From assembly GCA_041694815.1 (NCBI GenBank), contig JBGFSC010000038.1, positions 1-53,933 of the forward strand: DNA of 53,933 nucleotides, written 5' to 3'. This DNA is from Elusimicrobiota bacterium (GTDB lineage: Bacteria > Elusimicrobiota > Elusimicrobia > UBA1565 > JACRDR01). Below are positions 1 to 53,933 of this stretch, one piece after another. A program made the translations under genes and the position numbers. How positions within the stretch are numbered: position 1 is the first letter of the stretch; each line of letters opens with the position of its first letter. The notes under the pieces are model-generated. The model worked only from the letters and a program-made list of their open reading frames with translations, had not been told where the DNA came from and made no database searches.

Positions 1-120
1 GGAGTGTCGGCGCCGGGGTTTTCATCCCGCCTGCGGCGGGCTGAAAACCTTTAAAACAGGGTGTCCACTTTTAAATCGTAAATTCATCAAAAACTGTCCA
101 CTTTTAATTCGTTCCTGACA
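1..120 (-). mobile_element. IS21-family-like terminal region (element continues beyond the left edge of the window)
   Basis: The minus strand from 120 reads TGTCAGGAACGAATTAAAAGTGGACAG...CGATTTAAAAGTGGACAC. This is a TGT terminus plus two subterminal direct repeats (62-79 and 95-112, 17/18 identical), the layout typical of IS21 ends. There is a hairpin at 17-49. Confidence 0.6.
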
Positions 121-908
121 TCTCCCGCCTCGGGCGTTGACAAAAACTCGGTTTCGGAAGCGCCCAGGGGCTCCTCCCCGCTCGGGATCTCCGCGATCGC
201 CATCTCCGGCTCTTGAACCCAACTCGTCTCTTGAGCCAGCTCCTGCGCCGGAATGGGCTCCGGCTCGGAGAGCGGCTCCCCTTGCGCGGCCGCGACCTCC
301 TGGCCCGCCTGGACGTCGCGACCGACAGACTCCTCGATCTCAGTCGCAGGGTCGCTCACTGCGGCGGCCCTGACGGTTCCTTCCAAGACCTTGATCTCCG
401 TCTTGGCGGCCTGGGCGTCCACGACGAAGGTTGTTCCGCGAACCGCAGCGACTGCCGTCGGGGTTCTAACTCTGACGCGCGAGCCTCCGCCCAGCCTGCC
501 CACCTTGAGAAGTATCTTTCCTTTAAGAAGCCGCAATGAAACGTGGAGCGCTTCTTTCTTGGACTTGATCCGCTCAAGCTTGAAAGTCGTATTCTCCTTG
601 AGCCGGACTAAGACCCCATCGCCTAAGCGAATCTCGGCCCGCGAGCGGGCGCGAGTGCGAACCTGATCCCCCGCCTTGAGCGTCGTCCGGGCAAATGCGG
701 GCAGCGGGATGCGCTTGGCATTCTTGCCTTTGCCGCTTTTCTTGGACAAAACCCCAGCGACCCGAAATACGACGGTAGCCTGCGGCTGGCGCTTCTCAGC
801 GACGGCCGGCACAACGGGGGCAGCGGGAACGGTTGCAATGAGGAGCCCTATGCAGTAGGCCCTCAGATTCCTTGCCGCAAGATTCCTTCGAACAATGAAA
901 CCAGTCAT
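87..908 (-). pseudogene. FecR-domain exported protein, C-terminus probably truncated by the IS end
   Basis: FecR motifs LKAGDQVRT..SRAEIRLGDG and VRTPTAVAAVRGT.F.V...VLEGTV. The last 10 codons and the stop lie inside the IS21-like end. Start taken at ATG 908. Confidence 0.7.
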
Positions 909-947
909 TTGCCCTTTGAAGTCTAGCAAAGGATCATGCTGCGCCCT

Positions 948-2393
948 TCAGCGAAGGACATCCACGCGTCCCTGCGCTGCTTTCTCGATCCTGCGAGGAT
1001 CGACGCCGATGCAGCGCCGCAGCGTGACGCGCCCCTCATCGCCCGCGAATATCCGCGCCTGGTTAATCTCCGAGTCCTCGATCACGAGCCTGCCGTGCTC
1101 CACCGCCCGGATCTGGCTGGAAATGTTCGGCGCGATCTTGGAGCGCCGGATCGCGAAGCGGCTTTCCCCGGCGGCTGACAGGAAATCCGCCTGGAGCGTC
1201 GAATCAGTGAACGTGGCCTGGACCTTGTCGTAGGTCTCGGTCTCGCCCAACAGGTCGCCCTTGAGGGAGACAGCCCCGTCTCCGGACAGATAGACGCTCC
1301 AATCTACGATCTCCGACTTGAGGACTCGAAGGCGTATCCCGTAGGCCGAGCCGTCCCCCAGCCCGAAGTCGCTCATCGTATCGGAGTCCTCGATCTTGCC
1401 GGTCGGAAGGCGGCCGAGGTTGACGGCCTCTCCCTCCTCGGTATCCAGCCTCAAGAAGGGAGAGAGCGCCGGGTAGCCGGAAAGGGTGGCCTTGGCGCCG
1501 TTGCGGAGGATGAAGACCCAGATCGCCACGCGGCTTTGGCCGTCGAGCCGCAGATCGAACTTCCCGGCGCGTCCCGCTTTAAAATCCCTAAGCAAGGGGC
1601 CGGGATAGGCGAAGGCGCCCCAGTCGCCCTCGTCGAGCTGAAGCTGCAGGTCGTCGGTGATGCGCACGTCCGTTCCGCGAAAGGATGTCTTGTCGCCGAG
1701 AAGGAGCTGCGAGATGGAGAAGTCCCGCGCCGTCACGCGCGCGTTGCCCTCGAGGAAGAAGGCCCCGACCGCGTTGGTGGACCGCACGCAGTCGATGGAG
1801 CTATCCTCGGTCGCCGTCAGGTCGCTGTGGAGCTCCGGCTCCTCTAGCGGAGAGTGGACTCGTTCCAGACGGAGAGACGCCCGCCCGGACAGGATCATAT
1901 TCGATGATCCGCCGCCCGCGACCTGGCGCCGGTCGAAGCGCCCATCGCGAACCGTCATCCGCGCGTCGTCATGCAGCAGGATCTTGCCCGCCACCTCGTT
2001 GTCGCCCTCGAAGCGGATGACCGAGGAGCCGCGGGCGACCAACATGTTCTCAGCCGCGGCCGCCGCTTCCTCGGCCTGCGCGCGCTGCGTCCAGCCGAGC
2101 CGGCAACCCGTGATGATGAGCTCGGCCTGGTCTTCCACGCGGATGTTGGCGGCATCTTCCCCGCTTTCGACCGCTTCAAACAGGATCGCGCAGCGCTCGA
2201 GAGTCAGACGGGAGCGGTCCCTGAGCGTGACAGCACCCCGGATCGTGAAGTCCGCGCCGGTCAGCGCTCGCGTCTGAGTCCCGGACAATTCGAGGCCGGA
2301 GAGGATCTCCTCGGCGCCACAGGGCGCGAGAACCAGACCGAAGGCTAGTAGCCCGCCTATCGCGAGGTTCTTTCGAGCGATGAAACCAAGCAT
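948..2393 (-). CDS. Secreted hypothetical protein, beta-strand-rich (possible beta-helix)
   Basis: 481-aa ORF with a signal peptide and recurring beta-strand/Gly-Asp-Ser turn patterns. No family recognised. Confidence 0.7.
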   Translation of the reverse strand: MLGFIARKNLAIGGLLAFGLVLAPCGAEEILSGLELSGTQTRALTGADFTIRGAVTLRDRSRLTLERCAILFEAVESGEDAANIRVEDQAELIITGCRLGWTQRAQAEEAAAAAENMLVARGSSVIRFEGDNEVAGKILLHDDARMTVRDGRFDRRQVAGGGSSNMILSGRASLRLERVHSPLEEPELHSDLTATEDSSIDCVRSTNAVGAFFLEGNARVTARDFSISQLLLGDKTSFRGTDVRITDDLQLQLDEGDWGAFAYPGPLLRDFKAGRAGKFDLRLDGQSRVAIWVFILRNGAKATLSGYPALSPFLRLDTEEGEAVNLGRLPTGKIEDSDTMSDFGLGDGSAYGIRLRVLKSEIVDWSVYLSGDGAVSLKGDLLGETETYDKVQATFTDSTLQADFLSAAGESRFAIRRSKIAPNISSQIRAVEHGRLVIEDSEINQARIFAGDEGRVTLRRCIGVDPRRIEKAAQGRVDVLR

Positions 2394-2998
2394 TGCACGG
2401 GCTCCTGGGCCGGGTCGATCGCTACGACTTCTTCGGACACAAGCTTCAACCCCAACCGCTCAAAGCGCTCTCTATAACCTAGCCGCCTCATCCGCTCTTG
2501 CGGCCCCAGGAAACCGTTGACCAAGAGCAGCCGTCCGGACGTGCCCAGCCAGCCCGCGACTCTCGGGAACTGCCTCTCGAACTCCACCCTGGCGAAAGGC
2601 TTCTCCAGGTAGTAGAGCACGTCGGCCAGGACGATCAGGTCGAACTCCGCGCGCGGCGGCTCCCAGCTTCGGATGTCGTCGCAGACCCACTGCACGTGAC
2701 CCGAGCCGGCCAGTCGGTCCTGCGCCCGGCGGCACGCCACGGCCGATACCTCCACGGCGATCACGCGATCCGCCCTGGAGGCCAGCCTCTCGGTGAAGTC
2801 TCCTTGCGAGGCCCCGACCTCGAGAACGTGCGCATAACGCCGGTGGCCCAAGGCGGCCTCCATGGCATTAAAGCGCGCCGCATTAAACGGGGAGGTGCGA
2901 AAGCGATAGGGGTCTTCGCGCTCCGCGAAGAAACGGTCCATCTTTCGCGCCGTCAGTACTTTGAGGACGCCGCGCGTGAGCCCATGGATCAGCCTCAT
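2357..2998 (-). CDS. NodS-like class I SAM-dependent methyltransferase
   Basis: Motifs DPYRF, VLEVGASQG, FDLIVLADVLYYL. ATGA overlap with the upstream glycosyltransferase. Confidence 0.8.
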   Translation of the reverse strand: MRLIHGLTRGVLKVLTARKMDRFFAEREDPYRFRTSPFNAARFNAMEAALGHRRYAHVLEVGASQGDFTERLASRADRVIAVEVSAVACRRAQDRLAGSGHVQWVCDDIRSWEPPRAEFDLIVLADVLYYLEKPFARVEFERQFPRVAGWLGTSGRLLLVNGFLGPQERMRRLGYRERFERLGLKLVSEEVVAIDPAQEPVQCLVSSLERTSR

Positions 2999-4206
2999 GC
3001 CAGGGTCCGGGTTCTCCGCAAGCCGCCGGCCGACCCCACGCGAGCGCCGGCATAGTGGCGGAGATGCGCCAATGCCACCTCCTCCCAAGTACGCGACTCC
3101 GCGAAGCGCCGGGCTTTTTCAGCCATGCGTAATCTCACGTCGGGCTCGAGAAGCCTTAAGCAAGCCTCCGCGATGGGGAGCGGGTCCGAGGGGCTCTTCA
3201 AGATGAATGCGTTTTCACCGTTGCTCAACAGCTCGCTGATGCCCGCGTACTGCGTCGTGACCAGGGGCAGGCGCATCGCCATCGCCTCAAGCCCGATGAG
3301 GAAAAACGTGTCCAGCGGAGTGGGATTGATGAGCACGTCCGCCATGCTATAGAGCGAGCGCACATCATCCCACGACTCCTGGTATAAGAAACGAATGCCT
3401 TGCTCGTGAGCGAAGCGGGCGAATATTTTTTTAGGGAATGGTCCAGCCGCAAGCAAGGAAAGCGGCGCGCGTTTGGGCAGCAGGGCGAGTCCTCGGATGG
3501 CGAATTCTAGGCCTTTCCAGGAATCGCCGAGATAGAGGAAGACGACATCGTTGAGAGCTATGCCGAGCCGCTCCCGCAACCCGATCCTCCGCCCCGCCTC
3601 GATGGCCGGTGAGAAATAGGTGCTGTCGACGCCGTGCGCGATGACGTCGATGCGGTCCTCGGGAACGCCGAAAGCAGCGCGCACCTCCTGCCCCGAACGT
3701 CGGGAGTGCACCAGAACGCTTCGATAGTTCCCGGGGGTGAAACGCAGGCGCTCGATCGCCGAGCGGACCTTCCTTCGGGTCGTATCCAGGACGGGAGGAT
3801 CGATGCTGAACGGAACCGAGCCGAGCTTCTCCGCCTCCACCTGCTGCGGATCATTATGCACGTCGATCACATCTTGATGGATCGTCAACGCGTGGCTTAT
3901 GACGATATCGTGGCGCCTTGCGGCAAATCTGCCAGGCGTCCGAGGCAGCAACGGGATGGCCCAAACCGGCAACATCGCGCCTATCGGCAGCGACCAGGTA
4001 CGCCAAGAGCCGCGCAGGCTAGGCAGCCAGTGGAAATTGATCTTCGGGTTTGGAAACAGCTTCCTGCCGCCCTCGGGCAGGCGGTTCGTAGAGGCGTAAA
4101 TATGGACCTCATGGCCGCGCTTGACGAATTCCTCGGCAAGGGCCAGGTTCGCCCGCGCTACACCGCTATTGAGCGAGAGGGTCTCCAAAAGCATGCCGAT
4201 ATTCAT
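2995..4206 (-). CDS. Glycosyltransferase family 4 (GT-B)
   Basis: Motifs RGHEVH, VIAHGVD, KGLE, DTFFLIGLEAMAMRLP, GENAF. Confidence 0.9.
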   Translation of the reverse strand: MNIGMLLETLSLNSGVARANLALAEEFVKRGHEVHIYASTNRLPEGGRKLFPNPKINFHWLPSLRGSWRTWSLPIGAMLPVWAIPLLPRTPGRFAARRHDIVISHALTIHQDVIDVHNDPQQVEAEKLGSVPFSIDPPVLDTTRRKVRSAIERLRFTPGNYRSVLVHSRRSGQEVRAAFGVPEDRIDVIAHGVDSTYFSPAIEAGRRIGLRERLGIALNDVVFLYLGDSWKGLEFAIRGLALLPKRAPLSLLAAGPFPKKIFARFAHEQGIRFLYQESWDDVRSLYSMADVLINPTPLDTFFLIGLEAMAMRLPLVTTQYAGISELLSNGENAFILKSPSDPLPIAEACLRLLEPDVRLRMAEKARRFAESRTWEEVALAHLRHYAGARVGSAGGLRRTRTLA

Positions 4207-4249
4207 GCCACCCCCGCGCGACTTCCAGAGCTAAAATCGTTGTTTTGAG

Positions 4250-5023
4250 TCATTGTCGAGCCAGTCTCCTCGCCTGCATTAGGCGTCGCAGAAAATTGAA
4301 CATCCCGGCGCGTCCCTTGATCACGCGTCGGGGAATGGAAAGGGGGAAGCCGTCTCCCATCTCGGTCGCGAAGGCAAGGCGGTAACCCGCGCGCGCGGCA
4401 GCCTGCCGCACGCCTTGGTCGAAAACCCCATACGGATACGCGAACCAATCGACCGATCGCTCCAACACCGATTCAAGGGTTCTTTTCGATTCCTCGAGCT
4501 CCCGCTTAAGCGCCTGCTGATCCATGGCGGTCAGGCGAGCATGGGTGGCGCCGTGCGAGCCGATCCCCCAGCCTTCTTGCGACAAGGCGCGCAGCTCTTC
4601 GCTGGTGAGTTGGCGGTGGCCTGAGTCGGAACCCTCTCCGTCCCACAGAGCGGTTTGCCCCATTCGGGAGGAGACCATGAACAGGACCGCGCAGAAGCCG
4701 TGACGTTTGAGGATCGGCAGGGCCTCGGAAAAGACGGTGGAGGAGCCATCGTCAAAGGTCAAGAGAAAGGGCTTGGCGGGAAGATGGCATGGCAAACCCA
4801 GCTTTGCCTTCGCGTACTCCTCCGCCGTCACCGTTTGATATCCGAAAGCCTTAAGCAACGCGAGCTGGCGGCTGAACATGCGCGGGGAAATATATGTATC
4901 AGGATGGCCAGCGCTTGGCGGAGGAACCCCCACGCGATGGTAGACCAACACGGGGATGGGAAAATGGGTCGAGGCCGGTTTAGACGGACCTACCGCCGCT
5001 TTAGGAAAATCCACAAGCACCAT
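4250..5023 (-). CDS. Polysaccharide deacetylase (CE4/NodB-like)
   Basis: Motifs PVLVYHRV, LTFDDG, GSHGATH, FAYPYG. Confidence 0.9.
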   Translation of the reverse strand: MVLVDFPKAAVGPSKPASTHFPIPVLVYHRVGVPPPSAGHPDTYISPRMFSRQLALLKAFGYQTVTAEEYAKAKLGLPCHLPAKPFLLTFDDGSSTVFSEALPILKRHGFCAVLFMVSSRMGQTALWDGEGSDSGHRQLTSEELRALSQEGWGIGSHGATHARLTAMDQQALKRELEESKRTLESVLERSVDWFAYPYGVFDQGVRQAAARAGYRLAFATEMGDGFPLSIPRRVIKGRAGMFNFLRRLMQARRLARQ

Positions 5024-5151
5024 ATTTCCTTCAAAATTTTATTACTTTTCCGCAGCATCGACAAATGCTAGAGAGACGCTGTCGAGACGTTGAGCTCTTA
5101 TTCTTCCGAAACATCCTCAGTTAGCCAGGCCGCTAGCTGGCTCCGTCCCTT

Positions 5152-5574
5152 TCAGTCGGCTGGGTACTGATCGTGCTTCGGCAGCTTGGGGTCCATGATG
5201 TCCCACGGCTGCGCGTGGGACGCGAATAGGTCGTACTTGGGCTTAAACCAGCTCGGGTCGTCGAGGCTTGAAGCCGTGATGCCCAGCCAACGGGACGGCT
5301 GATCCGATTCGCCTCCCGTGATGCGAGAGCCGCAGTCGGGGCAGAAGCCGCGCTTGTGGACACCGCCCTTCACGTTCTTGGCGAAATGGTACCGCAGCGC
5401 CCCCTGCGTCAGTTTAAACGCTTTAGCCAGGACCACGATGACGGGGGCATAGGGACCGCCCGAGATCTGCTGGCAGGCCCTGCAATGGCAGTTGAGCATC
5501 GCGATCGGCCGGGCGGAAATTTCGTAACGGACCGCCCCGCAAGCGCAGCCCCCTGAGAAATGCCTAGGGATCAT
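5152..5574 (-). CDS. GFA/CENP-V family Zn-binding protein
   Basis: Motifs GGCACGAVRY, CHCRACQ, FCPDCGS. GGAGG Shine-Dalgarno upstream. Confidence 0.92.
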   Translation of the reverse strand: MIPRHFSGGCACGAVRYEISARPIAMLNCHCRACQQISGGPYAPVIVVLAKAFKLTQGALRYHFAKNVKGGVHKRGFCPDCGSRITGGESDQPSRWLGITASSLDDPSWFKPKYDLFASHAQPWDIMDPKLPKHDQYPAD

Positions 5575-5717
5575 GAGCCTCCACTGATAGCAAGTCTACC
5601 TTTTTGGCGGCCTCACCGGAACATTAGAACCGTGGCGCTCTTTAGTCCCATCGGCCGCCACGGGACCGTCACGATTTCCAAGACGAAACCCCATGCCCCC
5701 GTATTAAAATCGAACGC

Positions 5718-6272
5718 ATGCCCAAGCACATCCTCGCGGCCCTGCTGCCGCTATTGATCATGGCCGGCCTGATCCTGGCGTCCCGCCGCGTCGTGACGGT
5801 GCCGCGGGCGGCCGAAGCGGTCGAGCGGCTGCGCGGCGCGCCCGGCTCCCTGGCGGTCTTCGCAACGGCCGCCTCCGCATTGGCGATCGTCAAGCCGACC
5901 GCGCTCATCCCGATCACGGCGGCGATGCTCTTCGGCTTCTGGGGCGGTCTCTCGGTGACCGTGGCCTCCGTCAACCTCGGCGCCTGGGCCGGCTTCTGGC
6001 TCGGGGCTAGGTGGCGCCGGCGCTCGCGCGCGGCGCCGGACATGGGGCCGGGCGTCGAATGGATGGTGGAAAGGGTGGGCCGCCGCGGGATCTGGCGCGT
6101 GGCGCTCATACGACTGCTGGGCTTTCCCCCCGCCGGACTGGTCCAAGTCGCCTCGGGCATGTCGGGCCTGGCCTTTCGCGACTTCGCCCTGGGAACCCTG
6201 GCGGGCATGGCGCCCTGGGCCCTGCTCATGAGCTATTCCTCGGACCGCCTCTGGAGCGCGCTCATCCATTAG
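5718..6272 (+). CDS. TVP38/TMEM64 (VTT/DedA superfamily) membrane protein
   Basis: Hydrophobic 184-aa ORF with LFGFWGG, LIRLLGFPP, F.LGTL.GM.P. Confidence 0.8.
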   Translation: MPKHILAALLPLLIMAGLILASRRVVTVPRAAEAVERLRGAPGSLAVFATAASALAIVKPTALIPITAAMLFGFWGGLSVTVASVNLGAWAGFWLGARWRRRSRAAPDMGPGVEWMVERVGRRGIWRVALIRLLGFPPAGLVQVASGMSGLAFRDFALGTLAGMAPWALLMSYSSDRLWSALIH

Positions 6273-6299
6273 GGGCGGTATAATAAAGAAGAGGCTCCG

Positions 6300-6875
6300 A
6301 TGCGAAATAATCGAAGGAATCACGGCGAGCCGGAGAAGGACCTGGCCAAAACCTACGACGAGTTCAAGAATTTCGAGGGCCGCCGCTACACCGGGATGAA
6401 GGTCGGCGGCCGCCACAAGTGGCATTACGACCAGGGGGAGTGGAAGGAGAAGAAGGTCTCGCCCGATCGCTGGGAGTTCAACTACGCGGTGGCCAAGCGC
6501 CGGGCCGGGCGCGCCCCGGAGGGCTCGGGCGTGCCCGTGGGCACGGAATACCACTGGTACATCCTCGCGCACCAGAACGTCCGCAAGCTGGACGCGAACA
6601 CTTACAGCACGGCCATGACCGGCCTCAAGTACAAGCTGGCGCATAAGCGCGCCGGCTCCGAGAAGTGGAGCGCCTCCGACCGCGCCCTACGCCGGCGCCT
6701 GGCCGCCATCCTCGAGGAGTCGGCAAGAGAGCTCCGGCGCCAGGCGGAGGAGGCCCCAGCCTCGCGAGCCGCAACGAGATCGCGGCGGAAGCCCGCGCCG
6801 CGACGCCCACTCAGCCGATTCGGGTTGAACGGCTTCCGGCGGCCGGTGACGCACCGAAACGCCCTCAAGGTGTAA
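6300..6875 (+). CDS. Conserved basic hypothetical protein
   Basis: Strong codon bias, GAGG SD and TATAAT upstream. Core sequence YTGMKVGGRHKWHYDQGEWKE...GTEYHWYILAHQ. Confidence 0.8.
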   Translation: MRNNRRNHGEPEKDLAKTYDEFKNFEGRRYTGMKVGGRHKWHYDQGEWKEKKVSPDRWEFNYAVAKRRAGRAPEGSGVPVGTEYHWYILAHQNVRKLDANTYSTAMTGLKYKLAHKRAGSEKWSASDRALRRRLAAILEESARELRRQAEEAPASRAATRSRRKPAPRRPLSRFGLNGFRRPVTHRNALKV

Positions 6876-6887
6876 ATTTTTCGACTA

Positions 6888-7385
6888 CTAAAATATCCAG
6901 CGGCGGGCCCTAAATGCCTTCCAGGGAAGCGCCCACCGGTCCAGGGGGTGGAAATCCGCGCCGGGGGCCAGGCGGCACCAGCGCTCGTTGGGCAGGTCGA
7001 AAACGCAGGGGCGGTCGTCGAAGCGCCGGATCTCGCTGGCCCACCACGGCTTCTCGGAAACGCACTCGCCGACGAAGGCGAGCTTCCCTCTCTCGTCCCA
7101 GCGCAGCGACTGGTCGCCGTTATACCAGAAAAGCGTCCAGCCGGACTTGTGCACGAGCCGCGGCCTGGCGGCCTCCTTGAACACCGCCAGGTAGCCGACC
7201 TCCTTATGTATCCCGATCTCGCCGATGTAATAGAGCGCGAGGCAGGCGTCGAGCCCGGGCGCGGGGAATAGATGTTCCCGCAAATGGAAGGCGTTCCTCC
7301 GGTGCCAGGCCCTGCCATAGAGCGAGGGCCAGTCGATTTCCCAAGCCATGGGACAACGATAGCGCCTTTCTTGGTAGAATTCCAT
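6888..7385 (-). CDS. Trp-rich hypothetical protein
   Basis: Fills the gap between plus-strand genes with a natural-looking composition. Start taken at ATG 7385. Confidence 0.6.
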   Translation of the reverse strand: MEFYQERRYRCPMAWEIDWPSLYGRAWHRRNAFHLREHLFPAPGLDACLALYYIGEIGIHKEVGYLAVFKEAARPRLVHKSGWTLFWYNGDQSLRWDERGKLAFVGECVSEKPWWASEIRRFDDRPCVFDLPNERWCRLAPGADFHPLDRWALPWKAFRARRWIF

Positions 7386-7417
7386 ACCTTCGTCCTGGGG
7401 AGGAGAAACGTAAAAGA

Positions 7418-7945
7418 ATGGTAAGCGCAAGGTCCCGCCAAGGGAAAACCCACGTCGTCGTCGACCTCGACGGCACCTTGGCGAACATCGAGCACCGGCG
7501 CCACTTCATCAAGGCCAAAAAAAGGAATTGGAAGGCATTCCATGAGGCCTGCATCGACGACCCGCCTAACGCCTGGTGCGTGCGGCTCGTCAACGCGCTG
7601 CGGGCCTCGGGCATCGCCATCGAGCTGGTCTCGGGGCGTTCGCAGGCCGTCGAGGAACTGACGAAGCGCTGGCTGGAGCGGGTCTTCGGCGGGGATCTCT
7701 CGGGCATGAACCTGGTGCTGCTGCGGGCTCACGGCAACCTGGTCAAGGACACCGAGCTCAAGCGGGAGTGGCTCCGGCAATTTGGGAAGGAGAGGATCCT
7801 ATTCGCAGTCGATGACCGCAAGCGGGTCGTCGACATGTGGCGCGAGGAGGGCGTGGTCTGCCTGCAATGCGACGATTGGGAGGAGCGCGAGGCGGCCGCG
7901 GAACTGGCCCTGCACGTGAAGGCATTCGAGGACCAGGGGAGCTAG
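7418..7945 (+). CDS. HAD phosphatase resembling the 3'-phosphatase domain of T4 polynucleotide kinase
   Basis: Motifs VVDLDGTL, VSGR, KDTELK, FAVDDR..VVDMWR..G..CLQ. Confidence 0.8.
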   Translation: MVSARSRQGKTHVVVDLDGTLANIEHRRHFIKAKKRNWKAFHEACIDDPPNAWCVRLVNALRASGIAIELVSGRSQAVEELTKRWLERVFGGDLSGMNLVLLRAHGNLVKDTELKREWLRQFGKERILFAVDDRKRVVDMWREEGVVCLQCDDWEEREAAAELALHVKAFEDQGS

Positions 7946-8041
7946 GCCGGGATGATGCTGATCTCCCCGCCCGCCATCGCCGTATTGTGACTTGGCGGGC
8001 GGGGCGCTTGGAACGAAGGCTTCGCAATTCTTTCGCGTCCC

Positions 8042-8512
8042 TTATTCGACCTTGATGTCGACTCCGCGGCTCTTCTGCTCGGCCGGCTTCGGGACGTTGA
8101 GGGTCAATATGCCATCGGAATACTTGGCCTTGATCTGTTCCGGATGCACGCCGCCCGGCAGCGAGAAGCTGCGTTCGAAGCGGCCGGAGCTCAACTCCCG
8201 GCGCAGGTAGGACTTGTCCTTCTCCTCGCGCTCCTGGCGACATTCCCCGGCGATAGTCAGCATCCCGCCCTCCAGGCAGACCCGCACGTCCTCCCTCTTG
8301 ACCCCAGGCAGGGCCGCGCTGATCACGTACTCCTTGTCGGTCTCCTGTACGTCGACGCGCGGGGTCCAGGCACGCGGCGAAAAGCGGAGCATGGGCCAGC
8401 CCGCGAAGAATTCGTCGAAAAGCTCGGAGACCCCCGACAGGCCCTTAAACCCGCCGAAGGGCTCGTAACGACCCACCTCCCCTTCCCTCTTGGCGATCTC
8501 ATGTCGTCTCAT
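8042..8512 (-). CDS. Hsp20/alpha-crystallin small heat-shock protein
   Basis: Motifs [40 protein letters not shown]. Confidence 0.95.
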
Positions 8513-8600
8513 AAAACACCTCCTACCTATATTCTATCTCCAAACCATGGTAGAATATCGCCTTGCAGCCAGGCGTCGACGCATAGGAGGGCACCGGTAC

Positions 8601-8804
8601 ATGCCTAAAGGGAAAGTGAAGTGGTTCAACGACCAGAAGGGTTATGGCTTCATCACGCCGGACGACGGATCGAAGGATCTTTTCGTCCACCATTCGTCCA
8701 TCCTCGGCGAGGGATTCAAGAGCCTCGCGGAAAATCAGGCCGTCGAGTTCGAGATCCAGGACTCCGACAAGGGGCCGCGGGCCGTCAACGTAAAAAAACT
8801 CTAA
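8601..8804 (+). CDS. cspA: Cold-shock protein (CspA family)
   Basis: Sequence [16 protein letters not shown]...DLFVHHS. AGGAGG SD before ATG 8601. Confidence 0.95.
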
Positions 8805-8814
8805 CTCCCGTTCC

Positions 8815-10125
8815 TTGACGCCGCCGAAGCTCGCCCGCCGGCTGGGGCTGGCCGCGCTGATCTTCTACGGCGTCGGCGACATACTCGGCGCCGGCATCTA
8901 CGCCCTGGTCGGAAAGGTGGCGCAGGAGGCCGGCACCGCGGCGTGGCTGTCCTTTCTCGCTTCCGCCGCGCTTGCGGCCGTCACGGGCCTGGCCTACGCG
9001 GAGCTAAGCTCCCGCGTGCCGACGAGCGCCGGCGCCGCCGCTTTTTGCGCCCGGGCCTTCCCCAACCCGCTCCTTGCCCATCTCGTAGGGTTCTTCGTGC
9101 TCATGAGCGGCGTCACCTCCACGGCGACGGTGTCGTTGGCCTTCTACGGCTACCTGCGGGTCTTCCTGGAGATGCCGCAGCTGCCCGCGGCGATGGGCCT
9201 TATCGCGCTGATGGGCCTCTTGGCCTTTCTCGGCATACGCGAGTCGGTCAACGCGAGCAATGCCTTGACCCTCTTCGAGGTCTCGGGGCTTCTGCTCGTC
9301 GCCTCGCTGGGGCTCGGCTACGCCTTCCAGCGCCCCGCCGCCGAGCTGCTCGAGCGCGTGATCCCGGACGCGGGCCCCTTGGCCGTGCTCTCGGGGGCAG
9401 CCCTGGCCTTCTACAGCTTCATCGGCTTCGAGGACTTAGCCAACCTCTCCGAGGAGGCCAAGGACCCGGTGCGCGACATCCCGCGGGCGATCCTGGTCGC
9501 GGTGGCCGTGTCGACGAGCTTGTACCTCGCCGTCGTCTTCGTCGTGCTGTGGACCATGACTCCCGCCCAAGCAGCCGCCTCGCCCCGCCCGCTCTTGGAC
9601 GTGGCCAAGATCGCCGGCTTTCCCCTGCCGGACTGGACCTTCGCCGGTATCGCGTTGTTTGCCGTCTGCAACACCGGCTTGGCCAACTTCATCATGGCCT
9701 CGCGCCTTCTCTACGGAATGGCCGACCAGGGCTTGGCTCCCCGAGCCCTGGCGCGGGTGCACGCGACGCGACGCACCCCTTGGGTGGCGGTGCTCGCGGC
9801 GATGGGGATCACGATGGCCTTGGTCCTGACAGCGGGAGAGAAAGGGGTGGCGACGCTGGCGAGGACCACCGCCCTGCTGCTCATGGTGGCATTCCTGGCC
9901 GCGCACGCGAGCCTCATCCGCATCCGGGGATCGGAGCCCGCCGGACCGGGGGTGTTCCAGGCGCCGCGCTGGACGCCTTACGCGGGCATCGCGGTATGCC
10001 TGCTGCTGCTCTCGCAGGCCTCCCGGGAGGCCTACGCGCGCGCCTTCTGGACACTGCTCGTCGGCCTGGCCCTCTACCGGCTGCTGCGCCCGCTCAGGGA
10101 CGCGGGCGCCGCCCCCGCTCGATGA
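8815..10125 (+). CDS. APC-family amino acid permease
   Basis: Motifs GDILGAGIY, YAELSSR, FIGFEDLANLSEE; about 12 TM segments. Confidence 0.9.
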   Translation: MTPPKLARRLGLAALIFYGVGDILGAGIYALVGKVAQEAGTAAWLSFLASAALAAVTGLAYAELSSRVPTSAGAAAFCARAFPNPLLAHLVGFFVLMSGVTSTATVSLAFYGYLRVFLEMPQLPAAMGLIALMGLLAFLGIRESVNASNALTLFEVSGLLLVASLGLGYAFQRPAAELLERVIPDAGPLAVLSGAALAFYSFIGFEDLANLSEEAKDPVRDIPRAILVAVAVSTSLYLAVVFVVLWTMTPAQAAASPRPLLDVAKIAGFPLPDWTFAGIALFAVCNTGLANFIMASRLLYGMADQGLAPRALARVHATRRTPWVAVLAAMGITMALVLTAGEKGVATLARTTALLLMVAFLAAHASLIRIRGSEPAGPGVFQAPRWTPYAGIAVCLLLLSQASREAYARAFWTLLVGLALYRLLRPLRDAGAAPAR

Positions 10126-11452
10126 AGACGGGGGCGAGCGCCCCGCCGCGCGCGACATTAACGATCGGCCCGGGATTGACGCGCCCGTAGAAACCGATCC
10201 GGCTGCCGCCGCAGAACACTCCCAGCGAACGGTAGAACTTACCCGAATAGACGCGCCCGCGGCGCACGACGGACGCCGTCATGCGGGAGGTCTCGCGGCG
10301 CTCCTGCACGACCCAGGATCCCGGCCGTCGGCACGCCTCGCCCAGCAACCGCTCCCACCGGGAGATGTTCGCGCCGCCTAGATGCACGCCCTCCCCGCCG
10401 CAGCTCCGGTTGGGTTTAAGCACCCAGCGGGAGGGGTCGCGCCTTAAAAACGGCAGCAGGTCGACCTTGCCCCCATGCGGCCCCTCCGTGCGCCGCTCGT
10501 AGACGGCGCGGGTCCATGGCACGCAACGCTTAAGCAGCCGGGACTCCGAACGGGAAAAGAGCCTCTCGAAGCGGCTCGAGCTCAGGCATTCGAGCATCCC
10601 CTTGTGGTCGAACTCCGCCGCCGGCCCCGGGACGACGAGGCCGCGCCGGGCCATGGACTCGAAAGCGGCGATCGAACGGCTGCCGGGAGGCGGCAGCTCC
10701 TTGAGGCTGATGTCCCTAAAGAGCCGCTCGATGCGCTCTCCGCGCAGCGTGAAGCCGCCGCCGCGCGCGCGCAGCTCCTCCGGCCTCCCCCAGACGCCAA
10801 GCAGCCCGCGTCGGCCCAAGGCCTCCGCCAGGCGAGGCATCTCCGTGTCCCCCGGCCCGAAGGGCGGCGCCTCGACGAAGCCGATGCGCCGCGCCCCTCC
10901 GCAGGAGTCTCGCAGCCAGCGGTGGAAGAAATCCACGAGCCCGGGCGAGTCCGCGAGCCCCTCGAGCCCCCCTCCGCCGACGACCGGGGCGACGAGTTCG
11001 CGGAAGAGGCTCACGGCACAATCATGGTAATGGAACCCGGCCACGCCCGTCGCGTTCGTCTCGAAAAGAACGGGGGTCCAGTCCCGTTCGAAGCCCACGT
11101 CGATGCGCAGCAGCATGCGGGCCGCGGGGGTCTCCCGCGGCAGGGCGTCGAGCCACTGCCGGGACCTAGGCTCCAGCCCGCAGGCCATGATGAGCTCCGG
11201 GACGCCCTCACGGTAGAGCCTGGGGACGGCCAGGTGCAGGCGCAGCACGACACGAGCCAAGGCCGCCGCCTCGCGGGCGGCTCCGTGGGGAAGCACGAAG
11301 GGCGTCAGGGCTAGGGGGTGGGGGATCGGCGGGCGGCCCGGGCGCTGGCGGTACATGAAGCCCAGGCTTCGGCTGCGCGACTCGAGGGCCCGGACCAGGG
11401 GGCCGAGCGCGCGCCGGGCAGGCAAGGGCGGCGTGGCGCGTGGCGTTGACAC
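10094..11452 (-). CDS. Circularly permuted ATP-grasp / glutathionylspermidine-synthase-like ligase
   Basis: Motifs LLRID...LFETN, WVLKPNRSCGGEGV, WVVQE, VNVARGG. Confidence 0.75.
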   Translation of the reverse strand: MSTPRATPPLPARRALGPLVRALESRSRSLGFMYRQRPGRPPIPHPLALTPFVLPHGAAREAAALARVVLRLHLAVPRLYREGVPELIMACGLEPRSRQWLDALPRETPAARMLLRIDVGFERDWTPVLFETNATGVAGFHYHDCAVSLFRELVAPVVGGGGLEGLADSPGLVDFFHRWLRDSCGGARRIGFVEAPPFGPGDTEMPRLAEALGRRGLLGVWGRPEELRARGGGFTLRGERIERLFRDISLKELPPPGSRSIAAFESMARRGLVVPGPAAEFDHKGMLECLSSSRFERLFSRSESRLLKRCVPWTRAVYERRTEGPHGGKVDLLPFLRRDPSRWVLKPNRSCGGEGVHLGGANISRWERLLGEACRRPGSWVVQERRETSRMTASVVRRGRVYSGKFYRSLGVFCGGSRIGFYGRVNPGPIVNVARGGALAPVFIERGRRPRP

Positions 11453-11485
11453 GGCCGATATGCGGCATTATACTAAAGAGATCCC

Positions 11486-13195
11486 GTGAAATTGCTCCTA
11501 TTGAACGTCCCGTTGGGGTCCTACCCGACCACCGACGCGCCCGTGGCCATCACCCGCGTCATGGATAATCTCGACCCCTCGCTCGAGTGCGAGACCTCCT
11601 TCTACGACGCCTACCTGCAGCGCCCCAGCTTGGAGCAGATCCGCGAGCGCGTCGCCCTCGAGAAGCCTGACGTCATTGGCATCAGCGCGATCCTGACGCA
11701 TAACTACAGCTACGTCAAGAAGATGTCGCTGCACCTCAAGGAGCATTTCCCCCACGTAGTCCAGGTGCTCGGCGGGGAGATGGCCTCCATCGCCAACATC
11801 GTGGTCCGCCGCACGGCGGTGGACTTCTGCGTGACCGGGGAATCCGAGCCCAGCTTCAGCCTGCTGCTGCGCAAGCTCAAGGAGCTGCGCTTCGACACGA
11901 GCCGCCGCGAGGCCTTCAAGGATATTCCGGGCCTGGTCTTCCTCTATAATGGGGCCTCCTATTTCACGGGATACGCCCCCGGCAAGCGCGAGGTATTGCA
12001 GATCAATTATGGCATCGTCGAGCGCTTTACGAAGCTGGACCATTACCTCGAGCCGACCACCGGGCAGCGCTTCCGGCGGGGGTATAACAAGACGGAGATG
12101 GAGAATTTCTACGAACAGTTCCACCCCCAGAACCTCTCCAAGCGCATCGCCCAGGTATCGGCAAGCATCGGCTGCGTGGCCAAGTGCACCTTCTGCCACC
12201 GATTCTACAAGGGCTACACGGCCGCCGACCCCGAGTCGATCATCGCCTACATCGAGCACCTCATCGAGAGATACGACATCGGCACCGTGAATTTCTGGGA
12301 GGAGAACTTCGCCTCCGACAAGCAGGCCACCAAGCAGATCGTCGCCTATCTCAAGTCGCGCAAGCTCAATTGGGTGGCTGGGGCCACGAGGGTCAGCACG
12401 ATCAGCGACGCGATCATCGGGGAATGGAAGGAGGCCGGCTGCATCTCCATCGGCTTCGGCATCGAGACCGGGAGCCAGAAGATGCTCGACGTGATGGAAA
12501 AGAAGACCACCGTCGAGCAGAACCTCAACGCCCTGCGCTGGTGCTACAAGCACAACCTGGCCACGGGGGTGCTGGTGCTGCTCGGCATGCCCGGTGAGAC
12601 CCAGGAAACGGTCGACGAGACGATACGCAACCTCTCCAAGGCCCTGCCGGACGACGTCCGCATGCCCTTCGACATGTCAATCAACTACTTCCAGGCCATC
12701 GCGGGCACCCCCGGCTACGAATACGCCCGCAAGGTCGGGCTCATCGGCCCGACGCTCGACGACGAGGAGCGCTACCTCGAGGGACTCTACGACGTCGACG
12801 CCAGCGACATACGCCATTACCTAAATTTCACCGATTACGAGAAGGAGGAGGTCGCCTTCTGGCGCCGCTACGTGCTGCTGGAGATCGTCGTCGCCTACAT
12901 GCGCAAGCACGGCATATGGAACACCCTGCGCCACCGCAAGGCCCCCCGCTACCGCTACGCGCTGTTGTACATGTGCTTCCCGTTGCCCGTCCGCCGCTTC
13001 CTGCTCCAATACATGATCATCCTCTCGACCTTCGGCGTCGGGGGCCTGCTGGACCTGCTCCTCCGCAAGGCTCTGCGCCCCAGGAAGAAGTCCTTCTCGC
13101 AGGTCTCCGAATCCCTACGGAGGATAGTCCAGATGTCCCCCCTGGAAGTCCGGGAGGACGACCGACTCACCTTCAGCCTGCGCGCCGGGCGTTAG
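11486..13195 (+). CDS. B12-binding radical SAM protein
   Basis: N-terminal cobalamin-binding domain (PDVIGISA, VLGG, GESE), CVAKCTFC (CxxxCxxC), GIETGS, GMPGET. Confidence 0.92.
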   Translation: MKLLLLNVPLGSYPTTDAPVAITRVMDNLDPSLECETSFYDAYLQRPSLEQIRERVALEKPDVIGISAILTHNYSYVKKMSLHLKEHFPHVVQVLGGEMASIANIVVRRTAVDFCVTGESEPSFSLLLRKLKELRFDTSRREAFKDIPGLVFLYNGASYFTGYAPGKREVLQINYGIVERFTKLDHYLEPTTGQRFRRGYNKTEMENFYEQFHPQNLSKRIAQVSASIGCVAKCTFCHRFYKGYTAADPESIIAYIEHLIERYDIGTVNFWEENFASDKQATKQIVAYLKSRKLNWVAGATRVSTISDAIIGEWKEAGCISIGFGIETGSQKMLDVMEKKTTVEQNLNALRWCYKHNLATGVLVLLGMPGETQETVDETIRNLSKALPDDVRMPFDMSINYFQAIAGTPGYEYARKVGLIGPTLDDEERYLEGLYDVDASDIRHYLNFTDYEKEEVAFWRRYVLLEIVVAYMRKHGIWNTLRHRKAPRYRYALLYMCFPLPVRRFLLQYMIILSTFGVGGLLDLLLRKALRPRKKSFSQVSESLRRIVQMSPLEVREDDRLTFSLRAGR

Positions 13196-13205
13196 CCGTG
13201 CGCCC

Positions 13206-14306
13206 GTGTTAAATAAGTCCTGCCGTTTTGTTTGGGCGGCCTTCTTATCCGTGCTCACCGCGCTCTTGGCCGCCGAGCTATACCTTCGGCGGACCGTTCC
13301 CCAGGTGGTCCACGAGGCGGCCTGGCTGGCGCGGCGGCCGGCGGCAGTCGAGAGCGACTCCGGGCTCTTGGTGCGCGACACGCGCCGCGGCAAGCGCCTG
13401 GTCCCCAACGCCCGCGTGCTCGTGCGCAACCAGCACTGGTCCCACCGCGACGTTCTGCTGCGAACGAACTCGTTGGGGCTGCGCGACGAGGAACTCCCCG
13501 CCGACAAAAAACCCGGAGAGATCCGCATCCTGGTCCTGGGCGACTCGATCACGCTCGGCGACTCGATGCCCGCCGAGGAGGTGTTCCTCAAGCGGGCGCA
13601 GGCCCTGCTCGCGGGGCGCGGAGGCGAGGTCCGGCTGATTAACGCCGGCATCTCGGACGCGGGGCTGCAGGAGGAGATCGACATCCTCGAGGAGACGGTG
13701 GACGCCGTCCGACCCGACGCGGTGCTGGTGGCCTTCTACCTCAACGACAGCCGCCCGCCCTGGGGGTTCCCTTCGGAGCTGGGCGCCCCGGGATGGCTGC
13801 GCCGCCGCAGCGTGCTCGCCGACCAGCTATGGCGCCGGGCGGCCTTCGCTCGCTGGCTGGGCGCTCAAGGCAAGGACCGTTTCGAGTGGATCCACTGGGA
13901 CGGCCGCCTCGATTGGCGCCGGGACCGCGAGGACTTCCGCCAATTGGCGGCGCTCGCGCGCTACGACTGGGGAGCCGCCTGGCAGGGGGAGTCTTGGGAC
14001 GCCGTCGAGAGGGGGCTCGACCGGCTCGAGCGCCTTTCCAAACAACACGGCTTCCGCCTGGCCTTCGCGGCCTTCCCGGTCTATTTCCAGGTCTATGCCG
14101 AGTTCCTCGAAGACGAGCCGCAAAGGGAACTGGGCCGCCGCTTGGCTAAAAGGGGGATTCCCTACCTCGATCTGCTCCCGCTCTTTCGCCGCCACCGCGC
14201 CGCGCGGCTCTTCTTCGACCATTGCCATCCCTTGCCAGCCGCCAACGATCTCATCGGCCGCGAGTTGGCCGCGTTCTTAAAGAGCGAGCTGCTCAAGCGC
14301 GCCTAG
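13206..14306 (+). CDS. SGNH/GDSL hydrolase-like membrane-anchored protein
   Basis: N-terminal TM segment; motifs NSLGLRD, LGDSITLG, NAGIS, FYLND, DHCHP. Confidence 0.85.
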   Translation: MLNKSCRFVWAAFLSVLTALLAAELYLRRTVPQVVHEAAWLARRPAAVESDSGLLVRDTRRGKRLVPNARVLVRNQHWSHRDVLLRTNSLGLRDEELPADKKPGEIRILVLGDSITLGDSMPAEEVFLKRAQALLAGRGGEVRLINAGISDAGLQEEIDILEETVDAVRPDAVLVAFYLNDSRPPWGFPSELGAPGWLRRRSVLADQLWRRAAFARWLGAQGKDRFEWIHWDGRLDWRRDREDFRQLAALARYDWGAAWQGESWDAVERGLDRLERLSKQHGFRLAFAAFPVYFQVYAEFLEDEPQRELGRRLAKRGIPYLDLLPLFRRHRAARLFFDHCHPLPAANDLIGRELAAFLKSELLKRA

Positions 14307-14854
14307 CGGACCGGACAGGCGGAAGCGAAGCAGCGCGAGATGGCGAGGCTCGCCACGGTCCAGGCGAGCATGGCGTCGAGGACGTAGAGCAGGGTGAATC
14401 CCGCCGGGAACTTCCACCACACCCAGTTGGGCCCGGCCCCGAGCACGCCCACGCAGGTCCCGAAGAAGAAGCCGTAGAGGGCCGCCTGCCGGAGGGTCAG
14501 CCCCGGGATCTTGCCGAGTATCCAGGTCCACAGGAAGGCGCCGATCATCTGGAGCAGCAGGCCCATGGCCATCGAGCGCCCCATCGGCCCCCAGCCCGGC
14601 TTGTGGTAGGAGACGAACAGGAATGGATCGGTCGGCGCCCTTTGGCCCTCGGGATCGTTGGGGAGGACGTAGATCCCCGAGCGGGGGGCCGTCGCCTCGA
14701 CCGCGGAGACGACGGGGGCGGGGTCGGCGAAGGCCTGGATGGTCTTGTTATGGAACGGCAGCGCCATCCACGATACGGCGCTGATGGCGAAAACGACGCT
14801 TCCTCCAGCCAGCGCGCCCTTCCATGGAGAAAGGCAACGTTGCTCCGCGCTCAT
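14303..14854 (-). CDS. Multi-pass membrane protein of unknown function
   Basis: About 4-5 TM segments. ATGA overlap with the motB-like stop codon. Confidence 0.75.
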   Translation of the reverse strand: MSAEQRCLSPWKGALAGGSVVFAISAVSWMALPFHNKTIQAFADPAPVVSAVEATAPRSGIYVLPNDPEGQRAPTDPFLFVSYHKPGWGPMGRSMAMGLLLQMIGAFLWTWILGKIPGLTLRQAALYGFFFGTCVGVLGAGPNWVWWKFPAGFTLLYVLDAMLAWTVASLAISRCFASACPVR

Positions 14855-15486
14855 GTCCCAGTTTTCCTGCGTAGGATGTTGACCTCGATGCGCCGGTTGG
14901 CCGAGCGCCCCTCGGCGGTGGCGTTAGGGGCCACGGGCTGGAACTCGCCGTAGCCGAGGGCCGACAAACGCTCCGGGGGAAGCCCGGACTTGACGAGGAA
15001 CTCCAGCACCGAGAAGGCGCGAGCGGCCGAGAGCTCCCAATTGCTCTTGAAGGGTATGCGGGGGCCGAGGGGCACGTTATCGGTGTGGCCCTCGATCTGC
15101 ACCGGGTTCGGTATCTCCTTGAGCGCCTCGCTTAAGCGCTTAAGGTGCGACACGGCCTGCGGCTTGATGTTGGCGCGCCCCTCGTCGAAGAGCACCGGCT
15201 CCAAGAAGGAGAGCCGGATGCGCTCGTCGGTGACGCTCATCTTGGCGATCTGCTGGATACCCTTCTTGGAGAAGATCTCCTCGACCGCCTCGCCGGGCTT
15301 GCCGAATTGATTCTCCATGGCGGTCGCGCTGAATTGCCCCTGCACGCTCTTGGAGACGGTAAAGGCGAAGAGCAGCAGGAAGAAGATCATGAGGTAGCTC
15401 ATCACGTCGCCGTAGGTCACTGCCCAGATGGCGCCGCGGTTGAGTTGGTCCTCGAGGTCCTCTTCCCTCTCGATCCAGCGGCTCAA
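14851..15486 (-). CDS. motB: MotB-like stator subunit with OmpA-like peptidoglycan-binding domain
   Basis: TM segment WAVTYGDVMSYLMIFF with the conserved Asp; motifs IEGHTD, SNWELSAARA, NRRIEV. Confidence 0.85.
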   Translation of the reverse strand: MSRWIEREEDLEDQLNRGAIWAVTYGDVMSYLMIFFLLLFAFTVSKSVQGQFSATAMENQFGKPGEAVEEIFSKKGIQQIAKMSVTDERIRLSFLEPVLFDEGRANIKPQAVSHLKRLSEALKEIPNPVQIEGHTDNVPLGPRIPFKSNWELSAARAFSVLEFLVKSGLPPERLSALGYGEFQPVAPNATAEGRSANRRIEVNILRRKTGT

Positions 15487-16268
15487 GTGTTGGCGGCTCC
15501 CGGCGCGGCCAGCTGCGGGGTCGTCTGCTGGGAATAGGAGCCCAACTGCAGCTCCAGGAGGTAGAGAGACTCCGGCTGCATCAGCTCCAGCACCCCGACG
15601 ACGATCGCCTCCTGAACGCGCGTCTCCTGCACGGCCCGGGTCCGGATCTGGCCGGCGATGGGGATGCAGAAGAGGTTCGAGAAGGCGATGCCGTAGAGCG
15701 AGGCCGTGATCGCCAAGGCCATCGAGGGACCCACCTTGATGGGGTCGGTCATGTTGCGCAACACGAGGATGATGCCAAGCAGCGTCCCCAGCAGGCCGAA
15801 CATGGGGGCCAAGGTCCCCAGGGTGCGGAAGAAATTGGCGTCCTCCTGGGCGACGATGCGCGTCTGGCGTATCTCGGACTCGAGGATCTCGCGGGCCTTG
15901 ACTTGGTCATGCGCCGCGATGGCGACGATCAAGGCGCGGTTGAGGAAGCCCCCGGCGAACTCGCGCCCCTCGTTCTGCAGCGCGAGTATCCCCCCCTGGG
16001 TTTTGGCCACTTGCGCCAAACGCATGATCTCCGCGCTCACTTCCTGTAGGGAGGGCAGGGCCACCGGCAGCAGCAGGCCGCGCAGCACCGCGGCCGCCCG
16101 CACGAACTGGGAAACGGGGTAATTGACGAGGGCCGCGCAGAACACGCCCCCCAGGACCACGACGAGGCCGTGGGTGTTGAAGAAGACCCCGCCCAAGCCC
16201 ATGCTGTTGATCGTCCAACCGCCCAAGATCGCCGCCAGAACGAAACCCAGCACCGATAAGTTTTCCAT
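15483..16268 (-). CDS. motA: MotA-like stator subunit
   Basis: Motifs VVVLGG, APMFGLLGTLLGII, MALAITASLYG, PIAGQI. Confidence 0.85.
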   Translation of the reverse strand: MENLSVLGFVLAAILGGWTINSMGLGGVFFNTHGLVVVLGGVFCAALVNYPVSQFVRAAAVLRGLLLPVALPSLQEVSAEIMRLAQVAKTQGGILALQNEGREFAGGFLNRALIVAIAAHDQVKAREILESEIRQTRIVAQEDANFFRTLGTLAPMFGLLGTLLGIILVLRNMTDPIKVGPSMALAITASLYGIAFSNLFCIPIAGQIRTRAVQETRVQEAIVVGVLELMQPESLYLLELQLGSYSQQTTPQLAAPGAANT

Positions 16269-16273
16269 AGGTT

Positions 16274-16984
16274 TTATTTAGCAGTTTTGGGCCTGAAGAT
16301 ATAGCCGACCTTGACCACCGTCTCGATCGCCTCGCCGAATGCGCCCAGCTTGTGCCGCAGGTTTTGCACGTGCTTGTCGATCGTCCGAGACGAGATGTCG
16401 GGCGGCTGTCGCCACACCTCCTGGAGCAGTATCCCGCGGGTAATGATGCGGTTGGGATGACGGATGAGGTATTCCAACAGATCGAACTCCAGCTTGGTGA
16501 GCTGCACCCGTGAATTCGGCTTGAGCGTCACCGAGCGCTCGCTCAAATTCAGGGTAAGGGGGCCGACGACGAGCAGCTCGGGCTCGCTGGAGAGGAGCTC
16601 GCCGCCGCGCCGCAGCAGCGTCTGCACCCGCGCCAGGAACAGCTCGCCCTCGAGCGGTTTGGTCATGTACTCATCGGCGCCGTCGTTGAGCCCCTCGACC
16701 ACGCTGGGAGTCTGGGTCACCGACCCCGAGACGACAACCACGGGCACGCGGCTGGTCTCGGGGTTGCGCTTGATCACGCGCAAAAGCTCCAAGCCGTTCA
16801 TGCCGGGGAGGTTGACGTCGAGGACCACGAGGGACGGCTTGCTCTTGACGATGCCGTCGAGAAGTTTCCCTGCCGAAGCGTAGGAGGTGACCTTGTACCC
16901 CTGGCTGGAAAGCAATTGGTTTAAGAACTCGCAGAACTCGGGGTCGTCGTCGAGTACCGCTACGCTGGCAGGGCTAGAGGTCAT
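16274..16984 (-). CDS. OmpR/PhoB-family response regulator
   Basis: Receiver domain (LDDD, LDVNLPGMNG, GADEYMTKP) plus winged helix (LTKLEFDLL, RTIDKHV). Confidence 0.92.
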   Translation of the reverse strand: MTSSPASVAVLDDDPEFCEFLNQLLSSQGYKVTSYASAGKLLDGIVKSKPSLVVLDVNLPGMNGLELLRVIKRNPETSRVPVVVVSGSVTQTPSVVEGLNDGADEYMTKPLEGELFLARVQTLLRRGGELLSSEPELLVVGPLTLNLSERSVTLKPNSRVQLTKLEFDLLEYLIRHPNRIITRGILLQEVWRQPPDISSRTIDKHVQNLRHKLGAFGEAIETVVKVGYIFRPKTAK

Positions 16985-17004
16985 TTCAAAACCTACGATG
17001 GCCT

Positions 17005-17385
17005 CTAGGCACTTTTCAGTCCGCGCTCGACCCGCTTGAGGAGGTCGTCCTTGTCGAAGGGCTTGAGCACGTAGTCGGTGACGCCCGCCGCCAGGCCCTC
17101 GGAAACCGTGAGTATCTGGGAGCGCACCGTCAGCATGAGTATCGGGACGCCGCTTCCCTGGGTCCGTATCCGGCGCGTCACCTCGATGCCGTCCATGTCC
17201 GGCATGGAGAGGTCGACGATCAGGAGGTCGGGGCGTATGGAAGAAAACTGCTTGAGGCCCTCGGTGCCGTTAGGGGCCTGAAACACCGTATAGCCGGCGC
17301 GCTCCAAGACCACCTTGAGGATGGCCCGGAAATCCTCCTCGTCGTCGACGATCAGGATCACCGGCGTCTTCGCTGGTCCGCTCAT
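17005..17385 (-). CDS. Single-domain response regulator
   Basis: Motifs ILIVDDE, DLSMPDMDG, YVLKPF. Start taken at ATG 17385. Confidence 0.88.
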   Translation of the reverse strand: MSGPAKTPVILIVDDEEDFRAILKVVLERAGYTVFQAPNGTEGLKQFSSIRPDLLIVDLSMPDMDGIEVTRRIRTQGSGVPILMLTVRSQILTVSEGLAAGVTDYVLKPFDKDDLLKRVERGLKSA

Positions 17386-17518
17386 CGCAGGCAGCAAATT
17401 GTATCTATTATCCTGATGCACCTCAACAAGATACTCTGTCGTCGACGCCACCCGCGCCTGTTTTGACTTAAAGGAGACCAATCTGTTACATTTGAAAAAT
17501 TCCAGGAGGCAGCCCCCG

Positions 17519-18358
17519 ATGAAAAAAATTTTTTTGATTCTCGCGCTCCTGCCGCTTGCCGGCTGCGTCACGACGGGGCGCTTCAAGGCGCAGGAGGCGG
17601 AGGCGCTTTCCCAGAAGAAGCGGGCGGAAGAGCTCGAATCGGCCCTCAAGTCGGCCGGAGAGGCCGCGCAAAAGACCGAGCAGGAACTCAGGGCACAGGC
17701 GGCGGCGCTGCAGAAATCCAACAAGGAGCTGCAGGAGTCGCTGGAGGCCAAGAAGGGCGAGCTCTCCAAGAAGGTGGCCGAGCTGATCCGGGAGCGCGAC
17801 GGCCTGATCCAAAGAAACGACGAGAAGGAGGCCGAGCTCGCGGATCTCCGCAAAAAGCTGGCCGACGCCGAGGCCGCGAAGGCGGCGGAGCTGGCCCAGG
17901 TCAAGAAAAGCTACGACGAGCTGACGGCGGGACTCAAGTCGGAGATCGCCGCCGGTGAGATCCAGATCACCGAGCTCAAGGGCAAGCTCACGGTGAACTT
18001 AGTCGACCGCATCCTCTTCGATTCGGGGCAGGCCGAGGTCAAGCGGGACGGGCGCAAGGTGCTCGAGAAGGTGGGGCAGCTGCTCAACAACGTCCAGGAT
18101 AAGAACATCCGAATCGAGGGACACACCGACAACAAGCCCATCAGCGGCGATCTCAAGGCCCGCTACCCCAGCAACTGGGAATTATCGACCGCACGCGCCA
18201 CCGCGGTGGCGCGCCACCTGCAGGAGCACGCCGGCGTCGACGCGCGGCGGCTGGTGGCCGCCGGCTACGGCGAATACCGCCCCGTGGCCCCCAACGACAC
18301 GGCCGAGAGTCGGGCGCTCAATCGGCGCATCGAGATCATCCTCGTCCCGCGCGAATAG
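17519..18358 (+). CDS. OmpA/MotB-domain lipoprotein with long coiled coil
   Basis: Lipobox LAGC, heptad-rich E/K/A segment, then LFDSG, IEGHTD, NWELSTARA, NRRIEI. GGAGG SD. Confidence 0.88.
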   Translation: MKKIFLILALLPLAGCVTTGRFKAQEAEALSQKKRAEELESALKSAGEAAQKTEQELRAQAAALQKSNKELQESLEAKKGELSKKVAELIRERDGLIQRNDEKEAELADLRKKLADAEAAKAAELAQVKKSYDELTAGLKSEIAAGEIQITELKGKLTVNLVDRILFDSGQAEVKRDGRKVLEKVGQLLNNVQDKNIRIEGHTDNKPISGDLKARYPSNWELSTARATAVARHLQEHAGVDARRLVAAGYGEYRPVAPNDTAESRALNRRIEIILVPRE

Positions 18359-18369
18359 CGGATGAGAAG

Positions 18370-19056
18370 ATGCAATGCCCTAACTGCCGTTCGAGCCAAG
18401 AGGACGCCGCGGCCGAGTGCCCGCGCTGCGGGCTCGTCTTCGCCAAATGGCGCGCGCCTTCCGTCTACGCCGCAAAACCCTCCGGGTCTCCCCCCCAAGC
18501 GGCCGCGGCCCCGGAACGCGACTCCACCCTGAGCCTGACGCTATGGATTCCCCTCCTGATCCTAACGGCCGCCGTATGGGCCTTCGACCGCTGGGGAGAC
18601 CCAGAGGAAAAATCCCATATCCTGCTCTTTTCCCGCAGCGTCTCGGACTCCGACCGCATCCCGCGCGGGCACTGGCGCTTCGAGGGGCAGGTGTCGGACC
18701 TGCTCCGCGCCAGCCCCATCAAGGGAGCGAGGATCAGCTTCCTCGATTTCGAGGACAACCGCGCCTACGAGGATGTCACCGATGATGAGGGACGCTACGG
18801 GATCACCCTTCCCATCCGCTGGAAATTCGGCTACGCGCTGCGCCTGAGCCATTCCCTGTACCGGGAGCGCGTCTTTAACGGCAACGCCCTCTCCCTGCCC
18901 CGCGCGGAGCGGCTGCGCATGGGCCTAGGCAGCGCCTCCGAGGAAACGGTAAACCCCACCTGCCGCGGCAACCGGAAGAAGGGGCCGGTCACGATGGACT
19001 TCGCCCTGTTCCCGGACGAATTGAGCGAATCCGAGCGCCAGGAAGCCGACCCATAG
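18370..19056 (+). CDS. Zinc-ribbon + TM + carboxypeptidase-regulatory-like domain protein
   Basis: CPNC...CPRCG, one TM segment, then GQVSD...PIKGARI...TDDEGRY. Confidence 0.65.
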   Translation: MQCPNCRSSQEDAAAECPRCGLVFAKWRAPSVYAAKPSGSPPQAAAAPERDSTLSLTLWIPLLILTAAVWAFDRWGDPEEKSHILLFSRSVSDSDRIPRGHWRFEGQVSDLLRASPIKGARISFLDFEDNRAYEDVTDDEGRYGITLPIRWKFGYALRLSHSLYRERVFNGNALSLPRAERLRMGLGSASEETVNPTCRGNRKKGPVTMDFALFPDELSESERQEADP

Positions 19057-19155
19057 CCGCCGGCGTCCCTCCCTCTTAAAAAACTTTTTACCCCGCGGCT
19101 ATACACTCTCCCCCTCGCCTCTCCTATACTCTTTCTAAACCCCGAGGAGAGTGCC

Positions 19156-20088
19156 ATGACAACCCGAGCGCATAAGGGAAACCATAAGGAGCACGGCGGC
19201 CCCGCGGCCGCTGAATCGACGGCGGCGCTGCTGCGCGAGCTCGTCGACCACCTGCGCCAGAAGCGCACGGAGCTGCGCGAGGAATGGGCGCGGCGCATCA
19301 CGGAGTCGAAGCTGCTCACGGCGATGACCAAGGAGGAGATATTCGCCGAGGCCACCTCCGTCTACGACAATTACGTAGAGGTGCTCGAAACCGGCAGCGT
19401 GGAGGCACTGCAGGCTTACGCCCGGAGCCTCTCGGAGAGGATCATCCCCCGGGGGGTGGAGACCCACGAGGTCGTAGGCATCGTGCTGCTCCTGCGCGAC
19501 GTGCTCGCCCGCTCGCTCTTTAGCAAGTACCAGACCGATTTCGCCCTGCTCAACCGGGTGCTCGACGCCTACGAGCCGGCCGCCAACCGCATCGCCAACA
19601 CCGTGGCCGTCGGTTTCGTGCAGGAGCGCGAGCGCATCATCCGCCAACAGCAGGAGGCCATCCGCGAGCTCTCCACCCCCGTGCTGCAGGTGCGCGAGCG
19701 GCTGCTGATCCTTCCCATCATCGGCGTCGTCGACGCCCAAAGGGCCCGGCAGCTCACCGAGCAGCTCTTGCGCGGCATACGCAGCAATCGCGCCAAGGTC
19801 GTCGTGATGGACATCACGGGCGTGCCCTCGGTCGACTCGAAGGTGGCCAACCATCTCGTGCAGACCGTCGACGCCTCGCGACTGATGGGAGCGACCGTAA
19901 TCGTGACCGGCCTGTCGGCCGAGATCGCGCAGACCTTGGTGACCATCGGCGTCGACCTGACCAAGATCAATGCCGTAGGCGACCTGCAAGGAGGCCTCGA
20001 GGAGGCCGAGCGCCGGCTGGGATACAAGGTGATCCTGGAAGGGGAGGAGCCCACCAAGCCGGTGATCATGGCCAAACCGGTCCAATAG
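19156..20088 (+). CDS. rsbR: Stressosome sensor RsbR (globin-like N-terminus + STAS)
   Basis: Motifs IRELSTPVL, LPIIGVVD, MDITGV..VDS.VANHL. First gene of the RST operon. Confidence 0.9.
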   Translation: MTTRAHKGNHKEHGGPAAAESTAALLRELVDHLRQKRTELREEWARRITESKLLTAMTKEEIFAEATSVYDNYVEVLETGSVEALQAYARSLSERIIPRGVETHEVVGIVLLLRDVLARSLFSKYQTDFALLNRVLDAYEPAANRIANTVAVGFVQERERIIRQQQEAIRELSTPVLQVRERLLILPIIGVVDAQRARQLTEQLLRGIRSNRAKVVVMDITGVPSVDSKVANHLVQTVDASRLMGATVIVTGLSAEIAQTLVTIGVDLTKINAVGDLQGGLEEAERRLGYKVILEGEEPTKPVIMAKPVQ

Positions 20089-20092
20089 GGCG

Positions 20093-20467
20093 ATGCAAGT
20101 CCCTGTACTTAAGCAAAGGGAATACCTCATCGCCTCAATCCAGGCCGCGCTGACCGATACGGACCTTCTCAAGCTTCGAGATGACCTGGCCGCCCAAGCC
20201 GGGCGCTACCGCTCGCGTGGCGTGATCATCGACGTCACCCTCCTGGACGTGCTCGACTCCTTCGCGGCGCGCACCCTGCGCGGGATCGTGCACATGCTCA
20301 AATTGCGCGGCGCGGTGACCGTCGTCGTCGGCATCCCGCCGGAAGTGGCCTTCGCCATGGTGCAGCTCGGCATGACGCTCGAGGAGGTATCGACGGCCTT
20401 GGACCTCGAGGAAGGCCTCGCGTTCCTGGACGCGCATACCCGGGGGGACTATGTCAGAAGGTCCTGA
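20093..20467 (+). CDS. rsbS: Stressosome STAS protein RsbS
   Basis: Motifs IDVTLLDVLDSF (phosphorylatable Ser), GIPPEVA, TALDLEEG. Confidence 0.92.
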   Translation: MQVPVLKQREYLIASIQAALTDTDLLKLRDDLAAQAGRYRSRGVIIDVTLLDVLDSFAARTLRGIVHMLKLRGAVTVVVGIPPEVAFAMVQLGMTLEEVSTALDLEEGLAFLDAHTRGDYVRRS

Positions 20468-20855
20468 GAGGATACCGATCCGCTCGGATCTCGACGTGGT
20501 CGCGGCCCGTCAGACCGGGAGGGCCCTCGCCGCCAGACTCGGATTCTCGGACGTCGAGCAGACCATGATCGCCACGGCCATCTCGGAGCTGGCAAGGAAC
20601 ATTCTCTTGTACGCCCAGCGCGGCGAGATCACGGTGGACTTCGCCCAAAAGGACCGCAGCAAGGGCATCTGCATCGTGGCGACCGACGCCGGCCCCGGCA
20701 TCCCCGACATCGAAAAGGCCCTGCAGGAGGGATATTCGAGCAGCTATGGACTCGGGATGGGCCTTCCCGGCACGCGCCGCCTCGTCGACGACTTCGAGAT
20801 CCGCTCGGAGCCTGGCAAAGGGACGACGGTCATGGCCAGGAAATGGCTCCATTAG
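20451..20855 (+). CDS. rsbT: Ser/Thr kinase RsbT
   Basis: Motifs TAISELARNI, D.GPGI.D, GLGMGLPG..RLVD.F.I.S..G.GT. Confidence 0.92.
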   Translation: MSEGPERIPIRSDLDVVAARQTGRALAARLGFSDVEQTMIATAISELARNILLYAQRGEITVDFAQKDRSKGICIVATDAGPGIPDIEKALQEGYSSSYGLGMGLPGTRRLVDDFEIRSEPGKGTTVMARKWLH

Positions 20856-21451
20856 CGCTGACCGTCGACTGGGCGGTGGCGGCGGCCCCCATGCGGGGGG
20901 AGCTGGTCTCCGGGGATCTCCATGCCGTCAAATCCTTCTCCAACGGCATGATGCTCGCCGCCATAGACGGGCTGGGGCACGGCGCCCAGGCGGCTGAGGC
21001 GGCTCGGCGGGCGGTGGTCTGGCTGGAGGCGTACGCGCACGACCCGGTGATCCAGCTCGTGCAGCGCTGCCATGAGGGGATACGCCGGACGCGAGGCGCC
21101 GTCCTGACCGTCGCCTCGTTCAATTTTACCCTCAAGACGCTCACCTGCGTCGGGGTCGGCAACGTCGATGGCATACTCTTTAGGGCCGACCCCTCCGTCA
21201 CGCCCGTTGTCGAGGACATCCCCTCCCGCGGCGGTGTGGTCGGCTTCCAGCTTCCTCCGCTGCGCGCGCTGACCACTCCCCTCATGAAGGGAGACACTCT
21301 TATCCTCGCCACGGACGGCATCCATGGCCGTTTCCGGGACAAGGTGAAGATCGCCTTGCCCCCGCAGGCGATCGCCGACGACATCCTCGCGCGCCACCAT
21401 GTGGCCAACGACGACGCCCTCGTCCTCGTCGCGCGCTACCTAGGCCCATGA
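20843..21451 (+). CDS. rsbX: PP2C/SpoIIE-type phosphatase RsbX
   Basis: Motifs SGD, IDGLGHG, TRGAV, GVGNV, LATDGI, DDALVL. Confidence 0.88.
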   Translation: MAPLALTVDWAVAAAPMRGELVSGDLHAVKSFSNGMMLAAIDGLGHGAQAAEAARRAVVWLEAYAHDPVIQLVQRCHEGIRRTRGAVLTVASFNFTLKTLTCVGVGNVDGILFRADPSVTPVVEDIPSRGGVVGFQLPPLRALTTPLMKGDTLILATDGIHGRFRDKVKIALPPQAIADDILARHHVANDDALVLVARYLGP

Positions 21452-22461
21452 ATAGGCTCGCGAACGGGGTCGCGCACGAGTACGGGCTGGCTTTCAAAAA
21501 GTTCCTGGACAGCCCCAAGGAGGCGGCGCTCAAGGAGGCCTACGACTGCGGCCGGAAGGCTCTGGAGCAGAAAGTGAGCCTCTTGGAGCTCATCGCCTCC
21601 TACAACGAGGTACTGCAGGAGGCGCTCTTGGGCGCTAAAACCTTCCGGGACCATGCGGAGCTCTCGCGCCGCGCCAACAGCTTCCTTATGGAAAGCCTCT
21701 CGGCCTTCGAGATCGCCCATCAGGGCTACGTGGACGCGATCGCAGCGCTGCGCGCGCATGCCGAAGACCTCAAGCGCTCCAACGCCGAGCTCGAGCTGTT
21801 CGCCTCCGCCGCTTCCCACGACCTGGAGGAACCGCTGCGCAAGATTGCCGTTTTCGGGGACCTACTCAAAACCCGCTATGGGACCGCGTTGGGGCCGGAA
21901 GGCGAGCAATACCTCGAGCGCATGCAGAAAGCCGCCGTGCGCCTCTCGAAAAGGATCCAGGACCTGCTCCAGTTCTCCAGGATCGGGGCGGCCGCCGCGC
22001 GCTTCGAGACGGTCGACCTCAACGCCGTGCTGGGCAACGTGCTCTCCGACCTGGAAGGACCGCTGCGCCGCTCCGGCGGCCGCGTGCGGGTCGACACCCT
22101 CGGCCAGGTGAAGGCGGATCCCCTGCAGATGGAGAGGCTGTTCCAGAACCTCATCGGGAACGCGCTCAAGTTTCGAAAGCAGGATCAGCCGCCGCTTGTC
22201 CATATAAAGGCCGAGAGGTGCGTCGACGGGATGCTGGAGGTATCCGTGCAGGACAATGGCATCGGCTTCGATGAGGGAAACGCCGGCCGCCTCTTCCACC
22301 CCTTCCAACGCCTGCACAACCCCGCCCAATACGAGGGCACCGGCATGGGACTAGCCATCTGCAAACGGATCATTAGCCGGCACGGCGGCGAGATCCGCGT
22401 ACGCAGCAAGCCTGGGGAGGGAAGCACTTTTTACGTCACCCTTCCCTTGGCGGCGCCGTGA
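21448..22461 (+). CDS. Histidine kinase with an N-terminal RsbU_N-like domain
   Basis: N-terminus Y..AFKKFL....EAALKEAYDCGRKALE; H-box ASHDLEEPLR; NLIGNALKF; DNGIG; GTGMGLAI. Confidence 0.88.
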   Translation: MNRLANGVAHEYGLAFKKFLDSPKEAALKEAYDCGRKALEQKVSLLELIASYNEVLQEALLGAKTFRDHAELSRRANSFLMESLSAFEIAHQGYVDAIAALRAHAEDLKRSNAELELFASAASHDLEEPLRKIAVFGDLLKTRYGTALGPEGEQYLERMQKAAVRLSKRIQDLLQFSRIGAAAARFETVDLNAVLGNVLSDLEGPLRRSGGRVRVDTLGQVKADPLQMERLFQNLIGNALKFRKQDQPPLVHIKAERCVDGMLEVSVQDNGIGFDEGNAGRLFHPFQRLHNPAQYEGTGMGLAICKRIISRHGGEIRVRSKPGEGSTFYVTLPLAAP

Positions 22462-22476
22462 GATGGTAAACCTAAG

Positions 22477-22660
22477 AAAACGGCGACTTTTACGCGCTCT
22501 GAGCGCGTGGGCTCGGCGCAAACGACCGCGCCGAGCTCGGAATACTCGCGAAGATGGTGCCAGGGATTGACTTTCGCCTAAGCGAAAGTCAATCCCTGGC
22601 ACCGTGAAAACGTCAAGCGCGACGAGTCACGCGCCCAAGGCGCGTAAACGCTGTCGTTTT
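22477..22660. repeat. Composite palindromic element (REP/REPIN/MITE-like)
   Basis: Imperfect inverted terminal motifs flank a perfect 22-bp inverted repeat (22556-22577 / 22582-22603, loop CTAA). The motif recurs at about 47236-47292. Confidence 0.75.
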
Positions 22661-22711
22661 TAATCCAAATCCCCCGCGCAGGCGTACGCTTATTAGGTAT
22701 AATCAGCGTCC

Positions 22712-24211
22712 ATGATCAAACATATTTTCGCGACCAAACCGTTGCGCATGCTGATGGACGAGATGGCGGGCGAAAACCGCCTCCGCCGAGTCCTGGGGCC
22801 GGCCCACCTCACCAGCCTGGGCGTCGGCGCCATCATCGGGACCGGCATCTTCGTGCTCACGGGGGTGGCGGCCCACGACAAGACCGGCCCCGCGCTGATC
22901 CTCTCCTTCATCGTCGCCGGCATCGCCTGCATCTTCGCGGCCCTCTGCTACGCGGAATTCGCGTCGATGGTCCCCGTCGCGGGTTCGGCCTATACCTACG
23001 CCTACGCCACCCTCGGCGAGCTTTTCGCCTGGATCATCGGCTGGGACCTAATCCTCGAGTACACCGTCGCCTCCGCGGCGGTGGCCCACGGCTGGTCGCA
23101 TTACTTCCAGGACTTCATCGGCATCTTCGGCCTCCATTGGCCGAAGGCCATCGGCAACGCCCCCTTTGATTTCAACCCGGAAATAGGGCGCATCCTGGCG
23201 ACCGGCAATTACTTCGACCTGCCCGCCATCCTCATCACCGCGCTCGTCACCGCGGTGCTCGTCATCGGCATCAAGGAAAGCGCCAACTTCAACACCGCGA
23301 TGGTCACCGTCAAGGTGGCCATCGTCCTGCTCGTCATTGTCATCGGCGCGTTCTACGTGGACCCCAAGAACTGGTTCCCCTTCGCGCCGTACGGCTACAC
23401 CGGCTTGAGCTTTTTCGGCAAGACCCTCATGGGGCAAACGGGGGCGGGAGGCGAGCCGCTCGGGGTGCTCGCCGGCGCCGCGATGATCTTTTTCGCCTAC
23501 ATCGGCTTCGACTCGGTCTCCACGCACGCCGAGGAGGCCAAGGAACCTCAAAAGGACGTCCCCATCGGCATCATCCTCTCCTTGGTCCTCTGCACCGTGC
23601 TCTACATTCTCGTCTCGGCGGTGTTGACGGGGATGGTGCCCTACAACCAGATCAACATCGATGCGCCGGTCTCCGACGCGTTCAAGCAGGTCGGGCTCCC
23701 TTGGGCGCAGTTCCTCATCTCCCTGGGCGCCTTGACGGGCATCACCTCCGTGCTCCTGGTACTCATGCTCAGCCAGCCGCGGGTGTTCTTGGCCATGGCC
23801 CGAGACGGCCTGGTGCCCGAGAGCTTCTTCGGGGCCGTGCACGAGAAATTCCGCACCCCGTACAAGTCGACGATACTGACCGGCCTCTTGGTCGCGGCCA
23901 TGTCGGCCTTGATCCCGCTACGCATCCTGGCCGAGCTCGTCAACATCGGCACGCTTCTGGCCTTCGTCATCGTCTGCGCGGCGGTGCTCATCATGCGCCG
24001 CACCAATCCCGACGCCCCCAGGCCCTTCCGCTGCCCCCTGGTCCCGCTCGTGCCACTCTTGGGCATCGGCTTCTGCCTGATGCTCATGTTCTCCCTGCCC
24101 GCCGAGAACTGGTGGCGACTTTTCATCTGGCTCGGGCTGGGGTTCGCCATCTACTTCCTCTACGGGCGCCACCACAGCGTCTTGGCGCGCCTTAGGACCT
24201 CCTCCCGCTAG
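22712..24211 (+). CDS. APC-family (cationic amino acid transporter-like) permease
   Basis: Motifs GAIIGTGIF, YAEFASMVPVAGSAY, FFAYIGFD, LVNIGTL. Confidence 0.93.
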   Translation: MIKHIFATKPLRMLMDEMAGENRLRRVLGPAHLTSLGVGAIIGTGIFVLTGVAAHDKTGPALILSFIVAGIACIFAALCYAEFASMVPVAGSAYTYAYATLGELFAWIIGWDLILEYTVASAAVAHGWSHYFQDFIGIFGLHWPKAIGNAPFDFNPEIGRILATGNYFDLPAILITALVTAVLVIGIKESANFNTAMVTVKVAIVLLVIVIGAFYVDPKNWFPFAPYGYTGLSFFGKTLMGQTGAGGEPLGVLAGAAMIFFAYIGFDSVSTHAEEAKEPQKDVPIGIILSLVLCTVLYILVSAVLTGMVPYNQINIDAPVSDAFKQVGLPWAQFLISLGALTGITSVLLVLMLSQPRVFLAMARDGLVPESFFGAVHEKFRTPYKSTILTGLLVAAMSALIPLRILAELVNIGTLLAFVIVCAAVLIMRRTNPDAPRPFRCPLVPLVPLLGIGFCLMLMFSLPAENWWRLFIWLGLGFAIYFLYGRHHSVLARLRTSSR

Positions 24212-24212
24212 C

Positions 24213-25658
24213 GTGCCGGGCTTCAAGCGCGAGCTGGGCCTGCTCGACTCGACCATGATCGTGGTCGGGTCGATGATAGGCTCCGGCATCTTCATCGTCA
24301 GCGCCGACATCGCGCGCACGGTCGGCTCCTCGGGGTGGCTGTTGCTGGTCTGGGTCATCACGGGCCTCATCACGGTGGCCGCGGCACTCAGCTATGGCGA
24401 GCTGGCCGCCATGATGCCCCACGCCGGCGGGCAATACGTCTACCTGCGCGAGGCCTACAACCCGCTAGTTGGTTTCCTCTACGGCTGGACCCTGTTTCTG
24501 GTGATACAGACGGGCACCATCGCCGCGGTGGCCGTGGCCTTCGCCAAGTACACCGCGGTGCTGCTGCCGTGGTTTAGCGAACGGCATATACTGATCTCTC
24601 TCGCGGGCCTTAAAATATCCGCGGCGCAGTTTTTGGCCATCGCCGTCATCGCCATTCTGACCTGCGTCAATCTCCGAGGGATCCGCGAGGGCAAGCTCAT
24701 CCAGAACGTCTTCACCCTCGCCAAGACCGCCGCCTTGGCCGCCCTGATCGTGCTGGGCATCGGCATCGGCCGCAATCCCGAAGCCGTCGCCTCCAATCTC
24801 GCCAATATGTGGAACGCGAGCTGGCTGCTGCCGGCCGACGGCGCCCTGTCGGCGCGACCCTTGAGCGGCCTCCTGCTCTGGGCCGCGATCGGCGTCTCGA
24901 TGGTCGGCTCTCTTTTCTCGGCCGACGCGTGGAATAACATCACCTTCACGGCCGGGGAGGTCTCGGAACCCCAGCGCAATATCCCGTTGAGCTTGATCCT
25001 TGGGACCGGCTCGGTCATCCTGCTCTATCTGCTCGCCAATGTCGCCTACCTTTCGGTGCTGCCCCTGGCCGGATCGCCCGAGGCGGAGGACGCCTTCGGC
25101 CGGGGCATACAATTCGCCGCCAACGACCGCGTCGCCTCGGCCGCGGCGCAGATGATCTTCGGCAATCCCGCCGCATGGCTGATGGCGCTTCTCATCATGG
25201 TCTCGACCTTCGGCTGCTGCAACGGGCTGATCTTGGCGGGGGCGCGGGTGTATTACGCGATGGCCCAGGACGGCGTATTCTTTAAGAAGGCCGGGGAGCT
25301 CAACGCCAACGCCGTGCCGGCGCGGGCGCTGCTCTGGCAGGGGGTTTGGGCCGCGCTGCTCTGCCTGTCGGGGACCTACGGCGACCTTCTCGACTACGTG
25401 ATATTCGCGGTCCTCATCTTCTACATCCTCACCGTCGGCGGGCTGTTCCTGCTGCGGCGAAAGCGCCCCGACGCGCCGAGGCCCTACAAGGCCTGGGGCT
25501 ATCCCGTGGTGCCGGCCCTCTACATCGCGACCGCGACCGCGATCGCCGTCGACCTGCTGATCTTCAAGCCGCGCTTTACCTGGCCCGGCATCGGCATCGT
25601 GCTGCTGGGAATACCGGTTTATTATTACGGGGCCCGGCCGACCTCAAACCAGCCCTAA
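24213..25658 (+). CDS. APC-family (LAT-like) amino acid permease
   Basis: Motifs GSMIGSGIF, AGGQYVYL, RPYKAWGYP. Confidence 0.92.
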   Translation: MPGFKRELGLLDSTMIVVGSMIGSGIFIVSADIARTVGSSGWLLLVWVITGLITVAAALSYGELAAMMPHAGGQYVYLREAYNPLVGFLYGWTLFLVIQTGTIAAVAVAFAKYTAVLLPWFSERHILISLAGLKISAAQFLAIAVIAILTCVNLRGIREGKLIQNVFTLAKTAALAALIVLGIGIGRNPEAVASNLANMWNASWLLPADGALSARPLSGLLLWAAIGVSMVGSLFSADAWNNITFTAGEVSEPQRNIPLSLILGTGSVILLYLLANVAYLSVLPLAGSPEAEDAFGRGIQFAANDRVASAAAQMIFGNPAAWLMALLIMVSTFGCCNGLILAGARVYYAMAQDGVFFKKAGELNANAVPARALLWQGVWAALLCLSGTYGDLLDYVIFAVLIFYILTVGGLFLLRRKRPDAPRPYKAWGYPVVPALYIATATAIAVDLLIFKPRFTWPGIGIVLLGIPVYYYGARPTSNQP

Positions 25659-26366
25659 CTCGCGCGCGCGGCGCCTGGCCTCCTCGAGCTTTTGGGCCGT
25701 GCCGATATCCTGCCAATAGAAGGCGTCGGAGCGATAGGCGCGTATGTCGGCCCCTTCCGCCGCGAGCCGCAGATAGGTCTTCAAGATCGAGAAGGCGCCG
25801 GCCTCCGTCATCTGAGGCAACAGCTCGGGCGAGAGCACCTGCACCCCGTCGAAGGGCAGGCGCCGGCATTCCGGTACCGGTCCCCGCGCCCACTCGTCTC
25901 CGGCCGGCGTGCTCCGGCCGACCAAACGGTCGTTCGCATCGAATAGGAGGCAGCGGGTGCTCGGTCGCTCACGGACGGCCAGGGTCGCGAGCGCGCCGCT
26001 GCCCTGGTGCTTTCGGTATAGCGCCGCAAGATCCAGATTGCTCAGCACGTCGACGTTGTGGACGAAGAAGGGCTCCCGATCGAAAAAGTCGGCGACCTTC
26101 TTAAGCCCGCCCCCGGTGTCGAGCAATTCGGATTCGCGGGAGATCGCGATCCGGATCCCATAATCGCGGGTTTCGAGAAACTCGATGATTTGCTCAGCCA
26201 GGTGAAAAACGTTGACAACGGCGGCGTCGACCCCGGCGGCGATGAGCCGGCGCAGGACGATCTCGAGCATGGGAACGCCCTCGATCTCGATTAAGGCCTT
26301 CGGGCGGCTGTCCGTCAGGGGCCTGAGCCGGCGGCCTTCGCCGGCCGCGAGCACCATCGCCTTCAT
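25644..26366 (-). CDS. murU: MurNAc-1-P uridylyltransferase-like nucleotidyltransferase
   Basis: Motifs MKAMVLAAGEGRRLRPLT..PKAL, LLDTGGGL, WQDIGT. Coupled to the amgK-like gene. Confidence 0.85.
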   Translation of the reverse strand: MKAMVLAAGEGRRLRPLTDSRPKALIEIEGVPMLEIVLRRLIAAGVDAAVVNVFHLAEQIIEFLETRDYGIRIAISRESELLDTGGGLKKVADFFDREPFFVHNVDVLSNLDLAALYRKHQGSGALATLAVRERPSTRCLLFDANDRLVGRSTPAGDEWARGPVPECRRLPFDGVQVLSPELLPQMTEAGAFSILKTYLRLAAEGADIRAYRSDAFYWQDIGTAQKLEEARRRARELGLV

Positions 26367-27793
26367 GGGGCTTGGGTCAGTGCATGGTGGCGCAGCTCAA
26401 CGCGAAGGCCGTAGGTTTCGCGCAGATGCTTGGCCAAGGCCTCGGCGCAATAGACGGAGCGGTGGCGGCCGCCGGTGCACCCAAAGGAGACGAGTAGGTC
26501 GGTGAAGTTGCGGCTGCGGTAATTCTCGACGGTCTGCTCGACAAGTCCGTAGACATAACCCAGGAATTGCCGCACCGCCGGGTCCCTTTCGAGGAAGACG
26601 ACGACGTCGGAATCCTGGCCTGTCCGAGCGGCGAAGCGCGGCTCCCGCCCCGGATTCGGCAGCCCACGGCAATCGAAGACATAGCCTCCGCCATGGCCTT
26701 TCTCGTCAACAGGCATGCCGCCGTTGTGGAAGGAGAAGCTCTCGATGCGGACGGTCAGATTGAGCTTGGCGCCGCCGAACTGCCTCAGCCGGGAGGAGGC
26801 GACGAGGGCGCGGAAGACCTGCTGGAGCGCCGGCAGCTTTACGGGGAGCTCGTGGCGCAGCAGCACCGCCTCCAGGTTGGCGATCGCGTACGGGATGCTC
26901 TGCAGGAACTGGCTCTTGCGCTCGTAGAACCCGCGCAGGCCGTAGGCGCCCATCGCCTGCAGGATGCGGATGACGACGTAGCCCGGGAAGTGTTTCATGA
27001 ACCGCGCGCGGTCGACGCTCGCCAAGGCGGAGGCCGCGTCCAAGTACTCCTCCAGCAGCCGCTCCCGCGTCGCCCAGGGGAGATCGGCCTTGGCGTCGAA
27101 GAGAAGCGAGGCGACGTCGTATTGGAGCGCGCCCTTACGCCCCCCTTGATAGTCGATGAAATGAGGCTCGCCCCCTTTCACCATGATGTTGCGGGACTGG
27201 AAGTCGCGGTACAGGAAAAAATCGCGATCGGCCTCCAGAAGGAAATCGGAGAAGCGCCCGAAGTCCTCCTCGAGCTCCTGCTCGTTGAAGGCCACGCCCG
27301 CCAGGCGGAGGAAGTAGTACTTGAAATAATTGAGGTCCCAGAGCATCGATTGCTTGTCGAAGCTCCGCCTCGGGTAGCAGACGCCGTAATCGAGTGTCTT
27401 GCCGGCGGCGATCTGAAAGCGCGGGAGCTGGCGGATCGCGGCGCGGTAGAGCTCGAGGGCCTGCGGCTCGATCTCGGCCCCGTCGCGGTGCCTCGAGAGG
27501 AACTGGAACAGGGTAGTGTCCCCGAGATCCTCCTCCAAATAGACGCCCGCCTCCAGGTCCTCGGCGTATATCTCGGGGACCTTGAGCCCCTCTTGCCGGA
27601 AATGGCGGGAGAAGGCCAGGAAGGCCTCGTTCTCACGCCGATCCGAATTGATCGCGCCGATGGCGCTCCTCGCCGCGCCCTCCAGCCGGAACAATTTCCT
27701 GTCCGAGCCGTCGCCCTTTAAAGGAGAGACGCTCTTTACCGGTTCCCCGAAGCTATTTTCAAAAAGCGACTCGAGCCGCCGCGAATCCACCAC
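26363..27793 (-). CDS. AmgK-like anomeric sugar kinase fused to a RapZ C-terminal domain
   Basis: Kinase motifs GDGSDR, EDLGD, YRDFQSRNIM, IDYQ, YDVASLL; C-terminal SFSF..G, DCRGLPNP, GCTGGRHRSV. Confidence 0.85.
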   Translation of the reverse strand: MVDSRRLESLFENSFGEPVKSVSPLKGDGSDRKLFRLEGAARSAIGAINSDRRENEAFLAFSRHFRQEGLKVPEIYAEDLEAGVYLEEDLGDTTLFQFLSRHRDGAEIEPQALELYRAAIRQLPRFQIAAGKTLDYGVCYPRRSFDKQSMLWDLNYFKYYFLRLAGVAFNEQELEEDFGRFSDFLLEADRDFFLYRDFQSRNIMVKGGEPHFIDYQGGRKGALQYDVASLLFDAKADLPWATRERLLEEYLDAASALASVDRARFMKHFPGYVVIRILQAMGAYGLRGFYERKSQFLQSIPYAIANLEAVLLRHELPVKLPALQQVFRALVASSRLRQFGGAKLNLTVRIESFSFHNGGMPVDEKGHGGGYVFDCRGLPNPGREPRFAARTGQDSDVVVFLERDPAVRQFLGYVYGLVEQTVENYRSRNFTDLLVSFGCTGGRHRSVYCAEALAKHLRETYGLRVELRHHALTQAP

Positions 27794-27827
27794 CCCGCCA
27801 TTTTGACAATTTCAAGACGGCGGTGCC

Positions 27828-27868
27828 AGTTATCCACTTTCAGATTTTCTTTCTAACTGTGGATAACT
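27828..27868. promoter_or_regulatory. Inverted pair of DnaA-box-like sites
   Basis: TTATCCACT at 27830-27838 (1 mismatch) and TGTGGATAA at 27858-27866 (consensus). An AT-rich tract follows. Confidence 0.45.
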
Positions 27869-28052
27869 TCCGCGCCAGCGCGGATATGTTATAAAAAATC
27901 ATTTAAACGAAAGCCTTTTTAAGCAAACGCGTGACGAGACATTGGGGTGGATTTTATAGGTCCTCCGGGTAATTTGAATAGGACTAAAAAACCAGTTATC
28001 ATTGGGCCCTTTGCTCCATGTACTCATTTACATATCGCAATAAAATACGGCT

Positions 28053-28742
28053 ATGAAAACCCGTTCTCTTCTCAGCATTGTCGTAATATCCCTGCTAGCG
28101 AGCTTCGCCTCCGCTGGAATCGGCCCTTTAAAACCGGCCATGCTCCTTGATCTTTTCCCTTTAAATTTCCAAACACTCATGATCGCGGCCGGGGTCGCGT
28201 GTCAAAATGGCTGTCCTTCGAGCGGCAATTCCCTGCACATCCAAGGTGCCATCGATAAAATGAGCACGGATTATTCGATTACGCTCGATGAAGGAGGGGC
28301 CAAATGGTTCATACTTGGTCGTTTTGCCGGCCGATGGGTTGCCGGGGAATCTCAATTCGGCGACCATTCGCCCGACATCGGAACGTTCGGAGAATGGAAA
28401 AGTCTCCACGCCGATAGGATACAGCCGCCGAGCGAAGTCTCTATGAAGTTAACGCTTCATGACGGCGGCCAGAACAACCGCGCGGTCGGCAAGATGGACG
28501 GCATGGCCGTTTCAGCGGACAATCACCTTTTGGGAGAAATGTTCGAACAGAAGGGCGAGATAGGTGGAATTGCCTTCAGTTTGAAAAGCGAAAAGGCCTC
28601 CGACGGTTCCGTAGCGATCCGAGGCAATTTCGGAAGCCAGCCCATCTCGTTAACGATACGCTCAGCAGGCCCCGGCACGGCACGCATCGAAGGCGTAATC
28701 GGCGGGCTTTCCGTGCAGGAACGGATCTCGATTCGTCCTTAA
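28053..28742 (+). CDS. Secreted hypothetical protein (lower GC than neighbours)
   Basis: Signal peptide MKTRSLLSIVVISLLASFASA followed by a beta-rich body. Confidence 0.7.
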   Translation: MKTRSLLSIVVISLLASFASAGIGPLKPAMLLDLFPLNFQTLMIAAGVACQNGCPSSGNSLHIQGAIDKMSTDYSITLDEGGAKWFILGRFAGRWVAGESQFGDHSPDIGTFGEWKSLHADRIQPPSEVSMKLTLHDGGQNNRAVGKMDGMAVSADNHLLGEMFEQKGEIGGIAFSLKSEKASDGSVAIRGNFGSQPISLTIRSAGPGTARIEGVIGGLSVQERISIRP

Positions 28743-29932
28743 AGCGCCCGACACCAAAGGACTTTCAGGTATTCCCCCTCCGGGTAATCGGCGGCGAAGG
28801 GGTGGTCGGCGCCCGCGCCGCTTTTCCTGAATATCTGCAGCCGCCGCCCGACCGAGCCGGCGGCGCCCCGCACGATCTGCTGGAATTCCTCCCAGGGCAA
28901 GAGGCCCGAGCAGGAGCAGGTCACGAATATGCCGCCCTCATCGAGCACGCCCATCGCCAGGCGGTTTAAATCCATGTACTTCTGCTTGCCCAGCTTGATC
29001 CCCTCCCGCGAAGCGATCAGCTTGTACGGATCGAGGATCACCAAACCGTATCGCTCCTTGTTGGCCGCCATCTGCCTCAAATAGGGGAAGGCGTCGGCGC
29101 AGACCGCGTTGATCCTTAAGCCGTTGATATTCGCGTTGCGCTTGAGCGCGGCATGGACCTCCGGGTCGAGCTCGACGGCGCTCACCTCCTCGGCCTGCCC
29201 CAGCTTCTTGGCGTAAAGGGCGAAGCCTCCCGTGTAGCTGAAGAGGTCGAGCACCTTCCTTCCGGCGGCAAAATTGGCGGCCGCCAGGCGGTTGTCGCGC
29301 TGGTCGCAGAAGAAGCCCGTCTTATACCCTCCCGACGGCTCCACCTCGAAGGCGACCCCGTTTTCCTGGATGCGGGTCTTGGCGGGCTTGGCCTTGCCGA
29401 TGCGAAATCCCTCCATCGACTCGGTGTACTCGCTGGCCCGGCGGATGAATTGAGCCTGCGGGTAATGGGCGCGCAAGAGCCTCTCGATGCGCTCGGCCTG
29501 CCGGAACATGCCCAAGGAATAGAATTCAAGCACCAGGTAGTCCGCGTAACGGTCCACGACGAGCCCGGGAAGGCCGTCGCCATGGTCATGGACGAGCCGG
29601 TAGGCTTGCGCCTGGCGGTCGAGCCCCAGCGAATCGCGGCGCCACTCCACGGCGCGCCGCAGGCGTTCGGCGAAAAATTTCTCCTCGTCGAAACCCGCCG
29701 CGTCGCGGGTCAACAGGCGCAGGGTGATCAGGCTTTTGGGGTTGTAGAGGGCGACTCCGTAAGGCGCTCCCGCCTTGTCGTAGACCGCCACGAGATCGCC
29801 GGCCTTGGCTCGGGGATCGACCGAATCGATCATGCGTCGGAAGGCCTGGGGGCCGGCCGCCGCCGAGCGCAGCCGGACCCAAGGCTGGGGGCCGGCGTGG
29901 CCGGGCGGCGGCGCGGGCGCGGGGTTTTTCAC
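28739..29932 (-). CDS. rlmI: RlmI-like 23S rRNA m5C methyltransferase
   Basis: PUA-like N-terminus, GDGLPGLVVDRY, KTGFFCDQRDNR, LDLFSYTGGF, LDP, TCSCS, EYLK. Confidence 0.88.
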   Translation of the reverse strand: MKNPAPAPPPGHAGPQPWVRLRSAAAGPQAFRRMIDSVDPRAKAGDLVAVYDKAGAPYGVALYNPKSLITLRLLTRDAAGFDEEKFFAERLRRAVEWRRDSLGLDRQAQAYRLVHDHGDGLPGLVVDRYADYLVLEFYSLGMFRQAERIERLLRAHYPQAQFIRRASEYTESMEGFRIGKAKPAKTRIQENGVAFEVEPSGGYKTGFFCDQRDNRLAAANFAAGRKVLDLFSYTGGFALYAKKLGQAEEVSAVELDPEVHAALKRNANINGLRINAVCADAFPYLRQMAANKERYGLVILDPYKLIASREGIKLGKQKYMDLNRLAMGVLDEGGIFVTCSCSGLLPWEEFQQIVRGAAGSVGRRLQIFRKSGAGADHPFAADYPEGEYLKVLWCRAL

Positions 29933-29948
29933 CCGCTCATACTAACAA

Positions 29949-30389
29949 TTACGGGGCCCTCGGGTCCGTCATCCGGTTGACATTGCCCTCGCCGGTGTCC
30001 TGCGGCGTAACGGGCGCCTGGCGAGCCGGGCGGCCGCGGCGCTTGCGCTCCTTGCGATCCTTGCGCTGCTCTCCCGTACGGCGTTCTTGCCCGGAAACCG
30101 CGTCGCGCGTGTCCGTCTGAGGGATGCTCGGCGACCCGGTCGAGGTCCCTCCGGTGCTCGCGGGGGCCTGGGTGCCGCCGCTGGGGTTGGTCCCCGGAGC
30201 GGTGTCCCCGACGCCGGGCGCGCCCGAGGGATTGGCCGGCGTCCCGGGCGCTGGGTTCACAGGCCCTTGCGGCTGGGGCCCGCCGCCGGGAGCCGTCTCG
30301 GGATTGACGCCCCCGCCCCCCTGAGAGAACACTCCCGAGGGGAGGAGAATGGCCGCAAGGAACATCGCCCAACGATGTATCTTGGTCAT
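29949..30389 (-). CDS. Exported Gly/Pro/Thr-rich low-complexity protein
   Basis: GGAGG SD, signal peptide, disordered NP.PG repeats and a basic tail. The stop position is uncertain. Confidence 0.55.
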   Translation of the reverse strand: MTKIHRWAMFLAAILLPSGVFSQGGGGVNPETAPGGGPQPQGPVNPAPGTPANPSGAPGVGDTAPGTNPSGGTQAPASTGGTSTGSPSIPQTDTRDAVSGQERRTGEQRKDRKERKRRGRPARQAPVTPQDTGEGNVNRMTDPRAP

Positions 30390-30457
30390 ATAGCCTCCGG
30401 CTTCTTGCGAAGCCGTATCCAGTATAGAACGCGCGGGTTTAGAAACCTTGACGCGCT

Positions 30458-30745
30458 CTATGGAGGAGGCGGGGCCCCATCGGGCTTAGGGATATCCGGC
30501 TCGTCGACGAACGGGCATCGCGGGGTCGCGGCCAGCGGGCAGTCCTTGCGCGACTCCCGATGGCAGTCCTCGACGGCGGAGCCCTGGCGCAGGCAGGCCG
30601 CCGCCCGCTGGTGCAGCTCGGCCATCTTCTCGTGCAGCTCGACCTTAGAACGGCGCTCCAGCGGTATGACGGGAGCCGAGGCGTATATCCCGATCGCCGC
30701 GACGGCCAACGCCCCCAGCGCGAAGACCCGCCTCCCGCCGTCCAT
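30458..30745 (-). CDS. Small exported His/Cys-containing protein
   Basis: Signal or TM segment, then HEKMAELH...CL...CH...C...CP. Confidence 0.6.
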   Translation of the reverse strand: MDGGRRVFALGALAVAAIGIYASAPVIPLERRSKVELHEKMAELHQRAAACLRQGSAVEDCHRESRKDCPLAATPRCPFVDEPDIPKPDGAPPPP

Positions 30746-30769
30746 CGCCGTTTCCCGGGACGCGGCCTA

Positions 30770-31360
30770 TCAAAAACCCAGCGTGGAGCGGCGCCGCCTG
30801 GAGCCGGTCAACCGGTCCCAAAGGGCGTAGACCAGCCCCCCGACAAGCAGGACCCCGCCTAGCACGGCGGCCGAACCCAGCAAGGGCGGTCTCATGACCA
30901 GCCGGGCCATCGGCGAGCGCTCGAAGCGCGACATCCGCTCGCCCAGGCGGTCCAAGTCGACGTCGGAGCGCTCGACCTGCGGGAAGAGCTTGGTCTCCTC
31001 CTCGTCGATGTGCTCGAGAACGTCCTTGATGAGGTGCTTGAATTTGGCCCGATAGCGCTCCTCGCCGATGGGAAGCCATTTCAGCTCTTGGCTGAGCCCT
31101 TTGACGACATGATGCGCCTCGAGGGCCTCGGCGACGAGCGACGGCTCCTCGACCACCCGCCTCGCCTCTGGGTAAAACAGCTTCTCCTCGAGCGCCGTGT
31201 GCTCCTCGAGCTCCCGAAGGATCTCGTTGCCGATGGAACGCAGCTCCGAGACTTCCTCGGCGTTCTCGAAACGCCGGAAAAGGTCCTTGATGCTCCGGTG
31301 CTGCTCGCGCAGCATCTCGGTCGCCCCGATGCTCCGTACTTCGCTCATTATTCTGGCCAT
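30770..31360 (-). CDS. Hemerythrin-domain protein with a C-terminal TM anchor
   Basis: Motifs LREQH, HTALEEKLFYP, EAHH, HIDEEETKLFP. GGAGG SD before ATG 31360. Confidence 0.88.
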   Translation of the reverse strand: MARIMSEVRSIGATEMLREQHRSIKDLFRRFENAEEVSELRSIGNEILRELEEHTALEEKLFYPEARRVVEEPSLVAEALEAHHVVKGLSQELKWLPIGEERYRAKFKHLIKDVLEHIDEEETKLFPQVERSDVDLDRLGERMSRFERSPMARLVMRPPLLGSAAVLGGVLLVGGLVYALWDRLTGSRRRRSTLGF

Positions 31361-31446
31361 GGTTTCCTCCCCCTTTGGCATGCCAAAGAGCCGACAGTAT
31401 AGGCGCGCCTCGAGGTGCCGGCCATAGAGGCGCTGTCAATTTGTTT

Positions 31447-32274
31447 TTACCCTCGGGTGACGCGGCCCCCTAACGCGTCGATCTTGCCGGCGGGCGGATC
31501 CTCCTTGTCGACGAGCGTCCAGCAGAAGACTTCGTCGGGAGAGAGCTTCCCCTCGGGATAAAGCCTGGCGTCGCGCTCCCCCGCCTCGATGTCGTCGAGA
31601 TACTCCCCGAAGGAGAGAAGCGTCCCGCGGCAGAGGCGCCTTGCTCTCTGCGAGGCGGGCTCCAGCGACTTGGAAAACAGGCGGGAAAGCACCCAGGGGG
31701 GGACGTTGCCGCCGCGCCGGGGGAAGATGAATCGGAACAGGATCAGGTGGCTGAGCAGCACGGCGCCGCGCTCGCCGAAGCGGCCCAGCAGGCGCCCCCA
31801 ATCGAGGCGGTCGGCGCGCGCCTTGAGCAGGTGCGCGATGTCGGCGCCGTCGTAGCGGCCGCGCTCCATGATGAAGGCCTTGGTCCAGATCATCTCCTCC
31901 ACCGGCACGAAGCGCGCCCGCACCCCGAACAACCGCCCCGGCTCGCTGAACTCGAACCACGCGTCGTCGACCTCGCAAAGCCCATTGCCCGAGCTGAAGA
32001 TAAGGTCGACGAAGCGGCTCCCGCGCCATATCTTGGCCAGCCAATGCCTCGCCTTCCAGGCGGTCTTGTAGCCCTTCTCGGAGAACAGCCGGAGCACGGG
32101 CTCGCAATCGCGGCGGCGCAGGAAAACGTCGAGGTCCTTGGTATCCCGCGAGATGCCGGTGTACAAGCATAACGCGGAGGAGCCTCCGATCAAAAAGGGG
32201 ATCCGCGAGCGCTTGAGCAGGTCGAGGGCGTCGCGGTAGAAGCGCGGGGGAGCCGCGGGGCCGTTAACGGGCAT
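31447..32274 (-). CDS. Pol-beta-superfamily nucleotidyltransferase
   Basis: Motifs FLIGGS.A...Y....RDTKDLD, VDLIF, DGADI. Confidence 0.85.
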   Translation of the reverse strand: MPVNGPAAPPRFYRDALDLLKRSRIPFLIGGSSALCLYTGISRDTKDLDVFLRRRDCEPVLRLFSEKGYKTAWKARHWLAKIWRGSRFVDLIFSSGNGLCEVDDAWFEFSEPGRLFGVRARFVPVEEMIWTKAFIMERGRYDGADIAHLLKARADRLDWGRLLGRFGERGAVLLSHLILFRFIFPRRGGNVPPWVLSRLFSKSLEPASQRARRLCRGTLLSFGEYLDDIEAGERDARLYPEGKLSPDEVFCWTLVDKEDPPAGKIDALGGRVTRG

Positions 32275-33010
32275 CCGCGGAGAGCTCGAGTAGCCCGAAG
32301 AGAGGACCCTGGGGCTTGAGCCGCTTTAATAAAGGAAGGGCGACGTTGAAAACCGGCACGCCGGAGGCGGTGCGGCCCTCGGCGCGCCCGTAATGCGCGT
32401 GGCCGTGGAACACCGCCGTGACCGGATGGCGGTTGAGGGGCTCCTCGAGCCGGCCGGAGCCGAGGAACGGATAGAGTTCCAGCGGCTCCCCCTCGACCGT
32501 CGCCGGGATCGGGGCGTAATGCAGGATCACGATGCGGTGCGCCGTCCTCAAGCGCGCCAGGGCCGCGTCGAGCTTGAGCGCCTCCTCCGAGGCCTCGTGA
32601 ACCAGGCGCTTGAGGCTCGGCTCGCCCCAAGACTGCAGCACCCGCTTGCCGAAGCCCCCGATGTAACCCTTCACCCCGGCCACGCCGACTCCCAATAGCT
32701 CGCAGGAGTCGCCGTCGAGAAGGCGAAGCCCCGCCTGGCCGAGTATCGCCTTGAGCTCCCGCTCCTTGCCGGACTCGAAGTCGTGGTTTCCAAGCACCGC
32801 GGCCATGGGCATGCGGGAGACCGGCTTGAGCTCTTGGGCGAGCAGATGCGCCTCCTCCGGCAGGCCGTAGTCGGTCAGGTCCCCACAGAGCAGCAGCAGA
32901 TCGGCGCTTTCCGCGACCGCGGCGAAAAGCGCGGCCAGGCTTCCCCGCGAGGCCCGCGAGCAATGGAGGTCCCCGACAGCCGCGACCCGGATCCTCGATT
33001 TCTTCTCCAC
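32264..33010 (-). CDS. Calcineurin-like metallophosphoesterase
   Basis: Motifs GDLH, GDLT, GNHD, LHYAP, HGHAH. Start taken at GTG 33010, 7 nt after TAGAAT; ATG 33019 is the alternative. Confidence 0.9.
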   Translation of the reverse strand: MEKKSRIRVAAVGDLHCSRASRGSLAALFAAVAESADLLLLCGDLTDYGLPEEAHLLAQELKPVSRMPMAAVLGNHDFESGKERELKAILGQAGLRLLDGDSCELLGVGVAGVKGYIGGFGKRVLQSWGEPSLKRLVHEASEEALKLDAALARLRTAHRIVILHYAPIPATVEGEPLELYPFLGSGRLEEPLNRHPVTAVFHGHAHYGRAEGRTASGVPVFNVALPLLKRLKPQGPLFGLLELSADAR

Positions 33011-33192
33011 CCTAGGCATTCTACGCCCGGCGCCGAACGCTACGCCAGTCAAGTTTTTTTGAAATCGCAGTAACGGCGGCGCGCCGGGCGCGGCACAAAA
33101 ATGCCACACGGAATTTCCCCGGCCGCAATGGACCCGACGCCCCGTCTCGAATACAATCCAGCGCTCTTAAGTAAACGGAACAGGAGGAACTG

Positions 33193-34581
33193 ATGAAAAC
33201 CGATTCCGATGGACTGAAGATCCCGACCGACGGGAAGAACGGGAGCGACTCGGCCTACGAGGCCGAGATGAGCGGCGGCCCCCACCGCGAGGAGGTGGTC
33301 CGCAGCGTGCTCAAGCGCATCCATGACCGCGGCATCCGGGTCGTCGATTTCTGGTTCACGGAGATGTCGGGCCGCCCTTGGCGCATTTCGATGTCCGCGG
33401 CGAGCCTCGACGAGCGCCTCTTCTCCTCGGGCGTGGCCGTCGACGGCAGGTCCATCGGCGGCTCCTGGGAAGGGCTCATCTTGATCCTTCCCGACGCCTC
33501 GGCCGCCTACATCGACCCCGTCGCCTCCGTCCCCACCCTCTCGGTGCTCTGCGACGTCGCCGACGCCGGCTCCCGGAAAACCTATTCCCTGGATCCGCGG
33601 CAGGCGCTCAAGCGGGCCGAGGAGCATCTCCGAGGCGTTTCGGCCGCCGAGCGCTGGAGCGTCGGGGCCGAGCCAGAGTTCTTCCTCCTCGAGAACCACG
33701 GCCACGCGGCCTCCGAGGAGTCCGTCTGGGAGCTGCTGCGCGCGATGGCCGTCGCCCTGGGGGAGGCGGGGATACCCGTCGATTGGTTCCGCACCGGGCC
33801 CCGCGTCGGGCAGGGGCGCGTGCAGATGCGCGCCGCGCCCGCCCTGCGCACCGCCGACCACGTGATCCTCTACAAGAACATAGCGCGCAACCTCGCCAAG
33901 CGGGGAGGCAGGACCGCCTCCTTCCTGCCCAAGCCTCTCGCCGGAGAGGGCGCCGCCAATTTCCTCGTCCACCATACCTTCTGGCGCGGCGGCCAAAACC
34001 TCTTCCACGATCCCGACGGCTGGGCGATGACGAGCGAGCTGTGCCGGCAATTCGCGGCGGGGCTGCTCAAGCACGCGCCCGCCCTTGCGGCCTTCTGCGC
34101 GCCCACCATGAACTCCTACCGCCGCCTATTGCCGGGATCGGGTGCGCCGACCGATCTCGTGCTCTCGCGAAACCGGAGCTCGGCGGCCTGCCGCATCCCG
34201 GCCCGCTCGGCGGCGCCCGAGACCCGGCGCGTCAAGTTCGCCTGCTCGGATTCCTCCGCCAACCCCTACCTGGCCTTCGCGGCGATGCTCATGGCCGGCT
34301 TGGACGGGGTGGAGAATCGCCTCGAGCCCGCGATCGACGAGCTGCCGCCGGATGGGCCGCGCCTGCCGCACTCGCTCGAGGAGGCCTTGACTGCGCTGGA
34401 GGACGACCAGGACTTCCTGCGCCGAGGCGGCGTGTTCACCGAGGAGTTGATCCAAGCCTGGATCCGCGAGCGCTGGAAGCTCCAGGTCTTGCCGGTGCGA
34501 TCGGAGCCGCACCCCTCGGAATTACGCCTGGACGGGACCTGGTGGCAGACGACGAGCCTACGCGAAGAGCTGTTTTCCTAG
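33193..34581 (+). CDS. Glutamine synthetase type I homologue with a degenerate active site
   Basis: GS-fold motifs DGRSI, DPR, EPEFFL, FLPKP, NSYRRL.PG..AP, RIP, NPYLAFAA.L.AGLDG. Several catalytic residues are absent. AGGAGG SD. Confidence 0.85.
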   Translation: MKTDSDGLKIPTDGKNGSDSAYEAEMSGGPHREEVVRSVLKRIHDRGIRVVDFWFTEMSGRPWRISMSAASLDERLFSSGVAVDGRSIGGSWEGLILILPDASAAYIDPVASVPTLSVLCDVADAGSRKTYSLDPRQALKRAEEHLRGVSAAERWSVGAEPEFFLLENHGHAASEESVWELLRAMAVALGEAGIPVDWFRTGPRVGQGRVQMRAAPALRTADHVILYKNIARNLAKRGGRTASFLPKPLAGEGAANFLVHHTFWRGGQNLFHDPDGWAMTSELCRQFAAGLLKHAPALAAFCAPTMNSYRRLLPGSGAPTDLVLSRNRSSAACRIPARSAAPETRRVKFACSDSSANPYLAFAAMLMAGLDGVENRLEPAIDELPPDGPRLPHSLEEALTALEDDQDFLRRGGVFTEELIQAWIRERWKLQVLPVRSEPHPSELRLDGTWWQTTSLREELFS

Positions 34582-34582
34582 A

Positions 34583-35353
34583 TCAGGCCGAACAGTCCAG
34601 CTCCATCGTGGGATCCTTTCGGCCGCCCTTAGCCGAGCCGGCCGTCGCCTCGAGGATAACGGCCAAGGAGCCGTCTTCTTGCGCGAATTGAAAATCGATT
34701 CGGTGGCGGCCAGGGTTCTCCTTGAGCCACAAGGCGGTGTTGCTTCCCCGTCCCCAAGCCGGTATACAGGCCTTCGCCAGCTCGCTCGTGCCGAAGCCGC
34801 ACTCGGCCAATGCCTCAAGCGAGCGCGCGGGGTTGCACCAATCGACATTGCTTAGATAAAGCCGGCCGTCCGGCTCCAGGACCTGGCGCGCCCGACGGAT
34901 CAAGGCCACTTTCAAGTCCTCGCCATCCACTCCCCCATCGATCGATCGCATCAGCGACAGCGCCGAGTTCCCCCAATATCTTGGCGCGTCCTGGCTCCGA
35001 ACGTTCGGCAACGTGCAGATAATGGCGTTGAACTTTTGGCCATTCGCGGGCTCTAAAAGACTGCCCAATAAGAACTGGCACCGGTCCGCGACGCCGTTAG
35101 CGCGGGCGTTGGCTTCGGCGTCTCTGAGTGCGTCGGGATTTAAATCGATTCCGAGAACTTGCTTGGCGCCCATTTTTGCCGCCAGGACGGAGAGTAAGCC
35201 CGAGCCGCAGCCAAGATCGCAGACCACCTCACCGGGCTCGATGCTCAACTCGGCGGCTGTCAAGAGAGAAACGAGGTTCGGGACGAACACCGACTGCTCA
35301 TGGACCCGCAGGTCTATGTTCTGGGACTGGATCCTACATCGAATGAAAAGCAT
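34583..35353 (-). CDS. HemK/PrmC-like class I methyltransferase
   Basis: Motifs DLGCGSG, GIDLN, DGG.DG. The NPPY motif is replaced by TLPN. Confidence 0.75.
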   Translation of the reverse strand: MLFIRCRIQSQNIDLRVHEQSVFVPNLVSLLTAAELSIEPGEVVCDLGCGSGLLSVLAAKMGAKQVLGIDLNPDALRDAEANARANGVADRCQFLLGSLLEPANGQKFNAIICTLPNVRSQDAPRYWGNSALSLMRSIDGGVDGEDLKVALIRRARQVLEPDGRLYLSNVDWCNPARSLEALAECGFGTSELAKACIPAWGRGSNTALWLKENPGRHRIDFQFAQEDGSLAVILEATAGSAKGGRKDPTMELDCSA

Positions 35354-35757
35354 CAGAAACGGCAGTCCTTGGGCGCGTAGGGCGTGCCGTTAGCCTCGGG
35401 CCCGATACGGCTTAATGCAACCGCAGCAGCGCAACGGGTATCGCCATCCGAAGCGCGCGTCAGAAGCCGGCTCAAGGCTGGCTTTGCCGCGCCAGCCCGC
35501 GGGCCCAGATCGCCAAGGATGCCCGCAGCCTCCAAGACCACGAGCCGCCGCGCGTCCCCCAACGCATTGGCCAGCTGCGCGACAATCTCGTCGACGCCGA
35601 GCCCCGATGTCTCGAGTATCCAGGAGGCGTCCCTTAAATCGGCATGATCGTCCTGCAACACCTCACGAAGCGCCGAAAGAAAAACGGCGTTATCCTCGGC
35701 GCCGGCCGGACGGGCAAAGGCGAAAACGAACAACAAAACGACCGCGAAATAACGCAT
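35353..35757 (-). CDS. Exported HEAT-repeat protein
   Basis: Signal peptide; AAGILGDLGPRA..AKPAL and R.AAAVALSRIG. Confidence 0.65.
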   Translation of the reverse strand: MRYFAVVLLFVFAFARPAGAEDNAVFLSALREVLQDDHADLRDASWILETSGLGVDEIVAQLANALGDARRLVVLEAAGILGDLGPRAGAAKPALSRLLTRASDGDTRCAAAVALSRIGPEANGTPYAPKDCRF

Positions 35758-35792
35758 CCGTGAGACGGTACAAAATAATAGAATCCTGTTGC

Positions 35793-37124
35793 ATGATTTT
35801 CCCCGCCGTTATATACGCTGGACTCCTTTCCTGGCAACCCGCGATGGCCACGACGCGCCCCAAGAGCGTCATCGTATACATGATCGACGGGATGGGCTGG
35901 GGCCAGCTCCAGCTCCTGTTCGATGCGGCCGAAAGCCGGGGAGAAACGACGGCGATGGGCCTCGTCTCAAAACAAGGAAATACAGCTTACTGCGGCGTCT
36001 CTCCCCGCGGCGCCCTGGTGCCCGAGTCCGGAGCCAGCGCGTCGGCGTTCGCGACTGGACACAAGGTGTCCAATCGCAGCCTCGCCCAATTGTCCGGTGG
36101 AAAAAGGCTAGAAAACATCTTCGAGCTAGCCAAGAAGGAAGGCAAGGCGACCGGTCTAGTGACGACCGCTCGACTGACCCACGCCAGCCCGGCCGCGTTC
36201 CTGGTGCACATGCCTCAACGCGACAACGAATATGAGATAGCCGAACGTGTCGTCTCCTCCGGCGTCGACATCCTCCTAGGGGGAGGCCGACGATACTTCC
36301 CCACGAGCCTCTTGAACAGAGCGGAAAGCGAGGGATATCGGGTTGTGCGCGCTTTCGAACGGCTCGACGCCGCGCCCGGGACCAAGCTCTTAGGGCTCTT
36401 CGCGGAGCGGACTTTTCCCTTTGCCTTAGACCGAGGCCGCGTGAAAGAGCAAGTGCCCAGCCTTGAAGAAATGACGCGAACGGCGATCGCCCGGTTAAGC
36501 CGGGATCCCGACGGTTTCGTGTTGGTCGTCGATGCACGCCTGATCGACGAGGCTTCCCATTACCATGATGCCGCGGGCGTGCTAGTGGAGATGCGGCAGG
36601 CGGATCAGGCCGTCGCCGCGGGACTTCGTTTCCTCGAGGACCATCCGGATACGCTGCTCCTGGTCGTCTCCAATCATGACACCGGGGGCATGGGCATGGT
36701 CTATCAGGCCAATCCCGCTCGGTGGGGCGGCCCGACCGAATTGGCGCGCATCGCCGGCCAGCGGGCCTCGTTGCACTGGATCTTGGGCGAGATCTGGCGC
36801 AAAAGCGAACGAGGCAAAGCCCTAGACGCTCCACTGGTGCAGGGCGTATTGAGGTCCTACTTCCCTCGGGATGTGCCCATACGAGAGCAGGACGCCCGGG
36901 CGGTCATCGACGCGTTATCCCTAGGCCCCAAAAGATCACCCTTCGCCTATAGTCCCGCCTCACATGCGATCGCGAAGATACTCGAGCCCTACTACCTAGT
37001 CGCCTGGAATACGGGCACGCACACCAGCTCCCCGGTGCCTTGCTTCGGCATCGGCCCCGGCAGCGAAGCCCTTCGCGGTTTTTTGGAAAACACCGACGTT
37101 TTTCATATCATCAACGGTCGATGA
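35793..37124 (+). CDS. Alkaline phosphatase (PhoA family), divergent
   Basis: Motifs IDGMG, ESGASASAFATG, THASPA, IDEASH, NHDTGG, HT..PVP..G.GP. Start taken at ATG 35793. Confidence 0.85.
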   Translation: MIFPAVIYAGLLSWQPAMATTRPKSVIVYMIDGMGWGQLQLLFDAAESRGETTAMGLVSKQGNTAYCGVSPRGALVPESGASASAFATGHKVSNRSLAQLSGGKRLENIFELAKKEGKATGLVTTARLTHASPAAFLVHMPQRDNEYEIAERVVSSGVDILLGGGRRYFPTSLLNRAESEGYRVVRAFERLDAAPGTKLLGLFAERTFPFALDRGRVKEQVPSLEEMTRTAIARLSRDPDGFVLVVDARLIDEASHYHDAAGVLVEMRQADQAVAAGLRFLEDHPDTLLLVVSNHDTGGMGMVYQANPARWGGPTELARIAGQRASLHWILGEIWRKSERGKALDAPLVQGVLRSYFPRDVPIREQDARAVIDALSLGPKRSPFAYSPASHAIAKILEPYYLVAWNTGTHTSSPVPCFGIGPGSEALRGFLENTDVFHIINGR

Positions 37125-38497
37125 CATTATTTATTTTTCTTCTTTCTTTATTTTCGCCGGCCTGCCTTGGGCTCTCCGTTGAACCGAGGCCTTATAATAT
37201 CGTCTTCATCGCGATCGACGGACTGCGGGCGGACCATTTAGGCTGTTATGGTTACAAGCGCCCGACGAGCCCCAACATAGACCTGTTGGCCGGACGAAGC
37301 CTCCAATTCACGCGCGCCGTGGCACCGGAGAGCTGGACTCTCCCCAGCTTCGCCTCGATATTCAGCTCGCAATACCCCCAACGGCACGGGGCATTCCACA
37401 TGGGCGCCAAACTGGGCGGCGGTGAGCCTCTCTTGACCGAACTGCTCAAGAGACACGGCTACCGTACCGCGGGTTTCGTCGGGGGACCCTTTCTGGAGCC
37501 CCAGTATGGATTTTCAAAGGGTTTTGACCTCTACCGCTCCGGAGGTTCCCGCTCTTTCCGTGAGACGACGCCGCAGGCGCTACAATGGCTCAAACGGCAT
37601 CGCAAGGACCGTTTCTTCCTTTTCATCCATGGCAACGACATACACCCGCCCTTCGATCTGCCCGACGCCGATGAGGCGGTGACGCATCGTTTTGACGGCG
37701 GCTATAAAGGCCCGGTGGATGCCATGCAACTGGATTACTACTTCGTCCGGGTGTTTAATCGCTTACCGTTGTCGCCCGCCGAGCCGAGCCCAGATCCAGC
37801 GTACTTGGATAAGATCGAGGCGATCCGCAAGAACCCCCGCGACCTGAGGCATATCGTCGCTCACCACGACGGCCAGGTCGCCGCCGTGGATCGCTACGTC
37901 GGCCAGATATGGCAGGCGCTGGAAGAGTCTGGGCTGCTCGACAACACCATCGTCGTCTTGACCTCCGATCACGGCATGGAACTCGGTGAGAAAGGCCTGC
38001 TGGGAACGGGCTACCATTTGGCCCTTTGGGAGACGATCACTCATGTGCCCCTGATCCTGCGGCATCCCGATCTCCCGCCCGCGAAGATCGACGGGCTCGC
38101 GGAACTTGTCGACATCGCCCCTACCCTATTGGAACTCGTCGGCATCCCGCCGCCGAAGGAATTCCAAGGCTTGAGCCTGATGCAGGGCACCAGGCCCTAC
38201 GCCTTCAGCGCCTCCAGCTTGGTGGCGCCGGCCGAACGCATTCCAATGTTTTCGATACGCGACGTCCGGTGGAAACTCATTTACGATGAGACCACGGGGA
38301 AATCCCGCCTTTACGACCTGCTAAAGGATCCCTCCGAAACCAAGGACTTATCCCCCAAAAACCCCGCGATGGCCCTCGAGCTGACCCAAAAATTATTCCA
38401 CCACATGCGCGGAACGCCGGATCCCACGCCGGAAGAGCGGAAAATAAAGCCGTCGCCCGCCCTGCTCAGGAAGCTTCGCGACGTAGGGTACTGGTAA
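37121..38497 (+). CDS. Sulfatase-like hydrolase (Thr at the nucleophile position)
   Basis: Motifs IDGLRADHLG.YGY, SWTLPSFAS, HPPF, TSDHG, HVPLI, LYDL..DP.E. Signal peptide. Confidence 0.85.
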   Translation: MTLFIFLLSLFSPACLGLSVEPRPYNIVFIAIDGLRADHLGCYGYKRPTSPNIDLLAGRSLQFTRAVAPESWTLPSFASIFSSQYPQRHGAFHMGAKLGGGEPLLTELLKRHGYRTAGFVGGPFLEPQYGFSKGFDLYRSGGSRSFRETTPQALQWLKRHRKDRFFLFIHGNDIHPPFDLPDADEAVTHRFDGGYKGPVDAMQLDYYFVRVFNRLPLSPAEPSPDPAYLDKIEAIRKNPRDLRHIVAHHDGQVAAVDRYVGQIWQALEESGLLDNTIVVLTSDHGMELGEKGLLGTGYHLALWETITHVPLILRHPDLPPAKIDGLAELVDIAPTLLELVGIPPPKEFQGLSLMQGTRPYAFSASSLVAPAERIPMFSIRDVRWKLIYDETTGKSRLYDLLKDPSETKDLSPKNPAMALELTQKLFHHMRGTPDPTPEERKIKPSPALLRKLRDVGYW

Positions 38498-39251
38498 GGG
38501 CCGACAGGATTTCTCCCTTGAGCTCCGTGAGATGGCGATCGGCCAGCTGGAACCGGCTCCGCGGACGGGGCAGGGTGATCCGGAATTCGCTCAGGACGCG
38601 GCCTGGACGCGCCGAGAGGATCAGTATCCTATCGGCAAGAAGCAACGCCTCTTCGACGTCGTGCGTAACGAACATCACGGTCTTCGTATGCCGCTCCCAT
38701 ACCGACATCAGCAGTTCCTGCATTTGAAGGCGCGTCAGCGCGTCCAGCGAGGCGAAGGGTTCGTCCATTAAGAGTATCTCCGGGTCATTGGCGAACGCCC
38801 GGGCGAGGCCGACCCTCTGCCGCATCCCGAAGCTCAGTTCCGAGGGATACCGGGCGGCAAACTCGCGCAGACCGATCTCGGCGAGGTAGCGCTCGACTAT
38901 CGCCTCGCGTTCCTTGCGGGAGAATCCCTTGAGCCTCGGGCCGAAGCCTATGTTTCCCGCCACCGTCTCCCAAGGGAAGAGGCTGTGTTGCTGAAAAACG
39001 ACCCCGCGGTCCACTCCAGGACCCAAGACCTCGGCCCCGTCGACGAGCACGGCGCCGCGTCGCGGAAGGAGGAATCCCGCCGCCAAATGCAGCAATGTCG
39101 ACTTTCCGCAGCCGGAGGGCCCGAGCAAACAAAGAAACTCCCTATGATGCACCTCAAAATCGACTCGATCGAGCGCGCGCACGAGGCGCGGCCCTTCTCC
39201 ATAGTCGTGGCCGACCCCTTGGAAGGCGAGGGCGGAAGGGCTAGAGCTCAT
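38466..39251 (-). CDS. ABC ATP-binding protein (SsuB/TauB/NrtD type)
   Basis: Motifs GPSGCGKST, LSFGMRQR, LMDEPF, VTHD. Confidence 0.92.
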   Translation of the reverse strand: MSSSPSALAFQGVGHDYGEGPRLVRALDRVDFEVHHREFLCLLGPSGCGKSTLLHLAAGFLLPRRGAVLVDGAEVLGPGVDRGVVFQQHSLFPWETVAGNIGFGPRLKGFSRKEREAIVERYLAEIGLREFAARYPSELSFGMRQRVGLARAFANDPEILLMDEPFASLDALTRLQMQELLMSVWERHTKTVMFVTHDVEEALLLADRILILSARPGRVLSEFRITLPRPRSRFQLADRHLTELKGEILSALTSTLRREAS

Positions 39252-40017
39252 CAGCCACTTTCCGCGACCACGGCAAGAGGCGACGCACCGATTCGACGAA
39301 GACGCGGTCGAACGTCAATCCCAAGAAGGCGATAAGGAGCACGCCGGCCATCATCCGATCCGTTTGAAACATCTGGTACGAATAGAACACGCGAAACCCC
39401 AGGCCTTCAAATGCTCCCGACATCTCGGCCGCCACCAAGGCGAACGTGCCCGTGGCGATGGAAAGGCGAGTGCCCGCCACCAGATAAGCCAGGCACCGCT
39501 TCAAATGGACTTCCCAAACCAGCCGGAGCCCGCTGGCGCCCAGGCAACGCGCGGCCCAGACATACTCCTGCTCCACGCCCACAATGCCGGTTTGAACGTT
39601 AAGCCATACGGGAAAAGCCGCGCCCCAAGCGGTAATGGCGATCTTTTCCAGCTCTCCCAGGCCGAACCAGAGCATCGCGAAGGGAACCAATAGCAAGAAT
39701 GGGATCGTACGCAGAAAATTCAAGAGCAGGCCCACGCTGCGTCGCGCCCACGGGATCGAGCCGGTCAATACGCCCAGTGCCAGTCCCAGGAGGTTGCCGA
39801 GCAGCAGGCCCGAGAACCAACGCCTGCCGCTCGCGGCGGCGTCTCGGAGGAGTTCCCCCGACGCCCACATGTCGGCGAGCGCGCGGGCGGCCTCAGAGGG
39901 CGGTGGGAAAAGATGGGCCGGATACGTTTGCCAGCGGCCCAAGCATTCCCAAGACAAAGCGAATAGGGCGGCGGTCGCGCTCGGACCGGCCCAAGCGGGC
40001 AGTTTATCGCCGCTCAT
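39241..40017 (-). CDS. ABC permease (SsuC/TauC type)
   Basis: Motifs FPPPS, WFGLGE, AARCLGA (EAA-like loop), LVAAEM, GLG. Confidence 0.9.
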   Translation of the reverse strand: MSGDKLPAWAGPSATAALFALSWECLGRWQTYPAHLFPPPSEAARALADMWASGELLRDAAASGRRWFSGLLLGNLLGLALGVLTGSIPWARRSVGLLLNFLRTIPFLLLVPFAMLWFGLGELEKIAITAWGAAFPVWLNVQTGIVGVEQEYVWAARCLGASGLRLVWEVHLKRCLAYLVAGTRLSIATGTFALVAAEMSGAFEGLGFRVFYSYQMFQTDRMMAGVLLIAFLGLTFDRVFVESVRRLLPWSRKVADEL

Positions 40018-40035
40018 GATGACGGGGATTTTAAC

Positions 40036-40995
40036 CTACTCAAGGCTAACCGCGGAAGGCCTCTCTTTCATTAGAGCCGTCGCATCGATGTAGCGGCGGA
40101 AATCGGGCATCGGCTTATCACTCCTGTTTTGCTCCAGGACCCACGCCCCGACTTCGGTCATGAGCCTCGGTAAGCCGCCGTCTAGCTCCACGGCATAAAC
40201 GTTCTCTCTCATGAGATCGCGCAGGACCTTCGCATCCATCGCGAGACGCGAAGCGACGATTCGGGCCGCCTCATCAGGATGTCTGCCCATGAAGTCCCGC
40301 GCTTTTAAAAGGGCGCGGATCACCCGGCGCGCCGCCTCGGGGCGCGCGGCCAGGAAGTCCGGGGCCATATTGACGGTCACTCTGCCCTCGTATAATCCTG
40401 CCGGGGGAAAAACCGTGGAACGCTCGCCGTGATATCGACGGCCGTAATAAATATGGGGTTCCCAGGCGAAATAGCCGTCGATGTCCCCCTTCGCATAGGC
40501 GACCACCATTTCCGGCGGGGACATGTTCGCGATCTTGACCTCCTCCGGCTTGATCCCATGTCTTTTCAGGAGGCGGTACATGAAGTAATCGGAGTTGGTG
40601 CCGGGCAGCGTCGCGATCTTCCTTCCGCGCAAATCCCCGGGCTTGAAGATGCCGCGATCCTTGCGGGCGATAAGCTTGGCCTCCCCATGCCGCGCGATCG
40701 TCGCGATGGTCGCGAGCTTGTTTCCTTGGACGATGGCGTGAACGACGGGCGTTTCCGATACGGATTGTATCTGCGCCTGCCCGGCCAACAAGGCCTGCAG
40801 GGCTTGCCGGCCGGAGGAGAACATTTTGGGCTCGACCTCGAGGCCCTCCTGCTTAAAAAACTCACGGTCGATGGCGACGTAAGCGACGGCGGCGGGAACC
40901 GAGGCGGGCAGAGCGTAAATTAGTTTCGTCGTCTCGGCGGCTTGCGGGGAGGCTCTTACCACGCAGATCGTCACGGCCAAGGCGAACAAGCGCAT
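40036..40995 (-). CDS. ABC substrate-binding protein (NrtA/SsuA/TauA type)
   Basis: Motifs FFKQEGLEV, DLRGRKIA...GT, GDIDG..AWEP. Signal peptide from ATG 40995. Confidence 0.88.
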   Translation of the reverse strand: MRLFALAVTICVVRASPQAAETTKLIYALPASVPAAVAYVAIDREFFKQEGLEVEPKMFSSGRQALQALLAGQAQIQSVSETPVVHAIVQGNKLATIATIARHGEAKLIARKDRGIFKPGDLRGRKIATLPGTNSDYFMYRLLKRHGIKPEEVKIANMSPPEMVVAYAKGDIDGYFAWEPHIYYGRRYHGERSTVFPPAGLYEGRVTVNMAPDFLAARPEAARRVIRALLKARDFMGRHPDEAARIVASRLAMDAKVLRDLMRENVYAVELDGGLPRLMTEVGAWVLEQNRSDKPMPDFRRYIDATALMKERPSAVSLE

Positions 40996-41053
40996 TTTCC
41001 CGAATATTACAGCAAATAAGAGCGCGCGCCGGCCGATGTGATACAATGGCCGC

Positions 41054-41785
41054 ATGCCAACGATACGGTCGGATCTTTATCCGGATTTAAGGCCGTTCCG
41101 GGGAGCTTCCTCCTCCGTCGGCGTCGCGGCGTTCTTCAAGAAAAAGGTTCCCTTGTTCCGGCGGGTGCCCGAACCGGCGCTGCTTGAGCTGGCGAAAGCA
41201 GCCGTCGCTCGGCGCTACGCCCGGGGTCAACATGTATGCCAAACCGGAGACCCCGCGCGCGAGATTTGGATCGTCTACGAGGGCCGCCTATGCGTCAATC
41301 AATGCGGCTGGCAGGGAAACGGCTTAAGCATCGAAGTGATGGTTCCGGGCGATGTCTCGGGATTAGCGGCGGTCGCCTGCCGAACTTATCCCGGAGAGGT
41401 CGTGGCCACGCGGCCTACCCTCTTGTTGGCGATCGGCCGCGATAGGTTCGTGCAGGCGATCGAAAAATATCCGATTCTGGCCCGCGAGATCCTCTACGCT
41501 TATGGACAGCGCATCCATTACATCGAGACACTGCTCTACCTGTCGCGTGAGAAGGTGGAAAAGCGCCTGGCCGCCGCCCTGCTCTACCTCTACCATAAAT
41601 TCGGCTTCAGCTTACCCCTGACTCGCGCCGAGATCGGCCAAATGGCCGGAACCACTCCTGAAACCACCATGCGTCTGCTCAAGCGGTTCTCCCAGAAAGG
41701 CCTTTTGGAAGGGCATCGAGGGCAAGTGGTGCTCACGGATTTAAAGGGCCTCAAGGCCCAACTGGGCGGCCTGCCCCCCGCCTGA
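41054..41785 (+). CDS. Crp/Fnr-family transcriptional regulator
   Basis: cNMP-binding-like domain, RLAAALL, and HTH LTRAEIGQMAGTTPETTMR. Confidence 0.9.
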   Translation: MPTIRSDLYPDLRPFRGASSSVGVAAFFKKKVPLFRRVPEPALLELAKAAVARRYARGQHVCQTGDPAREIWIVYEGRLCVNQCGWQGNGLSIEVMVPGDVSGLAAVACRTYPGEVVATRPTLLLAIGRDRFVQAIEKYPILAREILYAYGQRIHYIETLLYLSREKVEKRLAAALLYLYHKFGFSLPLTRAEIGQMAGTTPETTMRLLKRFSQKGLLEGHRGQVVLTDLKGLKAQLGGLPPA

Positions 41786-41799
41786 CGGCCGTCATGTTT

Positions 41800-41846
41800 C
41801 CATGACAATCCCCGTCATGGATCGTTCACGTCCAGATTGATTTAAT
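41800..41846 (+). promoter_or_regulatory. Candidate operator palindrome plus extended -10 for the TonB receptor gene
   Basis: CCATGAC-N7-GTCATGG at 41800-41820; TGaTTTAAT at 41838-41846, 7 nt before ATG 41854. Confidence 0.5.
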
Positions 41847-41853
41847 CCGCCGT

Positions 41854-43860
41854 ATGCCTCTCCAGCTGCTCGCGCGTTGGCCGCTTGCTTGGGCCGCGGT
41901 GTTTTTAACGCAAACCCCGGCCGCCGCCCAGGACCGCTTGGAACCCATGGTGATCACCGCCACGCGCATCCTCCAGCCGCTAAGCGCCGTTTCGGCGCGG
42001 GCGATCGTGATCTCCTCGGAGGCGGTGCGCCTGACGCCGGCCCATGCCACCGACGACTTGCTGCGGCAGGTCCCCGGGATCAACATGAAAGGGACCGCCA
42101 GCAACGTCGTCAATCCGGTGCTCCAGACCGTCTCCCTGATGGGCTTCGGCGCGCGGCAGACCTTGGTGCTTTGGGACGGAGTGCCCCTGAGCGACGGATC
42201 GGGCGGGCATATCACTTGGAGCAAGGTCCCGCCTAATATGATCGAACGGGTAGAGGTGATCCGCGGGGGCAACTCGAGCCTCTACGGCTCCGGGGCCATG
42301 GGAGGCGTCATCAACGTGATCACGCGCTCCCCCGCCAAACGCTCGGCCGAAGTCGACGTTTCTTACGCCTCGCAGCACACGAAAAGGCTCCATGGGTACG
42401 TCAGCGATACCTTCAAGGACTTGCTGGGAGTGGGCCTGGGCTATCACTATTACGAGACGGGCGGCTACCAGTGGCTTCCGTCGGAGGTTCGAGGGCCGGT
42501 CGACAAGAATGCCTGGGCCAAGAACTGGAATCTGAACCTCAAGTTAAACTCCGCGGAGCGGGCCGACACGGATTGGTTTTTGCGCGGCAACCTATTCCAT
42601 GACAATAGAAACCACGGCCTGGACCAGTGGTTCGACTCCCGCGATCACTTGGAGCTGGCGGGAGGGCTCGAGCGCCCTCTCGGCGGCGGCCGGCTCCACG
42701 GCACCGCCTTTCTCGGAAAATATGATCTCGACAGCACCAACGCCGCCGTCAACGCGAGCCGAACCTCTCAATCCGTTTCCATCCACAACTATATTCCCTA
42801 TTTGGATGCCGGCGGTAATCTTCAGTTCAGCGGCGAGCTCCCTGGGACCCAATCCACGTACGTGTTCGGCGTCGATACACGGCACATTAATTACCGCAAC
42901 AACGAGGACCAGTTCGCCGGAGGCCTGAATACCGGCAGCGTCAGCCAGGGAGGAAAACAGATCAATCTGGGGGCCTTCAACGCATGGAGCCTGAGTCCGA
43001 CCGAGGCATGGACGCTCGATCCGAGCGTCCGGATCGATTATTGGGAGACTTTCAACGCGTTTCAAGCGGCGGTCGATGGATCCGTCTCGGGCCTTCCCGG
43101 AAAGCAATTCGTATTTTTGAGCCCTCGCTTCGGCGCCCGCTATCAAGCCACCGAGGAAATGGCCGTGCGGGGAGCTGCCTACCGTGCCTTCGTGGCGCCC
43201 AATCCCGAGCAGCTCTGGCGCACGGCACGGCCGGCCGGTATTTTCTGGGAGCCGAACCCCAAACTCGGCCCCGAAAAGCTCAATATCGGCGGCGAAATCG
43301 GTTTCGATTGGAAACCATCCCCGTTCGGATTGCATTGGACCGGATTCTGGAACGAGATCTCGGACGCGCTCGTTCGCGTGTTCTCGACCCCCACTCGATT
43401 CCAGACCCAAAATCTCGGCAATATCCGCAACCGCGGCTTCGTGGCCGAAAGTTCCGTCCGGCCGCTCGATAAACTCGACGCGAGCCTCTCCTACACCTTT
43501 GTGGATTCGATCGTCACAAGAAATCCCGCCAACACCTCGATTGAAGGGAAGATGCCGCCGGAAACCCCGCGTCACCAGATCGGATTCGAAATCGCGTACC
43601 AAGCACCCTCCGTCATAAACGCCAGCGTGCGGGGCCGCTACCTAAGCCGGCGATGGAACGACGACGCCAACACGCAATTGCTCGATGATCATTTCGTGCT
43701 CGACCTCTTGCTATCGAGAAGGGTCCACAAGAACTTCGAGGTCTACCTGATCGGGGAGAACCTGCTGGATCGATCCTACATCGCCTGGCAACTGAGCGCC
43801 GTCAATCGCTTCCTCGGCTATCCGCGCTATCTCGGCGCGGGTCTACGCGCCTTCTTTTAG
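41854..43860 (+). CDS. TonB-dependent outer-membrane receptor
   Basis: TonB box MVITATR, plug motif IERVEVIRGGNSSLYGSGAMGGVINVIT, ENLLD, C-terminal Phe. Confidence 0.93.
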   Translation: MPLQLLARWPLAWAAVFLTQTPAAAQDRLEPMVITATRILQPLSAVSARAIVISSEAVRLTPAHATDDLLRQVPGINMKGTASNVVNPVLQTVSLMGFGARQTLVLWDGVPLSDGSGGHITWSKVPPNMIERVEVIRGGNSSLYGSGAMGGVINVITRSPAKRSAEVDVSYASQHTKRLHGYVSDTFKDLLGVGLGYHYYETGGYQWLPSEVRGPVDKNAWAKNWNLNLKLNSAERADTDWFLRGNLFHDNRNHGLDQWFDSRDHLELAGGLERPLGGGRLHGTAFLGKYDLDSTNAAVNASRTSQSVSIHNYIPYLDAGGNLQFSGELPGTQSTYVFGVDTRHINYRNNEDQFAGGLNTGSVSQGGKQINLGAFNAWSLSPTEAWTLDPSVRIDYWETFNAFQAAVDGSVSGLPGKQFVFLSPRFGARYQATEEMAVRGAAYRAFVAPNPEQLWRTARPAGIFWEPNPKLGPEKLNIGGEIGFDWKPSPFGLHWTGFWNEISDALVRVFSTPTRFQTQNLGNIRNRGFVAESSVRPLDKLDASLSYTFVDSIVTRNPANTSIEGKMPPETPRHQIGFEIAYQAPSVINASVRGRYLSRRWNDDANTQLLDDHFVLDLLLSRRVHKNFEVYLIGENLLDRSYIAWQLSAVNRFLGYPRYLGAGLRAFF

Positions 43861-44591
43861 TCGCAACGATCCGCGCATGCAGGTGGTCCAGCAGGCTTCT
43901 GCAGCAGCTCGATGGAGCAGCGCATGCCCTGCTTGTCGTGCGCCGCGCGCCCCGACTCCTCCGAGGCCAGACGCAGCAGCCCCAAGCCCGTTAGCCGACG
44001 CGCGTATTCGACATTGCGGAGCCGGTCCGTCTCGTTTCCGTAGCCGTTGGCCATGAGCAAAAGCCCGCCTGGCCGCAGGCCCGCGGCCAGACGCGCGTTG
44101 AACTCGTCGAGCGCCTTCGAGAACGCGGGCCCCTTGCGCGGGTCGCCCAGGTAATACATGAAATCGCCCGCGACGATCAGGTCGAAGGCGTTCTCATCAC
44201 GCCAATGGCGAGCGTTGGCGCGGACCCATTCGACTTTTTCGGAGGCGACTTCCCGGCTCGCTCGCTCAAGGGCGCGCCTCGAGATGTCCATGGCTACGAT
44301 CTTCCCGCAGTACGGCAGCAGCCTCCGCGTGAAGGCGCCCTCGGCGCAGCCTATCTCCAAGCACTTAGAAAAGCTCCGGCCCGCCAACAGCGCCTCCATC
44401 CGGTCGAAACGCTCGCGCTCATAGGCCGAGTCCTTGTAATGGAAGGGATCGCTCCTGCGGCTGAAAATGCGGCGCGCCTTATCCCAGGTGGAGATGTCGT
44501 GCCGAAGCAGCAAAAACCGCTCCCACCAGCGCAGTCCGAATCGGTCGGCCAGGCGCTGCAGCCATTGCGCCTCCAGGACCCTTTTGAGCAT
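43857..44591 (-). CDS. NodS-like class I SAM-dependent methyltransferase (paralogue of 2357-2998)
   Basis: Motifs DPFHY..SAYERER, LEIGCAEG, FDLIVAGDFMYYL. Start taken at ATG 44591. Confidence 0.82.
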   Translation of the reverse strand: MLKRVLEAQWLQRLADRFGLRWWERFLLLRHDISTWDKARRIFSRRSDPFHYKDSAYERERFDRMEALLAGRSFSKCLEIGCAEGAFTRRLLPYCGKIVAMDISRRALERASREVASEKVEWVRANARHWRDENAFDLIVAGDFMYYLGDPRKGPAFSKALDEFNARLAAGLRPGGLLLMANGYGNETDRLRNVEYARRLTGLGLLRLASEESGRAAHDKQGMRCSIELLQKPAGPPACADRCD

Positions 44592-44696
44592 TGATGGACG
44601 AGGATTGTAGCAGATTTCGCAATAGGCCTTTGGGCCTAGGAAAATATGGGCCTTATACCCTTGGACTCGGAGCCGATGGGCGACTACGCTTGATTC

Positions 44697-46199
44697 ATGC
44701 GGCACGCAAGCGTCTTTCAGCGGTGCACGGCCTCGGCCCTCACGTCGGCCCTCTTGGCCACCAGCTGGCCCGCGCCCACGTTCTCGCAAGACAACCCCAA
44801 GCGCCTCGAGGAAGCCCTGCGCGGCTCCGAAGCGTATAAACGCCTCCAAGAGCTCGCCGAGGGCGGAACGCAGCAGACGGCAATGGACTCGGCCGCGTCC
44901 GCGGACCGAAAACACGCCGGAGGCGAACGCGCCGGCGCTTGCGCCGCTCCTCCGCCTCCCATCGCCGCGGCCACCGAAGTCCTCGATCCGGAATTTCGCA
45001 GGGCCATGGAGGCGGCGTTGAGTGCCGAGAGGCTCCAGGAATACGTGGCGCGCGTCGCCGACCCCTACTACGAGGGCCGTGGGGCGGGGACGAAGAAAAG
45101 CGCCGAGTTTATCGAGTACCTGCTCAAGCACCTAGATAAGGCCGGAGTCCCCGCGAAGACGCAGCCGTTCACCGTGCTACCCTTCACGGACTTTCCCTTC
45201 GGCGGGCGCCGGCTTGAGAGCATGGTGCGTCCGGCGCATTCCAAGAACGTGATCGCCCGCATCGAAGGCTCCGACCCCGAGCTGAGCAAGGACGTCATCG
45301 TCATCTGCGCCCATTTCGACCACCTGGTCCCGACGCGCGACCTGTTCCGCTGGCTCGGGGTCCCGATCTTCCTGGCCATGACCACGGGCATCGATCTCGT
45401 CAGTCCGCTGCTAAAGCCCTTGGGCCATATCGGCGTCGGGGGACTGCTCAGCTTGAACGTAGTGGTCCTGCAGCTTCTCTTCAGGGACTTCGGCATCGAC
45501 ATCATGACGGGCCGTTGGCTGCCCTTGCCGGGCCCCAAGAAGATATTCCCGGGGGCCGATGACAACGGCTCGGGTACCGCCGCGCTCATGGCGCTGGCGG
45601 ACGCCTTCGGCGAGCTCTCTCGCAAGGGGGTGCGCCCCAAACGCAGCATCGTGCTCGCCTTTTTCGACGCCGAGGAGGTGGGCCTGGTCGGCTCCAAGCA
45701 ATTCGTCAAGCGCTTAAGCGCCGAGGAACGCAACCGCATCGTCCAGGTCATCAACCTTGACATGATCGGCTGGAGCAAGCCGGACCGGCCGGATGCGCTC
45801 AAGGTGATTCTGCCGCCCACCGTGCCCCTCCTGCTGCAGGTTTTCGTGGGCCCGGCCCTGCCGGTGCTGCGCGGCGAGGAGCTCATCCGCCGGAAGAACC
45901 CGATCCTCAAGCAGAAGCTCGAGTCCGTCAACGCCCGCCTCGGCCTGGGATTCAAGTTCGAGTACACCAATTACGAGTTCAATGGCAGCGACCAATACAG
46001 TTTCTTCATGAAGCGCAGGCCCGACGGCGGCCGCACCAGCGTGGTGTTCTTCTTCGACGGCGGGCCCGGGCCCTACCACCGGGAACAGGACGAGTCGCCG
46101 ACCATCGACGGGACCTACGCCTCGCGCGTGGCCCGCCTGGCCGCCGGGCTTGCCTGGGAGATCGCCAATACCGACACGACGCCGAGGTATCAGGAATGA
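44697..46199 (+). CDS. M28-family peptidase with a hydrophobic insertion
   Basis: Motifs EGRGAG, AHFDH, GADDNGSG, AEEVGLVGS, NLDMIG, SDQYSF, YH...D. Confidence 0.88.
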   Translation: MRHASVFQRCTASALTSALLATSWPAPTFSQDNPKRLEEALRGSEAYKRLQELAEGGTQQTAMDSAASADRKHAGGERAGACAAPPPPIAAATEVLDPEFRRAMEAALSAERLQEYVARVADPYYEGRGAGTKKSAEFIEYLLKHLDKAGVPAKTQPFTVLPFTDFPFGGRRLESMVRPAHSKNVIARIEGSDPELSKDVIVICAHFDHLVPTRDLFRWLGVPIFLAMTTGIDLVSPLLKPLGHIGVGGLLSLNVVVLQLLFRDFGIDIMTGRWLPLPGPKKIFPGADDNGSGTAALMALADAFGELSRKGVRPKRSIVLAFFDAEEVGLVGSKQFVKRLSAEERNRIVQVINLDMIGWSKPDRPDALKVILPPTVPLLLQVFVGPALPVLRGEELIRRKNPILKQKLESVNARLGLGFKFEYTNYEFNGSDQYSFFMKRRPDGGRTSVVFFFDGGPGPYHREQDESPTIDGTYASRVARLAAGLAWEIANTDTTPRYQE

Positions 46200-46762
46200 G
46201 GCGCGCCTGGGCGGCGTCCTTGTGGCTGGCGCTGGCCGTCGGCGCCTTCGCGGAGTCCCCCGAAGGCCTGAGCGAGTCGGCACGGCCGGTCTTCGACGGC
46301 TCGGGCCCCGTCGAAACGGCGGCGGTCCCGGCCACGGCGAAGGTTCCGGCGCCCACACGCGCGGCCCGCAAACCCCGCTTCACCTTCATGGCCCCTCCTC
46401 CCCCCTCGAGGGCGGCCGAGATCGACGCCTTCGGCACGCGCCGGATGATGGCGCTCACGGCCCTCGGCTATTTCGCGGGCGGCTCCCTACACGCACCCTT
46501 GATCGCGCTCTCGGCGTCGCTCGGCCTTTCCGGCTTCGGCCTTCCACTCGTCGCCGCCTGCCTTTTGGGAACCGCAGGAGCGGTCGGAGCGACGTTGGAC
46601 GCCGCGCGGGAAGGCCTGCCGCGCGGGGAATGCCTGCTCAATGGCTTCCGGGGAGCCCTATTCGGCTTCTTCATGGGGCTGCCGATGCTGGGAGCCTCCT
46701 TGGGGGTGCGCGCCAGCGTCTGGCTGGAATCCCGCTGGCCCTCCCGCAAAAAGAGCCCTTGA
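46196..46762 (+). CDS. Gly-rich membrane hypothetical protein
   Basis: Signal peptide plus Gly-zipper-like TM segments. ATGA overlap with the peptidase. Confidence 0.65.
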   Translation: MRRAWAASLWLALAVGAFAESPEGLSESARPVFDGSGPVETAAVPATAKVPAPTRAARKPRFTFMAPPPPSRAAEIDAFGTRRMMALTALGYFAGGSLHAPLIALSASLGLSGFGLPLVAACLLGTAGAVGATLDAAREGLPRGECLLNGFRGALFGFFMGLPMLGASLGVRASVWLESRWPSRKKSP

Positions 46763-46780
46763 TTTGTTAGAATCGCGCGG

Positions 46781-47206
46781 ATGGACCTTCCCTCCGCCTC
46801 GGCCGGCCTTGGCTCCGGCCTACTGATCGGGATATTGTTCTCCCTGCCTCTCTATTTGAAATCGCGCCGACTCGAGTCGGCCTTGCGCGGCCTGGAGGAG
46901 AAGGCCCAGCGCCTGCGCGAAGCCTGCGCGAGGAAAGAGTACCGCCTGGAGCGCTTCGACGTGCTCTGGTACCCAACCGTGACGGTCGACCCCGACGCCC
47001 AGCAGATCACGGGTGTCAGCCCCGGCCTTCCCCATTGCAAGAAATGCCGCGCGGCGCTGTCGGCGCAGAACGGCGGCTGGGCTTGCTCTAAATGCGGGGA
47101 TCGGCGCCCCGACTCCCTGGCGGACACCGTGATCACCGACACGGTGACCCGCGAGGCGCTCTCGTACTTCCAGGAAAGAAACCCTTCATATAAGTTAAAG
47201 AAATAA
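46781..47206 (+). CDS. Membrane-anchored zinc-ribbon protein
   Basis: N-terminal TM segment, PHCKKC...WACSKCG. Extended -10 upstream. Confidence 0.7.
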   Translation: MDLPSASAGLGSGLLIGILFSLPLYLKSRRLESALRGLEEKAQRLREACARKEYRLERFDVLWYPTVTVDPDAQQITGVSPGLPHCKKCRAALSAQNGGWACSKCGDRRPDSLADTVITDTVTREALSYFQERNPSYKLKK

Positions 47207-47235
47207 TGCCGACGAGACCTCGCGCTGAACCTCGA

Positions 47236-47292
47236 ACTTGCCGCGCGAAGCGCGGCAAGTCACGCTACAGGAGCGCGTAAAAGTCGCCATTT
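47236..47292 (-). repeat. Single copy of the hairpin repeat found at 22477-22660
   Basis: 47271-47288 is the exact reverse complement of 22482-22499. There is an 11-bp hairpin at 47236-47260. Confidence 0.75.
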
Positions 47293-47367
47293 AATCGCTT
47301 GATTTTGCCTTCGCATTTTATCACCTTATACTGACTCAAGACGTCACAGCCCCGTCATGGAGGATCG

Positions 47368-48624
47368 ATGAGAACAACCCTGTCGCTCGCCTTGCTTGCC
47401 TTTTGCACCTCCGCCTCGGCCGCCCCGTGGCATACCATCGGGCCGCGCGCGATGGGGATGGGGGGCGCCTCGGTGGCCCTCGCCCAGGGGCCACTGGCCT
47501 CCTACTGGAACCCGGGGGCACTCGGCCAGCTCTACAACACCAACGGCCTGGCCATCCCCTTCGGCCTTCGCGGCGAGTTCACCGGCACCGTGCTACAGGG
47601 AGCCAACGACTTAAACCAGCTCATCAGCGATTGCAACGCCTTAAACGCCAACTGCACGCAGGCCAACGTCAACAACGCCCTCACGCGCTTCGGGCAGGCG
47701 GGCAACGGGGCCCTGCTCAACGGGGGAGGCGGCGTCGAGATAAAGATCGGCAGGGCGGTTTTCTTCGCGCATAATTTCACCGATATCGGGGCCAACCCGC
47801 AAGTCGATCTCGTCAACGTGAACGTGCCGCCGGGGGCCAATCTCGTCACCAACAACCAGTCGAAGCTGGTGCTGCGCGGAGGCAGCTTCACCGAGTTCGG
47901 CATCGGCTACGGCCGCGAGATCGGCAAGACGGGCTTGAGCGTCGGCGCCAACCTCAAGGGCATCGTCGGCAAGATCGGCTACTACGCGCTCCCGATACTC
48001 ACGGAGCGGCCGGGAGGCGGCTCCTTCACGAAATTCGATAAGGGGGCCAAGACCAGCTTCCAGCCCGCCCTGGACTTGGGCGCCCTCTGGGACATGCGCG
48101 AAAGCTTCCCGATCCTGCCGATGCGCCCCCGTTGGGGGATCGTCGCGCGCAACGTCAACAACCCCACCTTCGCGCAGCCCGACGCCGCCAAGGCGGCCGG
48201 CGGCCGCAGCCGCTATTCCTTGGAAGGGCAGGTGCGCACCGGCGTGGCCTTAAGCCCGCTTCAGTTTTGGAATATCACCGCCGACGCCGACCTGACGGAG
48301 AACCTTACCCCGGTCGAGGGCTTTAAGTCGCGCTTCGTCGGCGCCGGCACCGAGATCAACGTTTTCAATCGGACCTGGATCAACATCCCCCTGCGCGCGG
48401 GCCTCCAGAAAAACGTCGCGGCGGGCCAGAATTCCGGCGTCTCCTACACGGCGGGCTTCGGGCTCAACTTCCTGCACCTCGTCGTCGATATCGGCGGGAT
48501 GGTCAGCTCCAAGACCACCGTGCTGCAGTCGCAGGGAAAGTCGGAGAAGATCCCCAATAATTTCGCGCTGGCCGGCCAGGTCGCCTTCTTCTTCGGCGGC
48601 GAGGACGAAGGGGTCCGGAATTAA
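47368..48624 (+). CDS. Outer-membrane beta-barrel, TraF_2/FadL-like
   Basis: Signal peptide, GPRAMGMGGA.VA.....A.YWNPG.L, amphipathic strands, LRAG. Confidence 0.75.
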   Translation: MRTTLSLALLAFCTSASAAPWHTIGPRAMGMGGASVALAQGPLASYWNPGALGQLYNTNGLAIPFGLRGEFTGTVLQGANDLNQLISDCNALNANCTQANVNNALTRFGQAGNGALLNGGGGVEIKIGRAVFFAHNFTDIGANPQVDLVNVNVPPGANLVTNNQSKLVLRGGSFTEFGIGYGREIGKTGLSVGANLKGIVGKIGYYALPILTERPGGGSFTKFDKGAKTSFQPALDLGALWDMRESFPILPMRPRWGIVARNVNNPTFAQPDAAKAAGGRSRYSLEGQVRTGVALSPLQFWNITADADLTENLTPVEGFKSRFVGAGTEINVFNRTWINIPLRAGLQKNVAAGQNSGVSYTAGFGLNFLHLVVDIGGMVSSKTTVLQSQGKSEKIPNNFALAGQVAFFFGGEDEGVRN

Positions 48625-48627
48625 CGC

Positions 48628-48789
48628 CTAAAGGGCGGGGATAAAGTAATAAATCTGGCTCGGGCCGTACTTCTCCTGTAGCTCGTCTAAGAACGGGCCG
48701 TGGTCGCGCACGTTCATGGACGAGTCCAGCACGACCCACTGGTTCTTGTATTCGCGGCCCGCGTCCATCGCGTCGAAAATAGGGATCAT
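48628..48789 (-). CDS. Small 53-aa protein (DUF5678-like), absent from the ORF track
   Basis: GGAGGAGG SD, then MIPIFDAMDAGREYKNQWVVLDSSMNVRDHGPFLDELQEKYGPSQIYYFIPAL*. Confidence 0.7.
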   Translation of the reverse strand: MIPIFDAMDAGREYKNQWVVLDSSMNVRDHGPFLDELQEKYGPSQIYYFIPAL

Positions 48790-48840
48790 CCCTCCTCCTG
48801 AAGGCTTGCGCAGCCTGCAGGAGTTGTATCAATTGCGCGG

Positions 48841-49224
48841 TTAAAAAGTTGTTAAAAGGCGGGAACGAACCGTCTCGACGAGACGGCGGTCGTCGAAGGG
48901 CTTGCGCACCACCTCGTCGGCGCCGCAGCGCTTGGCCTTGGCCTCCACCTCGGGAAGTATGGCCGCCGTCATGAGCACGATGGGAAGGCGCGCCGTCTCG
49001 GCCTTCGCGCGTATGCGGCGGCAGACCTCCCAGCCGTCCATCTTGGGCATGGCCAGATCAAGCAGCACGATGTCGGGAGGGCGCTCCGAAACCTTCCGAA
49101 GCCCCGCCTCGCCGTCGGCGGCCGTGTCGACTTCGAATCCCGACGCCGAGAAGCGCACGGCGAGCGCCTCGACGAGATCCTCTTCGTCGTCGATGATGAG
49201 CAGTCGAGGCCTCGGGTCGGGCAT
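48841..49224 (-). CDS. Single-domain response regulator
   Basis: Motifs LLIIDDE, LLDLAMPKMDG, RKPF. Start taken at ATG 49224. Confidence 0.88.
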   Translation of the reverse strand: MPDPRPRLLIIDDEEDLVEALAVRFSASGFEVDTAADGEAGLRKVSERPPDIVLLDLAMPKMDGWEVCRRIRAKAETARLPIVLMTAAILPEVEAKAKRCGADEVVRKPFDDRRLVETVRSRLLTTF

Positions 49225-49226
49225 GC

Positions 49227-50699
49227 TCACTCCTGCGGCAGCGCGAGATGGAACGCGGTGCCCTGGCCCAGCTGGCTCTCGGCCCATATGGAGCCGTTGT
49301 GGCGCTGCACGATCTCCTTGCAGATGGCCAGCCCCAGCCCGGTCCCCTTGTAGCCCCCGCCGCCGGCGGGCCGCCCCACCTGCACGAATTTATTGAAAAG
49401 GTCGCCGATCTCGGAGGGCGGGATTCCCTTGCCGTCGTCGAACACGCTGACGCGCACCCCCTTGCGCTCGGCCACGGCCGTCCCCTGCCCTTGGCCGGGC
49501 CTGGGTACCCGAGAGGTCAGGCTGTCGACCGCGCACGCGCTCACGCGCACCTTGCCGCGCGCGAAACGAAGCGCGTTGTCGAGCAGGTTGTTGAGCACCT
49601 GCATGATGAGGTCCCCGTCGGCCATGACGGGGGGCAGGTCGCCCGGGACGTCGACCTCCACGGAGATGCCGCGCTCGGTTCCCGCCAACTCGAAGCCCTG
49701 CACGGCGTCGCGGATGAGCCCGCCCAGCTCCAGTTTCTCACGCCGGATATGCACGCGCTCGGATTCCAGGCGCGAGAGGTCGAGGAGGTTGTTGATGATT
49801 CTCGCCAAGCGCTCGATGTTGCGGTGCGCCAGCGATATCAGCTTCATCTGGGGTTCTGGCATCGGCCCGACGAAACCCTCCATCAGGTTGGCCACGGCGG
49901 CCTTGATCACCGTCAGCGGCGAGCGCAGCTCGTGGGAAACGGTGCTCATGAGCTGGTCCTTGAGGCGGTCGACCCGCCGGCGCTCCTTTATCTCGGCCTT
50001 GATCTGCTCGATGCGCCGAAGCGCCGTAATGTCGCGGATGGAGGCGAGGAAGGCCTCCGTTTGCGCCCATTGCAGGCGCGTGACCCGCATCTCGGCGGTC
50101 TTTTCCCCTCCCTCGTAGGGGATCTTCAGCTCGGAGGTTTTTTGCGCCTCGACGGGATAGCGGAAGGGCTGACCGATGAGCTCCGCGCGCTTGCGACCGA
50201 AGAGCGTCTCGGCGGCGGGGTTGGCGTAGCGCACCTTGTTCTCCCCGTCGACGACGAGCATGGCGTCCGCCGCGTTGGCCAGGATATTCTCCATATCCCA
50301 GCGCAGGCGGCTGCGCTCGATGGCATAGACGATGGCGCGCTTGAGCAGCTTGGCGTCGAAGGTCGCCTTGACCAGGTAGTCCTGGGCCCCCCGCATGACG
50401 GCCTCCAGGGCCAGCCCCTCGTCGTAGAGGCCGGTGAGGACCACCACGGGGACGTGGGGGAAGCGCTCGAGCACCGCCGCCAAGGTCTCCAAGCCGCGGC
50501 TGTCGGGCAGCATCAAGTCGAGCAGGGCCACGTCGATGCCGCCCCCCTCCAAGGTCTTGAGGCCCTCGGCCAGGGTCTCGGCCCGCGAGATCCGGCAGCG
50601 CCACGGGAACTCCCCCGGCTCGGACAGGAAGGTGCTCATGAGCAGGATGTATTCCGGATCGTCCTCGAAGAGCAGCACCTTGATTTCTTTATAGGGCAT
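49227..50699 (-). CDS. Hybrid REC-PAS-histidine kinase
   Basis: REC (FEDD, LDLMLPD, GAQDYLVK), PAS (YANPAAE.LFG), SHELRSPL, NLLDNA, GTGLGLAI. Confidence 0.92.
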   Translation of the reverse strand: MPYKEIKVLLFEDDPEYILLMSTFLSEPGEFPWRCRISRAETLAEGLKTLEGGGIDVALLDLMLPDSRGLETLAAVLERFPHVPVVVLTGLYDEGLALEAVMRGAQDYLVKATFDAKLLKRAIVYAIERSRLRWDMENILANAADAMLVVDGENKVRYANPAAETLFGRKRAELIGQPFRYPVEAQKTSELKIPYEGGEKTAEMRVTRLQWAQTEAFLASIRDITALRRIEQIKAEIKERRRVDRLKDQLMSTVSHELRSPLTVIKAAVANLMEGFVGPMPEPQMKLISLAHRNIERLARIINNLLDLSRLESERVHIRREKLELGGLIRDAVQGFELAGTERGISVEVDVPGDLPPVMADGDLIMQVLNNLLDNALRFARGKVRVSACAVDSLTSRVPRPGQGQGTAVAERKGVRVSVFDDGKGIPPSEIGDLFNKFVQVGRPAGGGGYKGTGLGLAICKEIVQRHNGSIWAESQLGQGTAFHLALPQE

Positions 50700-50929
50700 A
50701 AAAGCGCTCCAAAATCCGTTTAATTATAGGCCCGCCCCCCGCGCGCGGCAACTTTAGCCCTGCTAGATTTTTATTGCAGGGCGTAGACGTCCTCACCTAC
50801 GTAGGCGCCCTCACTCACAGTGTTGACCCGTTTCCACTATAGGTCAAGCCTGCGGATGTCATGGAATGTCAAGGCTCAATTTCAAATAAGGTATAATCGG
50901 TCCCCTCAAAACCATAACTGGGAGGGAAC

Positions 50930-51556
50930 ATGGCGATAGAAGGGTGGTTCGCGAATCTGCACCTGTTGTTCCGATGGCTGCACGTGATCGCCGGCATCGC
51001 CTGGATCGGGCATCTTTATTTCTTCAACTTCGTCAACATCCCGCTCCAAGCCTCGCTCGACGACGCGTCCAAGAAGTCGGTCAATCCTCAGCTCATGCCC
51101 CGCGCGCTGTTCTGGTTCCGCTGGGGAGCGATGATCACCTTCCTGGCGGGCCTTGTCCTCTTCACGATGAATTACATGTACACGCCCGAGGTCGGCTTCG
51201 GGCCCAGCCCGCTCTGGTCGGATGAAAACGGCCTGACCCAGCGGGCGGTATGGATCCTGGCCGGCATGACCTTCGGGACCATCATGTGGTTCAACGTCTG
51301 GTTCATCATCTGGCCCTCCCAGAAGAAGATACTCGGCGGCAAGGTGGCGGGCGATGAGCTGGCCGCGACCCGCAAGAAGGCGGCCCTCGCCTCCCGGATC
51401 AACACCTATCTTTCCGGCCCGATGCTCTACGGCATGCTGGGGGCGACCCATTACACGGCGATCAACGCCTTTACCTTGATCGTCTTCATCGCCCTAGGCG
51501 CCGCGCCGATCTATTTCGCCTACCAGGGCTCCACGAAGGTCAGCACGGCCGTCTGA
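50930..51556 (+). CDS. PuuD/Urate_ox_N-like membrane protein (short, no fused cytochrome c)
   Basis: Motifs RWLHVIAGIAWIGHLYFFNF, WFRWGA, GTIMWFNVWFIIWPSQKK, SRINTYLS.P....M....H. Confidence 0.8.
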   Translation: MAIEGWFANLHLLFRWLHVIAGIAWIGHLYFFNFVNIPLQASLDDASKKSVNPQLMPRALFWFRWGAMITFLAGLVLFTMNYMYTPEVGFGPSPLWSDENGLTQRAVWILAGMTFGTIMWFNVWFIIWPSQKKILGGKVAGDELAATRKKAALASRINTYLSGPMLYGMLGATHYTAINAFTLIVFIALGAAPIYFAYQGSTKVSTAV

Positions 51557-51560
51557 GTGG

Positions 51561-52241
51561 ATGAAGGCGGCGCTGCTGGCGCTGCTGCTGGCCGCAGCCT
51601 GCGGGCGGGGCAAGCCCGCCTCGCCCGAGGCGCGGGGCAAGGCGGTCTACGCCAGCTACGGATGCCAGCAATGCCACCGCATCGGCTCCTCCGGGGGCGC
51701 GACGGGGCCGGATCTGACCTACGTGGGCTTTCGCAAGAGCGCCGCCTTCCTCGAGCTATGGCTCAAGAACCCTTCCGCCTGGCAGCCTAAGACCATGATG
51801 CCGAACTTCCACTTCAACGAGTCCTCGCGCAGGGACCTGGCCGCCTACCTGTCGACCCTGCGCGGGCAGGAGGATAAGGAAAAGCCGTGGAAGAAACCGG
51901 GTGCTCCTTCGGCGCCGGCGGCCCTGGGCAAGCTCGTGTATGAACGGGTAGGCTGCGGCACCTGCCACGGCCCGGCGGGCAAGGGGGGCTATCCGAACAA
52001 CAATGTGCCGGGCGGCGCGATACCGGCCTTGACGCAGTCCGCTTCTAATTTCAGTCGCGCCGAGCTCATCGACAAAATCGGCCGGGGCGTGCCCCGTCCC
52101 GACAAGGAGGACCCGCGCGGGCCCGAGCCGATGCTCTCGATGCCGGCCTGGCGCGAGCGGCTCACGGCCGAGGAGATCGGATACCTCGCCGATTACCTAT
52201 TCTCCCTGAAACCCGCCAAAACCGGCGCCGAGGATTGGTAG
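51561..52241 (+). CDS. Diheme cytochrome c lipoprotein
   Basis: Lipobox AAAC; CQQCH...GPDL...MMP and CGTCH...SMP. Confidence 0.9.
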   Translation: MKAALLALLLAAACGRGKPASPEARGKAVYASYGCQQCHRIGSSGGATGPDLTYVGFRKSAAFLELWLKNPSAWQPKTMMPNFHFNESSRRDLAAYLSTLRGQEDKEKPWKKPGAPSAPAALGKLVYERVGCGTCHGPAGKGGYPNNNVPGGAIPALTQSASNFSRAELIDKIGRGVPRPDKEDPRGPEPMLSMPAWRERLTAEEIGYLADYLFSLKPAKTGAEDW

Positions 52242-52243
52242 CG

Positions 52244-52621
52244 ATGCAGCATTCGCCGCGATTCCTAAAGCTCGTCGAAGAGGTGCGGCCTCGCGTGCGC
52301 GAGATCACCGTAGCCGACCTGAGGGCGCGCTTGGATAAGGGGGGGCGGGCGTTAGTCTTCGACGTGCGCGAAGACCATGAGTGGTCCGAGGGCCATATCC
52401 GCGGCGCCGAGCATTTGGGGCGAGGGATACTCGAGCGCGACATCGAAAAGCGGGTGCCCGACGTCTCGACGGAGATTATCCTTTACTGCGGCGGCGGGTT
52501 CCGCTCGGCTTTGGCCGCCGACAACCTGCAGCGCATGGGCTACACAAACGTTTTTTCGCTTGCCGGAGGCTGGCGAGCCTGGACCGATTCTGATGGGCCT
52601 ATTGAGCGGCAAAGGATTTAA
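52244..52621 (+). CDS. Rhodanese-domain sulfurtransferase
   Basis: Motifs DVRE..EW..GHI.GA, YCGGGFRS, LAGG..AW. Confidence 0.92.
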   Translation: MQHSPRFLKLVEEVRPRVREITVADLRARLDKGGRALVFDVREDHEWSEGHIRGAEHLGRGILERDIEKRVPDVSTEIILYCGGGFRSALAADNLQRMGYTNVFSLAGGWRAWTDSDGPIERQRI

Positions 52622-53687
52622 AGTGGGTCAAAAAACTCTTACAGCGGCTGCGATAGCGGCATTCCTGGTTTCGATTTTCGAATTTCTCTTTATGATCAGC
52701 CCTTTTATTGCTTATTTCTATGCCCTATTTAGCCCTCTACTTAATATATTGCAATCGACTTGGATATTGGCATGGCTAACTGATTTCTATCTCAGCCATA
52801 TCTCCGACGTATTAAGCTCTACACCAATCGTATATCCGTTAAGCCGGTTTTTCTTTTTCGGAGGCCTGGCCCTGTTTCTCACGCATGTCGCGTACCTGTA
52901 TTGGATGAAGTACATGCGCAAGCAGCTCGCCACGGGACTTCTTTACCGCTGGATTCGACATCCCCAATACCTCGGATTCATGATCGCGGGCCTGGGCGGC
53001 GCCATGCGATGGCCACGTTTCGTAAATCTTCTCCTATGGGCATTGATGTGCCTCGCTTATTTTCATCTGGCCTTATTCGAGGAAAGCTCGGTCTTGGGCC
53101 GCCATGGGCAAGAATATGAACGCTATCTTGCCAAAACCTGGAGATTTTGCCCTGGAGATACCGCTGCACGCCTTCCCGGCGGCAGCGCAACATTCTTATG
53201 CCTGGTGATCGCCACCGGCTTTGTCTGTCACTCCTTCAGCCTCCGACGATTGGTAGCTCGCCCTCTCCCAGCGCGCAATGATGTTTTGATTTTGGCCCCC
53301 CTCGACTATTTGCCGGCTAATGTAGAATCGGTAGTCGACTCGATCGCCAGCGAGCAAGGCTCACTGCCAGGAAAGGTTCTCCTTCTTTACCTGATTCGAG
53401 GCCAAAATATTCGCCATCTCTTGATCGATTCCGGCCTTGCCCAAGAGGCCTTTGATAGCTCTAAAGACGTACGCGGAGAAATTTTTATTCTCGCCGCACG
53501 AGCCGGTTATTCCTGCCTTGGAAAATTCTGCCCGAAAATGATGAACGCTCAGGATGCCCTAAGCGCCTTCGCAGTAAGAAAGCCTGTAGGCCTCTATTAT
53601 CTCTTAAGCGATCGCGACAATATTCCAAAAAAATTTACCTGGAGTGAGGATTCCACATTTGCTCATGCTTCGATGCCTGTACTATAA
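52593..53687 (+). CDS. Isoprenylcysteine/phospholipid methyltransferase (ICMT/PEMT)-like membrane protein with a C-terminal extension
   Basis: Motifs LATGLLYRWIRHPQY.G and EE......HGQEYERY. AT-richer than the flanking DNA. Confidence 0.7.
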   Translation: MGLLSGKGFKVGQKTLTAAAIAAFLVSIFEFLFMISPFIAYFYALFSPLLNILQSTWILAWLTDFYLSHISDVLSSTPIVYPLSRFFFFGGLALFLTHVAYLYWMKYMRKQLATGLLYRWIRHPQYLGFMIAGLGGAMRWPRFVNLLLWALMCLAYFHLALFEESSVLGRHGQEYERYLAKTWRFCPGDTAARLPGGSATFLCLVIATGFVCHSFSLRRLVARPLPARNDVLILAPLDYLPANVESVVDSIASEQGSLPGKVLLLYLIRGQNIRHLLIDSGLAQEAFDSSKDVRGEIFILAARAGYSCLGKFCPKMMNAQDALSAFAVRKPVGLYYLLSDRDNIPKKFTWSEDSTFAHASMPVL

Positions 53688-53785
53688 CCTAGTAAATCAA
53701 ACTTTTTTGAAACTCTAGCAGGCCGCCGGGCATTTTCGTGGCTTTGGAAACGAAAAATATCGTCAGAACAAGCGGAATTCGACTC

Positions 53786-53807
53786 TTAGTCTCAACGTTG
53801 AGACTAA
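53786..53807. repeat. Perfect 22-bp palindrome
   Basis: TTAGTCTCAACGTTGAGACTAA. Confidence 0.7.
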
Positions 53808-53816
53808 AAACAAAAT

Positions 53817-53933
53817 CACTCCTGTCCGGTTAAAATAGCGTAGGCGCCCTTCGTCATTGGTAGAATGTTTCTGCGAGGAAGCAATCTACCGACGGAGGAC
53901 GCCTATGCCTCATTATAACACAGTCCTGCATCA
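53817..53933 (+). mobile_element. IS4-family-like left end and transposase N-terminus (truncated by the window edge)
   Basis: CACTCCTGTCCGGTTAAAA terminus, internal TGGTAGAAT -10, GGAGG SD, and ATG 53905 giving MPHYNTVLH. This resembles the N-termini of DUF4372 IS4 transposases. Confidence 0.55.

Follow-up and report, generated by a model that had tools for sequence, protein, structure and literature searches.

A family of glutamine synthetase-fold proteins in an Elusimicrobiota order carries basic residues at former metal-ligand positions and is linked to a putative stress and amino-sugar regulon

An intact gene encodes a protein with the type I-beta glutamine synthetase fold

The window, by which we mean the whole 53,933-nucleotide stretch of Elusimicrobiota DNA that was analysed, contains on its forward strand an intact open reading frame (positions 33193-34581) that codes for a protein of 462 amino acids, P0001. 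The Shine-Dalgarno sequence AGGAGG (33182-33187, forward strand) ends 5 nucleotides before the ATG, which bears out the intact frame and strong ribosome-binding site described in the first-pass annotation. The gene stands alone in the window; a methyltransferase gene converges on it downstream, and divergent genes for a metallophosphoesterase, a nucleotidyltransferase-like protein and a hemerythrin lie upstream.

P0001 matches both Pfam domains of glutamine synthetase (GS), Gln-synt_N and Gln-synt_C. Its AlphaFold2 model (mean pLDDT 91.9, pTM 0.90; residues 1-18 have a pLDDT below 50 and are probably disordered) matches type I-beta GS (GSI-beta) with TM values of 0.81-0.84 at 34-36% identity, and type I-beta enzymes are also the best matches in a PDB sequence search. 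By Pfam, the model and the structure search, P0001 has the GS beta-grasp and catalytic-domain fold, i.e. the same two-domain fold as the GSI-beta GlnA enzymes of E. coli/Salmonella, M. tuberculosis (GlnA1, 2bvc) and Synechocystis (3ng0), and the type I scaffold claimed earlier is therefore confirmed. The protein nevertheless falls below every NCBIfam cut-off for GS: it scores 308 bits against the GSI-beta equivalog TIGR00653 (cut-off 429 bits) and 171 bits against NF045547, used as a test for GoaS/PuuA-type enzymes (cut-off 650 bits). As a control for TIGR00653, six members of the family described below fell under the cut-off and two canonical GlnA proteins above it.

The oligomeric surface may also be retained. 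A two-copy model of P0001 scored 0.46 as compared to 0.00 for the best control, with a contact agreement of at least 93% and a pLDDT of at least 89; 20 of 30 solved pairs and one of 23 single chains score as high as the mark set for a homodimer. The model places a predicted two-fold self-interface in the C-terminal segment (residues 430-448; 34480-34536, forward strand) and supports self-association through these residues, a pass that may itself stem from likeness to solved GS structures.

The active site has lost four of six metal ligands

Residue changes were read from an alignment to E. coli GlnA, whose numbering is used throughout. We take the six metal ligands of GS to be E129, E131, E212, E220, H269 and E357; the roles that we assign to the E. 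coli residue numbers agree with the ligands of an archaeal GS once mapped by motif. The ATP, Mg and glutamate ligands of the archaeal enzyme are listed in the available part of its description (PMC10799026).

Two of the six metal ligands are kept in P0001, E129 (E160 of P0001) and E131 (E162), which are encoded at 33670-33678 of the forward strand and are invariant in all 92 sequences of the family; D50 (D84) is also kept. The other four are replaced, as E212 is G202, E220 is R209, H269 is L258 and E357 is K348. Within the glutamate/ammonia site (R359, E327, Y179, N264, R321 and D50), only R321 and D50 remain: R359 is A350, the flap residue E327 is G317, N264 is glycine, and Y179 is lost together with most of segment 139-186, from which 40 of 48 residues are gone and 8 are left. 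The 21-residue segment 384-404 is shortened to 14 residues with deletion of Y397, so that P0001 has neither the beta-type insertion nor an adenylylatable tyrosine. At the adenine site F225 is alanine and S273 threonine, and further changes are R339 to serine (when read in strict register), D64 to leucine and H210 to arginine. The first-pass annotation had reported that D50, E129 and E131 are kept, that E212, E220, H269, E327, E357 and R359 are lost, and that the adenylylation loop is missing; each of these substitutions is found on the alignment, though its list had omitted the loss of the Y179 loop and the F225A, S273T, N264G, R339S, D64L and H210R changes.

New residues are clustered around the former metal sites. 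R200, G202, R209 and Q211 (33790-33825, forward strand) occupy the positions of H210, E212, E220 and A222 and are invariant in the family. L258, at the lost H269, is followed by H260, which is the retained H271 (33964-33972, forward strand), and a third stretch (34192-34242, forward strand) holds R334 (R344), R345, R346 (R355) and K348 (E357K), all invariant, as well as A350 at the lost R359.

The replacements are fixed in a family of 92 sequences

A protein search listed 120 matches, all of which were aligned: P0001, 91 relatives with the same signature and 28 canonical GlnA proteins. Pairwise identity within the family is 35-89%, yet 31 alignment columns are invariant. The replacements E212G, E220R, H210R, A222Q and E357K are found in 92 of 92 sequences, as are the retained residues E129, E131, H271, R344 and R355; R321 persists in 90 members and D50 in 88. 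The H269 position holds proline (80 of 92), leucine or phenylalanine in every member, and at R359 cysteine predominates (76 of 92), with arginine in 9. Y179 and Y397 are absent from all members, glutamate is not among the five commonest residues at position 327, and the residues that recognize adenine are relaxed (alanine at F225 in 74 of 92 and at S273 in 78). R339, missing from P0001, is arginine in 57 of 92 members. The N-terminal domain carries its own family-specific fixed changes (W54, P62, W63, R64 and W92). Four divergent members of 490-514 amino acids (P0088, P0089, P0108 and P0125) carry an extra N-terminal region of ~100 residues that has no Pfam match.

In comparison to GSI-beta GlnA the family thus keeps E129, E131, H271, R321, R344, R355 and D50, but differs in E212G, E220R, H269P/L/F, E357K and R359C/A, in the absence of the E327 flap, in deletion of the Y179 loop, beta-type insertion and Y397 loop, in the changes at F225 and S273, and in a reversed pocket charge. 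Summed over 16 pocket positions, the net charge is -3 in all 28 canonical GlnA proteins as compared to +2 to +5 in all 92 family members (+4 in 64 of them, +3 in P0001). The shift is about what two or three Mg2+ ions would add, as if arginine and lysine had replaced Mg2+. Ten positions on the metal and phosphate side are 95-100% conserved, whereas 21% of the 411 alignment columns reach at least 95%.

Judged from these residues, P0001 very probably cannot make glutamine. Such an activity is very unlikely because the protein has lost four of its six metal ligands along with R359, the flap and the ammonia loop, and because even GS-like ligases with shifted amine specificity keep their metal and glutamate ligands. 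The gamma-glutamyl-amine ligases GoaS, PuuA, GlnA2-4 and NpaA1 do not use ammonia and lack either the flap or D50 (PMC9397018 and the accessible part of PMC11335346), while the same part of the latter paper describes substrate-shifted enzymes as keeping the ATP, glutamate and Mn ligands. That P0001 is a conventional gamma-glutamyl ligase, whether GS or a GoaS/PuuA-type enzyme with altered amine specificity, would fit the name ‘glutamine synthetase’ that databases give to members and the retention of E129, E131, R321 and D50. It is nonetheless highly improbable, as GoaS enzymes retain metal and glutamate ligands (PMC11335346, in the part available) while four of six metal ligands are lost here in 92 of 92 sequences, the metal, ATP and glutamate ligands are not conserved as they are in those ligases, and the family scores under all NCBIfam cut-offs.

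Selection on the coding sequence argues for a retained role. The simple NG86 method, applied to 13 genomic copies, gave dN/dS values of 0.16-0.30 for the eight closest pairs and of 0.34-0.46 for the four listed pairs that include the P0001 gene; values for the linked WbqC gene (see below) are similar to those of the family. The first-pass annotation had proposed that GS activity was lost with function retained, and the replacements fixed in 92 of 92 orthologues together with dN/dS well below 1 support this reading. A decaying, functionless pseudogene-in-waiting would be consistent with the scattered occurrence of the family, in 15 of the 101 genomes, and with frame breaks in the copies of genomes G419 and G422, although in G419 the neighbouring genes are also fragmented, which suggests sequencing error. 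The 31 invariant columns, the low dN/dS and a strong promoter motif (see below) leave decay barely credible, and the conservation has largely refuted it.

The family probably derives from GSI-beta and was found in one order of Elusimicrobiota

The nearest relatives of the family are bacterial GSI-beta proteins, as judged from the protein search and from a tree built without a lengsin sequence. In that tree (IQ-TREE in quick mode, 77 rows) the family is monophyletic on a long stem (1.44) and groups with a canonical subgroup of GSI-beta (P0092-type) at an SH-aLRT of 93; because of the quick mode and a composition bias flagged in the family rows, the sister group is tentative. A FastTree phylogeny (402 rows, midpoint root) placed the family outside GSI-beta, and this was treated as a long-branch effect.

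All family members that bear organism names are from Elusimicrobiota. Of 401 genomes of the phylum that were searched, nine had a match above 440 bits, all of them from one order, with the next best at 244 bits; to our knowledge, this order is represented only by assembled genomes. Within the order, the family is present in 15 of 101 genomes, namely 14 located by an order-wide search that was checked by gene calls and tblastn, and G422, which holds a split copy. The order-wide search had missed the latter, so it may have overlooked broken copies in further draft genomes as well. Scans of contig collections were saturated by canonical GS, which dominated both the genome scan (family members at 2 of 80 loci listed) and the metagenome scan (0 of 80), and neighbourhoods were therefore drawn from the searched genomes instead. 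A search of the ESM Atlas returned clusters of ordinary GS and WbqC proteins only.

GSIII is present in 92 of the 101 genomes, including all 15 that carry the family. The source genome (G000, 97.8% complete) has three GS-family loci: P0001, a GSIII, and a PuuA-type ligase, which is a separate gene with intact-looking motifs on contig C18. The first-pass annotation had asked for a canonical glnA elsewhere in the genome, and no canonical GSI-beta was found in this assembly. Another full-length GSI-type match occurs in one of the 15 family-bearing genomes (G441). G007, G023 and G441 (loci L012, L013 and L227) encode another long-branch GSI-type protein that is 39-40% identical to P0093 and distinct from the family.

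These counts bear on the earlier suggestion that P0001 modulates the true GS as a hetero-oligomer, for which we find no support. The idea that P0001 joins the active GS of the cell as an inactive subunit, or regulates it, would be in keeping with descent from GSI-beta, with the predicted assembly surface, and with the presence in the regulon neighbourhood of GlmS, which consumes glutamine. Without a canonical GSI in the source genome, however, assembly with one is unlikely, most of the 15 family-bearing genomes likewise offer no GSI for such an assembly, and the working GS is probably GSIII, whose subunit differs in size according to the available portion of PMC10799026. Moreover, no site of the promoter motif described below is listed upstream of the GSIII gene in the source genome, and the fixed changes in the N-terminal domain are specific to the family. 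We consider such a subunit very improbable.

The family is linked to WbqC and amino-sugar genes

A WbqC gene lies within 3 kb of the family gene in 11 of the 15 genomes, usually together with PIG-L deacetylase genes. Many of these clusters also hold genes for ACT proteins, a GlmU-like protein, GlmS, a nucleotide-sugar dehydrogenase, UDP-GlcNAc 2-epimerase, GT2 glycosyltransferases and TPR proteins. As for the other genomes, the contig of G369 is too short to show the linkage, and in G000, G004 and G426 the WbqC operon is unlinked to the family gene. The module is split in the source genome, with WbqC, a methyltransferase-like gene and three PIG-L genes on contig C22, GT2, a TPR-deacetylase, a second GlmS and the dehydrogenase on C12, and the ACT pair on C49. 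By inspection of loci by eye, the WbqC/PIG-L context was not seen around the canonical GlnA genes closest to the family. In G056 the cluster has an ICL-like gene nearby; this was judged unrelated, as its homologue in the source genome adjoins a malate-synthase-like gene.

The two families also co-occur. When the WbqC subfamily is defined by at least 49% identity (the next best first match is at 45%), it is present in 21 of the 101 genomes, and all 15 family-bearing genomes are among these. In the remaining six of the 21 no match to the GS-like family was found; five are fragmented drafts, and G387 has a contiguous WbqC operon that lacks the gene, so the module can do without it. Because the genomes share ancestry, these co-occurrences should not be counted as separate events. 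Two further features of the gene neighbourhoods were observed. In several operons PIG-L is separated from the GS-like gene by a small charged open reading frame of ~64 amino acids without a Pfam match (L236:4049-4240, L140:8957-9148, L246:7340-7525), which persists in G387, where the GS-like gene is missing. In G004 and G426 (L137:8533-9354, L238:1-228) a gene with a GlmU-N-like nucleotidyltransferase domain and an atypical signature loop directly follows the GS-like gene.

No functional study of WbqC was found in the literature search, and a PDB sequence search with the 245-residue protein of the source genome (L273:3591-4325, C22) gave no match. Its predicted structure (pLDDT 89) most closely resembles BshC (Z 14.2, rmsd 3.1 over 221 aligned residues; the next match has Z 11.3), class I aminoacyl-tRNA synthetases rank after BshC, and Foldseek also places BshC first, though with an E-value of 0.03. 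BshC is a putative cysteine ligase whose reaction is described as unreconstituted and as possibly needing another protein or an activated donor, as far as the available part of PMC5790435 goes. The gene cluster is reminiscent of the bacillithiol BshB/BshC module, since it combines a PIG-L deacetylase with a BshC-fold protein. Unlike BshC (540 residues), WbqC is short and 13% identical, a shared fold does not by itself show a shared function, and the same portion of that paper describes no GS-like component.

This context raises the possibility that the family has become a metal-independent enzyme in which arginine and lysine replace Mg2+ and E129, E131 and D50 act as acid or base. P0001 would then activate or transfer a group (e.g. 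an acyl or aminoacyl moiety) for the BshC-fold WbqC, which would acylate an amino sugar freed by PIG-L. Basic residues have been gained invariantly next to kept carboxylates, the WbqC model matches BshC best, BshC may call for an additional protein or donor (PMC5790435, in the part available), and the GS-like gene is tightly linked to WbqC and PIG-L. Against this, no GS-fold enzyme that works without its metal ligands was found in the literature searched, the adenine residues and R359 are lost, and most WbqC genes in the order lack a GS-like partner, as some WbqC occurs in 46 of 101 genomes and the family in 15, with an operon in G387 that does without it. New chemistry of this kind, the main rival of the explanation favoured below, is conceivable but somewhat unlikely, and the fuller proposal, a GS bifunnel rebuilt as a metal-free enzyme that supplies or carries an activated donor for WbqC in stress-induced amino-sugar acylation, is unlikely. 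If true, this would give the GS fold a new kind of chemistry and offer a way into the unsolved reaction of the BshC type.

A shared promoter motif connects the family to a putative regulon

Upstream regions in these genomes contain the motif TT(A/C)C-N9-ATG(G/T)-N20/21-TANNNT. The search expression was written after inspection by eye that included the region upstream of the P0001 gene, and the weight matrix was trained only on 19 sites upstream of WbqC in 11 other genomes. With this matrix the source genome has 19 sites of at least 20 bits as compared to 1, 1 and 0 in three locally shuffled genomes, and 22 of its top 24 sites fall between -54 and +72 nucleotides from a called start. The site of the P0001 gene (33115-33157, forward strand; 24.0 bits, rank 10 in the genome) consists of a TTCC-N9-ATGG box whose ATGG overlaps a weak -35 element (33129-33134), followed after a 17-nucleotide spacing by the -10 element TACAAT (33152-33157), an overlap that would be expected of an activator-dependent promoter. 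The WbqC-PIG-L operon on C22, which is unlinked to the P0001 gene, has a site of 19.7 bits.

Two further copies were matched by the pattern and matrix in the window, bringing to three a count made with a pattern tailored to these sites, so that the chance estimate attached to this count is not independent of them. One is on the reverse strand (31396-31438) upstream of the hemerythrin-domain gene (30770-31381), and the other on the forward strand (19088-19130) upstream of an operon (19156-22461, forward strand) with two STAS-domain genes, a HATPase, a SpoIIE phosphatase and an RsbU_N-histidine kinase. This operon is stressosome-like, and we presume it to be of the RsbR/S/T type. No site is listed for the metallophosphoesterase and nucleotidyltransferase-like genes (31447-33019, reverse strand) that diverge from the P0001 gene.

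Across the source genome ~20 genes of the stress and amino-sugar type carry the motif, in many cases where two promoters point away from each other. The genes behind the top sites include the nucleotide-sugar dehydrogenase, a nucleotidyltransferase that precedes GlmS, GT2, the ACT pair, a ferritin-like protein, hemerythrins, DUF1328, an alpha-amylase/DUF3459 protein, CBS, BrkB and AI-2E proteins, the STAS/HATPase/SpoIIE operon and an OmpR-type regulator. We regard this set as a putative general stress regulon. The OmpR-type regulator, which has a motif site upstream in the source genome and homologues in the cluster, is a candidate activator; similar regulators occur in 86 of 101 genomes.

A strict form of the pattern occurs in at least four copies in 14 of the 15 family-bearing genomes as compared to five of the other 86, and a reversed control gave three matches in all 101 genomes; the motif is thereby enriched in ~19 genomes of the order. 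This form was refined after hits had been seen and does not match the TTCC variant of the P0001 gene, and in each of the 11 genomes used for training, one or two of the sites counted are the training sites themselves. Directly before the GS-like gene the motif is strong in G000 and G441 (23.5 bits), weak in G004 (8.3 bits), G008 (7.0 bits) and G426 (5.1 bits), and absent in G389.

The company of ferritin-like, hemerythrin, DUF1328 and CBS genes would suit a structural protein that acts independently of a ligand, e.g. a stress scaffold, chaperone or storage oligomer, in which arginine and lysine do no more than neutralise E129 and E131 and so stabilise the fold in the absence of metal. The retained fold and predicted self-interface are compatible with such a role, and so is lengsin, described in the available part of PMC2667176 as a non-catalytic dodecamer. 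Repair of salt bridges would cover R220 and K357, however, but not the invariant H271, R344, R355, R210 and Q222, and it leaves unexplained a pocket charge near +4 and linkage to sugar-modifying genes. We therefore regard a ligand-independent role as decidedly doubtful. From the scaffold idea of the first-pass annotation, the retained role other than GS stands, but a ‘dead scaffold’ undersells a conserved pocket with invariant basic residues.

A proposed metal-independent pocket for a phosphorylated ligand

The explanation that we favour, to which we give a probability of roughly one half, is that P0001 is a non-catalytic oligomer, sensor or accessory subunit that binds a phosphorylated ligand. 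In a lineage that relies on GSIII, a GSI-beta glnA copy would no longer have been needed to assimilate nitrogen and would have been recruited to the stress and amino-sugar regulon with its fold, and probably its oligomer, kept. H210R, E220R and E357K would sit at the former places of the metal ligands, and the new arginine and lysine residues together with the retained H271, R344 and R355 would form a positively charged, metal-independent pocket. This pocket would bind a phosphorylated anion, e.g. a nucleotide or nucleotide-sugar, and P0001 could thereby serve WbqC, the PIG-L deacetylases, GlmS and the nucleotidyltransferases as a sensor or accessory subunit. Computation shows the altered residues and how well they are conserved, the fold, the co-occurrence and the common promoter motif, and from there the lost activity, the binding of a ligand, what that ligand is, the partner and the ‘general stress’ label are inferred.

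That the pocket columns are among the most conserved and include new invariant basic residues suggests that a ligand is bound or, possibly, that the chemistry is new. The His/Arg set that binds the triphosphate in GS, described in the accessible part of PMC10799026, is largely kept in the family when mapped to E. coli numbers by motif. With F225 and S273 changed and the glutamate half of the site opened, the ligand may be other than ATP; speculatively, a nucleotide-sugar would fit the operon. The retention of E129, E131, D50 (88 of 92) and R321 (90 of 92) weighs against a non-catalytic protein, as these residues could serve catalysis.

The family resembles lengsin, the pseudo-GS of the vertebrate lens, in combining a GSI fold with a degenerate active site. 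The available part of PMC2667176 describes lengsin as GSI-derived, non-catalytic, oligomeric and retained for another job. In contrast, the family appears to have arisen independently from bacterial GSI-beta (lengsin being compared here by description rather than by alignment), and it has fixed basic replacements in the pocket as well as a regulon and sugar-operon context. No description of the family was found in the literature searched, as judged from titles and the openings of abstracts, with subscription papers mostly outside the search. Non-catalytic GS folds are thus known in animals, while the bacterial GS-like paralogues in the literature searched keep their metals; the present family is a bacterial one in which fixed cations have taken the place of metal ligands, and its gene order, co-occurrence and shared promoter motif link it to a stress and amino-sugar module. 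This makes testable the question of what a metal-free GS pocket binds or does. The motif defines a regulon of ~20 sites in this order, and the linked WbqC family can now be connected to BshC on structural grounds. The database name of the members would also mislead reconstructions of nitrogen metabolism.

Degenerate active sites were also observed outside the family. Dozens of other GSI-beta-like representatives (P0131-P0268; 146 examined) carry unrelated substitutions, and these may comprise further pseudo-GS lineages or reflect decay or sequencing error; given other independent degenerate lineages in the databases, pseudo-GS as such is not unique to the family.
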